Positions 1-64,000 of a stretch of DNA of 64,000 nt are shown here, piece after piece. A program made the position numbers and the translations under genes. Origin of the DNA: Octopus sinensis. Lineage: Eukaryota. The notes under the pieces were generated by a model. That model did not search any database, had not been told where the DNA came from, and worked only from the letters and a program-made list of their open reading frames with translations. How positions within the stretch are numbered: the first letter of the stretch is position 1; each line of letters opens with the position of its first letter. The stretch lies in the NCBI RefSeq assembly GCF_006345805.1, contig NC_043011.1, forward strand, positions 19,418,464-19,482,463, in the 5' to 3' direction.

Positions 1-2030
1 TCACCAGCTTCTACATCAAGGGTAGACAGGAAATTGACTTTTTTTTTGTTCGTTCCTTCTCGATCCAATTCCTGGCTCATAAGGGCCAGTTTTCCGGTTT
101 CCTCGGCGTATAGGTTCCCCACCTGGACGGGACGCTGGTCCGTTGCAGTGAGCTGCAAGATGCAGGAGGAAAGAGTGAGAGAAAGTTGTAGCGAAGGATT
201 CAGCAGAAGTTCGTCATTACCTTCTGCCGGAGCCGAGTGGAGCTTAGGTGTTTCACTCATAAACACACACATCGCCCGGTCTGGGATTCGAACCCGCGAA
301 CCCTCGATCGGAAGTCCGCTGCTCTAACCACCAGGCCATGTGCCTCCACCAGGAGATTGACTGGTGAATATCCACTGCATTACCTTAATCGAGTTCCTTT
401 TGGCAAAGGACCATTTTCCCAATGGTCACCTACTTTGTGATTTCCACTCTGTTGTTAATTATTTCAAACGTTTGTGCAATTATTCTTTCGGGTTATGATG
501 GAAAACGTTTCAGCCACAACCCTGGCTCGCCGTCGGACCTTGCCATTTCCAGTTTGGTACCTTTGTTGCTAGCTCGGTCAGTAATTAAATTGATATCCTT
601 TTTATTGTTCGGTTTCATTTCAATTATCGCCAATGTGAATTCCTTCAACCATTCATCTTATTTCTTATGCTTCCTTTCGTTATCCCAAATTTTACTCCAA
701 AACCTCTTACTTCCTTCGGTGGGGTTTCTGAATGCTGTTAAATTTTTCTGTTCAGATGCCGATAAACGCTTTTCTGATCCTTTGGAACAATTTATTGATC
801 TTATATTGTTCAATTTTACGATCATATCTCTTCATCTTAGCCGACAGCTTTATATTTAACTCCATTTCCTTTATCCTATATCTATGTTTTAGTTGCTGAT
901 AGCTCTCCTTCTTCCTGATTTCACCTTGTTTCTTTGTTTCCAGGATGTCGATATGTTTTTATATTTCGTTCATTGATTGCTTTATCCTTCTTTTCAACAA
1001 AAATTATTTTGCTACATTTACTCTGTTAAGATTTGGTTGAAGGCCTACTTTCTTTCCTATGTAAATCATACAAGATTTAATCAAGCTAACCATTCCAGTG
1101 ATATTATCCGTCTTAATGTCCTCAGTATTTTATTCACTTTGCGAGTCCATCCCCTGTGCAAAATTCTATCTACGTTCTTGAATTTATTTACTTCCATATC
1201 TAGACTTTTCTCAATGTTACCAGTGATCTCTTCGATCATTCCTCTATGGTCATTACTCAGGCATTTTACATTCTCAACACTAAAACCAAATTCATTCTCC
1301 TGGATAGCTTCATTCAAAATAATCTCCTCAGCATTCTCCCCATCCACTTTATCTTCAATCACTGTGTTTTAATTCGTAACCTATTCTTCAAGTTCTAACA
1401 ATATTATCGTTGCCTGGTCACACAGTCTCTGTTCCACCTAAGCCCTGAGTCTCTATCTCGATGCCCCGCAGTCTCTTTCTATACACTCTTATGGACTCCC
1501 TGTCATCATCAACGGTTCTGCCCAAAAGATAGCATTCCACGACATCTATATTCCTTGCCATATTTTTTTGGCAGTCGCATAATGACGACTAGACATGTGC
1601 TGCTCACCCACATGACACGGCCTCTCCTTCGACAGTGCTTCAGTAAAGATGCAGAATGACCTCAGCTGTAATTCCAATACAGAATCAGCAAATAATAGAG
1701 TAAGGAGCAGGGAGTGGACCAGCGAAAAAAACCGGATGGTGACGCAGTGCTAATTAGAAAGTGAACCGAAAAGAAGGGACTATAGAAAACGATTGTTCAT
1801 ACATTGGTTAGAGAAGGGTGTGTTAAAAGTGACTGAGCAGAGATTAATAAATTAAGGTAATGCTATTAGGAGGAGTAAGTGGATGATTGATTTGGAGCAG
1901 ATCAGAAGAGAACTAGTAACGAAAGACCAAGCAGTAAGACATAGAAACAACAACAAGAATTACAGCTCAACCAAAGGACCTAAAAAAATAATAATAATAG
2001 CGCTAGCAATAAGGAAGTGACACCTAGCAG
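1..2030 (-). mobile_element. Degenerate R4/Dong-like non-LTR retrotransposon: 5' region, N-terminal ORF and start of RT, interrupted by a SINE at 41-349
   Basis: Minus-strand pieces translate to VECYLL..RVYRKR, RFWSKIWDNE, DGEPGLWLKRF, TIGKMVLCQKE and GNAV..QSISCLPLM, matching the pre-RT and RT0-2 region of RLE-type R4/Dong elements. Many stops and frameshifts. The 5' boundary is approximate. Confidence 0.75.
41..349 (-). mobile_element. Full-length tRNA-derived SINE with 13-bp target-site duplication
   Basis: Head GTGGAGGCACATGGCCTGGTGGTTAGAGC..GGTTCGAATCCC contains Pol III A and B boxes; A-rich tail. TSD is CAGGAAATTGACT (27-39) / CAGGAGATTGACT (350-362). Confidence 0.9.
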
Positions 2031-2253
2031 CAGCGATTATATTTATATATGCATATAAATATATACATATATATTATTTATTTTATTATTTGAGTGAACG
2101 CCACGCTTCCTTTCCCAATAAGTTTATCTTAATATTTTGACGCGCCTCTACTCTATACTGTTTTCTTCCCCATCGTTTTTTCTCTCATTCATTTTCATAT
2201 ATATATATATATATATACAAAATTCATTCATTTTCATATATATATATATATAT

Positions 2254-3855
2254 ACAATTGCAGCGTGGAAGGTGTTTATAACCCATTTAAGAAACACACA
2301 AATGCCGTTCGATTCACTTCAACATTTAAGGTTAATTTGTGAAAATATTTTCGTCGCTAAAATCCGCGACCTGTTCACTGACAAAAATCCGTGCTGCATC
2401 TGAGAAAGTAACAGTTAGTTCGTCATATATATGTACGTATGTATGTGTGTATGTATGGATACATGTGTGTATGTATGTACGTATACATGTACGTACATAC
2501 GCCTGTGTATGCATGTATGTATGTATGTATGTATATATGTATGTGTGTGTATATGCACGCACATACACTCTATAAACATAAAGCTATAAACCTGTAGCGA
2601 TGGATAGATGTAGAGTGACCACTCATCACAATACTATCAAATTTCAACTTCCTCCGGCCGAAGCTTTGAACCTATCATTGATGCTTCTAGAAGTCTCACC
2701 TATGTATGACTCTAAGTTAGTCGCGCAAGCTCCCTCCTGGCACTTAATCTGGAATACAGTGCCCTTGGTTTTACAATTTACATGTGGATTTGTCGAACAT
2801 ACTGCACTATTACTTTGACAAATGGATATGATCTGCATAAAGCCGATTTGATTGTCCTACCTGTCTTTTCTACAACTTTAATTTTTAGGCCCGTAGTGCG
2901 CAGGATTTTCTTGAATGCCTTACTTAGCTCGTTCTTAGGTGTGGCGTCAACGAACATTACTCCGTGAAATCTCCTGTTATCGTTACATGCCAGTACACGG
3001 ACATACGTTTACATACACATACACATGTACACACTCTCGCAGACACGTCTGCCCATTCTCCTAGACACTCACATACATACGTAGCACATGAGTACAAACA
3101 TACATACATACCTACGTATGGGCATACACAGGTACATACGCACGTACATGTACGCACACACATACATGGGCACATGCATACGTGCGCGTATACATGCATA
3201 CGCGCATGCGCACGTATGTACATACACACCTACATACACGCATACATACATACATACATACGCACATACATACATACATACGCACAATAGTAAAACAAAA
3301 GTTCTGTGATATAGAGATAAAGATCTGATAATAGGTTTTAGGGTATAGTTTTGGGAGTAAGGGTCGTAAATCACTTCCAAGCTTCGGCCGGAGGAAATTG
3401 AAATTTGATAGTATTGTGATGAGTGGTCACTCTACATCTATCCATCGCTACAGGTTTATAGCTTTATGTTTATAGAGTGTATGTGCGTGCATATACACAC
3501 ACATACATATATACATACATACATACATACATACATACATGCATATACAGGCGTATGTACGTACATGCATACGTACATACATACACACATGTATCCATAC
3601 ATACACACATACATACGTACATATATATGACGAACTAACTGTTACTTTCTCAGATGCAGCACGGATTTTTGTCAGTGAACAGGTCGCGGATTTTAGCGAC
3701 GAAAATATTTTGACAAATTAAACTTAAATGTTGAAGTGAATCGAACGGCTTTTGTGTGTTTCTTAAATGGCTTATAAACACCTTCCACGCTGCAATTGTT
3801 TTCGTTTCAGCACACGATCTCAGATCAAATTACTTGCTATGCGAGTACATCTCAC
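2254..3855 (-). mobile_element. Penelope-like element remnant: GIY-YIG fragment between ~415-bp inverted repeats
   Basis: 2667-2965 minus reads GVMFVDATP..KIKVVEKTGRTIKS..C..C..TVFQIKC..YIGETSRSINDRF, a PLE linker plus GIY-YIG. Arms 2254-2666 and 3379-3799 are near-identical reverse complements. The right arm has an extra 56 nt (3800-3855). Confidence 0.8.
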
Positions 3856-3887
<32 letters not shown>

Positions 3888-3888
3888 A

Positions 3889-4233
3889 AAAGGGGTAAAG
3901 ACACCCTTCGGTCATGAATGACCATGGGATTGCACCTAGAAAGTTACCCTCCTAGACACAAGTCCGGGCAAGGTTGTTTATGGAAGACCAGCAGTCGCCC
4001 ATGCATACCAGCCTCCCCTCTCCACGCCACCAGTGTTATTCAAGGGAAAGACGAAGGTCGATACAGCTTGGCACCAGTGACGTCGCAACTCATTTCTACA
4101 GCTGAGTGAACTGGAGCAACGTGAAATAAAGTGCTTTGCTCAAGAACACAACACGCAGCCCGGTCCGGGATTCGAGCTCACAACCTCACGATCGTAAGCT
4201 CGACGCTCTAACCACTGAGCCATGCGCCTTCAC
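3889..4233 (-). mobile_element. Full-length tRNA-derived SINE flanked by (TA)n
   Basis: Head GTGAAGGCGCATGGCTCAGTGGTTAGAGC..CTCGAATCCC. Central segment CTTGAGCAAAGCACTTTATTTCACGTTGCTCCAG is shared with the SINEs at 8353 and 38359. Confidence 0.85.
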
Positions 4234-4975
<742 letters not shown>

Positions 4976-4979
4976 CTCT

Positions 4980-5575
4980 AAAGACCGATCCCCAAAACCA
5001 CTGAATCTTGAAAAAAGAAAAACTTCAGTTCAATTCCACATTGCTCTTCTTTTCCCCCACCCAAACACACCTCCTAAACTGTCCCTTGAAATAGAAAATA
5101 GTCTTTTACTATAAAATGGTGAAACAGGTCAGTTCATCCCAAATTCTTTGTAAACTAAATATATCTCCTTCTGTGTATATATATACTACCAAAATATGAC
5201 CTTTCGAACTTATATTTTCTGTATATATATACAGATCCTTCCAAACAAACCTGACTTCTAATAAAATCCTTATATCTCTCAAGATTTTTTTCTGTAAACC
5301 GTTTTTTAACTTTTCTTATTATTATCAAAGCATGTTTATATGTATTTTAATTTTGTGTGCACAATATTTTAATGAACTTTTTAATAAGTTCTCAAGATTT
5401 TTTCCTTCTAAACTGTCTGTAACCTTTTTTGGTTATTATCAAAGAATGTTTATATGTATTGTAATATTTTGTGACAACCAGTACCTAACACAATAAAGCT
5501 TATACATGTTACGCTTGACAATCTTTTTCTAAAAAGTGAAACCGGTCAAGTGAATAAACATATTTTGAAATTGCA
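4980..5575 (+). mobile_element. Probable PLE 3' end with an internal ~112-bp tandem duplication and a degenerate hammerhead-like motif
   Basis: TCTCAAGATTTTT..TTATTATCAAAG.ATGTTTATATGTATT occurs twice (~5277 and ~5390). CGCTT..GAAACCGGTC-AAGTG lies at 5512-5552, followed by (TA)n. Confidence 0.45.
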
Positions 5576-5999
5576 TTTTCAAACCTTCTTTCATATATAT
5601 ATATATATATAAAGCCTATAAGTATCATAGATGCCATGGTATTAATGAATTACGGATGTTTCAGGCGATTCCATATAATCGAACAACTCGAGCATTAGAT
5701 CAATTTGAAATTCACCACCTTTCTCATATTTATAAGACCATATATGTTTTCATGATAGGGAATACTCCGATATAAAATTTTAAGAAAATTTCTCATCAGA
5801 ACTGGAGAAGAAACGAATTACATGTTTATTGCTATTATAGTAGCAGGATGAACTTAGGGAGAAATGCACTACCCTTGAAATCCTTGTTACTTGTTTGCAT
5901 TTTATTCAACTCAATGGCCAACTGTTTGGATAATACCGGAAAAACATGGAACCTCAGATTTAATACCTAATTCAACTGAGCCTTAATTATTTCTTCGTG

Positions 6000-6031
<32 letters not shown>

Positions 6032-6076
6032 GACACACACAGAGGCGCACACGCACATGCATATATATATATATAC

Positions 6077-6480
6077 ACTTTACTCTTTTACTCTTTTACT
6101 TGTTTCAGTCATTTGACTGCGGCAATGCTGGAGCACCACCTTTAGTCGAACAACTCGACCCAGGGACTTATTCTTCTGTAAGCCCAGTACTTATTCTATC
6201 GGTTTCTTTTGCCGAACCGCTAAGTGACGGGGACGTAAACACACCAACATCGGTTGTCAAGCAATGGTAGGGGGACAAACACAGACACACAAACACACAC
6301 ATACATATATATACACATATATACGACAGGCTTCTTTCAGTTTCCGTCTACCAAATCCACTCACAAAGCATTGGTCGGCCCGTGGCTATAGTAGAAGACA
6401 CTTGCCCAAGATGCCACGCAGTGAGACTGAACCCGGAACCATGTGGTTGGTTAGCAAGCTACTTACCACACAGCCACTCC
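6077..6480 (-). mobile_element. tRNA-derived SINE with internal (TG)n and a (TAAAAGAG)n tail
   Basis: Head GTGGCTGTGTGGTAAG..GGTTCAGTCTC, then TGGGCAAGTGTCTTCTACTATAGCC. Homologous to copies at 22678, 35572, 59765 and 60785. Confidence 0.85.
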
Positions 6481-8352
6481 ATATATATAGGATATGCATT
6501 GTAAACTCCACTCATTACGACAGATTGTACATATCGTTGTTGTTTTTATTTTTTGATATAGGACTACCTCTATTAACACCCCAATATATATATATAATCA
6601 TACATCTATTGATATGCAAAAATACACAAAGACTAACAGCCCATTTCATATATACAGTTGATAAATGGTATTTTTAAGAATTGTTAAATTACTTGGCTTT
6701 TTTCTCGGGTAATTCGATTTCAGTAGTTCAACCACTTGTTTATACACACTAATATTATCTGCGTTACATCTTTACGATAAATCTATAATCCTAAAATAAA
6801 TTTTAAATGATTTATTAATGAATATATATTTTTAGCATCAAGGAACACATTTAATCTTTGGTTTTTGAATTTCTATTTTTTCATCGTTTCGTAATTTGGT
6901 AATAAATAATTTTGATTGCTCGATCTATTTCTCTACATTTCAACAATATCACTGTAAATTTTAAAAGAAATTATATGTCGGTTGCTGACATTTAAAAATG
7001 TATTTGTACATAAATATGAGTGTATGTGTGTGCTAATGTGGTTTTGTATGTATGCGAGCGTTTAGTACTTTATGTATATTTGGTTGGATGCATGTTTATG
7101 TCAGTACGAAAGAAATATGTATATTTATAAAGCAGAGAAAGATGGGATACACAGTTTGTATCAGATTAGCACCAACGTTGATGTTAGTAAATATCTATCG
7201 AGAAAAGTATTACCATGGGTCATCGGAAAGGGGTGCCAAACGATGTTTAAAACGGATATACTTCCATTTTCTGCTCTATAAGTTATATATAAAGCTCATA
7301 TATATACTTGCATCCATGTACACACATACACACACACACTTTCTTTAGATCAGAAATGAATATAAGCCTACTAAGTTTTCTATCCTTTTCCCTTTTAGAT
7401 CAATGCCGAATTATTCATCGAAATGTATTATAACTAGCCGCTCTCAATGCACAATGGAACTTGAAATTTCGATTCTATGCTGTTTCCTAATAGCTTTGAT
7501 GTATGTAAAATTATCACAAACATGATTGGTAACTACTAATCCTAAGGAACCTGCGCCGGCCATAACACTATTTTTAAAAATGTTAATGACTTCTAGTTAC
7601 CCCGTATTTCGTTATGCTTCTAGTCACCCCGTATTTCGGAGTGAGTTAATCTCTGGTAGTTTTGTTCGCCTCTTGTCAAAGTATATTAAACGTTTTTTGT
7701 TTTGTTTTGTTTTTTTCTTATTAGTCAATACTGTATTCTACTGTTGTAGCAGTGCTGTTACATCACTTCTTAAATATATCTCTACAGATTTTATGTGGGA
7801 TTTATAGCACCACTGATTTTGTTGCGAAACGCCGTAACAAAAATTTGAATAGATAACCTTCACAAATCACTATTAAATTAATCTCGTTACCACAATAAAC
7901 AAAAAGAAAAACAGATAGTCATACTTAACTAACAGTGAAATAAATCCTGTCACAACTACTATCGAAAGGAATAAAGTAATGTTAATATAAAGCATTTTGG
8001 GATTTCTTGTTCTTGTTTAACTTTTAAATTTCCAATATACCAGTCAGTATTATAGATGCAATGTATTACAGCTGGTAGTAAAAGGTACCTGTTTATACAG
8101 AACAGCTATTGCTAAATAACAGTTTATTGGTGATCGGTGAAAGCAAAGCATTTCATTTATGACTATCGAATCGTTGACATGTGACTATTGATGCGCTTAG
8201 ATGCGAAAGAGATTTAGGTATTATGTATGGACATTAATTTGGTTTCTGGTTTTGTAACTACTATATGATATAATGACTAGTTATTTACGTAACTAAATCA
8301 TATGTAAAGGAAACCAAAATTACTCCTGGTTTAATTCAACTTCAAAAAAACA

Positions 8353-8679
8353 TAGGAGCAGTCCGTCGGTTGCGACGACGAGGGACCCAGCTGATACGAT
8401 CAACAGAACAGCTTGCTCGTGAAATTACGTGCAAGTGGCAGAGCACGCCACGAACACATGTACCCTTAACGTAGTTCTCGGGGAGATTCAGCGTGACACA
8501 GTGTGTGACAAGGCTGGCCGTTTGAAATACAGGTACTACTCGTTTTTGACAGCTGAGTGGACTGTAGCAACGTGACATAAATTGTCATGCTCGAGGACAC
8601 AACGCGCCGCCGGTAATTGAATTCACGAGCTTACGATCATGAGCGGAATGCCCCTATCCACCAAGCCACACCCCTTCAC
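8353..8679 (-). mobile_element. tRNA-derived SINE, same family as 38359-38679 and 20387-20531
   Basis: Colinear with 38359-38679 over the whole length; tRNA-like head and T-rich end on the sense strand. Confidence 0.85.
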
Positions 8680-11600
8680 CAAAAACAAAAACATACAGCA
8701 TGATAAAATAGCTGAAATCTGACATTCTACCATGTCTTACAATACAAGGTCGTAAACAGAGTCAATGAATGCGATTTCGCAAAGAGAATCTCATAAATTA
8801 TATACCGCTGTTACTACAGTTTTGGAAGGAGACTAATGCAAGGGATGCATATTGAGTACATATTATACAGAAAACTGTACTGTTCACCATTCTACGTTGA
8901 ACACTAATATTAATATAATGTACTTTAATATAGAAGATTTTACTTTACGCATTTACTGTTACGTTGCACATAGTAATAACATAGTTAAACGCTATAAAAA
9001 CAAGTGTAGACTAGTCCTTTTAAATATTATAATATTACGGTATGATTTGCGTAAATGTGTAATGAGGAGCTTTGAAATCTGGTAACATAAAAGGGTAAGA
9101 TATAATGGTCAAAATGTATATAGTAAGAAGGAAAGGTAAACTAAATCTTATGTCGGAATCTTTCATTGTAGGGTGAGAGAAAGAGAAAGAAAGAGAGAGA
9201 GAGAGAGAGAGAAAGAGAAAGAGAGAGAGAGAGAGAGAGAGAACTAAAATAAATACTACTGGTGTTGAAGGATATATAATTTTCAGAGTGAATTAATCTC
9301 TGGTAGTTTTTGTTCGCCTCTTATCAAATATTGTTTTGCAAGGGAAGGAGATAAAATTATATATAATCAAATTCTATACTCCCTGACGAAAAGAAAGAAA
9401 TTCGGAGTGTCCACTATCATTGCTATTTAGAATGGAATGTGAACGACAATTATGAAATGGAGCTCAATGTGATTCCCACCAAGATGAGAGCGATTTATTT
9501 GAATGCGTTTCAGTGAAACATAGTTTCTGCATTTACCTCGTCACATTAATAAATACTATGCAATAACTCAAAGTAATTCACCTCTAGGTGAATATCAGTT
9601 AGTTTGGTGCACTTGTAGGAGATCATAATCTATAGGCAGTTATAAAACTTCCATATCGTTGACCAGGCTGGAGACAGATGTTTTCTAAACAAATTATTGT
9701 TGGCTTTGCCTCAGGATCCTCTGCAAATAGAAGCCAAACATCAGTCAAACCATAACTTATTGTGCGAAGATTTGAAATTACGTTTTAAAACTTCGTCATA
9801 GATATACTATTATACTATGTCAGACAAGATACAATGACACTGACTAATTATAGTTTGGAGAGTTTGGATTTAACCTAGAACGATACAAAATCTATGTTTG
9901 TATATTTCTCAAAACGATCTGATTATTATGTAAAGTTAACTGCATGGTTGTAATATGATATATGTTAAATCTACTTTTCAGATATCTAAATATCGTCAAG
10001 ACAAAAAGAAAACAAGATGTCTGCGTTGTCAGACGACTTGTTAGAAATAGCAGTGAAATCGATCAGATTATATTCTCTTTAAAGGTGGAGGGAGGTGTAT
10101 TGTGTACAGTTTCAGAAGGAAATTATGTATGAAAGCAATACAAAATCGTTAGTACAACACTTTTAGCCATTATATTGTTGAAACTAGGAATAACGAAATG
10201 GGATGCTGGATTTGAATCTTACATGATATGAGTTGTTATATTAGTCGTGGACACCTTCGCAAACATAAGAAATGTGCAAGTCTCTTAAGTGCTAATATTG
10301 GATTGATAAAATATTCGAGCTACATAAACAACGTAGACCGAAAATCATATAGATAAGAGAAATATGCATCAGGATGCCTTGTAAAGAGGCACCGTAACGC
10401 TTCAGCTTGTTATAACTTCTCAAGGATAGCGGTGATTATTTACCCTATTATCAAGTAGTTTGTAACTATATTGATATTATCGAAAAGAATATGGTTCATA
10501 ATTTAAATAAGAAAATGTGTGGACTTTGAATATATTGAGAGTATAGACAAGCGTAAAATAGTGTATACAACTAAAATAAAAGTGTATCTAAAAATATTTT
10601 TTCTTAATACTTTTTATGTAGGGGTCGAAGGAAGCTCTGGCTATCGTTAGGAGTGATCCACATAACCATTCATGATACAGGAGCTGGGATCCTATTTCAG
10701 TTCGGGAGTGAATCGTCATCACGTCACTTACTCGCAAACATGTCATATAGCTGTAATAGACCACTGTATCACCAAAAACAATGTGATTTCTCTAAGACAT
10801 CCACATTAATCTACCAAGTCCATTTACACATTTCTCAATACATACTGTTATTATGCCTCCATCGTAGATGGGTAGATTTGGTAGTTAGTTGAATATTTGG
10901 GTCGTCATATCTAAGACATATAGTGTATCACTACATTACAGGTAACACGAATACTTTCACTATGTAAAGTCAATTGAGGATGAAAGCTAAATATCCAAAC
11001 GTTTATTATTGAGGAGAATTTATTATGCAATATTCTTAAGTAAAAATTGACCCCTGAAAATTTGTCAAGATATGTGAAAACTGAATGCAATTTGCAAATT
11101 CCGTTGAATTGAGTGTCGTGTGTTATGAAGAAACGTAAAGTTAATAAATGAATAACTTGAACTGGCTGCGTAACTTGAAATAGAAAGATGTCTTAAAAGT
11201 AATTAAATTAGCATAATAACTGAAGCATTAATTAACGATGTTGCAGTATGCAAAGATTGGATATTATTTCCGTCTTGGAGAAATGGAAACATTTGAGCAA
11301 ATTAACCTGAAGGAATACTTAAATATATAACAGCACTAATGAAATATCGGAATAAGTGAAATAATTGGGAATGATTTAATTTCAAATATATATCCTCAAG
11401 TAAAGGAGATTTGATAATAACGATGTAAATTTTCCATGTATATTAAAAGAAAGAAAAGCTAGTACCATGTTGGTTGACGTTGATAAAAGAATAAATATTC
11501 TGTTAGTGCCGCAAGACATTGCAGGTAATGGAGGTCGATAAGAATTTCAGTTGCTGTTATACCAATTATTTCCAATATTAACTATACATTGCTAATCATG

Positions 11601-12105
11601 CATCCGTTTCACATTGATTATGTTTTTGGAAGTTTACGATTCAAGTTGCTCGGTGAGGTATCATATTATTACCATCGTATACATATCAGGAGCTCGCATT
11701 ACTGCAGGGAATTACTTCATAATTCAGACAGGCAAAGTTAACCAGACGATGAGGGTAATCTTCATAGAGAATTATTTCGAAAGAGAGAACCGATAATGAT
11801 AGGGATATGAGAATATTCGTGAAAAGTGCATACTGCACAGTAATACACGTAGGAGACAACAACAAATAGTGAATCTAATATCAATTCATTTAAATTTGCA
11901 CAGGGCAAATACTCTCCGGAGAGGTTTTAAGATTTAGAAATAAAATGAATCGGAGTAAATCACTTAGAGGAAACATGAGGATATAACTTTGTTCAACCAA
12001 ATGGTGAATGAAATATACATACGTGGTCTGATTATTTCCGATGTTTGTGGATAGATTTAGGAGCACTGTTTTATCCCTCTCACATGTTAAACGTCCCCCG
12101 GTGTT

Positions 12106-12154
<49 letters not shown>

Positions 12155-12975
12155 TTTTTGGATTTAGTTTGCAAGATTCTTTACGTGAGTTCGTGTGTTG
12201 AAGTACATACTGTTGTATCTGGCGAGAGTCATTCGCTTTTAGAGCCTTATAATTTAACACTCACCGGTAAAATTTCCACTTATTTCCTTCTTATTTTCGT
12301 AAAAATTTCTGTTGCGTCTTGAAAATTTTTCAATAGTTTTGTCCGTTATTGACACTCCATTCTATTTTGTTAGTTTGTGCGCATATGCGTGGGTAAGTGT
12401 GTGTGTGTGTATGTACAAATACATGCATGTATGTATGAATGCATGCATGTGCTGTGTATGCATGTATTTATGTATGTATGTGAGTACATTTGTGTGTATG
12501 TATTCTGCATATTCATGTATTTGCGTGTGTTTTTATGTATGTGTGTGTTTCTATATGTGTGTGTATACCACAGACACCTTGTGTGCATTTTTGAGTGTGT
12601 ATGTATATGTGGGTGTGTGTTTGCGCGTGTCTTTTAACTATGTAGTGCGTTTGTATGTATGGATGTGTATCTCCATATGTGTGGACGTGTGTCTCCGTAT
12701 GTGGCTTTGTGTGAAATAAAGTGTGTGTGTATATACATGGTCAGGTGTTTCAGTCTTCATTTGTGTATAAGTTCAGTATATGTGCTTATCTGTTCCTAAA
12801 ACCTATGTATTTATCCGTCTGTATGTTGATCTGTGTACTTTCATATCTATATACTTACATACATGTGCATATACGGATATATACATACAGTCACGCGCGC
12901 ACACACACATAGATCTATGTACATAACAGCCCGCTAACTATTCTACTCTACTGGGTATGGGGTTATGATATCTAC

Positions 12976-13206
<231 letters not shown>

Positions 13207-13949
13207 TGTATAAAACTAAGTTTGGGGATTACCGCATGATGGAAATATCAGGAAAAGAATCTGAAAATGCAGGAGTCTTAAAAAGTATTAACTTAACTGG
13301 TTTCACTTATTTAAGACTAAAGTGTGAGGATTTTGTATCTGTGGTGTCAGAAATTAGTTTACATATATGTAAATCAAATCCGATTCTTTCGCCCGAAAAA
13401 ATGTGAATCTTTGCGTATCTTCTGTATTGGGTCAAAAAATAGTTTACCTAAAAACCTTTAGATCACATAATACAATGATAGATGATGACCATTAATTTAA
13501 TTAAATATATCTAAATCAAATAATAGAGTTCTTGACAGGATAAAACGTGTCTGGTTTGTGAATCAGTGGGCACTACAGTTTTTGTCTCGCTGTTTTCAGA
13601 AACCATAATTGATTGCAGCATCTTGAATTTAAAAAAAAAAATGAGTAGAGAAATAAAGGACCATTTATAGTTCTCGGAACCAGTTGTAGGGTCTCGCATC
13701 TGGATGTACTTTAACAGTTACCACTAATTTATACAGAGATGGTAGCTAAAAATTGCATTCTTTTTTTTAAAAAATAGTGTTGTCGGTTGATGACAGTCAC
13801 GTGATCAAAAGATGGTTCTGTTTTTGAAATATGATGGCTTAAAATTGCTTTCTGGCTAAAAGCAGTGTGAGTGGTTGACGGTAGTCACATGATCAAAATG
13901 TTGTAATAATGTTGTGGAGCCAAGAAAATCTTGTTTGGTGAGCTGGTTC

Positions 13950-15205
13950 TATTAAATTGTTCCGAAACTAATGGCCAATTTTAGAAACGTAATTTTATTC
14001 TGGAAAAATTAACGATAGAAATGTTTTGTTTAATTAGTCAAAGAGCCGTGAACATTTATGCATCTCTGCCATCCATCAACGAGAATATTATTGGGTTTGA
14101 TGCTAAGAAATCTTTGAAAGTTGATTCCACCTCTGGTTTGGACCTGAAAGTTTTATAACTTAAAACATGTTTAAATACTTTAAGAATGGTAGTCAGTGGG
14201 TGAAACTTCAGGAGAATAAGGAGGATGTAGTAGTCTCGTATCACAAATCTCTGAGTTTCTGCAGTGTCATTCTTGCAACGTGTGGCTTTGCATTATCGTA
14301 GAACAGAATTGGGCAACGCCGATTCACCAATGCAGGTCTCATTCTTTGCAAGTGAGCATGCATTTCAGCGATTTGATTGCAGAACCTCTGCTGTAATGCT
14401 CTGATTGGCGTCCAGAAAGCTGTAATGGATAACATCGATTGCAGACCACCAGACAGCCACCATAATCTTTTGCGCATGTAACTTTGGCTTTGAGAAATGT
14501 TTAGGGATCTTATCACGATCAGGCCATTGATCTGATCTTGTACGGTTATCATGAAAACGATCTACCTCTCGTCACAAGTGACTGTTCGGTCAAGAAAAGG
14601 ATCATTGTTGTTTCACAGAAAGAGCATCAAGTACACTTCAAAACACCGAACTTTGATTTTCTTTCAGCTCATGCGGTACCCATTTATCGAGGTTTTTCAC
14701 TTAACCAATATTCTGCAGATTGCGTGAGACCGTTGCAATACCGACACCAAATGCCTGAGACATTTCTCTGACATTTTGATGTGGGTTGTGTTCAACAATT
14801 GCCTTCATTTGTTCATTGTGAAAACTGCATGACCGTCCTCTGCCTTTCTCATCTTCAAGGTTCGCAATATCAATATGGAATATTTGAAACCACCTTCGTA
14901 CTGTGCGATCACTTGTGAACCCCCCTGCCCATGCTATGTTGATATTGACATCAGTTTAGGGAGTTCAAGCTTGTGCCCAAGCTTGAACTCATGCAAGAAA
15001 AGTAAGCGAAGGCCCATTATATTCATGATTGAGGGCACCTATGATTCAAGAATGATTTCTGTCTGAAATAAGTATAATATTATAAAAGAGCATACATCAA
15101 TTTTTAAGTATGTCGAAATTCACCTAAAATATCATTAAAATGTGATGATAAAATTGCGTTTGAAAGCACATTTAAAGCGGCTATTATTTTCGGATCAACC
15201 TAATA
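13950..15205 (-). mobile_element. Near full-length mariner transposon with a pseudogenised transposase
   Basis: Minus strand carries HEFKLGH, RRWF, EDEKGRGR, KWVPHELK, TCDER, FYDNAKPHVA and a YSPDL-like region. Imperfect TIRs with TA: TATTAAATTGTTCCGAAACTAATGGCC (13950) and the reverse complement of TATTAGGTTGATCCGAAAATAATAGCC (ends 15205); about 1.26 kb. Confidence 0.9.
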
Positions 15206-16528
15206 CTATGGTTCAGTAGTTTGGTTGGTCTTTTGGGGTTTATATGTAATATTCATAAGGATGGTGTGTATTTGCGTGTAAGTGTATGTATGTGTTTGTT
15301 CTTTTCTGGTCAGAGCGGTGTGTGCGTGAACGTCGGCATGTGTGTGTGTCTGTGTATGTATGTGTGTGCGTTATAATTACCCGGGCAGTGTGTGGATGTG
15401 CGTAAGTCTGTATGTGTGTGTGTATGATTTTCAACTGATGCCCAATTAAGACATAACGCAGTTGCTGCTCTAATAGGCAAAATATTTGAACTCGTAAAAA
15501 TCATCAAGCCCACTCGTAGATAATATGTCATCACAACCCACAGAGTCTGCTGTTTATTTTAATATAAATATGTTTGTTTTCCATATGTTACTTTTAATCC
15601 AACTGATCTATAACTAAAGAACTGTTATCCGTTATCTGTTATCTTTTGTTATCTTTTGTTTCGGAGAGAGCGTAACCAGAATAAAAAGTACCCAATGTGT
15701 GATTGTGACAGATGGCCTATCACCATTTTGAGGTAAATGGCCTAGCACTTCAAATCTCTCTCGTTAACAAGTAAATGAGGCTATTAAAAAAAAAACAAAT
15801 ATTGCATAAAACGTTTCCCACTGTATGAACCTCATGATTAATATCTGAATTAGGGCATTATTCACTCTAAAACCTACAATATACGCCTTCCGAAATTAAT
15901 GACACAATGTGAGGGAAACTTTCTGTACGAGTTTTAAAAAACTTGCAACATATACATCATCCTTTCAGTGAATTTTAATTTTGAATATTATCATCGACAA
16001 TTTACCAATGTATTTTGTGCATTCGTGTAAAATATTTCAAGGAATATTTATTTGAAATATACAAATATGTAGGAAGTATATGATGTAAACACACAACGCA
16101 TATAGACAGTTACTTTATAATTTATGCATTATTCCTTCATTCGTAGACACACACATATATATGCAGATAAATATAAAGTGAAAAGATGCAGTGAGGGAAA
16201 ACTACATGCATCTATACACTGAGAGTCACTTAGGGAGAATGATAAATCAGTTGATAGAGAGAGCTGCATTGAAAGATACAAATAATGACTAATAATTACG
16301 TACAAACATATATACATCGATTGGTACATAGATATATCGATTGATAAATAGATCGATAAATACATTAGGTAGATACATTCTTCTACGTTCATTAATTGAC
16401 TATATTATTTTATCGTTTAACGTTTATGTTTTAACCAATGTAATTATGCTATATAGTATATATAAATATTAATATCAATGATGACTGGAATAATATATAT
16501 ATATGTGTGTGTGTGTAAGTATGTATGT

Positions 16529-16575
<47 letters not shown>

Positions 16576-16577
16576 CA

Positions 16578-16611
<34 letters not shown>

Positions 16612-16692
16612 ATATATATATATATATGAATGAATGAATATATACTTACATATATAAGCTATATGAATATTAACATCAATGATGGTCGGAAT

Positions 16693-16724
<32 letters not shown>

Positions 16725-16725
<1 letters not shown>

Positions 16726-17061
16726 AACAAATTACCGCACGAGTAAAAATATATAGGAAAGAGGGTTTGAATATGCAGAGGTCTTTTAAAGTTGTTTATT
16801 GACTTGGTCGATTCACTTTAAAAAAAGGATTATCAGAAGTAAACTGTAAAAGTTTGTATAAGCTGATCATGTATGCATAAATGGAGACCCACACCCAGTG
16901 GCATGAAGTTAAAATAATAGACAGCGAACACCGGTGGAAAATACGAAAACTAAAAGAAGCAGCACATACGCTAGGCCTCAACAACCTCCTAAGCATACTG
17001 ACTGCAGATATGAACAGCAAATGGGAACCGGTATTATGGAAGGATTCAAGGCAGTTGCCTG

Positions 17062-17142
<81 letters not shown>

Positions 17143-17280
17143 TATAACATCGAACCTAGGTTCGAAATTTCCCCAAGACACCTGAAGACTGCTGGAGGGT
17201 ATATCAGCCGAAACTGGTGCTAACAGCAAACAAGATGAGGCCAAATATCCGTCAAATGTAAATAATGTAAACAATGTACT
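16725..17280 (+). mobile_element. PLE 3' end: GIY-YIG C-terminus, (TAA)n and a degenerate hammerhead-like motif
   Basis: ADHV..GD-H-QWHEVKIIDSEHRWKIRKLKEAAH..MNSKWEP; CTGAAGA..GCTG/CAGC..GAAAC at 17182-17214. Confidence 0.7.
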
Positions 17281-17719
17281 AAATTAAGTTTTAGGAATTT
17301 TTGCTCCTAACAAAGAAAGCTGAGACGCAGAAGGCAGACATTCTCCAAATACAAGAATAAAAGACGAGAATTTGCAAATTGGGTCGTAAATCGTTTTAAT
17401 TTTCATACTGCATGCTAATTATAGTAATTTTATAGAGAGAAATAAAGGCAGTTTCTAAGCGTTCGTATTCATATATATGAAAGATGGTTATGTTTCACCG
17501 TTACATCACTTGGAATCGCACTAGGAAGAAAATACGTCTAATTGCTTTCGTTGCGCCGTCCAAAAAACTATAGATTTAATTCTCCCATAATGCAATACAA
17601 TGACGTGCGCCATCCAGCGTCCAATGGATGAGAGAACTAGTTTCAAGGGAGGTAATTGTCTACATGCCCCCTTGCAAGTCGCGAAGCCGGAAATAATGAA
17701 CGGTGGACGGAAAGTTAAG

Positions 17720-18055
17720 GGTGTACAAATGCACAGAGATTGCAAAGAGGCAACAGTAGGAGAAATGTGTATAATGTGAAAAAGAAAGAAAAACTTGAGA
17801 AAAAATCTGCATGCACAAAGAACAAAAGTAAATGCGACAGGCATGCAAAAGCAAAACAACACCAGGTGTTGTGCATTTGGACATATATACAACTCAATGG
17901 ATGTATGGGATGCAAGGCATACAATGTCCGCGTGTGTAGTGTGGACATATATATAACTGCCTGTGTTATTATTTTCTCTTTTTTGTTTTCATAACAATGT
18001 GAAATTAGAAAAAACATGAGTGCCACCGTAACAGTTCGCATGAGGAAAGGACTTA
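17720..18055 (+). mobile_element. Possible piggyBac-like transposase C-terminal Cys-rich remnant and 3' end
   Basis: Frameshifted RGNSRRN-CV.CEK.RKT and GCKAYNVRVC. Ends GCATGAGGAAAGGACTTA, resembling a ..GAAAGGGTTAA terminus. Weak. Confidence 0.3.
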
Positions 18056-18229
18056 CATAAAAAAAATTATATACACCGTTAGATTAGCTTTCTGTAACAG
18101 CAAAAATCTAGCACAAATTATAGCTGCATGCAACGATAATTTATCAGTATCCATACGAACAATAACAATAATTGTAACGAGAATTATAACAATAGATTAA
18201 TAAATATTAACAATGTCAAAATGAGCAGA

Positions 18230-18840
18230 CAAGCCATAAGTAACACAACCAGGTATCAAGATAGGAACTATGGTTTGACACCCAATAAAATTGAAGAGAC
18301 TTGAGGGATGTCCTCAATTAACTTGGAATTAGTAGATGTGAATTCTAAAATGTAAAATACTCTGAATATTGCCTATGTGGAAAGGAATTAATAGCTTAGA
18401 AGTTAAGCAGGAAAAAATAGAAATCACATCTAGTGTAGGTGAAGTGGATAATAGTAATAGAATTAGTAGAAGTATTAGATGCGACTATGGAAGGAACAGG
18501 CTTTGTCCTCTTAACTCTAACTGCTCGCCTAAACATATCGTATACAGATGTAAGATTACCTTAGAGAGTAGAGAATATTGCCAATCATTTAAGGTCGTTC
18601 AGAATTAGGGATACAAGGGAAATTACCAGAATTAGCAAGATAATTTGGACACTAAAAGATAGTAACAAAGTATTTCCGATTGCTTGGGAAAAATATTAAA
18701 GCAAAGCGTTATAGAATAGTCCATAATAAATGTGACCTATGTGTAGTAGAAATGTACCAAATTTTCACTTCTGAAATTCACTCTTATAAACAATAGACAG
18801 GAACAGGCAACGAGATGCCCACACTGAATATACATTTAAA
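18230..18840 (+). mobile_element. Degenerate PLE GIY-YIG endonuclease remnant
   Basis: RLCPLNSNCSPKHIVYRCKI..TRISKIIWTLKD..FPIAW..CDLC..E, the typical PLE endonuclease pattern. Confidence 0.65.
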
Positions 18841-18964
18841 CGGTTTAAAGAAACATAACTTACCCTCTATAGTAATTATACTACTTAAAATAATGATTGT
18901 GATAAATTAATGACATTAACGAAAATAATTCTAATAAATGTAATAATAATAATGATAATGATGG

Positions 18965-18995
<31 letters not shown>

Positions 18996-19667
18996 GATGA
19001 TGATGATGTTGATGCTGGTGATTGAGGATATAAACCCAAAATAAGCGAAATACCTCTGAATAGATAATGTACTCCATACAGTAAAAAAGTGAAATGTAAA
19101 GAAAACTGCTACAATTATTTGTAATATAAACATTTTAAAAACTATGATTCAACTGCAACACCGGTAGTGGTGATTATATAAACAGAATTCAATTCGATTT
19201 TGAAAGTAACGCTACCAACTTTAACTGAATACCAACGTGGGAAGCTGCTTTGAATTAGTTCACTTTGAAAACGTCAAACGTTCTTGGATCCTTAAATTGC
19301 AGCGACTAGTATGCATAATTGCATAATACAGAACAATGTGCAGCTGCTGCAGCTCAGCCCAAACATATATCGGTCGTTGTTATATATATGGTGTAGAAAA
19401 CTTTTTAATATAAATGCCTTCGATATGAATATATCTTCGTTTGAATATATATATATATATATTATATGCATGTATGTGTGGGTATGTGTATGTGTGTGTA
19501 CGTGTATGTGTGTGGGGGGGAGGCGGCTGCTGACTGGACCAGTGGACATTCAATAACAGTCATATATATTATATTTCAAAAATATTTTTTCCTGCTAAGA
19601 AACGCATCACACTGAAAACAATATTTCTAGGCAGGACAGTACTTGAAAGTACAACAATGCTTTGTAG

Positions 19668-19783
19668 TGTGAACATGACTGTACGATAAATTATTTTTGT
19701 GAAAATTTATTCACTGTCGCTGCATCAATTTCTGGATCAATTTCTGTTGCAACATCATTCCTCTCAACGGCTGTATTTGATCG
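19668..19783 (+). CDS. Candidate coding exon with a hydrophobic, TM-like segment
   Basis: tttgtAG|CEHDCTINYFCENLFTVAASISGSISVATSFLSTAVFD(R)|GTATGT. Phase-2 exit is compatible with the next candidate exon. Confidence 0.4.
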
Positions 19784-20195
19784 GTATGTGTCAAATGAAA
19801 ACAACAAAAGACATGGGTCATTAAATTTGAATGCTATGATTTTGTATCAATATTTGTATATATGTGTGTGCGTGTTTTTGTGTGGGTGTGTGTTTGATTT
19901 TCTTATATAAACAAATATATAGATTCACTTAAACTTTCAATATAATTGTTAAGTGAATCTGAATATATGGTACAGACACGCTAAAATTAGTATGTGGTAT
20001 AGCAAGACTAATTCCAGAAATTGTGGTACAACATAATAATCTGTTATCGTCATCGAAGTGAAAATACCAATATAAAAGTTAACTGGGAAAACAAGGGCAA
20101 ATAATGTACAAAATAAATTTTACTAAAGTTCTTGCTCATTACAGAGCTATTTTTATTCGTTTGGGACTGATAGATCTTTAACGTTAACTCTTTAG

Positions 20196-20270
20196 TAATT
20201 TGACCGACGCAAGTGCAGTGGCAAACGCTCGTGAAACTTATAGAATTTACAAGAAGACTAATAATGTCAG
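20196..20270 (+). CDS. Candidate 75-nt coding exon (phase 2-2)
   Basis: ctctttAG|(R)NLTDASAVANARETYRIYKKTNNV(R/S)|GTATGT. Stays in frame with 19668-19783 across a 412-nt intron. Confidence 0.45.
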
Positions 20271-20347
20271 GTATGTTTATATAGAGAATGTTATATAGAT
20301 ATTTACGTTCGTACGTATACAAACACGCCCCACTATACATATATATA

Positions 20348-20386
<39 letters not shown>

Positions 20387-20391
<5 letters not shown>

Positions 20392-20531
20392 CTGAATCTC
20401 CCTGAGAACTACGCTAAGGGTACACGTGTCTGTGGAGTGCTCGGCCACTTACACGTTAATTTCTCGAGCAAGCTGTTCCGTTGTTCGTATCAGGTGTGAC
20501 CCACGTCCTCGCAACCGACGGAATGCTCCTA
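20387..20531 (+). mobile_element. 5'-truncated SINE, 3' half of the 8353/38359 family, inside (TA)n
   Basis: Reverse complement of the 3' halves of the 8353 and 38359 copies. Confidence 0.8.
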
Positions 20532-20564
20532 CATATACATATATATATATATAATATATATATA

Positions 20565-20604
<40 letters not shown>

Positions 20605-22677
20605 GGGGGTTGTGTGTGTGTGTGTGTGTAGGTATAGGTTTAGGTTTGGTTGGTGATGCAAACAGAGAAACAGGACTTGAGCTTATATACGTTTCCTATA
20701 GGCACATATATATGTCTCTGTGTGTGTATGTATATATGTGTGTGTAAACACACATTTGTACGAGTGTTTCTGTATATTAGTGCATTCATAAACATATATA
20801 ATCGTTTACTATACTCTCCTATACATGCATTTTCCAATCTCGATTTGCATTCGTTATTGATGCGCACGTTGCTGTAGTTGTTGTTTCTAACATCATTACT
20901 ACTTTCGATGCTCTTCTTGTCAATAGTGCTATTAGTTTAGTTGTTGTTGCTCTACATATTCTTCTCTAATGCTGAGAAGCCATTAGTAAAATGTTTCTGA
21001 CAAATTTCCGTGCACATTGATAAAGTAGGGGATTTTACTTTTAAAAAAGCGAAAGCCACAAAAAGAAGCAAAGATGTAAAATCTATTTTATTCAAGTATC
21101 CCTTTCTGCCAATCATCTTCATCACAGTCGCCATCACTATTTCTGTAATTACTTCAGTTCCTCAACTTCGTTCTTGTATTTTTCCTTCTTAGGAAGCCAT
21201 GATATCATTGCGAAAGCCATGTTGACATATCGATTATAGAAATACTGTAGTGTCACTTGGTACCTCTTGAAAGCTATTTCTGCATTATAAAAAAAACATG
21301 GTATGCATCAGACTATATCGTATTTTGGGTTGCTCATGTTAAGAAAATGGAATATATTGACTTAAATAAGCAAAGGAAAATAAATGAGTTGAGATCTTTC
21401 AATGCACAACACTTATGAAGAGAAATTTTGGTTTTTCCAGTGAATACACATAACCTGAGTTGGTCTTTTTCGAAATAAGTAACGTGTTTTGAGTCAGCAA
21501 ACATAAATGTACAGGTTCTTGTATTTTACGTTTGTTTTCTAAGGAGGTCGACGGAGCGAAATTATATTCTAAGCATGAGGAGGGTGATATGTTTTCATTA
21601 TTGATTACATGGTGGCATACGTCTTTGAAACCTCGTTTTTATAAGGCTTCACTTATGTTACTTGGTTGAGAAAATTTGAGCTTCTTTCAAGTTATATTTC
21701 TTGAAGAAAACTTTGAACATACTTTTATACTTACCAAGCTTTAATATTATCAGATATAGTCATATTCATCTATTTAAGGCAGACAATCAGCTACATACGC
21801 AATATTGTGCTTGTTTCCAGTTGGGTGTACTAAGCTAGTATTTGTTTTAGCATTTCTTCGTATTTGCTTTGTGATCTGAGATGTGCCTTTCACTGGATAA
21901 AAACTATGGCTTCTTATTTAATAATATATCAATTGAGCCATCTAGTCCCTCACAGACGTGCAGTTCAATGGTTAAATCTAAGAGAAAAAGCATTGAATCG
22001 CTTATTTGATGCGGAAAATTGCACTTAATAGTTTTACCGAATCGTCGACTATAGTAGTATTCTTTAGATTAAGCCAGCTGGAAATTGGAAAAATAGGTTT
22101 GTAAGAGCATTAATGTATGTAAATATTAACTGTTATCTTCCTGCGTATTACAAAAACGAAAAATATATTACACTCTACTGCGTTTCAATAATCTTGTAGA
22201 TTCTAATCTCTAAATAAATAACAAATAATTACTTCAGATTGACCGGATAACATACATTCCTGTATCTTTTTCTGCATGGTTCATTCAATTATAAATGTAT
22301 TATGATTACGAAGTGTAAATGATCACAAACGCAATGCGGGATTGGTAGCCAAGGATTTGCGGTGGCTATGCACGTGGATTAAAATGTTCCCTGAGAATAG
22401 TTTTAAATACATGTAAACACATTTCAATGCCTACTGTGCGAAATCATTGCCTTTAGATTTTCACTAAGTTTAAATTTAGCCATGTTATAACCCAAATGTC
22501 AGATTTGAACATTTACCATATCATTTTCATAGTAATTGACATGTTAAAATTATATTCAAATGTGTGCGGAGTGCCGCCTTTTAAAAGTGGTGGCGGGAAG
22601 AGTATTACCTGACAATAAATTATAAATTTTGATAGGTGAAATTTAGATCAAAGAAATTGTATTGTTCGTAAAGTATA

Positions 22678-23110
22678 GGTGCATGCGTGGTTATGCGGCA
22701 AGAATTTTGCTTTCGAATCATATGGTTTCGGATTCAGAGACACTGCATGGTACGTGGCAAATGTATTGTATAATAGCTTCGGGCCAACTGGAGCTTTTTG
22801 TGTGTATTTCGCTCACGGAAACTGAAAGAATCTTGATGTGTATGTAAATGTATGTTTGCGTGTGCCTCTGTGTGTGTGCCTTTGTGTGTGGTTCTCTGTG
22901 TCTGTGAGTGGTGCCTTTATATTTCTGCCCACTACCCACCGCCGTTTGACAGCCGGTGTTGTTATGTTCACGTCTCCGTAACTTATCGTTTCGGTAAAAG
23001 AAACGGCAGAATAAGTACTAGGCTTAAAAGAAATAGTACTGGGACTCCTTCGTTCGGCCCCAGCATGGCAACAAAATCGTGGCTGAAACAGATAAAAGCT
23101 AATAGATAAA
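22678..23110 (+). mobile_element. Diverged SINE of the 6077/60785 family
   Basis: Degenerate tRNA head, GGAAACTGAAAGAA, internal (TG)n, GAATAAGTACTAGGCTT and GCTGAAACAGATAAAAG tail. Confidence 0.75.
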
Positions 23111-23344
23111 ACATAACAGATTTTATATACAATGCGATTAGCAAAATGTGTAACACACAATCTGAACTTCAAAACAATCCAGATAAATAAGACAGAAAAT
23201 TATACCATAAATGTTATGACATTTGTGTATATATCCAATAATATTGTAGAGAAGAAATATTATACTGGAAAACAAGACTTTCTCTCTTAAGAAAAATTAA
23301 CTAACTAAATCATATGCTAAATGTGTAAGAAACGGAATAAAACC

Positions 23345-23897
23345 GAGTTAGATCGACACCAGTACGCAACTAGTGCTTAATTTATTGACTCCGAAAGGAT
23401 AGAAGGCAAAGTCGACCTCGATGAAATTTGAACTAGAACGTAAAGACAGATGAAATACCTATTTCTTTACTACTCACAAGGGGCCAAACACAGAGAGGAG
23501 AAACAAGGAGAAACAGAGAGGAGAAACAAGGACAAACAGAGAGATTAAGTCGATTATAACGACCCCAGTGCGTAACTGGTACTTATTTAATCAACCCCGA
23601 AAGGATGAAAGGCAAAGTCGACCTCTGCGGAATTTGATCTCAGAACGTAGCGGCAGACGAAATACCTATTTCTTTATTACCCACAAAGGGCTAAACACAG
23701 AGGGGACAAACAAGGACAGACATAGGTATTAACTCGATTACATCGACGCCAGTGCGTAACTGGTACTTAATTTATCGACCCCGAAAGGATGAAAGGCAAA
23801 GTCGACCTCGGCGGAATTTGAACTCAGAACATAACGCAGACGAAATACGGCTACGCATTTCGCCCGACGTGCTAACGTTTCTGCCAGCTCGCCGCCT
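23345..23897 (-). mobile_element. Head-to-tail trimeric SINE: one complete head plus three bodies
   Basis: Head AGGCGGCGAGCTGGCAGAAACGTTAGC at 23897. The body GAGTTCAAATTCCGCCGAGGTCGACTTTGCCTTTCATCC is repeated three times. Junctions GAAATACC|TATTTCTTT lie at 23459/23460 and 23666/23667. Confidence 0.85.
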
Positions 23898-24077
23898 TAT
23901 ATTTTACCAATATTAACATAAAGATTGTTTTCTATTCGAGTGAAAATTTAAGTTGCCTTTCAAGTAGATGTACTATTATTTTGCATAGAAGTTTGAAAAC
24001 AAATATAACATTGATGAAATATAACACACACACACCTCAAAATATATTGACATGTTTTAATGCTGTATGACTTTTAT

Positions 24078-24252
24078 GTGAGCTGCTAGAGTTGGTAGGA
24101 CGCCGGGTGGAATGCTTGGCTGGATCTCATCCGTTTTTCACGTTCTGAGTTCAAATTCCTCCGAAGTAAACTTTGCCTTTGATCATTACGGGCACCGATA
24201 AAATAAGTACCAGTTGAGAACAAGGATTGATGGTCTAGTGCCAAAATTTGAA
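24078..24252 (+). mobile_element. Diverged SINE of the GTCGACTTTGCCTTTCATCC family
   Basis: ACGTTCTGAGTTCAAATTCC..CTTTGCCTTT..ATAAATAAGTACCAG. Further copies at about 33020-33415 (-, two), 46647-46787 (+), 47545-47665 (+), 48218-48420 (+), 55975-56165 (+), 56585-56685 (+), 58588-58805 (-), 59425-59655 (-), 60088-60295 (+) and 60310-60500 (+). Confidence 0.75.
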
Positions 24253-24901
24253 TTCTGTATTCTTTAATATATAACATTGGTACTCTTAGTGTTGAAAATA
24301 ATTTTACTGTCCCATGTCCTTCGATGCTACTTTGAGTTTCTTAACATAAATACACATGCGTGATAGAGAGTGCAATAGGTTAACGCTTATGAGTACTAGC
24401 AATGGATATTTTTCTAGTGAGGTAAGTGATAGAGATATATCTGATGACACTCAAGTGTTACAGAAAGATGTAATTCATGTCAAAAATGTCGATGTAGGGC
24501 CTTTACTACTTTCGAGATCAGATAAGCAGGTATAATTATAGTAATTATATGATTAGAACAGGCAAGCTGTATATCTAATGGCAAGAGACTGAATTCGTTG
24601 AGTGTAAAGCTGCCGGTAACATGGTTTCAGTTTAGATGATGTCTAAGATGTTTGTGTTTCGCAGACGGACTGACTTAGATATTGCAGTAGAACTGCTTTC
24701 TGTGTCAGACGTGAAGATTATAAAAAAATTACCAATTAATCAAAACTTGAATTTAATACAGCGGAATCAATTACATCGATTATGTCATTACCCTCATTAT
24801 TAAAAAAATTATAATTTCATCCTTAAAACAATTAGAATACTCTTCTGTTTCACAAATACGATCAGCAATTCTAATTTGCACAAAATATTTATCTAAATAT
24901 T

Positions 24902-24953
<52 letters not shown>

Positions 24954-25111
24954 ATACATACATACACATATATATATATTTATATGTATATATATATATA
25001 TGTGTGTATGTATATATATATGTGAATATATATATATATATACACACATACATACACACACATACACACACACATACATACACACACACACGCACACACA
25101 CACACACACAC

Positions 25112-25160
<49 letters not shown>

Positions 25161-25853
25161 ATATATATATATGTATATATATATTCCACACAGACATAAA
25201 GTAATTTTGTGGGGGAGGTGCTCTTTATCTAACATATTCCAGGGTCAGCAATCCTGATTCGGTCGTGGTTTCTGGGTGGTTTTCTTTTTGCTCTACCTAC
25301 GCATTTTACCCGCTTTCAAATGACACATTATAATCATAGGCATATACCACCGACGCCGACTTCAATTTCGCTTCAGTTGTTAATTGAAATATCTGCTGCC
25401 GATATATCCGATCCTACACCTCCATATAGGGCGATGGGCTCCGATTGACACATTTCCACTTTTCACATTACATAAAAACACTGTCGCTACCCAACGAACC
25501 ATTAAATGTTTTGAATTTTACAATTTGTACATAATATCTGTGAAAGAGAAATTAAGCCAAAAGAAAGCTATAAAATCTGAGAAGTACACGCATAAAAATA
25601 AAATATTCCACTGAAATTTTGTTTTATTTTTGAAACCAGCATCACTTTAATTGCAATTTGATTTTTTCGTTCAAATTAAATGAAGCTTATGAAATGTTCA
25701 TTCATTAATTTTAACTTTTAATATCTTACGTTTGAGACAGGAACACATCTCTTAAAAATCCGAATCTATGTTCTTTGATAATGACATTTACATAAACAAG
25801 ATGCATATAAATAAAATTAAAAAGTTCCATAAAGCATTTGTAATCTCAACTAA

Positions 25854-25919
<66 letters not shown>

Positions 25920-25937
25920 TGTGTATATATATATATG

Positions 25938-25988
<51 letters not shown>

Positions 25989-26793
25989 GCATATACATAC
26001 ATACATGCATTCATATATATATACATGTTTGTGTATGTGTGTCTGTGTCTGTCTCTGTTTGATTGTATATATATTGCCTTAGAAATTTATTTCCTCTTCT
26101 TATTCTTGTGAATTAAAAATTTGGCAATTAATTCCTAGATTTTTATGTCCCAGAGTATGCAAGAAAATCCCAAAAATAAAAAAAGGCGAAAATTCATTTT
26201 TCATTCATGTGTTTAATAATTCACATTGCATTAACTTCAGATGTTTTACACGAAGTTAATTAATTTATTTGCATATCAAAAGAAAAAAAATATTCGATTC
26301 CAAAAGGATAGGTGATTAATCATCCACTAACTATGGTATAGTAACATATCCACGCAGAATGTTTAAGAAATGGCATGTTCTAACAAAATGAAAATGGTTT
26401 TACGCCATGGAGTTGTCTGTTTTCTTGTGTTTTAACATGCGTGCGTTTTACTGTTTTTAACATTAAATTAAAATTTTGTTTCAAAGTGAAAAAATAATCT
26501 GATTATTCGGGCGTCTAGTATCTAGTCTGCCTTTTTTCTTAAATTCAAATTAATAGCAACTCTTATTATGTTTTATTGTTTCAGTTTCCCATTTATTATG
26601 AATAATATAAATTTCATTCGCCTTTTTGTCTTGAAAATGTAGCACGATCACAAAAGAAATAGTTCTTGTAATAATTGTGAACCAATATGAAATGCAGAAA
26701 CAGAAAAGTAATAATTGTAATCATGGCAATATTTTCTAACTGTCATTGGAACTCCAAGAAAGTTTCTCTGAACCAATATTTTTTTCTTATAGT

Positions 26794-26923
26794 TTATTCA
26801 TGAAGGCTATTCTTTCGCGTATGACAATTTTCATTTTCGGAGATTCCTGGTGTGTTTCGTGTAAAGGAAGCAAAGTTTGCTGAAACCAATGATCTCGGTC
26901 GTGTCCTTACTACTGACTCAACA
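26794..26923 (-). CDS. Candidate terminal coding exon on the minus strand (ambiguous)
   Basis: Strong pyrimidine tract ttttttatctgtccattctctgtctttaacAG, then (x)VESVVRTRPRSLVSANFASFTRNTPGISENENCHTRKNSLHE*. No partner exon identified. Confidence 0.25.
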
Positions 26924-27346
26924 CTGTTAAAGACAGAGAATGGACAGATAAAAAACTGAGACTGCTATTGATATTCAAAGTAACCATATTTTGTGAGCTA
27001 CAACAAAATTCATCTTTTTTCGACGTTCAAACAATGCTACAAGTTCACTTGTGGAATTATTTTATGGACTTCAAAAGATAAAGCATATCATTTTATCTAG
27101 ATATGAACTCAGCGCACCTTAGAATAACAACAAATCCTGAAAGGTATTTCATCCTTCATTCTGACGTTTGAGAGAATTCCTCAGCTATGTTTGTTAAGAA
27201 AAATATAGATGAGACATTAAATTCCCTTTCCCCAGTAATAGAGCAGATTACTGAGGTACAGTGACACTGATTCATTCAAATTATGATAATTTGTTGATAA
27301 CCTTTCAAAGAAATTATAAATATTTAATAAGTGCATATAAGAAGTC

Positions 27347-27660
27347 GTGGAGGCACAATAGCCCAGTGATTAGAGCAGCAGACTCCCGGTCGGAGGATTG
27401 CGGTTTCGATTCCCAGACCAAGTTCTGTGTGTGTTTATTGAGCGAAAATACCTAAAGCTCCACGAGGCTCCGGCAAGGGGTGGTGGCGACCCCTGTTGTA
27501 CTCTTTCGCCCCAACTTTCTCTCGCTCTTTCTTCCTGTTTCTTGAGTAACGCTGCGATGTACTGGCGTCCGTCCAACTAGGGGGAACACATACGCCACAG
27601 AAACCGGGAAACCGGGCCCATGAGCGTGGATAGGAGTGGAAAGGGTGCATAAATAAATAA
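27347..27660 (+). mobile_element. tRNA-derived SINE, same family as 41-349
   Basis: GTGGAGGCACAATAGCCCAGTGATTAGAGC..TTCGATTCCC head; GAAACCGGGAAACCGGGCCCATGAGC near the 3' end; (TAAA)n tail. Confidence 0.85.
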
Positions 27661-28105
27661 ATGAAAATATAAGAAGTTTAAAAAGTCGATGCACGTATAG
27701 AAGATAACTACGTACTATACATACGAAAGTTTACAAAAGCAGTAAGACTGACAATACATTGTAAATACGTAACCATATATATACATTCTACAAAAGTACA
27801 GCCCACCCTTTGTCATTGAAAATGATGACCGTTTTAATAATGATAGATAATGGAGTATGTGCTAATAAATCGTTGTTCATATTATTAGCAATTATTCTTG
27901 GAATACAATTCTGAGAATATGGCTGTCTGTCAGTTTATCTAAGTTTGTGTCTGCCCGGATGTGTTTGTATGTTGTGCGGGTGTATCTATTCATATTTTCC
28001 TGTATTTATATATCACTCTATCTGTACATATATATACACACATACACACACATGTATACGTATACATATATATACTTACATTTGATATATATGTATAAAA
28101 TTATA

Positions 28106-28148
<43 letters not shown>

Positions 28149-28180
28149 ATAGATAAATAGATATATATGTATATATATAA

Positions 28181-28220
<40 letters not shown>

Positions 28221-28392
28221 TTATATATATATAAGCCAAAAGTCACCTGACAGTAAATCAAAACCACTTAATTCCAAGATTTATTTAAGTTAAACAACTG
28301 AATGAGACCTCGCTAATAAAGAGACAGTATTCAATTATTAAACATTCATAATTAGAATAAATAAATAAAATTGAATTTTAAGCATTTATGGA

Positions 28393-28449
<57 letters not shown>

Positions 28450-28464
28450 GAAAGAGAGAGAGAT

Positions 28465-28505
<41 letters not shown>

Positions 28506-31500
28506 CATACATATATATATATATATATAGATATATATATACATATATACACATATATATATATATATATGTACAAATATACACATACATACGTATATAT
28601 ATGTATATATATACATATATGTACGCACATACATATACACCATTTGTAAAATGTTAAAAATACGACGCAGGAGCCATAATATACTTAAGTAATTGGATCT
28701 ACAATTGGATGTACAAAAGATATTTAAACATAATGCAATAGTAAATACTATGTCTCCTCTACATTATTATACCTCCATTTATAATAAATATATTAAAATG
28801 AAAGTATCTAGTGATGTACATTACTAACAAAAAATATTATTTAGTTTCCTAATTTCATAATGCCAGCTGAACATCTAGCTCATTTAATATGAAATATGTT
28901 ATCGTATCCTAGATAATATTAGATATGCTACCTACGAACCTGAAATTTTTATATTCGTTTAAAGTTTAGCAAATTACATGATATTTAAATGTTATTTTAT
29001 AAAATAATACATTATTGAATAATATAATTTACTCAATAGAGATACAAGATATTTGGGAAAATATGAACATTTAACAGTAAAGCAAGTCAAGCGGATTAAG
29101 GAGAATGTGAAATGAAATAAAATATGAAAAGGAAAAAAAATGATCAAAACGTAACTACTATGCACAAATGTATTACTTTATGTTTCTTTACTTCAAATGC
29201 ATATATAAAAAAAATTAGCGTGGAATACACCCATAACAGGATAACCATTGCCAGAATTCTGGATATTGCGAGAAACTTGGATTGTTTCAAATATTCCTCG
29301 TTGCAAAATAACAAAAATATAAGCGAAACTGAATAAAAGGAATAGTAAAATTGTAGTAACTGTCTATTGGAAGTTTTGTCTGAGGAGTTACTGGACAATG
29401 CCGTAATCTGTAAGGAATGATACCCAAAAGAATCGTAGTTTTCGGATTATTGCGATCCCGTGGAGTTTATTTGGATCAAAACAACGACTCTAAAAGCAAC
29501 AGCATTATCAGAAACAGTAAGAAAAGCAAGTTCACCTAACTACACAGAGAACGGAGGCGAGTATATGATGTCTAAACTTACATACTCCACTCCGAAGTCT
29601 ACCTATGGACCACTATATGTTGAATCGGATAAGACGTAAACAACATTAATGGACACAGTTCATGTCAGAATCTTTGACGTAGAGCAAATCAATATCAAAC
29701 AATTTTGAACAGCTTAGCTAACCTAACGGGTGATTGACACCCTTTCTACCTAGAGCATATTTGCATGCTGAGTTTGGGATGCCTTGAAGAAGGAAAAAAA
29801 TGTATGCTTGACATAGGAAAACAAGACAGTGGAAGATTCCCGGAATTCAGTTTTCGGTACATATGTAGTAAATACTTCACCGATTTCCTTAAATTTTGAA
29901 ACATATTCCAATTACCAATTGAAATCAACAGAGAAAGAAATAATAGGGAACTTCAGTCTTGGATGTTTTGTTAAGCCTTCATTGTAGGACGTGAGAAATA
30001 ATCGATCTCAGCGAAACCAATAAATTTTAAAACTGGAATGAATAGAATATTAATACAAATCCGAATTGCACCAAAAATCTCTTACAATATTACGTGCCCC
30101 CGCCGCAATAACGATTGTATCACATAAATAGTCGAGAATAGATAGGGCTAACAACAAATGAGAAGTCATCTTTTAGAAATGCTTTTAGAAATACTTCATT
30201 TAGAAAACATGTAATCATTTGTGCAAATGAGAATTTCAAAATATACCATTTTCGAAATAAAGGAAGATATCTATCAACTATAAAATGATATTTCAAATAG
30301 GTACATTTTAAATCAAAAATTATACTGGAAATAACTCTACTAAGAACAATTACCTATCTATAGAATACATTTTAAGTCCGAAATAATACGGGAAAGAGCC
30401 CTACTGACAACAAGTAGCTATATACAGAATACATTACAACACGTGTGTCCGAAAATCTTAAAACTGCGAAAAGTAATTAACTGCAAAAGTAGGAAAGTTA
30501 ATGAGGTATTTTTGATTATGTATTATTGCTCACAGGGAAATTAATGAGATATTTTTTTCCGTGATAATATTTATCATGAACGTGCTTTGTTTACAAATAA
30601 TATATACCGGAGAACGACAAATCTCGTCGCAAGTAACTATAGAGAACGACCGATGTATTTCACGCTCGAAGTTTTATCAACGATATATATACACAATATT
30701 CGCATGTCGTAACTACGTTTAAGGTGTGCGGTACAGGAAACAAGGAATAAAAGGCATTTGCTGACATTGAAAATAGCCGCCCGGCTGTATAAGCATATAG
30801 TATACGCAGTTTCCATCTCACCCCAATTTATATTGTATTTTTAAACACACCACGTTCTTACTGCGAAAGAAAGGAGAACTAACTCGTTTTTATCTATGTG
30901 TATACATTAAGTTTGAAACATAAAAAAGGTATTTCATTAGTATTTATATTTAAATTCGGAATGACTAAAGTTTAATGAATTAGAAGTTACTTGTGAATGT
31001 TCACCGCTAATGTTTATTTATATATTCTGTGTTAAACTAAAAAGGAAAAGAACTAGAGAGAATAATAATTTCGGTTTTTAACATATTCATGTATTTTTCA
31101 TTCCTGATCTAGATTCAATGTAATTGTAATTCCATGAAAGATAATGTCTATGGTAGTACATATAACTTGTCCTTCTCAATCCTTCTCCATATGTCAGTTC
31201 AATCTCCGCCAAACCGTGAAGAAAGACACATTGCTCATTATTAGTCCCTTCCATAGGATTGCAGGACAACATATTTCTACACTTAGGTTAGAATTTGTAA
31301 TGTGGATCATTTAAACGAAACAATGTCACATTTTTTCATACAAGTGGTTATTGTATAACGATTTCGTCTGTATGTGATCAGACTCATTATAGCTTTTCCT
31401 GTCAAATTATGTACTGATGTAAGTAATGGTATGTACACTGTGCTATGTCTCGATTTACTAAACAAACTGGTGGGCACTTATCATGTAAATATATAATTTA

Positions 31501-34010
31501 AATAATTTATGCACCATAATAATCTAAAGCATTTAATAATGCGGACACAGATTTGACTAATGGATTGTGAGGCAGTTATTTACTTGGATTATCAATGTTT
31601 CACATCTAATCAATGCTGTAATATCACTCATAAAGAGTTCAAAGACTGTGATGGTTCTATATCATACTACAATTTATGATGATAAAGATATTACTCGAAA
31701 CCAATTGCGTCGATGCACTATAATGTTGGTTAGTGCTTTACCATTCCATGTTCTCTTAATTTTTTCTGTTGCCAAGTTTTCTTAGTTTCGAACGTTAGAT
31801 GCATGATTTTTGTTGGAAAATATTCTAATCTTTAAAATGGACAACGATTTGTGTACAATTGTGTTTCACTATACACATATGGGCATATGTGTGTGTTTAT
31901 ATGTGCACCACTATATATATATATATATGTATGCATGCATGCATGTACGTATGTATAAGTATGCACACACAGACGCACGCACATATATATACACACACAC
32001 ACACACACATATATACACACATTATTATATAAAATCATACTTGAACACTGGATACTTTGTCGTTACCTAATATCAATAGGTTTTCTTCCTGAATGCAAAA
32101 AGTAGTATTAATAGCTATTGAAATCATGCAGTATTTTTTTCATTTAAAAACTTTTATCAATTGCTCATTGATATGAGATGAAATATATCATGGCATCCAT
32201 TAGTTTATTCTCTTTGTTTATTTCTGTCTGAAATAAAACGAAAATTTAAAATTTTCTATTTCTTTTTATTAAAACCACATTTATCTTATATTAATTGTTA
32301 TCGCTTTGCTCTGTAAGACATAACAATTGAATTAAACCATTCACATACCACGCAAGCATTCAATCATGGATTGAGCCATGAAAATGCCATTTAACTGCGT
32401 TGAAAGATTTCTCTTACAATTCTAATTTTGTATCTGATTCGCCATTTAGCCAAATACAAAAGACTTTTAATATTGACTTTGGAAATAAAAACGCATCGCT
32501 GTTCTGACTAATATCTACTTTGCCGGAAGCGATTAAGATTTCAAAAGTGAGAAAAATGAATTATAGTTTCCCTGAAAATATTAATTGCGAAATGTAAATC
32601 GATTTTTTGCCACGAAAGAAAAGGAAAATTCACTTTATAGAAGCACTTAGGAAAAAATTAAAGTAGCCATGTCTGTATAGTTCCTTCCTTATATTTCTTT
32701 TTATTTATATTCTCTTCGTCACGTGTTAGAAATTTTGATCAATAAATTCATTTCAATTTATACGTTTAATATGTTGCGTTTAAAATACTAGAATTTTCGT
32801 TTCTTTCTTATATTTAAAATCCTTATCTACTCTGTTCAACCTTTACCCAGTATAATACTGCTTTTAATAGAATAGACAATTGTTGTGTTCTAAGTGTCAG
32901 AAAATATTTATATGATTTATTTATGTTTTATTAAATATGAAACTTTGCAGCATGAAACTTGTAGGAAAATAGAAATAAATAAAATACTGAGTTCAAATTT
33001 TGGGACAAGTCAAGCAATTTCGAGGGCGCTAAGTCGATCAAATCGACTTCAGTGTTCAGTTGGTATTTATTTTAACGACTCGGAAGGATGAAATGCCTAA
33101 CTAACACCAGTAGAATTGAGAATGTGAAGACGGGTGAAAAGACTCAAGTCATTTTGCCAGGGGTGCCAAAAATTCTGCCAGTTTGCTAATTTGCAAAAGA
33201 ACAAAATATTGTCTTCAAGTTTTGGCTCCACAACATCAGGTTTTAAAGGAATTCGAACACGTCAACTCCAGTACTTGAGTTCTACGATTTAAGCAATCCC
33301 GAAAGGATTAAATGGATTGTAGACATCGGTGGAACTTGAAATCATCACGTGAAAACGGACGAAATACGGCTAAGCGTTCTATTCGGCAGGATAACGATTC
33401 GGTCATCTCGCTGCCTTCGAAATAAATAAAATATTGAATTAAAAGAAACAGGGGTGATTACATTTATCATAGTGTACAACCCCTTGCATTTAGCGATTTT
33501 TTGTTTCAAAGCTGGACAAAAATTCATGAAAATTACTAAGTGTTCGCCGGTATATTAAATTGCGTGAATACGATAACTTCGACTATATATGCATTTCATT
33601 CAGATTTATATTTTAATCGGCAATTATACTCCCATAAAACCTTATGACATAGTTGGGTTCAACAAAGGTAAGCAGCCTGTTCCAGAAACTGAATAGGTGA
33701 AACGAATGCAATATTAGCATCTGCGGAACGTCTATATGTATTGAATATTCTTTTCGGAATATAGTATAAATGTGAAATAACAGGGAATGACTAGCATGAG
33801 ATATTGCCCTGTTTGTTACTTGCTGTATGTAAATTGATGCAATGTAAAGAAAACATGGCACCGAAGTATTATATCATCTGGAGCAGCTGCAGTGTAAAAA
33901 GTATATTAACTCATGCATAAGTATTATAATGCGATTATTTCATTATTTCTGTAATACTAGTGTTATTTATTCCCTTCCAAGTTATTTACAGCTTTTCCTA
34001 TCTCCTACAG

Positions 34011-34032
34011 GGAAGACTTCACCATTGTGAAG
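34011..34032 (+). CDS. Candidate 22-nt microexon
   Basis: cttttcctatctcctacAG|GGAAGACTTCACCATTGTGAAG|GTAACG. Open as (x)EDFTIVK (phase 2-0) or GRLHHCE (phase 0-1). Confidence 0.4.
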
Positions 34033-35446
34033 GTAACGTTGCCACGTCTGTTGAAATCTTTAATAGAAATGAAAAAAATATTATATTTGATATTCTCTGT
34101 ATATTTGAAACTTGAGAATATAATTATCTGAATTATGGTATAAGCCCCAGAAATGGATTATTACATACGTTCTATACACTATTGTTGGACTTGAAAAATG
34201 TAAAATAGTAATATATTTGTATTTTTGTATAACTTTTTATATAAAGTATATCCTTGAGACGACATGATATCAAAACTTATACATTGCTAGAATTTGGTTG
34301 TATTGATTTTTGTTTTTGTTCTAGTCATCTTTATCATTGTTTGGTGGAATGCTAAATTTAATTTTGAATTAATACATTTTATTTTCGATTTGTTTATGTA
34401 AAATAAGAATGAATTGCGTTCATTTGTTTTGTATTTTCTTTATGTTTTTTTCCTTTGTCACTTTATTGAATTACACATTTAATTACGCTTCTGAATTATA
34501 TAATTAATGATTGGTGTTTCATTTACGCTCATTTAATTTTCAGGAGTGATCTATTTGGATTCTCCTGAATCATAATGTTAGTATATGTACCTGCACCTAT
34601 ATTTATATAGATATATTTGAGAATTAAAAAATGCGAAGCATCATTAGCACAAGCATAAAACTCTTGGATTATGTTCTTCATGCAAATTCCGTCCATTTTA
34701 TGAGTTAAATTGAAAACATAGGAAGCAAAGGAAATTAAAATATTTCTTCTTTTATTAGAAAGTGATTTTGTTATAGTTGTCACTAAGATTCATTTGTTTT
34801 TATATGTATCAATTAAAATGAACTGTTTATTCTTGTTATATAATTAAACGAACAGATAATAGGTTGCTGAAAAGAAAGAGAATATATTTAAAAAGAAAAC
34901 ATTAGCAATTTGTGAGTGAATAAAAAGTTTACCAAACTAAAACTGCATTTCTCAATTCTTCTAATTGTTAAATGTGATAAAAGTTAATCATTTACGTTCT
35001 TATAAACGATACATTTTTATGCTAGAATATATTTTGAAAGAAGTAAGAAAAAGTATAATGCAGGACAACTTTAAAATTTTACAGATTCCTGCTACTGATG
35101 AAATGCAGATACGCCGAAAAAACATGCGGTGGCAATTCCTACCAACCAGCTACATGATTCGTGTCTTGTATAAATATGTATCTGTTTAAGCACCGTACAT
35201 CTATATGAAAGGAGCTCGCAAGGCAAATGCCAGTGTATTATAGCTCTATATATTACATCGAAGTTAAGGACGAATAGCTTCCTAGGGAAGCTTACTACAC
35301 TACGCCGAGTGTTGAAGAACACTTGAATGTGCTTCCGAGAAAGCTGTCTTCCTACTCTGTGACATTCAGGTGTTGTTTAACATTCCAAATTAACATAAAT
35401 ATAGATTTATATATATATACATATGTTTGTATATACATGTTTATAT

Positions 35447-35522
<76 letters not shown>

Positions 35523-35571
35523 CATGTTTATATATATATCTATCTATCTATCTATATATATATATACATGT

Positions 35572-35735
35572 GCGAGGGGCTTCTTTGAGTTTCCGTCTAT
35601 CATGTCCCCTCAGAAAGTTTTGGTAGCACCGAGTCTATAGTAGAAGATACTTGCCTAAGCTGACATGCAGTGGGACTGAAACCGGTGTCATGTGGTTAGG
35701 AACCAAGCTTCTTACCAGACAGCCATCCTGCGCCT
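35572..35735 (-). mobile_element. 5' half of a SINE of the 6077 family
   Basis: Degenerate head plus AGGCAAGTATCTTCTACTATAGAC. Confidence 0.7.
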
Positions 35736-35756
35736 ACACAATACAACACACACACA

Positions 35757-35808
<52 letters not shown>

Positions 35809-35875
35809 CACATGCATCCATACAAACACACCCCCTATCTATATATTCATATACATACATACACAAGTATGTACG

Positions 35876-36307
35876 TATTGGGTTGGCAAGAAATTTATTT
35901 CGGGTTTTTAGGGTGAAATAAAAGTCGCTTTTTTTATATATATATAGTGAATAAACTTTAATCAGTTGTATATTTTCCATTTTGTTCGATGACCTTTTGC
36001 CCTGTCATGTGCGTTCTGTTAAGCAATCAACACCATAAACATCACATAGCTCTTTGTGACCCTCAGCAGCTTTCTTGTATTTACGGAAATATAAAAGCAA
36101 AAATATGGCGAAATTGTTCGTTTTTGTCCTCTTAAAATTGACACTGTAAACAAAGTGGCGTGCAATTTGCTTCTAAAATAAGCTACACGTAACGGCTATC
36201 AAAGGGCAAACGGAAAAAATCATAACATTGACAAAACGTATTCAATAACATCGTAAATCTATGCTCTGTTTCTGGAAAAAAGAAATTACTACTTTGCCAA
36301 CCCATTA
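35876..36307 (-). mobile_element. Internally deleted mariner (432 bp, MITE-like)
   Basis: TIRs are TATTGGGTTGGCAAG and CTTTGCCAACCCATTA. The minus strand keeps the N-terminus (EQFRHILLLYFRK..KELCDVYG) fused to the C-terminus (QKVIEQNGKY). Confidence 0.85.
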
Positions 36308-36360
36308 TATATATAGATATATAAACTAACATCCACACACATCCATATATATATATATAT

Positions 36361-36739
36361 AACATATTAGGGAATAAATCCAAACTTACAGGGAAAAATC
36401 AGATTTAGGATTGAATCCAATTTTATAGTAAAATATTATATTATATTAAATTAGAGATAAAACCACTATTAGGCAAATCATACAATGAAAAACTTAAGTT
36501 CGTTGATTAAACCTCGCCAAGTTTAATATTTAAACCACCCGAAGAATGACTGTAACTCGAAAATTTTAAGAATTGAACAGCCATGAAACGATCGTAGTAT
36601 ATATTAATTATCTTTTTTAATAATTTTGATATATATTTAAATAATATAAATTAATTAATCTTATGTATTGGCTTAAGTTTGTCACTGTATGATTTGCCTA
36701 ATAGTGGTTTTATCTCTAATTTAATATAATATATATAAT

Positions 36740-36803
<64 letters not shown>

Positions 36804-37169
36804 ACATATTAGGGAATAAATCCAAACTTACAGGGAAAAATCAGATTTAGGATTGAATCCAATTTTATAGTAAAATATTATATTATATTAAATTAGAGAT
36901 AAAACCACTATTAGGCAAATCATACAATGAAAAACTTAAGTTCGTTGATTAAACCTCGCCAAGTTAAATATTTAAACCACCCGAAGAATGACTGTAACTC
37001 GAAAATTTTAAGAATTGAACAGCCATGAAACGATCGTAGTATATATTAATTATCTTTTTTAATAACTTTGATATATATTTAAATAATATAATTAATTAAT
37101 CTTATGTATTGGCTTAAGTTTGTCACTGTATGATTTGCCTAATAGTGGTTTTATCTCTAATTTAATATA

Positions 37170-37180
<11 letters not shown>
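36361..37180 (+). repeat. Two tandem 442-bp-period copies of a PLE-type terminal unit, each with a ~59-bp inverted repeat and a hammerhead-like motif
   Basis: Units start at 36361 and 36803, are nearly identical and are separated by (TA)n. IR arms in unit 1 are 36440-36498 / 36672-36730. CCGAAGA-ATGACTGT..ACAGCCAT-GAAACGATCGTA starts at 36539 and 36981. Confidence 0.85.
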
Positions 37181-37258
<78 letters not shown>

Positions 37259-37454
37259 CATGCATAAATTTAAAATGAGGGTGAGAAATTAGATATTAAT
37301 TTCATTAACATCGATTTCACGCCAGTGGTCTAGCATATAGAAAACTGAAGGTTCAGTAAAATTGTATTATATACATATTAGAGGGAAACCACATACATAT
37401 ATACATACACACATGCATAGATACATACATACTCACAAACATACATACATAAGG

Positions 37455-38790
37455 TCATTAGATAAGTGAACTGATTTCTTACGATATTTTCATAGTAACT
37501 TGTTTTGATACGTGAATAAATTTGATATTTTTCTGGACGTGATGACTGAGCGCCAAGTAGAGACCTAAATATTATCACTTTAAACACGTGCCCATCTTCG
37601 CCTTCCACAAAGTGTCCCAAGCTGCCAAATCTGCTTGAAGCATTTGTGCTGTATACGAAGTCCCTATAATTAGAAGGCCTCACAGACAACCTTTACATGA
37701 CAGTTCAAGAAATGGAAATTTGAATTGTCTCAGCCGACGTATTTATTTGAATATAATCGCCTGAATGGTCTTCACCACGGAAATCTACACCGATGGACAT
37801 GGAATTTGTATCAGCAGATGGTACGTTTTCATGATACCATCACACGATACGCGATGTGTAACGTATAAAAGCTATGTGCGTACATGCCAAATGCTCTGAA
37901 CAAAAGAACCAAACTTCACTGGTTCTCTATCAACACCAGCTTGCTTGCTCAACGCTAGGCAATTCTAGAAAGCAAACGGATCTTTTACAACATCGTCACC
38001 GATAGTGAAAATATAATGATGCCTTTATAGTAATATGAGGCATAAGGATGGATAGCTCATTCCCTTCAAGCTACAACTTGAGTAAAACTAGTGACTCATA
38101 CATGCAAGTGAATTATCTGAATTTTTGGGTAGAGGTAATTCTGATAAACAACAAGTGGTCAATGCAGACCCCTACGCTCTGAAAATGCAACGTCTGAATG
38201 AGTCAATTCTGTTCAAACGCCACGACTGGCTGCACAGCGTATATCTTCAACATTCCAACGTTTATGAGTCTTTACCTCGAGTGAAAATGCTATCCAAGAA
38301 TTTGGCTGCGAATCTCTACTGCATCACTCATATTCTCTTGATATAATAAAAAAAAAAAGACTCCGCCGGTTACGACGACGAGGGTCCCAGCTGATACGAT
38401 CAACGGAACAGCTTGCTCGTGAAATTAACATGCAAATGGCTGAGCATTCCACAGACACGTGTACCCTTAACGTAGTTCTCGGGAATAATCAGCGTGACAC
38501 AGAGAGTGACAAGGCTGACCCTTTGAAATACAAGTACAACTCATTTGTGCCAGCTGAGTGGACTGGAGCAACGTGAAATAAAGTGTCTTGCTCAAGGACA
38601 CAACGCGTCGCCGGGAATCGAACTCACAATCTTACCATCATGAGCCGAATGCCCTAACCACTAAGCCACGCGCCCTCACATCTTGATATAATACCTTCAG
38701 ATAATAAACTTCTCCGGGCACTCTCTGAGAGCCGGTGAAAAGTTTCTTTAAAAAATAACATGGCACTAAAAACGCGGCTCGATGGAATTT
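37455..38790 (+). mobile_element. Old, heavily degraded mariner interrupted by a SINE
   Basis: SICAVYE..FKKWKF, MPNALN, IVTDSE, NADPYALKMQRLNESI..YLQHSN, and LLHHSYSLD|IIPSD (the YSPDL region, split by the SINE). Boundaries approximate. Confidence 0.65.
38359..38679 (-). mobile_element. Full-length tRNA-derived SINE with 13-bp TSD
   Basis: Head GTGAGGGCGCGTGGCTTAGTGGTTAGGGC..GAGTTCGATTCCC. TSD TCTTGATATAATA at 38336-38348 and 38681-38693. Confidence 0.92.
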
Positions 38791-39687
38791 TCCGAGTCAT
38801 AATCCAATGATTTCTACTAGCAAGAAGTGCATGTAGAATGTTGTCATGAAGGAGAATATATTATTGACTGAAATGTTAAAGACGTTGATGAGAAGTAAGG
38901 ATTAGAATAAATGAAAAGTAAAACGACTATATTTACCTGAGAACCCAATGTTTGTGTTGTATTTATATCGTATTTGTAAATATAGTAGGTCTTGATTTTT
39001 TTCTAGATTCCCTGCAATGGCTGGGAGTATGTCCACGCTACTCTAAAATTCTGGAGATCGTTAACACCCTGCTCACAAAGGCAGCAGATATATGGAAATG
39101 ATATTTACCAAAGCAATGTATCTTCCTTACAAATAATGACTGATATAATAGAGTATTTATTTAAATACATCATACGCTAGTGCAATTAACCGTTTTTAGT
39201 TAAAAAGTTTTCGAATATATGAATATCTAATATCACTTCGTTGTATCTACGAAATTTGTATGAGCATAATATGGGAAAGTAGACGTCTTTGTTTATATAT
39301 GGGAAAGTGTTGCGTCTTTGTTTATATATAGGTATGTCAGTATGGTATGTATAGGCGGAGTGAAATTGAAATGAAACGCAAATTATTAACTGAAATTTAT
39401 TTCTCGGATTTTCAGATATTTCTTCGGAATAAATATTCAATATAATTGAATACAATTTCATTTGATTTCACATGTAAATGGATATTACTTTGGAGTGAAG
39501 TATTGCAACGTATTGTCAAATAGGGCCTACTTTATTAGCAGACAGGTATAGTGAATATACATTATTAGCAAATGTCTGGAAGACATTAGATTATTAAATA
39601 TATATATATATATATATTAAATATATTATTAAATATATAATGTATATATATATATATATAATATATATATATATATTATATATATAT

Positions 39688-39994
39688 ATCACATGATCAC
39701 GTGACCGACCAGACCATCAGATATTGTTACACAACGCTGGTCACAATGCATTCGCATTGTTTTAGCCTTTGAATGACGCCACACCGCTGGCTAAGCGGGC
39801 AGGCCAACAGAAGAAAGAGTGGGAGAAAGAGTGGTGAAAGAGTACAAGAGGGATCACCCCCCCCTGCTGGAACCTCGTGGAGATTTTAGATGTTTTCGCT
39901 CAATAAACACTCACAACGCCCGGTCTGAGAATCGAAGCCGCGATCCTACGACCGCGAGTCCGCTGCCCTAACCACTAGGCCATTGCGCCTCCAC
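39688..39994 (-). mobile_element. tRNA-derived SINE: same head as the 41/27347 family, different 3' tail
   Basis: GTGGAGGCGCAATGGCCTAGTGGTTAGGGC head; tail GGTCTGGTCGGTCACGTGATCATGTGAT is shared with the fragment at 54679-54798. Confidence 0.88.
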
Positions 39995-40001
39995 ATATAT
40001 A

Positions 40002-40050
<49 letters not shown>

Positions 40051-40384
40051 CGAGAGGTCAATACCTCGAAACTCGATTCCGTGTGTATCATAAGTTGAAG
40101 ACGGGAAGGATGACTTCCCTTTGCAAATACTGACAGGACACAAATAGTGTGTCTATGGCCAGCTGGAGGAGTGTGTCCTCCTGGGGCTAAAAACTACAGT
40201 AGCATCCACCCTTAGGGGTTAGCCATATTGAAATGGCAAAAATACGTCACGATGTGTTACCGCTACTGTATATAACTCACTTTGATATTTATCATTGTTT
40301 GATTTCACTTTTTCATTATCAGCGACAGTGGACGCCGGAAAAAGTATAAGTATTTGTGAAGGAAATCTAATTCTCGGCGACAAC

Positions 40385-40445
40385 TATGATTGTCACACGC
40401 TGACGAGAGGTCAATACCTCGAAACTCGAGTCCGTGTGTATCATA
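40385..40445 (+). ncRNA. Intact type I hammerhead ribozyme; predicted cleavage after C40432
   Basis: CACACG-CTGACGA-GAGGT(CAAT)ACCTC-GAAA-CTCGAG-TC/CGTGTG. Stem I 6 bp plus TATGAT/ATCATA extension, stem II 5 bp, all conserved core nucleotides, GUC site. Confidence 0.93.
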
Positions 40446-40737
40446 AGTTGAAGACGGGAAGGATGACTTCCCTTTGCAAATACTGACAGGACACAAATAG
40501 TGTGTCTATGGCCAGCTGGAGGAGTGTGTCCTCCTGGGGCTAAAAACTACAGTAGCATCCACCCTTAGGGGTTAGCCATATTGAAATGGCAAAAATACGT
40601 CACGATGTGTTACCGCTACTGTATATAACTCACTTTGATATTTATCATTGTTTGATTTCACTTTTTCATTATCAGCGACAGTGGACGCTGGAAAAAGTAT
40701 AAGTATTTGTGAAGGAAATCTAATTCTCGGCGACAAC

Positions 40738-40798
40738 TATGATTGTCACACGCTGACGAGAGGTCAATACCTCGAAACTCGAGTCCGTGTGTATCATA
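40738..40798 (+). ncRNA. Second intact type I hammerhead ribozyme; predicted cleavage after C40785
   Basis: Identical motif 353 bp downstream of the first. Confidence 0.93.
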
Positions 40799-40956
40799 AG
40801 TTAAAGACGGGAAGGATGACTTCCCTTTGCAAATACTGACAGGACACAAATAGTGTGTCTATGGCCAGCTGGAGGAGTGTGTCCTCCTGGGGCTAAAAAC
40901 TACAGTAGCATCCACCCTTAGGGGTTAGCCATATTGAAATGGCAAAAATACGTCAC

Positions 40957-41006
<50 letters not shown>

Positions 41007-41099
41007 TTAGTGCCTCACCGGTTCGATTTCCACTCATTTACTTATTTATTTGATATGTACATATATATATATATTTGTATGTATGTATATATATATATA

Positions 41100-41600
41100 G
41101 GGACCAAAATATGAACATTCTGAAAACATAAATTCATGAATTGCAAAATGGAATACAATTCGCTGAAAAGACTTCTAAAAATTCCGAAGCCCTACACATC
41201 AACCGCGAAACTAACGGTTAAAGAATGTTGATACCCAAACTGTGGAATATTCCCCCAACCTACCGGAATGCTGGGAATTCCTATTCAAACAAGGAGAAAG
41301 GTTCACAATTAAAGCCAACTGTAGATGTGCTTCTGAGGATCTAATTTATGTTAGAAATTGTTCAGGTCGTGTACGTAACTATATACGACTCATCTATGTC
41401 ACTGTGACGGAGAACCTCTCTATATAATGAACAGATCAGGTTCTCACAGTATAGACAGATTCCCTTGAGTGAACACATAGAGACTTGTGCAGGTAACATC
41501 CAACCAAACCTCACAGTTTTCTCCGTCTACAAGTGCAAAGAAACAATTTCTGTTCAAGAACGTTTAAAGAAAGTCTGTTCATGTAAAATTACAGAACACG
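41100..41600 (+). mobile_element. PLE GIY-YIG remnant
   Basis: FKQGERFTIKANCRCASEDLIYVRNCSG..NYI..QIRFSQYRQIPLSEHIETC. Homologous to 51690-51935. Confidence 0.75.
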
Positions 41601-43811
41601 TCAAAATATGAACACATAACTAACTTTGGTCTTTGTATTTATTTTAATTCATGTTCACATGCCCATAAGTGTACATATTTCATCTCACTATTTTACCTTT
41701 TGAGTATATATAAAGATGAGCATTTACCTCCCCTCTCTCCAATAATAACGATGACTAATTACCTCACGTTATATTTGTCTATTCGTTGAATCATTCATTC
41801 ACACACATGAACTAAAATCTTCTTAAGGATATACGAAATTACAATAATTTCAATGTCAGGTATGTATGTATGCATGTATGCATACAGATAGATAGATATT
41901 TTGGTTCAACATATTCAGGGCATAACATCTTTGTTTCTCTTTTTCTTTTTTTTTGTGGAAAATTATAAAATATGATACGACATAAAGGTCGTATACTGAA
42001 AACTACAATTATAGAATATAGTGTTTGTCTCAAAATTAAAAAAAAGCTAATTCTTTATCATAGTTGATCTATTTGGAAGATGTCCAGTGCATTAATTTTC
42101 ATTTATTCTTTTATAATCTTATGGAGAGTATGTCTAAATGAATTCTCATTATATGAATACTGTTTACACATTTTTCAATTGATTAGATATATTTGAATAT
42201 ATATGTATGGTTAATATTCTCGGTATATCAATATATAATCTAACTGTAGCAAATTGTTTAAATCAGTCATAGCAATAATAAATCATCTTCAAGAAATCAA
42301 CTGTTTCGACGCAAATATTAACTGATGTAGGAAATAAATATAAAGTTATAAGTTAACCTATTGTGCAGAATTCTTCGTAAATCATTTGGGGTTTTTTTTA
42401 CCATGCATATTTATCATTCGAGTAATAATATTTGATGTAATGCATCGATTGTGGCATGTAATGTTCAATATTTAGAATCAACATCTCTATAATTATCTCC
42501 AGTATATCTGTGACCGTAAATCATTTTGAATATTTATTTCAAGTTTCGTAATTCTTAAAGACATATACGTTGAATATATTGATTAGTGAAACGTTGGTGC
42601 TGCAGCACTGTGTCTACTCAGGTGAGATTTAAAAGTTAAAACTTTATTCTAAATATCGTAGAAAATCAACCTGTACATATGTTGTGCATAGAAGTAAATA
42701 TGTAACATTAAGGTACTGACTCTATTTGAGATATTGAGCTAGAATGATATTGAAATGTCAAGTTAAAAATATGTAATTCGTATTGACATTCTGTTGTACG
42801 AACTCCGCTGCTAAATTTTTTTTACTGTAAAAAGAGAAATATATGTCAGTTGACATGCCAATTCAATGATCATATAATTTATTTCGTTATCTTCTTTAAA
42901 GTATTTCTGAGTATTTTAAACTCTAAATACTAGGAAAGCTTCATAATTTGCCATATTAACCCTCAGTGATTTAGTGCCTGTTATTTCAGTCTTCTATGCG
43001 ACAACTTTTGTAATGCCTGAAAATACGACCAATATCGTGTTCCACTGTAAATGTTTGCTGATCACGGATTTCATAATTGCATCTGTAGTTTAATGAGAGG
43101 ATGTCGGTCTAATTCCAGATTATGGAGGAGAGTGGAGAAGGTGTTTGATTTTTTGTTAGGTCCATATTATTGTTGAATATATGCAAGCTTTATAGAACTA
43201 TAGTGAGAAAACAATATTTTACAAGAAATTGCAAGTCCCCAGAATATTATGAGATATATGTGTTGTGATGTATGAGAACTAAGTAATTGGATCATATAAA
43301 TTCTTATATATTACATTAAATGTGAAAATAAACTGTATAATATAGATTTCATTGAGATCTCGCCAACATGCAGTAGGCCTAATGGCTTATTGATGAATCT
43401 AATTATACTAAATTAATTGGTGCACTTTTAGAATTTGTAACACAACCATTTAGTGGTTAATTGGGAATAACTGACTTATATTGAGGTTTTCGTAGATGTT
43501 GTAATGATAATATTTGCAGCTTCATTATTTTATGAATCATTACTTTATACACGTTTCACAGAGAAAATGGAGATACTTTTCCAACAAAGTCATTTCATAT
43601 CTGTGCGTTTATAATTAGACATTCTAAGTAAATTACTCCAGAATTACTAGCATGTAGCATGGAAATGCAATAAAGCATAGCGAAGTTTTAATAAAGTATA
43701 CAAAAATTTCTACAAAAATTTCTACAAATTTCTACAAAGATTTTACTGTCATTAAATCCTATTCTAAATTTCTTTTGCAGAGATCTTCTTGTACACAGTG
43801 TAACAATCCCT

Positions 43812-45089
43812 TACACTTGCGGGACTCCACACAGACATGCAGGAAGTAAATAGACACTTTTAAGTTTCATTTTTAAAAATTTAATACACAAAGCGAATAA
43901 GTGAAAGGTAATCGATAAGTAGTTGACATTCCTTTTGCAGTTTTTAATTCAGAACTATTTTTGGTATCGAACAGCTGAGCTTTGTGATTGTCTCTTGTGG
44001 AATTTCTGCCCACTTTTCTCGCAACAATCGAAATAATTCATCTTTAGATGTAGGTTTCTGTCAAGTTCTTCGTATAGCTCTATCTAGTATGCTCCAACGA
44101 TTTTCAATTTGGTTCATGACAGAAGATTGGCTCGGCCAAGGAAACTTTTTGATCCCATTTTCAGTCAACCATTGTTGATTCCTTTTCGCTGTGTGGCATG
44201 GAACTCCATCGTCCATGAATAAAACACATTTTTCGTTATGTTGTAGCCTTAAGCAAGGGCTACTTCCAATGGGAATACATTGGAAGTAGCCCTTGCTTAA
44301 GTATTTCGATGTATTTTGCAGAGTTTATGGTTCCAACATATTCGATCAACTCAGAACGACCACTGCTGGTGAGAGCTCCCCTTACCATTACAGAGTCGTT
44401 TCGAATCAAATTCTTGATTGGGAAGACTCCAGAACCAAACACGTTCACTGTCTGAAAATAATGCAAATCTGGATTCATCTGGGAATATCTCTATACCAAA
44501 ATGAACTGGATTTTTCTGACATTTCTTTATCCCATTTCTTTCTTTTCATGATACTAATTGGTTGAAGGAGAGGTTTTCTTCTAGCTGCTAGTCCATAATA
44601 AAATGCTTATGCAGATATATAACATACGTTCTTGGACTAACATCTAGCTGTTTTGCAATGTGAGACGCCTTCGAATAGGGTTCGTTTTCCACAATTCTCT
44701 TCAAATAGCGAAGCTTCCTTTCCGAGGGCCCAGGTTGGCCGGGACGAGAATCTGCTGACTCTTTACGTTGGCTTTTGAATTGCACTATAATTCTATTAAC
44801 AGCAAGAAGAGGAATTTGAAGATTTTCGGCAATCTTTCGCTGGTTAAGACCAGCCTCAGATTGCCCAACAATACGATTTCTTTGAAATTCTGACAGTTCT
44901 GCTGAATATTTTGTGCGTGGCATGGCTACTCTTCACAAAGGTTCAATATAATGGCACCTGGAATGAAAAAGAATAATTACATTGTAAATTCTACACTGCT
45001 GCAAACATATTAAGACGCTTAAATAAGAAATTTTGAAAATTAAAGGTGTTTATTTACTTCCTACATGTCTGTGTGCAGTTCAAAATGTA
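43812..45089 (-). mobile_element. Tc1-like transposon with a pseudogenised transposase
   Basis: ORF 44588-44923 gives the HTH region ([20 protein letters not shown]..). Downstream: SVMVRGALTSSG, FMDDGVPCHTAK, WPSQS..NQIEN.W. TIR core CACACAGACATG.AGGAAGTAAATA.ACAC is present at both ends. Confidence 0.88.
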
Positions 45090-45789
45090 TGTATGGTACA
45101 AGTATGCTTTCTTGAAATGCAATCAATATTCACAAATAAATATTTGTGATGTGAACTTACTTTATTAATATCTTTGAATTTAATAAATGGTAATAAAAAA
45201 TATTTAATTGAAGCAGTAAATAGGAAAAATTTAATTTATTGGTTTTGAGAAACGATAGTATTTTTTTGATAAATTCAATTTTGTACAAATAATTTTATCG
45301 ACTGATTTAATATAAGAAAATCGGAAAAGTACTATAATAGTGGAAGGAAATTAATATACTAAACTCTGAAATGTGGCTTGATTTATTTCTTCGTTTACTT
45401 TATTTGCAATATTCCTTGTAGCATACTTATGTAACCAAATCGCCTTTCTAGCTACTGAAGCTATGTCATATATATATTTTTCTTTCACGGTGCTGCTCCA
45501 GCATGACCACAGCTGCATGGTTGAAAAGAGTAAAGGAATAAAAGAACAAAAGAATATTGGTAATAACTAAGGACAGTAATGGTACATAATATAATGACAT
45601 TCAGGGGTAATTTCATGTTCGTACGTATAGCTTTGATTTTATAGCATAAAACATCACCATGTTCGTTTCTTCTTGATAAGCTCGAGTAATAATTGCTTTA
45701 CAACATCCAATGAATCGTTTCTCCAGCATAATGGTGACTTCCATGTGTAGGCCACCCTTGTAAAATCATTCACAGTTTATATAATTCCA

Positions 45790-45794
45790 CTTTT

Positions 45795-45850
<56 letters not shown>

Positions 45851-45891
45851 TATCATAATCATCATCATCATCATCCTCATCGTCCTCGTCG

Positions 45892-45938
<47 letters not shown>

Positions 45939-47500
45939 TTAAAATATGGTCCGTTGTCTTCTGCTGAACCGGGGTCATCCCTTAACCCTATGGTCACAGC
46001 AGGTCCTCATCTTATGAAGAGTACACGGCGTAAAATGTGTGCGGTACCTAGCAGCACTATTTTCTGAAGTTCTCCCACGTTAACACTGCAAGAAAGTTTG
46101 TTGAGCCGCTATCAAGGCCCTTTTTAACTAGCCCTAACGCCCTAATAACACCGGTGCTGTGTTGCTTTTCATTCCCCACATCTTGGTCACTTCTATTTCT
46201 AGGTCTTTGTACTTAAATAACTTCTTAACTTCTTTCATGGACACATTTCTCTCTGATGGTACTGTCACATTTATCATTAAGTATTTCATTTTCGCCCGTA
46301 TTTGCCTTGATTTCTTTTTTCGGTGTTGATTGGCATGTCCCAGAGTACTATTACATCATCTTTTCCGGTCACAGTTTCTGGTTTATGCTGCTACCATCTT
46401 TCTGAAGTTGGAAGCTGGTAGTGTTTACATATCTTCCAATCTATATATTGCGCTACTGTATCGTGTCTATGAGTATATTCAATTTTTGCAAGCACTGTGC
46501 ATCCAGTTAAGGTGTGGTCCCCTGTTTCATCCTGCTCATGACACATTCTGCATTTTGGGTCAGTGCCATCGTTCATTATTTTGTTGTGGTAAGCCATTGT
46601 TGCCAAGCTTTGATCTTGTGCTGCTATGATAAAACCTTTAGTCCTGAGATCGACTTTGCCTTTCATCCTTCAGGGTCGATTGAATAAGTACCAGTTACGC
46701 ACTGGGCCGATGTAATCGACTTAATCTCTTTGTCTGTCCTTGTTTGTCCACTCTATGTTTAGCCCCTTGCGGGCAATAAAGAAATAAAAATATTACATTA
46801 AACACATTTGGTAGCGCTGCGTGTTAAATATCGAGACCATGTGATTGGTGTCCCACCATGCCCTGGTGGCTTTCGGTTTCTTGTTTAGCAGCATGTATCC
46901 AACTTCGTCTGTTGTTATGGCATCCCAAGTTTGTACGGAAGTTGTTTTCATTGCTTTTCACAATCTCGTCTCTGGTAATTCCTTAGCTGTCCATATTCCA
47001 CCTTAAAAAGTTCTCTAATTCTCTTGTTGCTTCGGCATTGATTTCTATATCTTGCATTTCTGAAGAAAATCATTTTGTGCTGAGGCAGAACTGTTTGTTG
47101 TATTCAAAGAATCGCTGTCATTTTTAACGTTCTACAATTTTTTGCCGTAGATTTTCTGTTTCGAGCGTTCTTTGATTTTAGGCATTCTTTTTTAAGTTAT
47201 ATTATGCAGTATTTGTCACACTTTCCTTTATTCAGTCTTGGTATTGCGTTATTGATTTCATTAAAAATTGAGATTAATTTTGTTTCGTTTTCTGCATTTT
47301 TGTTTCCCATGATGTTTTCTCGGTGTTTCATATTTCTTTATGACTACGACTAGCTTAGCGATATTCATGTGTGCTACTTTCAATGAAGTCTCCTATTGTT
47401 ATTCTTATGTTTGTTGCTATTTTGTTGTTACTTTTAAATTTGGGAGATACTTTCATTGATTCATGCTCATTGTTTTATATTATTCGTATTATTACACCGT
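45790..47500 (-). mobile_element. R4/Dong-like LINE remnant with (TAA)n(TGA)n tail; RT core missing
   Basis: FIIAAQDQSLAT..KCRMCHEQDETGDHTLTGC..EYTHRHDTVAQYIDWKIC (CCHC knuckle), followed by degenerate RLE motifs and the tail at 45790-45940. Pre-RT sequence lies at 46790-47500. Confidence 0.82.
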
Positions 47501-47691
47501 CCACGTCAACATTATCAATGTATTAGACGTAATACGTGATAGTATTTGTTAAAGCTCTTTGTGTTCCGAGTTCAAATTCCACTGTGACCAAATTCGCCAT
47601 TCATTTTTTCCGTGATCGATAAAATAACGCTGTAATCAATTACTGCAGTCGATTGAATCAACTCATCCGCTCTCTTTTTCTCTCTCTCTCT

Positions 47692-47734
<43 letters not shown>

Positions 47735-49090
47735 AAAATACTGACATTGTGGGTGAATTGAAAATTATTATCACGCTTATTTCGTTGTTATTTTTGTTGT
47801 TATTCACAGCTAATCTGCTCAGGTATAGTTTCAAATCAATCTTCAAAGGGTTATTTTTTATAAATTTCAACTGCATTGAATAATATTTCTTTCCAGAGAT
47901 TTTCGTGCAAACAAAAAAACATTCAGCGGAATTGAAAGTTCAAAAGTGTTTCGCTTCGTTTTTAGACACATATATCTTTACATATGTCCAAAAGCGATTG
48001 AGCAAGAATTAACAAGATTCAATTTCAAAACAAATATGCAACAAGCGGAAAAAAATTTTTATCCATAATATTTTTATTGTGAGTATTCTAAGCAACATTT
48101 TAGCAACGGTAGCAAATCCTACACAGCATTAACCCACGTAAATATGAGGAGAAATTTGTTGCTGTTGATAACATTTATTTTTATCCAGCTCTTAAGTATT
48201 TCGTTGATTAATACTGTCTGTAAATTAGCACGCCGGAATTAGTACGCCTGGATAAATGCTCAGTGGAATTTCGTCCGTTTTTACGTTCTTTGCTCAGATT
48301 CCACTGAGATCGACTTTAGCTTTCATCCTTTCGTAGTCAATAGAATAAGTACCAGTTGAACACTACGGACGACGTAATCGATTTTTCCCTTTCCCAAAAT
48401 TACTGGCCTTCGAAACCAATATTGGCTGTAACTATCGAGGATATGGTTTGCTTAATTCACATGAACATTAAAATCACAAATCGACCCTAGAATTTTTTTT
48501 CTCTGTAGAGTATTATCAGAGGAAGGCATTAAAAATGAGTACCTTGTGTAGACAGCCCAGCAGCTACACATGTCGAAGTAAATCTGTTTCATAGATTTCT
48601 GCCCAGAAGGACAAAGCGAAGAAAAACAATAGCAGCATACCATGGTGATTACCGGTTCAAAAACGACAACAACGCGACATTAAGACTACACTGGAAAAAT
48701 ATCTTCCGTCAATAAAAGGAAAATTTCCAGTCCTTGCTTTAATAGACACATGATTCCATTTCCTTTGCACTCACATCTGACAATATAATAATCATCGAAG
48801 AGACAGCAATAACCGCAATAACTGCGTATGGTAAATAACCAGGAAGCCCTTCATCAGCTCAATACAATTCCCAATCCAATTCAGGTATGAGGTTCGGGAA
48901 CAGAAGCCGAAATTCCAGCACATATTTTCATCCAAAGGTACACATTTCCCCACCCACCCCACGAAGAACAATCGAATTAGGAAGTAAAAATTTGCGGTGG
49001 AGACCAATTCCTCATTTGGGCAGTCACATTGCTATGAAGGCGTATTTATTTACAGGCAAGCAAAAGCATTGTATGTATGTATATATGTAT

Positions 49091-49145
<55 letters not shown>

Positions 49146-49174
49146 TATATACATATATACACATATATATATAA

Positions 49175-49212
<38 letters not shown>

Positions 49213-49251
49213 TATATATATACATATATATACATGCATATATATATATAA

Positions 49252-49294
<43 letters not shown>

Positions 49295-49299
49295 ATATA

Positions 49300-49657
49300 T
49301 ATAAACGGCAGTTTGTCTGTGTGTGTTTCTGTGTGTCTGTTAGGTTGTACCGTCACCCTGACCACGGCTTTCAACCGATTCTGATGAAACTTGACACACA
49401 CATAGCCCAATGTCATAATTCAAAACTAACGCAGAGAAAATTTTGAAAAGTTCCCCGAGTTCTGAAAAAAATCGATAAATTCGACATGGGGTCGAGAATC
49501 AGAAACACAAACCACAGACTGTCTAGGGGACGCAACTCGACCTTTTTAACTAAAAAAATTACCATCATTTTTGTTCCATTTTTTGGCTATCACTCTCTAA
49601 AAATGCTTTATAGTTATTTCCCTTACAAACCCGAGCAACACCGGGCAATACTGCTAG
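49300..49657 (+). mobile_element. Non-autonomous Helitron-like element
   Basis: (GTCT/GTGT)n near the 5' end, CCGATTCTGATGAAACTT core, 3' hairpin CCCG..CGGG and CTAG terminus followed by T. Confidence 0.75.
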
Positions 49658-49724
<67 letters not shown>

Positions 49725-49725
<1 letters not shown>

Positions 49726-49839
49726 CAATTGCAGCGCGGAAGGTGTTTATAAGCCATTTACGAATCACACCTCAAACATAAATTCAATGTGAAAAATATT
49801 TTCATCGTTTTCAGACCGCGACCTGACAAAATTCCCTGC

Positions 49840-49843
<4 letters not shown>
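49725..49843 (-). mobile_element. Solo copy of the 2254-family PLE terminus between (TA)n tracts
   Basis: Starts ACAATTGCAGCGCGGAAGGTGTTTATAA and ends GCTGCA; homologous to 2254-2398. Confidence 0.75.
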
Positions 49844-49933
<90 letters not shown>

Positions 49934-49938
49934 CATAT

Positions 49939-51237
49939 ACTTTGATACTTTGATAGGTTTCGGCCATTATTGGCCCAGGCCATGTCTAACTTAATAGCAC
50001 CACCTGGTGAAGTCTTTCAAGTCAGAATTTGGGCACTATGGCCCACTCAAGTAGAGAGTTATTGTTTACAGAGACATATCCGGGTGTAGGGGGTTTATCC
50101 GGGATTTCTTGAAGGAATCTGTCCAAAGACGTCTTGAACCCTATAGGGTCTGTTTCTGTTTTAATGTGTTTTGGTGTAATGTTAAAGAGAGCGGGGCCAA
50201 TTGAGGTGAAATAATTGTGCCGTATTGTTGTTATGAGATGAGAGTGCGATTTTTGTTTTGGGCGAATGGCACGTGGCCCAAGCCTTGGATGTACCTTAAA
50301 GAAGGTGATGCTAACATCATTTGGGCAATGCTGATGGAATATTTTCCACATCATGCAGATGATGTAGCGCTCACGGCGACGTTGGAGAGAATAAAGTTTT
50401 AGCTTTTCTAGTCGACCCCAATAGTCGAGGCCTGTCATGACATCTATCTTTTTTGTGATTGCCCTTTGAGGTGCTTCAACTTTTATGATACTTTGTTTTG
50501 TGTGGGGAGACCACAGTGGACAACAGTATTCAAGGTGGGGTCGGGCAAAAGTGGAGAAGAGAAGGATAATGGTGTGGATATCTCTCGACTGGAAAGTTCT
50601 GAGAGTCCAGGAACACATTCTGCGGGCCATGTCAACTTTGGTGTGTATATGAGTGGCCCAGCTTATGTTGTTGTCCACAATTACTCCCAAGTCTCTGATG
50701 TTGTTGGATGCCACGAGAGTTTCACCTGAAGGAAGGGAGTATGGGAGTTTCAGGGCATCCTCTTTTCCAAAGTGGATTAACTCAAATTTATCCTCGTTCA
50801 GCAGCATATTGTTTTTTTCTGCCCATTGGATAACAGCCAGTAGATCTGACTGAAGGCATGTCCGGTCACTCGCCTCATTTATGACCTTTTGGAGCTTGGA
50901 ATCATCTGCAAAGATTTTTATGTTGCTGCGCTTGATGATGTCATTGACGTCATTAATGTAGATGATGAAAAGAAGTGGGCCCAACACAGTGCCTTACTGA
51001 CTTTGGCTGGGCTTGATTTTTACCCCTTCAACTACAACATGTTGAGATCTGTCTTTCAGGAAACACTTGATTCATTTCAGTAACTTTCCAGAGACACCAA
51101 TGTTGGATAGTTTTTTCAATAGGAGCTTGTGATCAACCCTGTCGAAGGCCTTGCTGAAATCAAGGTAGATGACATCGGTGTTGGAGCCCTCTCCCAAATC
51201 TTTCAAAATATCATCAAAGTGATGCAGGAGCTGCGTT
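49939..51237 (-). mobile_element. 5'-truncated CR1-group LINE: RT core and C-terminus, well preserved
   Basis: [56 protein letters not shown]; 321-aa open stretch at 50022-50987. Ends in a GGCC hairpin and (TATCAAAG)x2. Confidence 0.92.
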
Positions 51238-51274
51238 ATATAAATATATATGTATGTATGTATATATATGTATA

Positions 51275-51398
<124 letters not shown>

Positions 51399-51472
51399 TA
51401 TATATGCACACATATATATATAAACGTACATATATATACATATATATATATGTATGTATGTATATATTTATA

Positions 51473-51597
51473 ACAATTGCAGCGTGAAGGTGTTTAGAAG
51501 CTATTTACGAAACACACTTCAACATTTAAATTATATGAATGAAAATAAGTTCGTCGCTTTTAGACTGCGACCTGTTTACTGACAAAAATCCGTGCTG

Positions 51598-51598
<1 letters not shown>
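51473..51598 (-). mobile_element. Solo copy of the 2254-family PLE terminus
   Basis: ACAATTGCAGCGTGAAGGTGTTTAG..GACAAAAATCCGTGCTG. Confidence 0.75.
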
Positions 51599-51628
<30 letters not shown>

Positions 51629-51689
51629 TTTTCAATATATCGACCGGTTTCGCCATCGGTAATCATGATATTATGTTTTACTCTTCGTT

Positions 51690-51935
51690 TACTAACTCTT
51701 CATTTACTAACTGGAGATCCAAATGTGAACGAGATCCTGAAAACACAAACACTCATCAAATGCACAAAACAAGACAAATCGCTAAAAAGACTAGTAACAA
51801 ATGCGAAGCTTTGCAAAATATCCACGAAACCAACGGTTGAAAAGTGTGGACGCCCAAACTGTGGAACCTGCCGCAACCTGCTTGAAGGCTCTGATATTCT
51901 TTTCAAACAAGGACAGAGGTTCACAATTAAAACAA
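51690..51935 (+). mobile_element. PLE linker and pre-GIY-YIG Cys-motif fragment
   Basis: KQDKSLKRLVTNAKL..KCGRPNCGTC..FKQGQRFTIK; homologous to 41100-41320. Confidence 0.75.
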
Positions 51936-52235
51936 CTCACCACGTGGGGATAATAGAAATTCCTCTTTTCTGCTACTACTATATGTATATATATATGTGT
52001 ATATATATATATATATATATAATATATATATATATATAATTGTTTGTGTGTGTATGTATATATATATATATAATACGTATATATATGTATTTATACAGGC
52101 ACATATATACTTAGATATGCTCGTATATTACAAAGTACAAGTCTGTGTGTGTATGTCTATTTGACTGCTTGATAAAATATACTACACATATATATATATA
52201 CCAACTTTACCAACAAACCAACTTTCTTATCTATA

Positions 52236-52275
<40 letters not shown>

Positions 52276-52855
52276 TTACTGAGAGACAGTTAAGGGAAAA
52301 CAAATTTCGTGTTTACCTGTGATCTATTTGTGTGCGCCTTTGATATGTTAGTCTTGAGTGATAACTTCTGTGCATGATTAATATAAAAGACTTGTGCTCA
52401 ATGTAAACATAACGTATGCAATTCCTTTTGCAGAAATTCCAAATTTTCAGTTACTAGTATTGTTTTTTTTTACCCAAGGCTATTTAATAACAACCGTAAA
52501 TAAATCATTATATTGTAGTGGCGAAAAATATTTTAACTGATATGTCGTTCTTAACAATATGATTCATATGATGTGGAAAAAAGAAAATATATTGACTTCA
52601 CGTTGTCAAATTTTATTTCATTACTTTTTACATATCAGTGCGCCTACATAAATATTATTTTTTAATTGAGTTGTGTGTTTTCTAAGACTGTATTGAAATA
52701 TAAATTTTCACGAACAGAATGTGTCTGCCAAAGTTACTAATAATGATCGTTTTCTGTCTGAAAACATACAGATAGTCATAAATAGATATACGCATATACG
52801 TATGTGTCTGTGTTTGTGTGTGCTTGCATATTATGAATATTTACGAATGTGTGTG

Positions 52856-52888
<33 letters not shown>

Positions 52889-53007
52889 GCATTTATATCC
52901 ATCTATATCCATATACATTCATATATATATATATATATATATCTATATATGCAAATGTGTATATTTATACAGACATATATATATCCATGTATGTATATAT
53001 GTATATT

Positions 53008-53070
<63 letters not shown>

Positions 53071-53135
53071 CATATATATATATTATATATTTGCACACAC
53101 ACACATATATATATATATATACATAAACACATACA

Positions 53136-53178
<43 letters not shown>

Positions 53179-53215
53179 TATATATACATGTCTATATATT
53201 CCCCTACATATGTGC

Positions 53216-53274
<59 letters not shown>

Positions 53275-53899
53275 TCACACACCTGCGTGCACGCATCTAT
53301 GCCAAGATATTGTGTTTCATCATAAAGAAAATATGTCTGCAAAACAGTTGCTTTTCTATTGATAATTTTTCTGTTATAGTTTGTTTTTTCATTAAAAGTT
53401 TTCTGTAAATAAATATGATTTTTTAAAAATAATATTCCGAAATAAAATTGAAGAATGTTAATAAGCTAAGATCTATTTTCTCTGAATATCGATAGGATGA
53501 AAGAGCCATATTTCATTTTCAATGACCGTATTCTTATATCTTGGGAAATATTCTTATATATGTTCTGTAGTTAACAAATCGATCGATCTATTATCTTCCC
53601 TTGCTTGTGATATTCAATTCATGTGACTTATACTCTTTTAACGCCGTATTTGCATATCGTTTTACCCAGAATTTCCCTAATATTTTGGGTATGTTTGAAA
53701 TGTAAACGGAAATTTTCTCCGTCTGATTCAACGTGTGTGTATATGTATATGTATATATATATGTAAATATATATATATATATATAAATAGATGTGTGTAT
53801 TTTTACCTTGTTAACAATTAACACGGAAAAATAAATAGTTACCATTTATTTATTCATATATACATATATAGATATACGTATATACCTATATATATATAT

Positions 53900-54030
53900 A
53901 CTATCAGTAAGCCAGGCGTTGCCAGGGATTATGTTAAGATTTTTAAGTGATCAAGCGCTTTATTTCAAACCAAAATAAGTGACACCGGTATCAAATATGA
54001 GCGAAATCCATTGAAATTATTAAACTTTTG
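53900..54030 (-). mobile_element. Degenerate Helitron-like 3' end
   Basis: Minus strand CCCTGGCAACGCCTGGCTTACTGATAGT resembles the 49630-49658 terminus. Confidence 0.45.
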
Positions 54031-54541
54031 GCTGAAAATGGGTTGCAGCGAATTTGATTGGAAAATCCCACAATGAATCGGAAGCATGGTCTCACCGTGA
54101 ACTGTGATCTGCGGAAGTTAAACGGCATGTGTGACCCCGAGGAATAAAGCTGCATCCTTAAAATGAAAACATTTCCACCATCCCGCACCCTGTAACAATT
54201 GTGGTCTCAATCAAGTGGGGCGTCATGGACTTGATTACTAAGCGGGTCCCATGACACAGTTTTGATGGAAGCAAGTTTCTGATTAGCATAATTGGGCATC
54301 CAACCCCGAGTCTAAGAATGTGAGGTAGAAGCCCTGTTGACCAATGGTACAGACGTGCTATTAAAAGCAGGTAGCACGCATGTTTGTGCTTAGGTTTAAG
54401 GTCTTAATCTGGGGTCACACCATGTATGACGTAAAGTATGCGCGCAGTTCATCAGCCCGTATATGTATATGTATAAGTATATGTATATAAATATATATAT
54501 ATATATGTATGTATGTATATTTACACATACATATGTGTATG

Positions 54542-54601
<60 letters not shown>

Positions 54602-54678
54602 ACACACACACACACGCATACACACACACACATATATATATATTATATATATATATATATAATATATATATATATATA

Positions 54679-54798
54679 TTGGCCTGTTCGCTTAGCCAGC
54701 GGGGTGGCGTAACTTGATGGCTAAAACAATACGAAGCGCATTGTGACCAGCGATTTGTAACAACAACTGATAGCCTGGTCGGTCACGTGTGACGTGAT
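54679..54798 (+). mobile_element. 5'-truncated SINE tail of the 39688 family, in (TA)n
   Basis: GGCCTG.TCGCTTAGCCAGCGG..GGTCGGTCACGTG. Confidence 0.8.
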
Positions 54799-54867
54799 AT
54801 ATATATATATTATATAATATATATATATATATATATAATATATATTATATATATACATATATATATA

Positions 54868-55395
54868 AATTAACAGAATGAGATAAAAAATCCAAGGCTG
54901 TAAATAGTTTTCAGAGCATTTATAAAGAAAAGGTCTTACATTTTTTCCGGGATATTTTATATATCCCTCCATTAGAGACGGAGCGAGAAAATATTTGAGT
55001 ATTAATTATTGTAGAAAAGACATGAAGTTGAGAGGGAAGTAAAAGAATGAAAATAGAGGGGAGGTACATATGAATATTGTAGTTGCAGTTCCATTATTCA
55101 AGTAGAAAGGTGTTTGTAAGTCGTGAAGTAGTTTGCTGCACCTCTTTTTTAACTCCATCCCTTTTCTTTCTCCCATTCTGTTCCTGCTTTTGATTTGAGC
55201 AATCTCCTCTTTCTAATCATACACATCTCTCCTCCCTCCATCTATCCATTAATATTGCAAACACACTCCCAAATTTTATTCACATCAAACCCTCCACCTC
55301 AATCGAACAACACCATTTACAAGGCTCTATGCTTGGAATGACCATACATAACTAACAATGGAACAAACACACACGGTGCAGCAAACTACTACACG
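54868..55395 (-). mobile_element. Probable PLE terminus with a degenerate hammerhead-like motif and a 21-bp inverted repeat
   Basis: Minus strand GTCT-CTAATGGA-GGGATAT/ATATCCC-GGAAAAAATGTA-AGAC at 54933-54979. IR at 55122-55142 / 55375-55395. Confidence 0.5.
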
Positions 55396-55425
55396 GCGTA
55401 TATACATATATATATATCTATATAT

Positions 55426-55479
<54 letters not shown>

Positions 55480-57369
55480 TGTTCTAATACTAATACAATT
55501 GTTCGTTTGTTTTCCACCTGCCTTCGTCTTTTGTTTATTTTCATAAAGCTTCCCGTTATATATATATATATACATATATATAATAATTACTGATATACGG
55601 TGAAATATATTTAATTTGATAAAATCAACAAATTTCACCTAGTAGTATTTCGGTATGGAAAAGGATCATATTTGGTAAAAACTTATATAATTATAACAAT
55701 AAGGGTTTTTTGCAACAAGTTGATTAACCACATACCGAAAATTTTAGAAATAGCAGCCAAAGGACTACCAATTCCTTTTACTACATGCAAATCCCTACTG
55801 TCTGAATAATGTGCCAAAATAAATAGAAGTAATATTTATATCGAGTAGTACATTGTATCAGAACCTATGATAGTTTTGTGTATGGAGAGTATGGAGAATA
55901 TCATGGTGTAAAATAACAAAGTTTGTAAGAGATAACTGATATAATAATTGATGTACATCGCATAATTATCAGAATGCGTCGAGGTTGCAGAATCGTTCAC
56001 ACGCCTGAATCAAAGCTGAGCAGCATTACAGCGGTCTTTACGTTCTGAGTTCAAATTATGTAGAGATCGCCTTCCCCGTACATGCTCTTGGTGTTGATAA
56101 TATAAAGACCCAATTGTGGTTTAGGGGTCGATGTAATCGACTAGAACCCATCTCCCTCAATATTTGAAGTCTTTCTTCTATAGTAGAAAACATTATGTAC
56201 AAAATGTTTCATTTTTCAAAACGCTTATTTTCATTTTGTGCTTTTACGCTTAAATCCACGATGCTATGGTTATATTCAATGCTTCGTTTGTCAATTTATT
56301 AATGACATGCTACAAAATCTGTTCAGTATCTGTCAGTACGTTTTCTGTTTGCTCTTGACGTTTAGTTATTTGTTATATATTTCTCCATCGAATCCCCATC
56401 ATCTCCAACGGATATATTATGATGGGATTGCCCCTCTCTTTACAATCACCTAGTTCTTTTGTTCCCTATTTGTAGGTCATAACATTCGAAAATTTTTCCC
56501 GTGTGGTTTGCAGATATTTTATGCTAGATATAGCATTCTGTTAAGAAGACATGTCTTTGGCAAAATTAACACTGTACTAGCTCTGTCTTACATATGTTAG
56601 AGTCGATAAATTAAGTACCATTTGGGGTGGATGAAACCAACTGTCTCCTCCCCCAAATTTCGGGCCTTGTGCCTAGAGTAGAAAAGAGTATTATTATTTT
56701 GACCTTGGTTTATACCATCTCACTTTTGTCAAAATACTTTTCCCTTAATCACTTTCCTAGCACTGTGGTTTATACGTTATTTGCCATGTAGAGGTATTTC
56801 TTGCTTTTACTTTGCCGTGGAATTCTTCAGGCCCCTGTTTTACTGAGGATTGAAGTTTTTAACAATTTCTTTACTTTGTCCTTCTTAAGAACTTGGAATA
56901 TTTTCTCGCTTTACTAGGAAATGAACGAGTTTTTGTTGTTGCCTACATACGGCTGTACTTATTTGCCATTGCCGATCATAGGATATGTTTGTTACGAGAT
57001 AATATTTTCTAAGAGTATGCTGGCAAATATAGATTGATTCCTTTATCGAATCTCGTGTTCATATTTTAAATAGTCAGTACTTTACTTCATTTTCTTGTCT
57101 ACCATTGGTCATTTAGCGTGTTATTTTACTTTGCAATTAGTGAGAATATAGCAAATATAGCTTCTTTCTAGTAAAGTAGCATTAATTAATGATGCATATT
57201 ATCTTATTAAGCCTGCTATAGTTATTAATCCTATGTGCCTAAAATTTGTCCCCTGACTGTTCTTTCATTTGTGAGTGATGTGATGTTAATAACTAAACGT
57301 AACATCAGTTCATTAATTTTTGTGTTTTTCTAATCCTATCTTCACTTGTTATTAGTTTCTTGTTTTTAT

Positions 57370-57705
57370 TTATGTAGCTTGTCCTCCTCCTTCTTCATCA
57401 CCTTATTTTCTCCTTCTCCTCATTCGCCGTCTTCTTCTTTTTATCATCATCATCACCATCATCCCCATCTTTCTTCCTCCTCTTCTTCTTATTCTTCTTC
57501 CTCCCCTTCAACTCATTATTTTTCTCCTTCTCCTACTTACCTCTTCTTCTCCTCCTCCTCCCCCTCCTCCTCCTCCTTCCTCTGCTTTTCATCGTCATCT
57601 ACATCATCATCACCATCATCATCATCTTTCTTCTATTTCTTCTTCTTTCCTTCTTGTTTTTCTTCATTCTCCACATCATCGTCTTTTTCTTCCTTTTCGT
57701 CTTCG
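57370..57705. repeat. (TCT/TCC/TCA)n low-complexity tract
   Basis: Direct reading; source of the Ser-rich ORF 57346-57879. Confidence 0.9.
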
Positions 57706-57990
57706 GCAGAACTGTTAACACGCCAGACTAAATGTTTCGCGGCATTTAACCGCCCTTATATTATGAGTTTAAATTCCACCACTCTCGATTTTGCCTCTCG
57801 TCTTTTCGAATTCGGTGAAATGACTACGAGCTGCACACTGGTACTCATTTGGGTATACATATTCACAAGCTCTGTTTAGATGCGTAAAGTATGTTTTTGA
57901 AGTTATTAGCAACTGACTAGCACATTTGTGAAATCTCAGTTTTTCACTGACAACATTTTCCTGATGAATACGAAATTTGCAAATATTTAG

Positions 57991-58115
57991 AAAGAACTTC
58001 AATCAACATGAAAGCAGTTGGCGATGGAGACAGTGAACATCTGAGAAATGACGTATATATACATTATGATAATATTAATGCAGAGCGTGCGGAGGAAATT
58101 CAATTGCCACAGTAA
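57991..58115 (+). CDS. Weak candidate terminal coding exon
   Basis: tttAG|(x)RTSINMKAVGDGDSEHLRNDVYIHYDNINAERAEEIQLPQ*, or a donor CA|GTAAGC at 58112. The acceptor is poor. Confidence 0.2.
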
Positions 58116-60502
58116 GCCGTGTGAAAGTAATAATGCGAGATATTTAGCATGTGTACACCTGAGTATCTAGTACACAGCTGTTTTTTTTCTTTGTTATATG
58201 TTGTCGTTTTTCTTTTTGCTTATTATACCTCTTGTTCTTTAGTAGCAGACAAGATAGTTTATTATTAAAGGCTTTGCAGCCGTAATATTCTGTGAACAAC
58301 TATCACATTTATAATTCACCATCCATATTTGAGATGCGGGGAATGATTTACAAGGATTTAGGCGAGATTTTATGCTGGTTGAGGAAGAATTCGGAAGCTT
58401 TCTAGATGGCCATTAACTATGTTTGCCAATAAAGTTTCGTAGTTTTCATATTGTTGTAGCAAGTTGCTATCATATCTGTTAATATTGACAAGAAGTAAAT
58501 AGCAGTTACTAGTTCCTGGTGTCAATGGTACATTGACTCGTGATATGTCTTAGAGATGTTGCTTTCAGTTTTCTATCTATATATCTGGGAAGCATGGCGG
58601 TGAGCTTGCAGATACGTTATCACGCCGGGCGAAATGCATAGCTGTATTTTGTCTGTCTTTACGTTCTGAATTCAAAGTTCCCCGAGGTCGACTTTGCCTT
58701 TCATCATTTCGGGAACGATGAATTAAGTACCAGTAGTGTACTGGGGTCAATATAATCGACTGGGACCCTCTCCCAAAAATATTGGACCTTTTGCCTATAT
58801 TTGAAATGTATATATAGGGGAGGCTTGTAACAAACACTATTAAAATACCGAATGTTATTTTTGTCTAGCCCATTCTATTTTCTCTCAGATCCCGTATTTA
58901 TCTGATTCTTTTATTGTTGTTTGGTATCCATTTCTTTCGCGTAATTTAAGCATCATACCTAAAAACTCATATTGTTTTCTGACTTATTTTTCATGGATAA
59001 AATTGCCTTGCATTTATCTTCTATGCACATTACAAATGTTTGACGTATGCAGGGAAGATATTTCAACAAGAATAAGCTGCTACTGCCAGTAAATCTTGTG
59101 ATAATTTACAAGATGCAAAATGTTGTTGATGTACATATTGTTTTTCTTCTATCATCAATAACCGAATATATATGTGATCAATGACATTCTATGTACAGAA
59201 ACAAAACAGATTATTTTTTCCCACTTTCATTATATATGTATAGCTCATGCAAGTATCATTTCCCCTTGAAGGGAACTGAGTAGTTATAGGAGAGATTTGT
59301 CTCCTATTACGAGCAGATGAATCGACTGCATAAAATTCTTTCTTGTAGTTACGTTATTGTATATATCTGGAAATGTGTAGAATTAAAATATTTTGCTAAA
59401 TGAAGTATGTGTGATGCAATATATATTACTTTACTACCCACAGGGTGCCAAACACAGAGGAGACAAACAAGGACAGACAAACGGATTAAGTCGATTACAT
59501 CTACCCCAGTGCGTGACTGGTACTTAATGTATCGACCCCGAAAGGATGAAAGGCAAAGCCGACCTTGGCGGAATTTGAACTCAGAACGTAACGGCAGACG
59601 AAATACGGCTACACATTTCGCCCGGCGTGCTAACGTTTCTGCCAGCTCACCGACCTAGTGTGATGTAATATTTAAATTCCGAATGATACCAACAACAACT
59701 TCAAATTGTTGACTGCAAAAGCAATACCAACTAGTGGTTGAATGAGATATATTCTTTTATTCTTTGGATTCTTTTATTTGTTATTCTTTTAATTGTTTCA
59801 GTCATTTGACTACGGTCACACTAGAGCACCGCTTAGTAAGCCTCGTACTTATTCTATCGCCTTTTTACCGAACAGCTATCTTACGTAGACATATATACTC
59901 CAGTATCGGTTAAGTTTAGAAATAAAATATCTTTCGGTCATTAATAATAATTTGCGATTATGGATTCGATGCAATTTATGGGGTTATATTTCTAGCCTGG
60001 TTTTTCAGAAATATTACTAGAGATTCGTGCATAAAAAGTAAACAAGATCTAAACTTTACATTGATTATAATATATTCAAATTGACTGTGCCGGTGAGCAA
60101 GCTGAATCCGTAGCACGCCGGGTAAAACGCATAGCGGCATTTCGTCGGTCTTTACGTTCTGAATTTTATTTTCCGCTGACGCTAACTTTGCCTTTTATCT
60201 TATCGGTGTCGATAAACCAAGTAGCAGTTGAGTACTGGAGTTGACTTAACCTCTCTATCAAAATTCATGGCCTTCAACCAAAATTTGAAACCAATATAAA
60301 TTGATAGACTAAGGTGTCGTGCTGACAGAATCATTAGCATGCCGAGGAAAATGCATTGCAGAAATTTGTCGTTACGTTCTCAGATGAAATTCCGCCGAGA
60401 TCGGCTTTGCTTTTATTCTTTCGCGGACGCTAAAATATGTTCCGGTTGAACATTGGGGTAAATGTCACGGACTTACAACCTCCCTGAAATTGCGGTCCTT
60501 AT

Positions 60503-60695
60503 GACATCATAGTCAGAATGGTCAATGGCAAGAGAGGAATAGGCCTACCAAGAACCCGCTGGCTTGACACCATCAAGAGTGATACCGGAATGGACATAGC
60601 CAATCTGAAAGAAGCGGCCCAGGATAGAACTGACTGGAGGACACTGATTCAACGAGTGACCGAGAGTCGACTTCGACTGAGCGAATAGAGAGAGA
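60503..60695 (+). mobile_element. RTE-clade LINE extreme 3' fragment inserted in a SINE tail
   Basis: MVNGKRGIGLPRTRWLDTIKSDTG..LKEAAQDRTDWRTLIQRVTESRLRLSE*. ATGACA occurs on both sides (60501-60506, 60695-60700). Confidence 0.8.
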
Positions 60696-60784
60696 TGACA
60701 AAATTCGAAATCAACTAAAATAAATAGACTCAATGAAACATTAGATGCAACTTTGGAAAACGCTTCTTCATTGTTACTACAATT

Positions 60785-60980
60785 ACTCTTTTACTTGTTT
60801 CAGTCATTTGACTGTGGCCATCCTGGAGCAACGCCTATAGACGACGAAATCGACCCCATAACTTATTTTTTGTGAGCCTAGTACTTATTCTATCGGTCTC
60901 ATTTGCCGAACCACTATGTTACTGGGACGTAAAAACACTAGCATCGATTGTCAAGCGATGTTTGGGGGGACACAAATACG

Positions 60981-61028
<48 letters not shown>

Positions 61029-61192
61029 AATACGACGGGCTTCTTTCAGTTTCCGTCTACCAAATCAACTTACAAGGCTTTGGTCGGCCCGAGGCTAAAG
61101 TAGAAGAAACTTGCCCAAGGTGCTATGTAGTGGGACTGAATCCGGAATCATGTGGTTGGTAAACAAGCTACTTATCACACAGCCACTTCTTC
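60785..61192 (-). mobile_element. Full-length SINE of the 6077 family
   Basis: Colinear with 6077-6480. A 3' fragment of the same family lies at 59765-59915. Confidence 0.85.
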
Positions 61193-61931
61193 GCCTAATT
61201 ATCAAGTATAAATATAAAATATTAAAACATAAACAATATTCTTCTCACTTTCAGCGTTTCATGTTTACAGAAACCTTATATGATTGTTCTTGTGTCATAA
61301 CAAAGAACACAGTATTTATGCGGCGATGAATTCTATTATATCCAATTGAAACTGGATTTGAATCGATAAAACTCATTTCTTTTCTGGTTATTGAAACCCA
61401 ATCATGGACAAATTCACACATTATGAACAATATGAGAGTTCATTGTTACATTTATGTATACGTTATTTAAACTGATTTCACATGAACGCCATGGAAATTA
61501 GCCAATACGTGTACACATAATATAAAAAAAACCCAGCAAATGCAGATAAACAGCAAAAAACACGTTATGGTCTTCAATCACCACAAAGCGATATAAATGC
61601 ATAAATATAACAAGTATGATTTTGTAGATATACAAATTGAAAAGACATGCCTTGGAATGATACGGCTTAAGAGCAATTTCACATGTAGATACAGACAATA
61701 CGCACAACCGTAGTCACATACTCACATCAGTAGATCATCACACAAGCATACACACGAATGTGAAATTTATATATATATACATTTACATGTGTTTGTGTGT
61801 GTATGTATGTGAGTAAGTATGTATATACACATATACTCTTAAATGTCTATATACAGAGAGATAACTAGATAGATAGATCTACAGAAACTTACATACACAC
61901 ACACAAATGAATATTTATATATATATATATT

Positions 61932-61975
<44 letters not shown>

Positions 61976-62000
61976 TACACATATATAAATATATATATAA

Positions 62001-62065
<65 letters not shown>

Positions 62066-62550
62066 TACATCCGTGTGTGCATGCATGTATGTAGATATTA
62101 TGTTTGTATGATAGCGTATATTTTGTATATTAGTCATTTCTTTCCAAATGTATTAGAACAAAATGTGATAAATTTGTTCTATTGCCATTGGTTAATTTTT
62201 ATAGGATATTGAAATGTTATAAGAGAAAGTAAATGTTTCATATTGAAAATATAATACATGATTCATCTACTGATTTTACGGCTACTACTACATCTACTAC
62301 TACGACGACGACAACATAACACCAACAACAACATCGCCACTACTACTACTACATTGGAATATATTACCATATTTCCCAATATCATTCTTATCACCATGAA
62401 TAATAGCCATCATGTCAATTATGTGAAAACGTTTAAAACCGCACATACTTATGTACTAGCTAATACATGCATGGACAGCTACACTTGCACATATGTAAGA
62501 ACGGGCGTCACCTGCTGATGCATTTGGGCGTGTATTTCAGTGTCCATACG

Positions 62551-62601
<51 letters not shown>

Positions 62602-64000
62602 ATGTGTGTGTATGTGTGTATGTGTGTATGTTTGTGTGTGTGTGTGTGTGTTTGTGTGTCTGTGTATGTATGTATCTTTGTACACATAGATAAAATATAT
62701 GTACCAATCTAAATTCTTTCTCTATCATTTAAGATCTGTAAGATCTGCATCATCTCTGAATATTCGAACAGAAATCCTGAAAAAAAATTATAAGCGCATC
62801 AATATGACAATAAGCAACAAAATATAAATGTATTTTGTGTCATCACCAGTCCAATCACGTTATAAATGCTGCTTTGCTATATATTTGAATGGGTAGTACA
62901 TAACAGGGTGCATAAAACATTAGATATAGTCTTAATGCATAATTAGTTATGATCTAAAAGAAATAATTTGTAACTCTAAATGTTTGAATATGAAAAGATA
63001 TCGCTGAATGCGTGAAGCTAAACTTATAATAGTATCATTTCATGTATATTATGGTAATAAAGTATAATTTATAAACGGCTATTAAATTATACGAAAAATA
63101 TAAAATTTCACGAAATTGTATTCAACATTAATGCTTTATTATTTATCATATTGATTTCTACAGCTCTACTTTTGCATTGCCCATGTTCTTCTAACTGTCG
63201 TTCAGCTGATCCGCGTTCAGATTCACATACAGGTGTAACTTACAACTATATAGTTTCTATAATCATAGGCTGTATAACTGGTCCTTTAGAATTTGTTTCA
63301 GAATTGCAGGCGACCTAATTGGAAATACGATCGTGGCTAATAAGACAGTTGGCAAACACCAGATATAATAGCGACCCTATGAGTTTTACAGGTAGATAGA
63401 TCATTTATGAGTTCACGTAAAACAATATTGGAGAATATTTCGATTGCTTTGTGGTAGATTTTGTAGGACATTTTAAAAATTAGTTGACGATAACTTGTTT
63501 CGTTTGACTAACTGATTTGACATAATATACGTAAAAAAATATGACGACACCAGTTGAAAGGCATACAATAATAGCCATAATATAGAATGTTGTACTATGT
63601 ACTACGAAGCAAACTACGCATGGATATATATTTTCTGAGTAATCAAAGAGTATCTTGTTCTAATTAGAGTTTAAATGTTAAATATAGACTTATATATCAA
63701 CGGAATTTCAACGCATATAGGAGAGCGAGATAGTGTAGTTAGTTTCAGTTTGCCTAGACTGTCACACAATATATTATATGATTCATCAATGCATAATGAA
63801 GCGTGCAGTGGATTCACCGGTTTGCAGAGACATGGTATGTCTTCGAACATGAATATATATATCGCACACCGTTATTTAATATAACATAAAATAATTCGAT
63901 CCGGGCTGACCTGTTGCGACAGAGCATCAAAACATATATTAAAATTACGGTGAACAGATTACAAAGTGACTATAAAAGAATCATGACACAAAAATCATGA

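What the first reader, a model, noticed from the sequence alone, without database searches (positions are those of the whole stretch)
40048..40956. Young non-LTR retrozyme-like array: 353-bp tandem units joined by intact hammerhead ribozymes
Seen in sequence: 2.6 head-to-tail copies of a 353-bp non-coding unit with about 3 substitutions, flanked by (TA)n. The junctions at 40385-40445 and 40738-40798 are complete type I hammerheads (CUGACGA, GAAA, GUC site, perfect stems I and II). The first copy is dead: C3 and the 5' strand of stem I are missing, and G40077 is T. Established: tandem 150-400-bp repeats with type I hammerheads define metazoan non-LTR retrozymes, which yield monomeric linear and circular RNAs and are thought to be mobilised by Penelope-like RTs. 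Inference: transcription would release exactly 40433-40785 (353 nt) with 5'-OH and 2',3'-cyclic phosphate ends, ligatable by RtcB. The array could be the product of rolling-circle reverse transcription of such a circle. I cannot tell whether this family has been described.
Basis: partly seen in the sequence, partly recalled or inferred. Interest (0 to 1): 0.92.

Follow-up and report, generated by a model that had tools for sequence, protein, structure and literature searches.

The report
Young hammerhead-ribozyme tandem repeat (retrozyme)
A 909-bp stretch holds 2.6 nearly identical copies of a 353-bp non-coding unit, each junction carrying a self-cleaving hammerhead ribozyme, which is a clean but ordinary example of the "non-LTR retrozyme" repeats already known from many animals.

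Summary
Tandem Repeats Finder reports 40048-40956, period 353, 2.6 copies, 99% matches and no indels. There are exactly three substitutions, and (TA)n abuts both ends. The two unit junctions carry identical full-length matches to Rfam Hammerhead_1 (32.2 bits; curated cut-off 34; E 4e-4 for the whole window). All core nucleotides are present. Cleavage is predicted after 40432 and 40785, which would release a 353-nt RNA.

Three things are new here:
- Helix III is only 2 bp plus a tetraloop, inside an 8-nt palindrome.
- The predicted lowest-energy fold of a transcript spanning both ribozymes is a textbook double hammerhead.
- The monomer folded as a circle is far more stable than shuffled sequence (z = -7.3).

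The locus meets the published operational criteria for an active metazoan non-LTR retrozyme. The (TA)n flanks fit the known microsatellite preference of Penelope-like elements, but one locus gives only p of about 0.05.

I could not test self-cleavage, expression, dispersed copies or the host species. No relatives turned up in any collection available.

The parts
39995..40048 (.). Upstream (AT)27 microsatellite abutting the array; probably the left half of the insertion target
   Evidence: TRF; sequence; joined flanks give one continuous (TA)n tract of about 100 bp
40048..40956 (+). Whole tandem array: 2.6 units of 353 bp (32 + 353 + 353 + 171 nt), non-coding
   Evidence: TRF; blastn of the monomer and comparison in register; no ORF longer than 63 aa; no protein homologues
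40041..40088 (+). Dead 5'-truncated hammerhead at the array edge (C3 replaced by A at 40047, 5' strand of stem I replaced by TA repeat, G16.2 to T at 40077)
   Evidence: Rfam 27 bits; sequence
40080..40432 (+). First full 353-bp unit; it cannot be released as a monomer because the ribozyme at its 5' side is dead
   Evidence: blastn 99.7% identity to the monomer
40394..40438 (+). Hammerhead 1, type I, complete core; cleavage after C40432. Stem I continues distally (40381-40390 with 40440-40450) across a UGU/U internal loop
   Evidence: Rfam RF00163 32.2 bits, model 1-45; descriptor; fold
40433..40785 (+). The only monomer that can be released (353 nt) between the two cleavage sites; GC 42%; predicted to be a highly self-paired circle
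   Evidence: Circular MFE -116.1 kcal/mol vs shuffles -81.3 +/- 4.7, z -7.3, 63% paired
40747..40791 (+). Hammerhead 2, identical to hammerhead 1; cleavage after C40785
   Evidence: Rfam 32.2 bits; descriptor
40424..40431 (+). Palindrome ACUCGAGU (helix III region of hammerhead 1), predicted to pair with 40777-40784 in a double hammerhead
   Evidence: MFE pair table of 40350-40850
40777..40784 (+). Palindrome ACUCGAGU (helix III region of hammerhead 2), partner of 40424-40431
40786..40956 (+). 3'-truncated third unit (171 nt), ending at ...ACGTCAC; would be the start point of reverse transcription under a target-primed model
   Evidence: blastn; sequence
40957..41003 (.). Downstream (TA)23.5 microsatellite abutting the array; probably the right half of the insertion target
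   Evidence: TRF
40662..40666 (+). T5 run on the ribozyme strand of each unit (also 40309-40313); a potential RNA polymerase III stop inside the unit

Best explanation
This is a young insertion of a non-autonomous retroelement of the metazoan non-LTR retrozyme type. It is a 353-bp non-coding unit repeated 2.6 times head to tail, with a type I hammerhead ribozyme spanning each unit junction, and it sits inside a (TA)n microsatellite. Proposed working: + strand transcription across the array gives an RNA with two intact hammerheads 353 nt apart. Each has a helix III of only 2 bp, so the two pair through their 8-nt palindromes into a double hammerhead, with the stems I cross-paired. Both sites are then cut (after 40432 and 40785), and one 353-nt RNA with 5'-OH and 2',3'-cyclic phosphate ends is released. 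By analogy with coral, mussel and axolotl retrozymes, a tRNA ligase of the RtcB type closes this RNA into a compact circle. A reverse transcriptase from a Penelope-like element then copies the circle several times round at a nick in a (TA)n tract, which yields a new multimeric array truncated at both ends, like this one. Shown here: the array, its near-identity, the ribozyme motif, the cut-site geometry, the predicted double-hammerhead fold, the exceptional predicted stability of the monomer, and the microsatellite flanks. Inferred: self-cleavage, circularisation, the source of the reverse transcriptase and the rolling-circle origin.
For: Array and identity. Hammerhead: full-length Rfam match with every core nucleotide; the descriptor finds 2 sites in the window and 0 in 300 random sequences. 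These are the only ribozyme-like hits on either strand of the window. Stem I (6 bp, then a 3/1 internal loop, then more helix) and stem II with its loop resemble the Rfam type I consensus (alignment; fold). Double hammerhead: in the MFE structure of 40350-40850 (-170.7 kcal/mol, z -6.6) both cores are unpaired, both stem II hairpins are local, 40424-40431 pairs with 40777-40784, and the stems I are cross-paired. Dimeric cleavage is documented for newt and axolotl type I hammerheads with a weak helix III (PMC7229834, PMC6155905). Monomer as a circle: z -7.3, 63% paired, GC 42% against 33% for the window, which matches the 'highly self-paired', <45-50% GC description in PMC7229834. Non-coding: the longest ORF is 63 aa and there are no homologues. 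The operational criterion for an 'active retrozyme' (TRF array, at least two consecutive complete HHRs, HHR MFE < -5 kcal/mol) is met. (TA)n is a documented preferred target of Penelope-like elements of the Naiad and Neptune groups (PMC8557442), and both array ends lie in (TA)n. Retrozymes have been linked to the pseudo-LTRs of Penelope-like elements (bioRxiv 10.64898/2026.07.22.740005).
Against: The Rfam score is 1.8 bits below the family's gathering threshold, so a standard scan misses it. There is no second copy of the unit in the 64-kb window. No relative was found in the metagenome, viral or prokaryote-genome scans, in protein-level searches or in paper texts, so membership of a dispersed family is unproven. 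Those collections hold little animal DNA, so this absence is weak evidence. No reading frame of a Penelope-like element was seen among the window's ORFs; the reverse-transcriptase fragments present look like LINE-type, from motifs read by eye over weak Pfam hits. (TA)n covers 4.5% of the window, so landing in it by chance has p of about 0.05 for a single locus. No promoter was identified, and each unit has a T5 run on the ribozyme strand. Near-identity of the units could also come from recent unequal exchange rather than from rolling-circle copying.
Confidence: 0.78

Rival explanations
1. A local tandem duplication or small satellite seed. A single hammerhead-bearing sequence was duplicated in place by replication slippage or unequal exchange, helped by the flanking microsatellite. 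It has no RNA-mediated mobility now, so the locus is an inert relic even if the ribozyme can still cut.
For: Only one locus is seen in 64 kb and no relatives were found elsewhere. The region is rich in microsatellites and prone to slippage. No promoter was identified.
Against: The array starts and ends at unrelated positions of the unit and abuts (TA)n exactly on both sides, as expected for an insertion into one microsatellite. The monomer's predicted stability (z -7.3) and an intact hammerhead with peripheral elements point to selection at the RNA level, which an inert duplication does not explain. All comparable arrays studied so far are expressed as RNA circles (PMC7229834).
Confidence: 0.12
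2. A remnant of an autonomous Penelope-like element: tandem pseudo-LTRs left after loss of the internal coding region, rather than a separate non-autonomous family.
For: Penelope-like elements carry type I hammerheads in their pseudo-LTRs, form tandem or partial-tandem insertions and favour (TA)n (PMC8557442, PMC6155905). Retrozyme units are phylogenetically close to pseudo-LTRs.
Against: No reverse-transcriptase or GIY-YIG reading frame lies in or next to the array. Hammerheads of Penelope-like elements are usually minimal variants that lack helix III and the loop contacts (PMC6155905). This one has a 6-bp stem I with an internal loop, a 5-bp stem II and a 2-bp helix III, like retrozyme hammerheads. 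A clean array of 2.6 units with three substitutions is not what an internal deletion would leave.
Confidence: 0.07
3. An artefact: the copy number comes from misassembly, or the hammerhead match is chance.
For: Tandem repeats flanked by microsatellites are hard to assemble. The Rfam score is below the gathering threshold.
Against: The three substitutions between units show that distinct copies were resolved. The descriptor gives 0 hits in 300 random windows against 2 here, both at the same position of the unit. The whole-window E-value is 4e-4 per site.
Confidence: 0.03

Closest known systems
Metazoan non-LTR retrozymes (Cervera & de la Pena 2020, PMC7229834), e.g. the roughly 350-390-bp units of the mussel Mytilus galloprovincialis and the 220-240-bp units of the coral Acropora millepora
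   Same: Head-to-tail array of a unit of a few hundred bp. One type I hammerhead per unit. Non-coding, low GC (42%) and a highly self-paired monomer. Helix III of 2 bp plus a tetraloop, which that paper describes as typical of invertebrate hammerheads. The unit size is almost the same as in the mussel.
   Different: Sequence relationship to any published unit could not be tested. No expression or cleavage data. The invertebrate hammerheads tested in that paper (coral, mussel) cleaved in single-repeat constructs, whereas this one has a perfect 8-nt palindrome and a predicted double-hammerhead ground state. Only a 2.6-mer is seen.
Newt satellite 2 and axolotl HHR_Amex1/Amex2 retrozymes
   Same: Type I hammerhead with a weak helix III capped by a palindromic tetraloop. 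Efficient cleavage only as a dimer in transcripts with two ribozymes. Monomers of 330-350 nt.
   Different: The amphibian HHR_Amex1 has a single base pair in helix III; here there are two. Amphibian arrays reach about 10^5 copies; the copy number here is unknown. The host here looks like an invertebrate, AT-rich and microsatellite-rich genome, though that is unverified.
Schistosoma mansoni Sm-alpha hammerhead repeat
   Same: From my memory of the crystallised construct: stem I of 6 bp followed by a 3-nt/1-nt internal loop, and a stem II loop of the xxAAUA type (Rfam consensus CAAAUA; UCAAUA here if the U-A pair is opened). These are the elements that make the loop-loop tertiary contact.
   Different: The resemblance is in architecture only and the contact was not modelled. 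Sm-alpha is a dispersed SINE-like family.
Pseudo-LTRs of Penelope-like elements (Penelope/Poseidon, Neptune; Naiad for the target preference)
   Same: Type I hammerhead in a terminal repeat, tandem insertions, and (TA)n as a frequent target (PMC8557442). They are the proposed source and mobiliser of retrozymes.
   Different: There is no reverse-transcriptase or endonuclease gene here. Hammerheads of Penelope-like elements are mostly minimal, and Naiads lack canonical hammerheads altogether.
Plant LTR retrozymes and hammerhead viroids (Avsunviroidae)
   Same: Hammerhead-processed RNA of a few hundred nucleotides that is circularised. The double-hammerhead mechanism is as in ASBVd.
   Different: Those carry type III hammerheads, LTR/PBS/PPT in the plant retrozymes, and ribozymes in both polarities in the viroids. 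Here there is a type I hammerhead on one strand only and a DNA copy in the genome.

Membership tests
Metazoan non-LTR retrozyme | Head-to-tail tandem repeat with a unit of about 150-450 bp | tested here: met
   Period 353, 2.6 copies, 99% matches
Metazoan non-LTR retrozyme | Type I hammerhead with a complete catalytic core in the repeat units; at least two consecutive complete motifs (operational criterion of bioRxiv 10.64898/2026.07.22.740005) | tested here: met
   Two identical full-length RF00163 matches 353 nt apart; descriptor hits; HHR region MFE -23.6 kcal/mol; criterion text. Caveat: 32.2 bits against the Rfam gathering score of 34
Metazoan non-LTR retrozyme | No protein-coding capacity; no LTR, PBS or PPT | tested here: met
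   Longest ORF 63 aa. Six-frame query found no homologue at E <= 0.01. The array has no terminal repeats other than its own units. PBS and PPT were not searched for specifically
Metazoan non-LTR retrozyme | Low GC (<45-50%) and a stable, highly self-paired monomeric RNA | tested here: met
   GC 42%; circular MFE -116.1 kcal/mol, z -7.3 against 200 dinucleotide shuffles, 63% paired
Metazoan non-LTR retrozyme | Multicopy family dispersed in the genome | not testable with these tools
   No other copy in the 64-kb window. No animal-genome collection is available. Scans of metagenome, viral and prokaryote collections were negative
Metazoan non-LTR retrozyme | Self-cleavage of the transcript, and accumulation of linear and circular monomers in vivo | not testable with these tools
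   Only the predicted fold and geometry are available
Metazoan non-LTR retrozyme | Co-occurrence with autonomous Penelope-like elements in the same genome | tested here: inconclusive
   No reading frame of a Penelope-like element among the window's ORFs. The reverse-transcriptase fragments at 50022-51431 and 46394-46669 give only weak Pfam hits (RVT_1, zf-RVT) and look LINE-type from motifs read by eye. A 64-kb window says little about a whole genome
Hammerhead ribozyme type I (Rfam RF00163) | Core C3 U4 G5 A6 N7 G8 A9, G12 A13 A14, A15.1-U16.1 and H17, with three helices and helix I open | tested here: met
   CUGACGA / GAA / A...U / C are all present; stem I 6 bp, stem II 5 bp, helix III 2 bp
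Hammerhead ribozyme type I (Rfam RF00163) | Score at or above the curated gathering threshold | tested here: not met
   32.2 bits against 34. The shortfall is small and comes from the divergent stem II sequence and helix III, not from the core
Penelope-like element (autonomous) | ORF encoding a reverse transcriptase plus a GIY-YIG endonuclease between pseudo-LTRs | tested here: not met
   No such ORF in or beside the array

The most novel reading that the evidence does not exclude
This is a very recent integration (three substitutions in 909 bp) that preserves both junctions of a multimeric cDNA made by rolling-circle reverse transcription of a 353-nt hammerhead circle, inserted into a (TA)n tract. 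If many sister insertions in the same genome show the same (TA)n targeting and variable entry and exit points on the circle, the family would give direct genomic footprints of the still hypothetical retrozyme integration step. It would also tie that step to a Penelope-like GIY-YIG endonuclease that prefers (TA)n.
Probability: 0.25. Interest if true: 0.5.

Novelty: new member of a known kind. Interest (0 to 1): 0.3.

Why it matters
Retrozymes are among the few genome-encoded sources of abundant ribozyme-processed circular RNAs in animals, and how they integrate is still a hypothesis. A young array with both junctions intact, two working-looking ribozymes and a microsatellite target is a convenient test case for three things: in vitro cleavage (monomer against dimer), detection of the circle, and the target preference of the mobilising enzyme. 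By itself the locus adds one more family to a class already reported from cnidarians, molluscs, arthropods and amphibians. It does not change what is known about the class.

Tried and rejected
None of the searches for relatives returned a hit.
- Exact look-up of the 63-aa junction ORF.
- A 711-aa six-frame pseudo-protein of the unit against 5.8 billion proteins.
- Two metagenome scans with specific and then degenerate hammerhead patterns.
- One viral scan and one GTDB genome scan.
- A full-text paper search for sequence strings from the ribozyme and the neighbouring SINE.

These collections contain little animal DNA, so the negatives do not show that the unit is unique.

Attempts to name the host also failed.
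- The LINE reverse-transcriptase ORF gave a best hit of 68% identity to an unnamed 934-bp contig of assembly GCA_024449705.1. The nearest named hits were ctenophore proteins at 42-51%.
- The assembly accession appears in no searchable paper or supplement.
- Exact look-ups of window ORFs found nothing.
- A six-frame query built from the SINEs found nothing.

Readings considered and rejected:
- The miRNA, snoRNA and other Rfam hits around the array and across the window sit on TA/CA microsatellites far below their gathering scores. They are artefacts.
- I checked whether the flanking (TA)n belongs to the neighbouring SINE. Other copies of that SINE in the window have no (TA)n at the same end.
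- A ribozyme on the minus strand, which would indicate a viroid-like symmetric replicon: none was found.
- The bacterial promoter and terminator scan was not used, because the sequence is clearly eukaryotic.

Full report
**1. The observation**

- Tandem Repeats Finder reports one array at 40048-40956 with period 353, 2.6 copies, 99% matches, no indels and score 1797. It is bracketed by (AT)27 at 39995-40048 and (TA)23.5 at 40957-41003 (sequence).
- Sliding the array by 353 nt shows exactly three differences: 40077 T/40430 G, 40336 C/40689 T (a CpG to TpG change) and 40450 G/40803 A.
- The array is composed of 32 nt (unit positions 322-353), two full units (40080-40432 and 40433-40785) and 171 nt of a third.
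- blastn finds no other copy of the unit in the 64-kb window.

**2. The ribozymes**

- A default Rfam scan at gathering thresholds reports nothing in the window.
- With E-value reporting, Hammerhead_1 (RF00163) matches 40394-40438 and 40747-40791 on the + strand. Each match covers the whole model (1-45 of 45) at 32.2 bits, 1.8 bits below the curated 34. E is 7.8e-6 in the 1.2-kb search and 4.2e-4 in the whole-window search.
- These, plus the truncated first copy at 27 bits, are the only ribozyme-like hits on either strand. Every other hit is a miRNA or snoRNA model landing on TA or CA microsatellite far below its threshold.
- The motif reads CACACG / CUGACGA / GAGGU-CAAU-ACCUC / GAA / A-C-UCGA-G-U / C^ / CGUGUG. 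All invariant core positions are present, stem I has 6 bp and stem II has 5 bp.
- A descriptor I wrote (stem I >=5 bp, CUGANGA, stem II >=4 bp, GAA, A15.1...U16.1, H17) finds exactly these two sites in the window and none in 300 random 64-kb sequences with the same first-order composition.
- The first copy has A at the C3 position (40047), TA repeat in place of the 5' strand of stem I, and T for G16.2 at 40077. It is dead, as stated.

**3.

- Helix III is minimal: A15.1-U16.1 and C-G, closed by a UCGA tetraloop, all inside the perfect 8-nt palindrome ACUCGAGU.
The MFE is -170.7 kcal/mol, against -125.3 +/- 6.9 for shuffles (z -6.6).
- The pair table shows a textbook double hammerhead:
  - both CUGACGA cores, both GAA triplets and C17 are unpaired;
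  - both stem II hairpins are local;
  - 40424-40431 pairs with 40777-40784 as an 8-bp helix III;
  - the stems I are cross-paired (40394-40399 with 40786-40791, and 40433-40438 with 40747-40752).
- Dimeric cleavage is the documented mode for newt and axolotl type I hammerheads with a weak helix III, and for ASBVd (PMC7229834, PMC6155905).
- PMC7229834 describes a 2-bp helix III plus tetraloop as typical of invertebrate hammerheads, and the coral and mussel repeats it tested cleaved in single-repeat constructs. Whether this ribozyme needs the dimer is therefore an open experimental point. The thermodynamic prediction favours the dimer whenever two copies are on one RNA.
- This locus has exactly two intact ribozymes, so it can form one double hammerhead and release one monomer.

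**4. The monomer as an RNA**

- Folded as a circle, the 353-nt unit has an MFE of -116.1 kcal/mol, against -81.3 +/- 4.7 for 200 dinucleotide shuffles (z -7.3). None of the shuffles reached the observed value, and 63% of bases are paired.
- Stem I continues across a UGU/U internal loop into a long helix that joins the two ends of the unit.
- GC is 42% against 33% for the window.
- The unit has no ORF longer than 63 aa. A six-frame query found no protein relative among 5.8 billion sequences.
- These properties match the published description of retrozyme RNAs: small, non-coding, GC below 45-50% and highly self-paired (PMC7229834).

**5. Surroundings**

- The window is AT-rich, repeat-dense animal-type DNA.
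- Perfect (TA)>=6 runs number 128 and cover 4.5% of the window.
- A tRNA-like SINE lies directly upstream at 39760-39996 on the minus strand. Other copies are at 224-349, 27347-27539, 38615-38681 and 54679-54726. None of those has (TA)n at the corresponding end, so the microsatellite is not part of the SINE.
- Fragments of Tc1/mariner transposases lie at 44064-44932 and 14244-14955. A LINE-type reverse transcriptase lies at 50022-51431 and a zf-RVT fragment at 46394-46669.
- No reading frame of a Penelope-like element was seen.
- Joining the two flanks gives one uninterrupted (TA)n tract of about 100 bp. The simplest reading is a single insertion into one microsatellite.
- Penelope-like elements of the Naiad and Neptune groups are reported to prefer (TA)n, which often hides their target-site duplications (PMC8557442).
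- With (TA)n at 4.5% of the sequence, one insertion landing there has a chance probability of about 0.05. This is suggestive only.

**6. Mechanism**

Shown here: the array, the ribozyme motif, the cut-site geometry, the predicted double hammerhead, the structured monomer and the microsatellite flanks.

Inferred from work on coral, mussel and axolotl (PMC7229834) and from the phylogenetic link between retrozymes and the pseudo-LTRs of Penelope-like elements (bioRxiv 10.64898/2026.07.22.740005):
- + strand transcription;
- double cleavage to a 353-nt RNA with 5'-OH and 2',3'-cyclic phosphate ends;
- closure by an RtcB-type ligase;
- reverse transcription by an enzyme from a Penelope-like element, running several times round the circle at a nicked (TA)n site.

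Such a process would give an array with arbitrary start and end points on the unit and with all units identical at birth. That is what is seen: an end at unit position 171, a start at position 322, and three later substitutions, one of them a CpG transition. Unequal exchange could also keep the units identical, so this is not proof.

The polymerase is unknown. Each unit has a T5 run on the ribozyme strand (40309, 40662), which argues mildly against RNA polymerase III. No AATAAA signal is present.

**7. Comparison with known families**

- The locus meets every sequence-level criterion for a metazoan non-LTR retrozyme. That includes the operational rule of the 2026 preprint: a TRF array, at least two consecutive complete hammerheads, and HHR MFE below -5 kcal/mol.
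- Not testable here: dispersal in the genome, expression, cleavage, and co-occurrence with Penelope-like elements.
- I file it as a new member of a known kind.
- The unit size is nearly that of the mussel units (350-390 bp). The weak palindromic helix III recalls the amphibian ribozymes.
- The stem I and loop 2 layout resembles the Schistosoma type I hammerhead. That comparison rests on my memory and on the Rfam consensus, and the tertiary contact was not modelled.

**8. What could not be done**

- No collection of animal genomes was available.
- All searches for relatives were negative.
- The host species remains unknown. The best match of the LINE ORF is 68% identity to an unnamed contig of GCA_024449705.1, which I could not assign to an organism.
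- A literature search for hammerhead ribozymes in cephalopods returned only the paper on Penelope-like elements and a twister survey.

**9. Verdict**

Two changes apply: the double-hammerhead refinement, and the caveat that all RNA-level and mobility steps are inferred by analogy. This is a tidy example of a well-described class, so interest is about 0.3.

Noticed in passing
window 39760-39996 (-); also 224-349 (-), 27347-27539 (+), 38615-38681 (-), 54679-54726 (+): A tRNA-like SINE family (head GGAGGCGCAATGGCCTAGTGGTTAGGG...) with at least five copies at 73-83% identity. One copy lies directly upstream of the (TA)n that holds the array. ARAGORN calls no tRNA gene in the window and Rfam gave no tRNA hit at E <= 0.05.
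   Followed up: partly
window 50022-51431 (-): A LINE-type reverse-transcriptase reading frame (FADD motif; weak Pfam RVT_1 hit), split by a (TA)n microsatellite near 51000-51070. The best database match is 68% identity to an unnamed contig of assembly GCA_024449705.1; the nearest named hits are ctenophore proteins.
   Followed up: partly
window 44064-44932 (-) and 14244-14955 (-): Decayed Tc1/mariner-type transposase fragments (Pfam DDE_3, HTH_SB and HTH_32 hits).
   Followed up: partly
window 46394-46669 (-): An isolated zf-RVT (zinc-binding tail of a reverse transcriptase) fragment, probably the 3' end of another LINE copy.
   Followed up: no
window 23454-23729 (+), 58580-58864 (-), 59404-59655 (+); related pieces at 5980-6267, 22816-23199, 60812-61159: A second interspersed repeat family, recognisable from shared pseudo-peptides in the ORF translations (for example ...TPVRNWYL..RKDERQSRP..NSER..). 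It is unclassified.
   Followed up: no
whole window: Extreme microsatellite load: 128 perfect (TA)>=6 runs make up 4.5% of the sequence, with many CA/TG-rich tracts besides. These produce dozens of spurious sub-threshold Rfam hits to mir-297, mir-1277, mir-3149 and sno_ZL1.
   Followed up: yes
window 39269-39329: A short 29-bp tandem repeat, 2.1 copies, 87% matches. Significance unknown.
   Followed up: no
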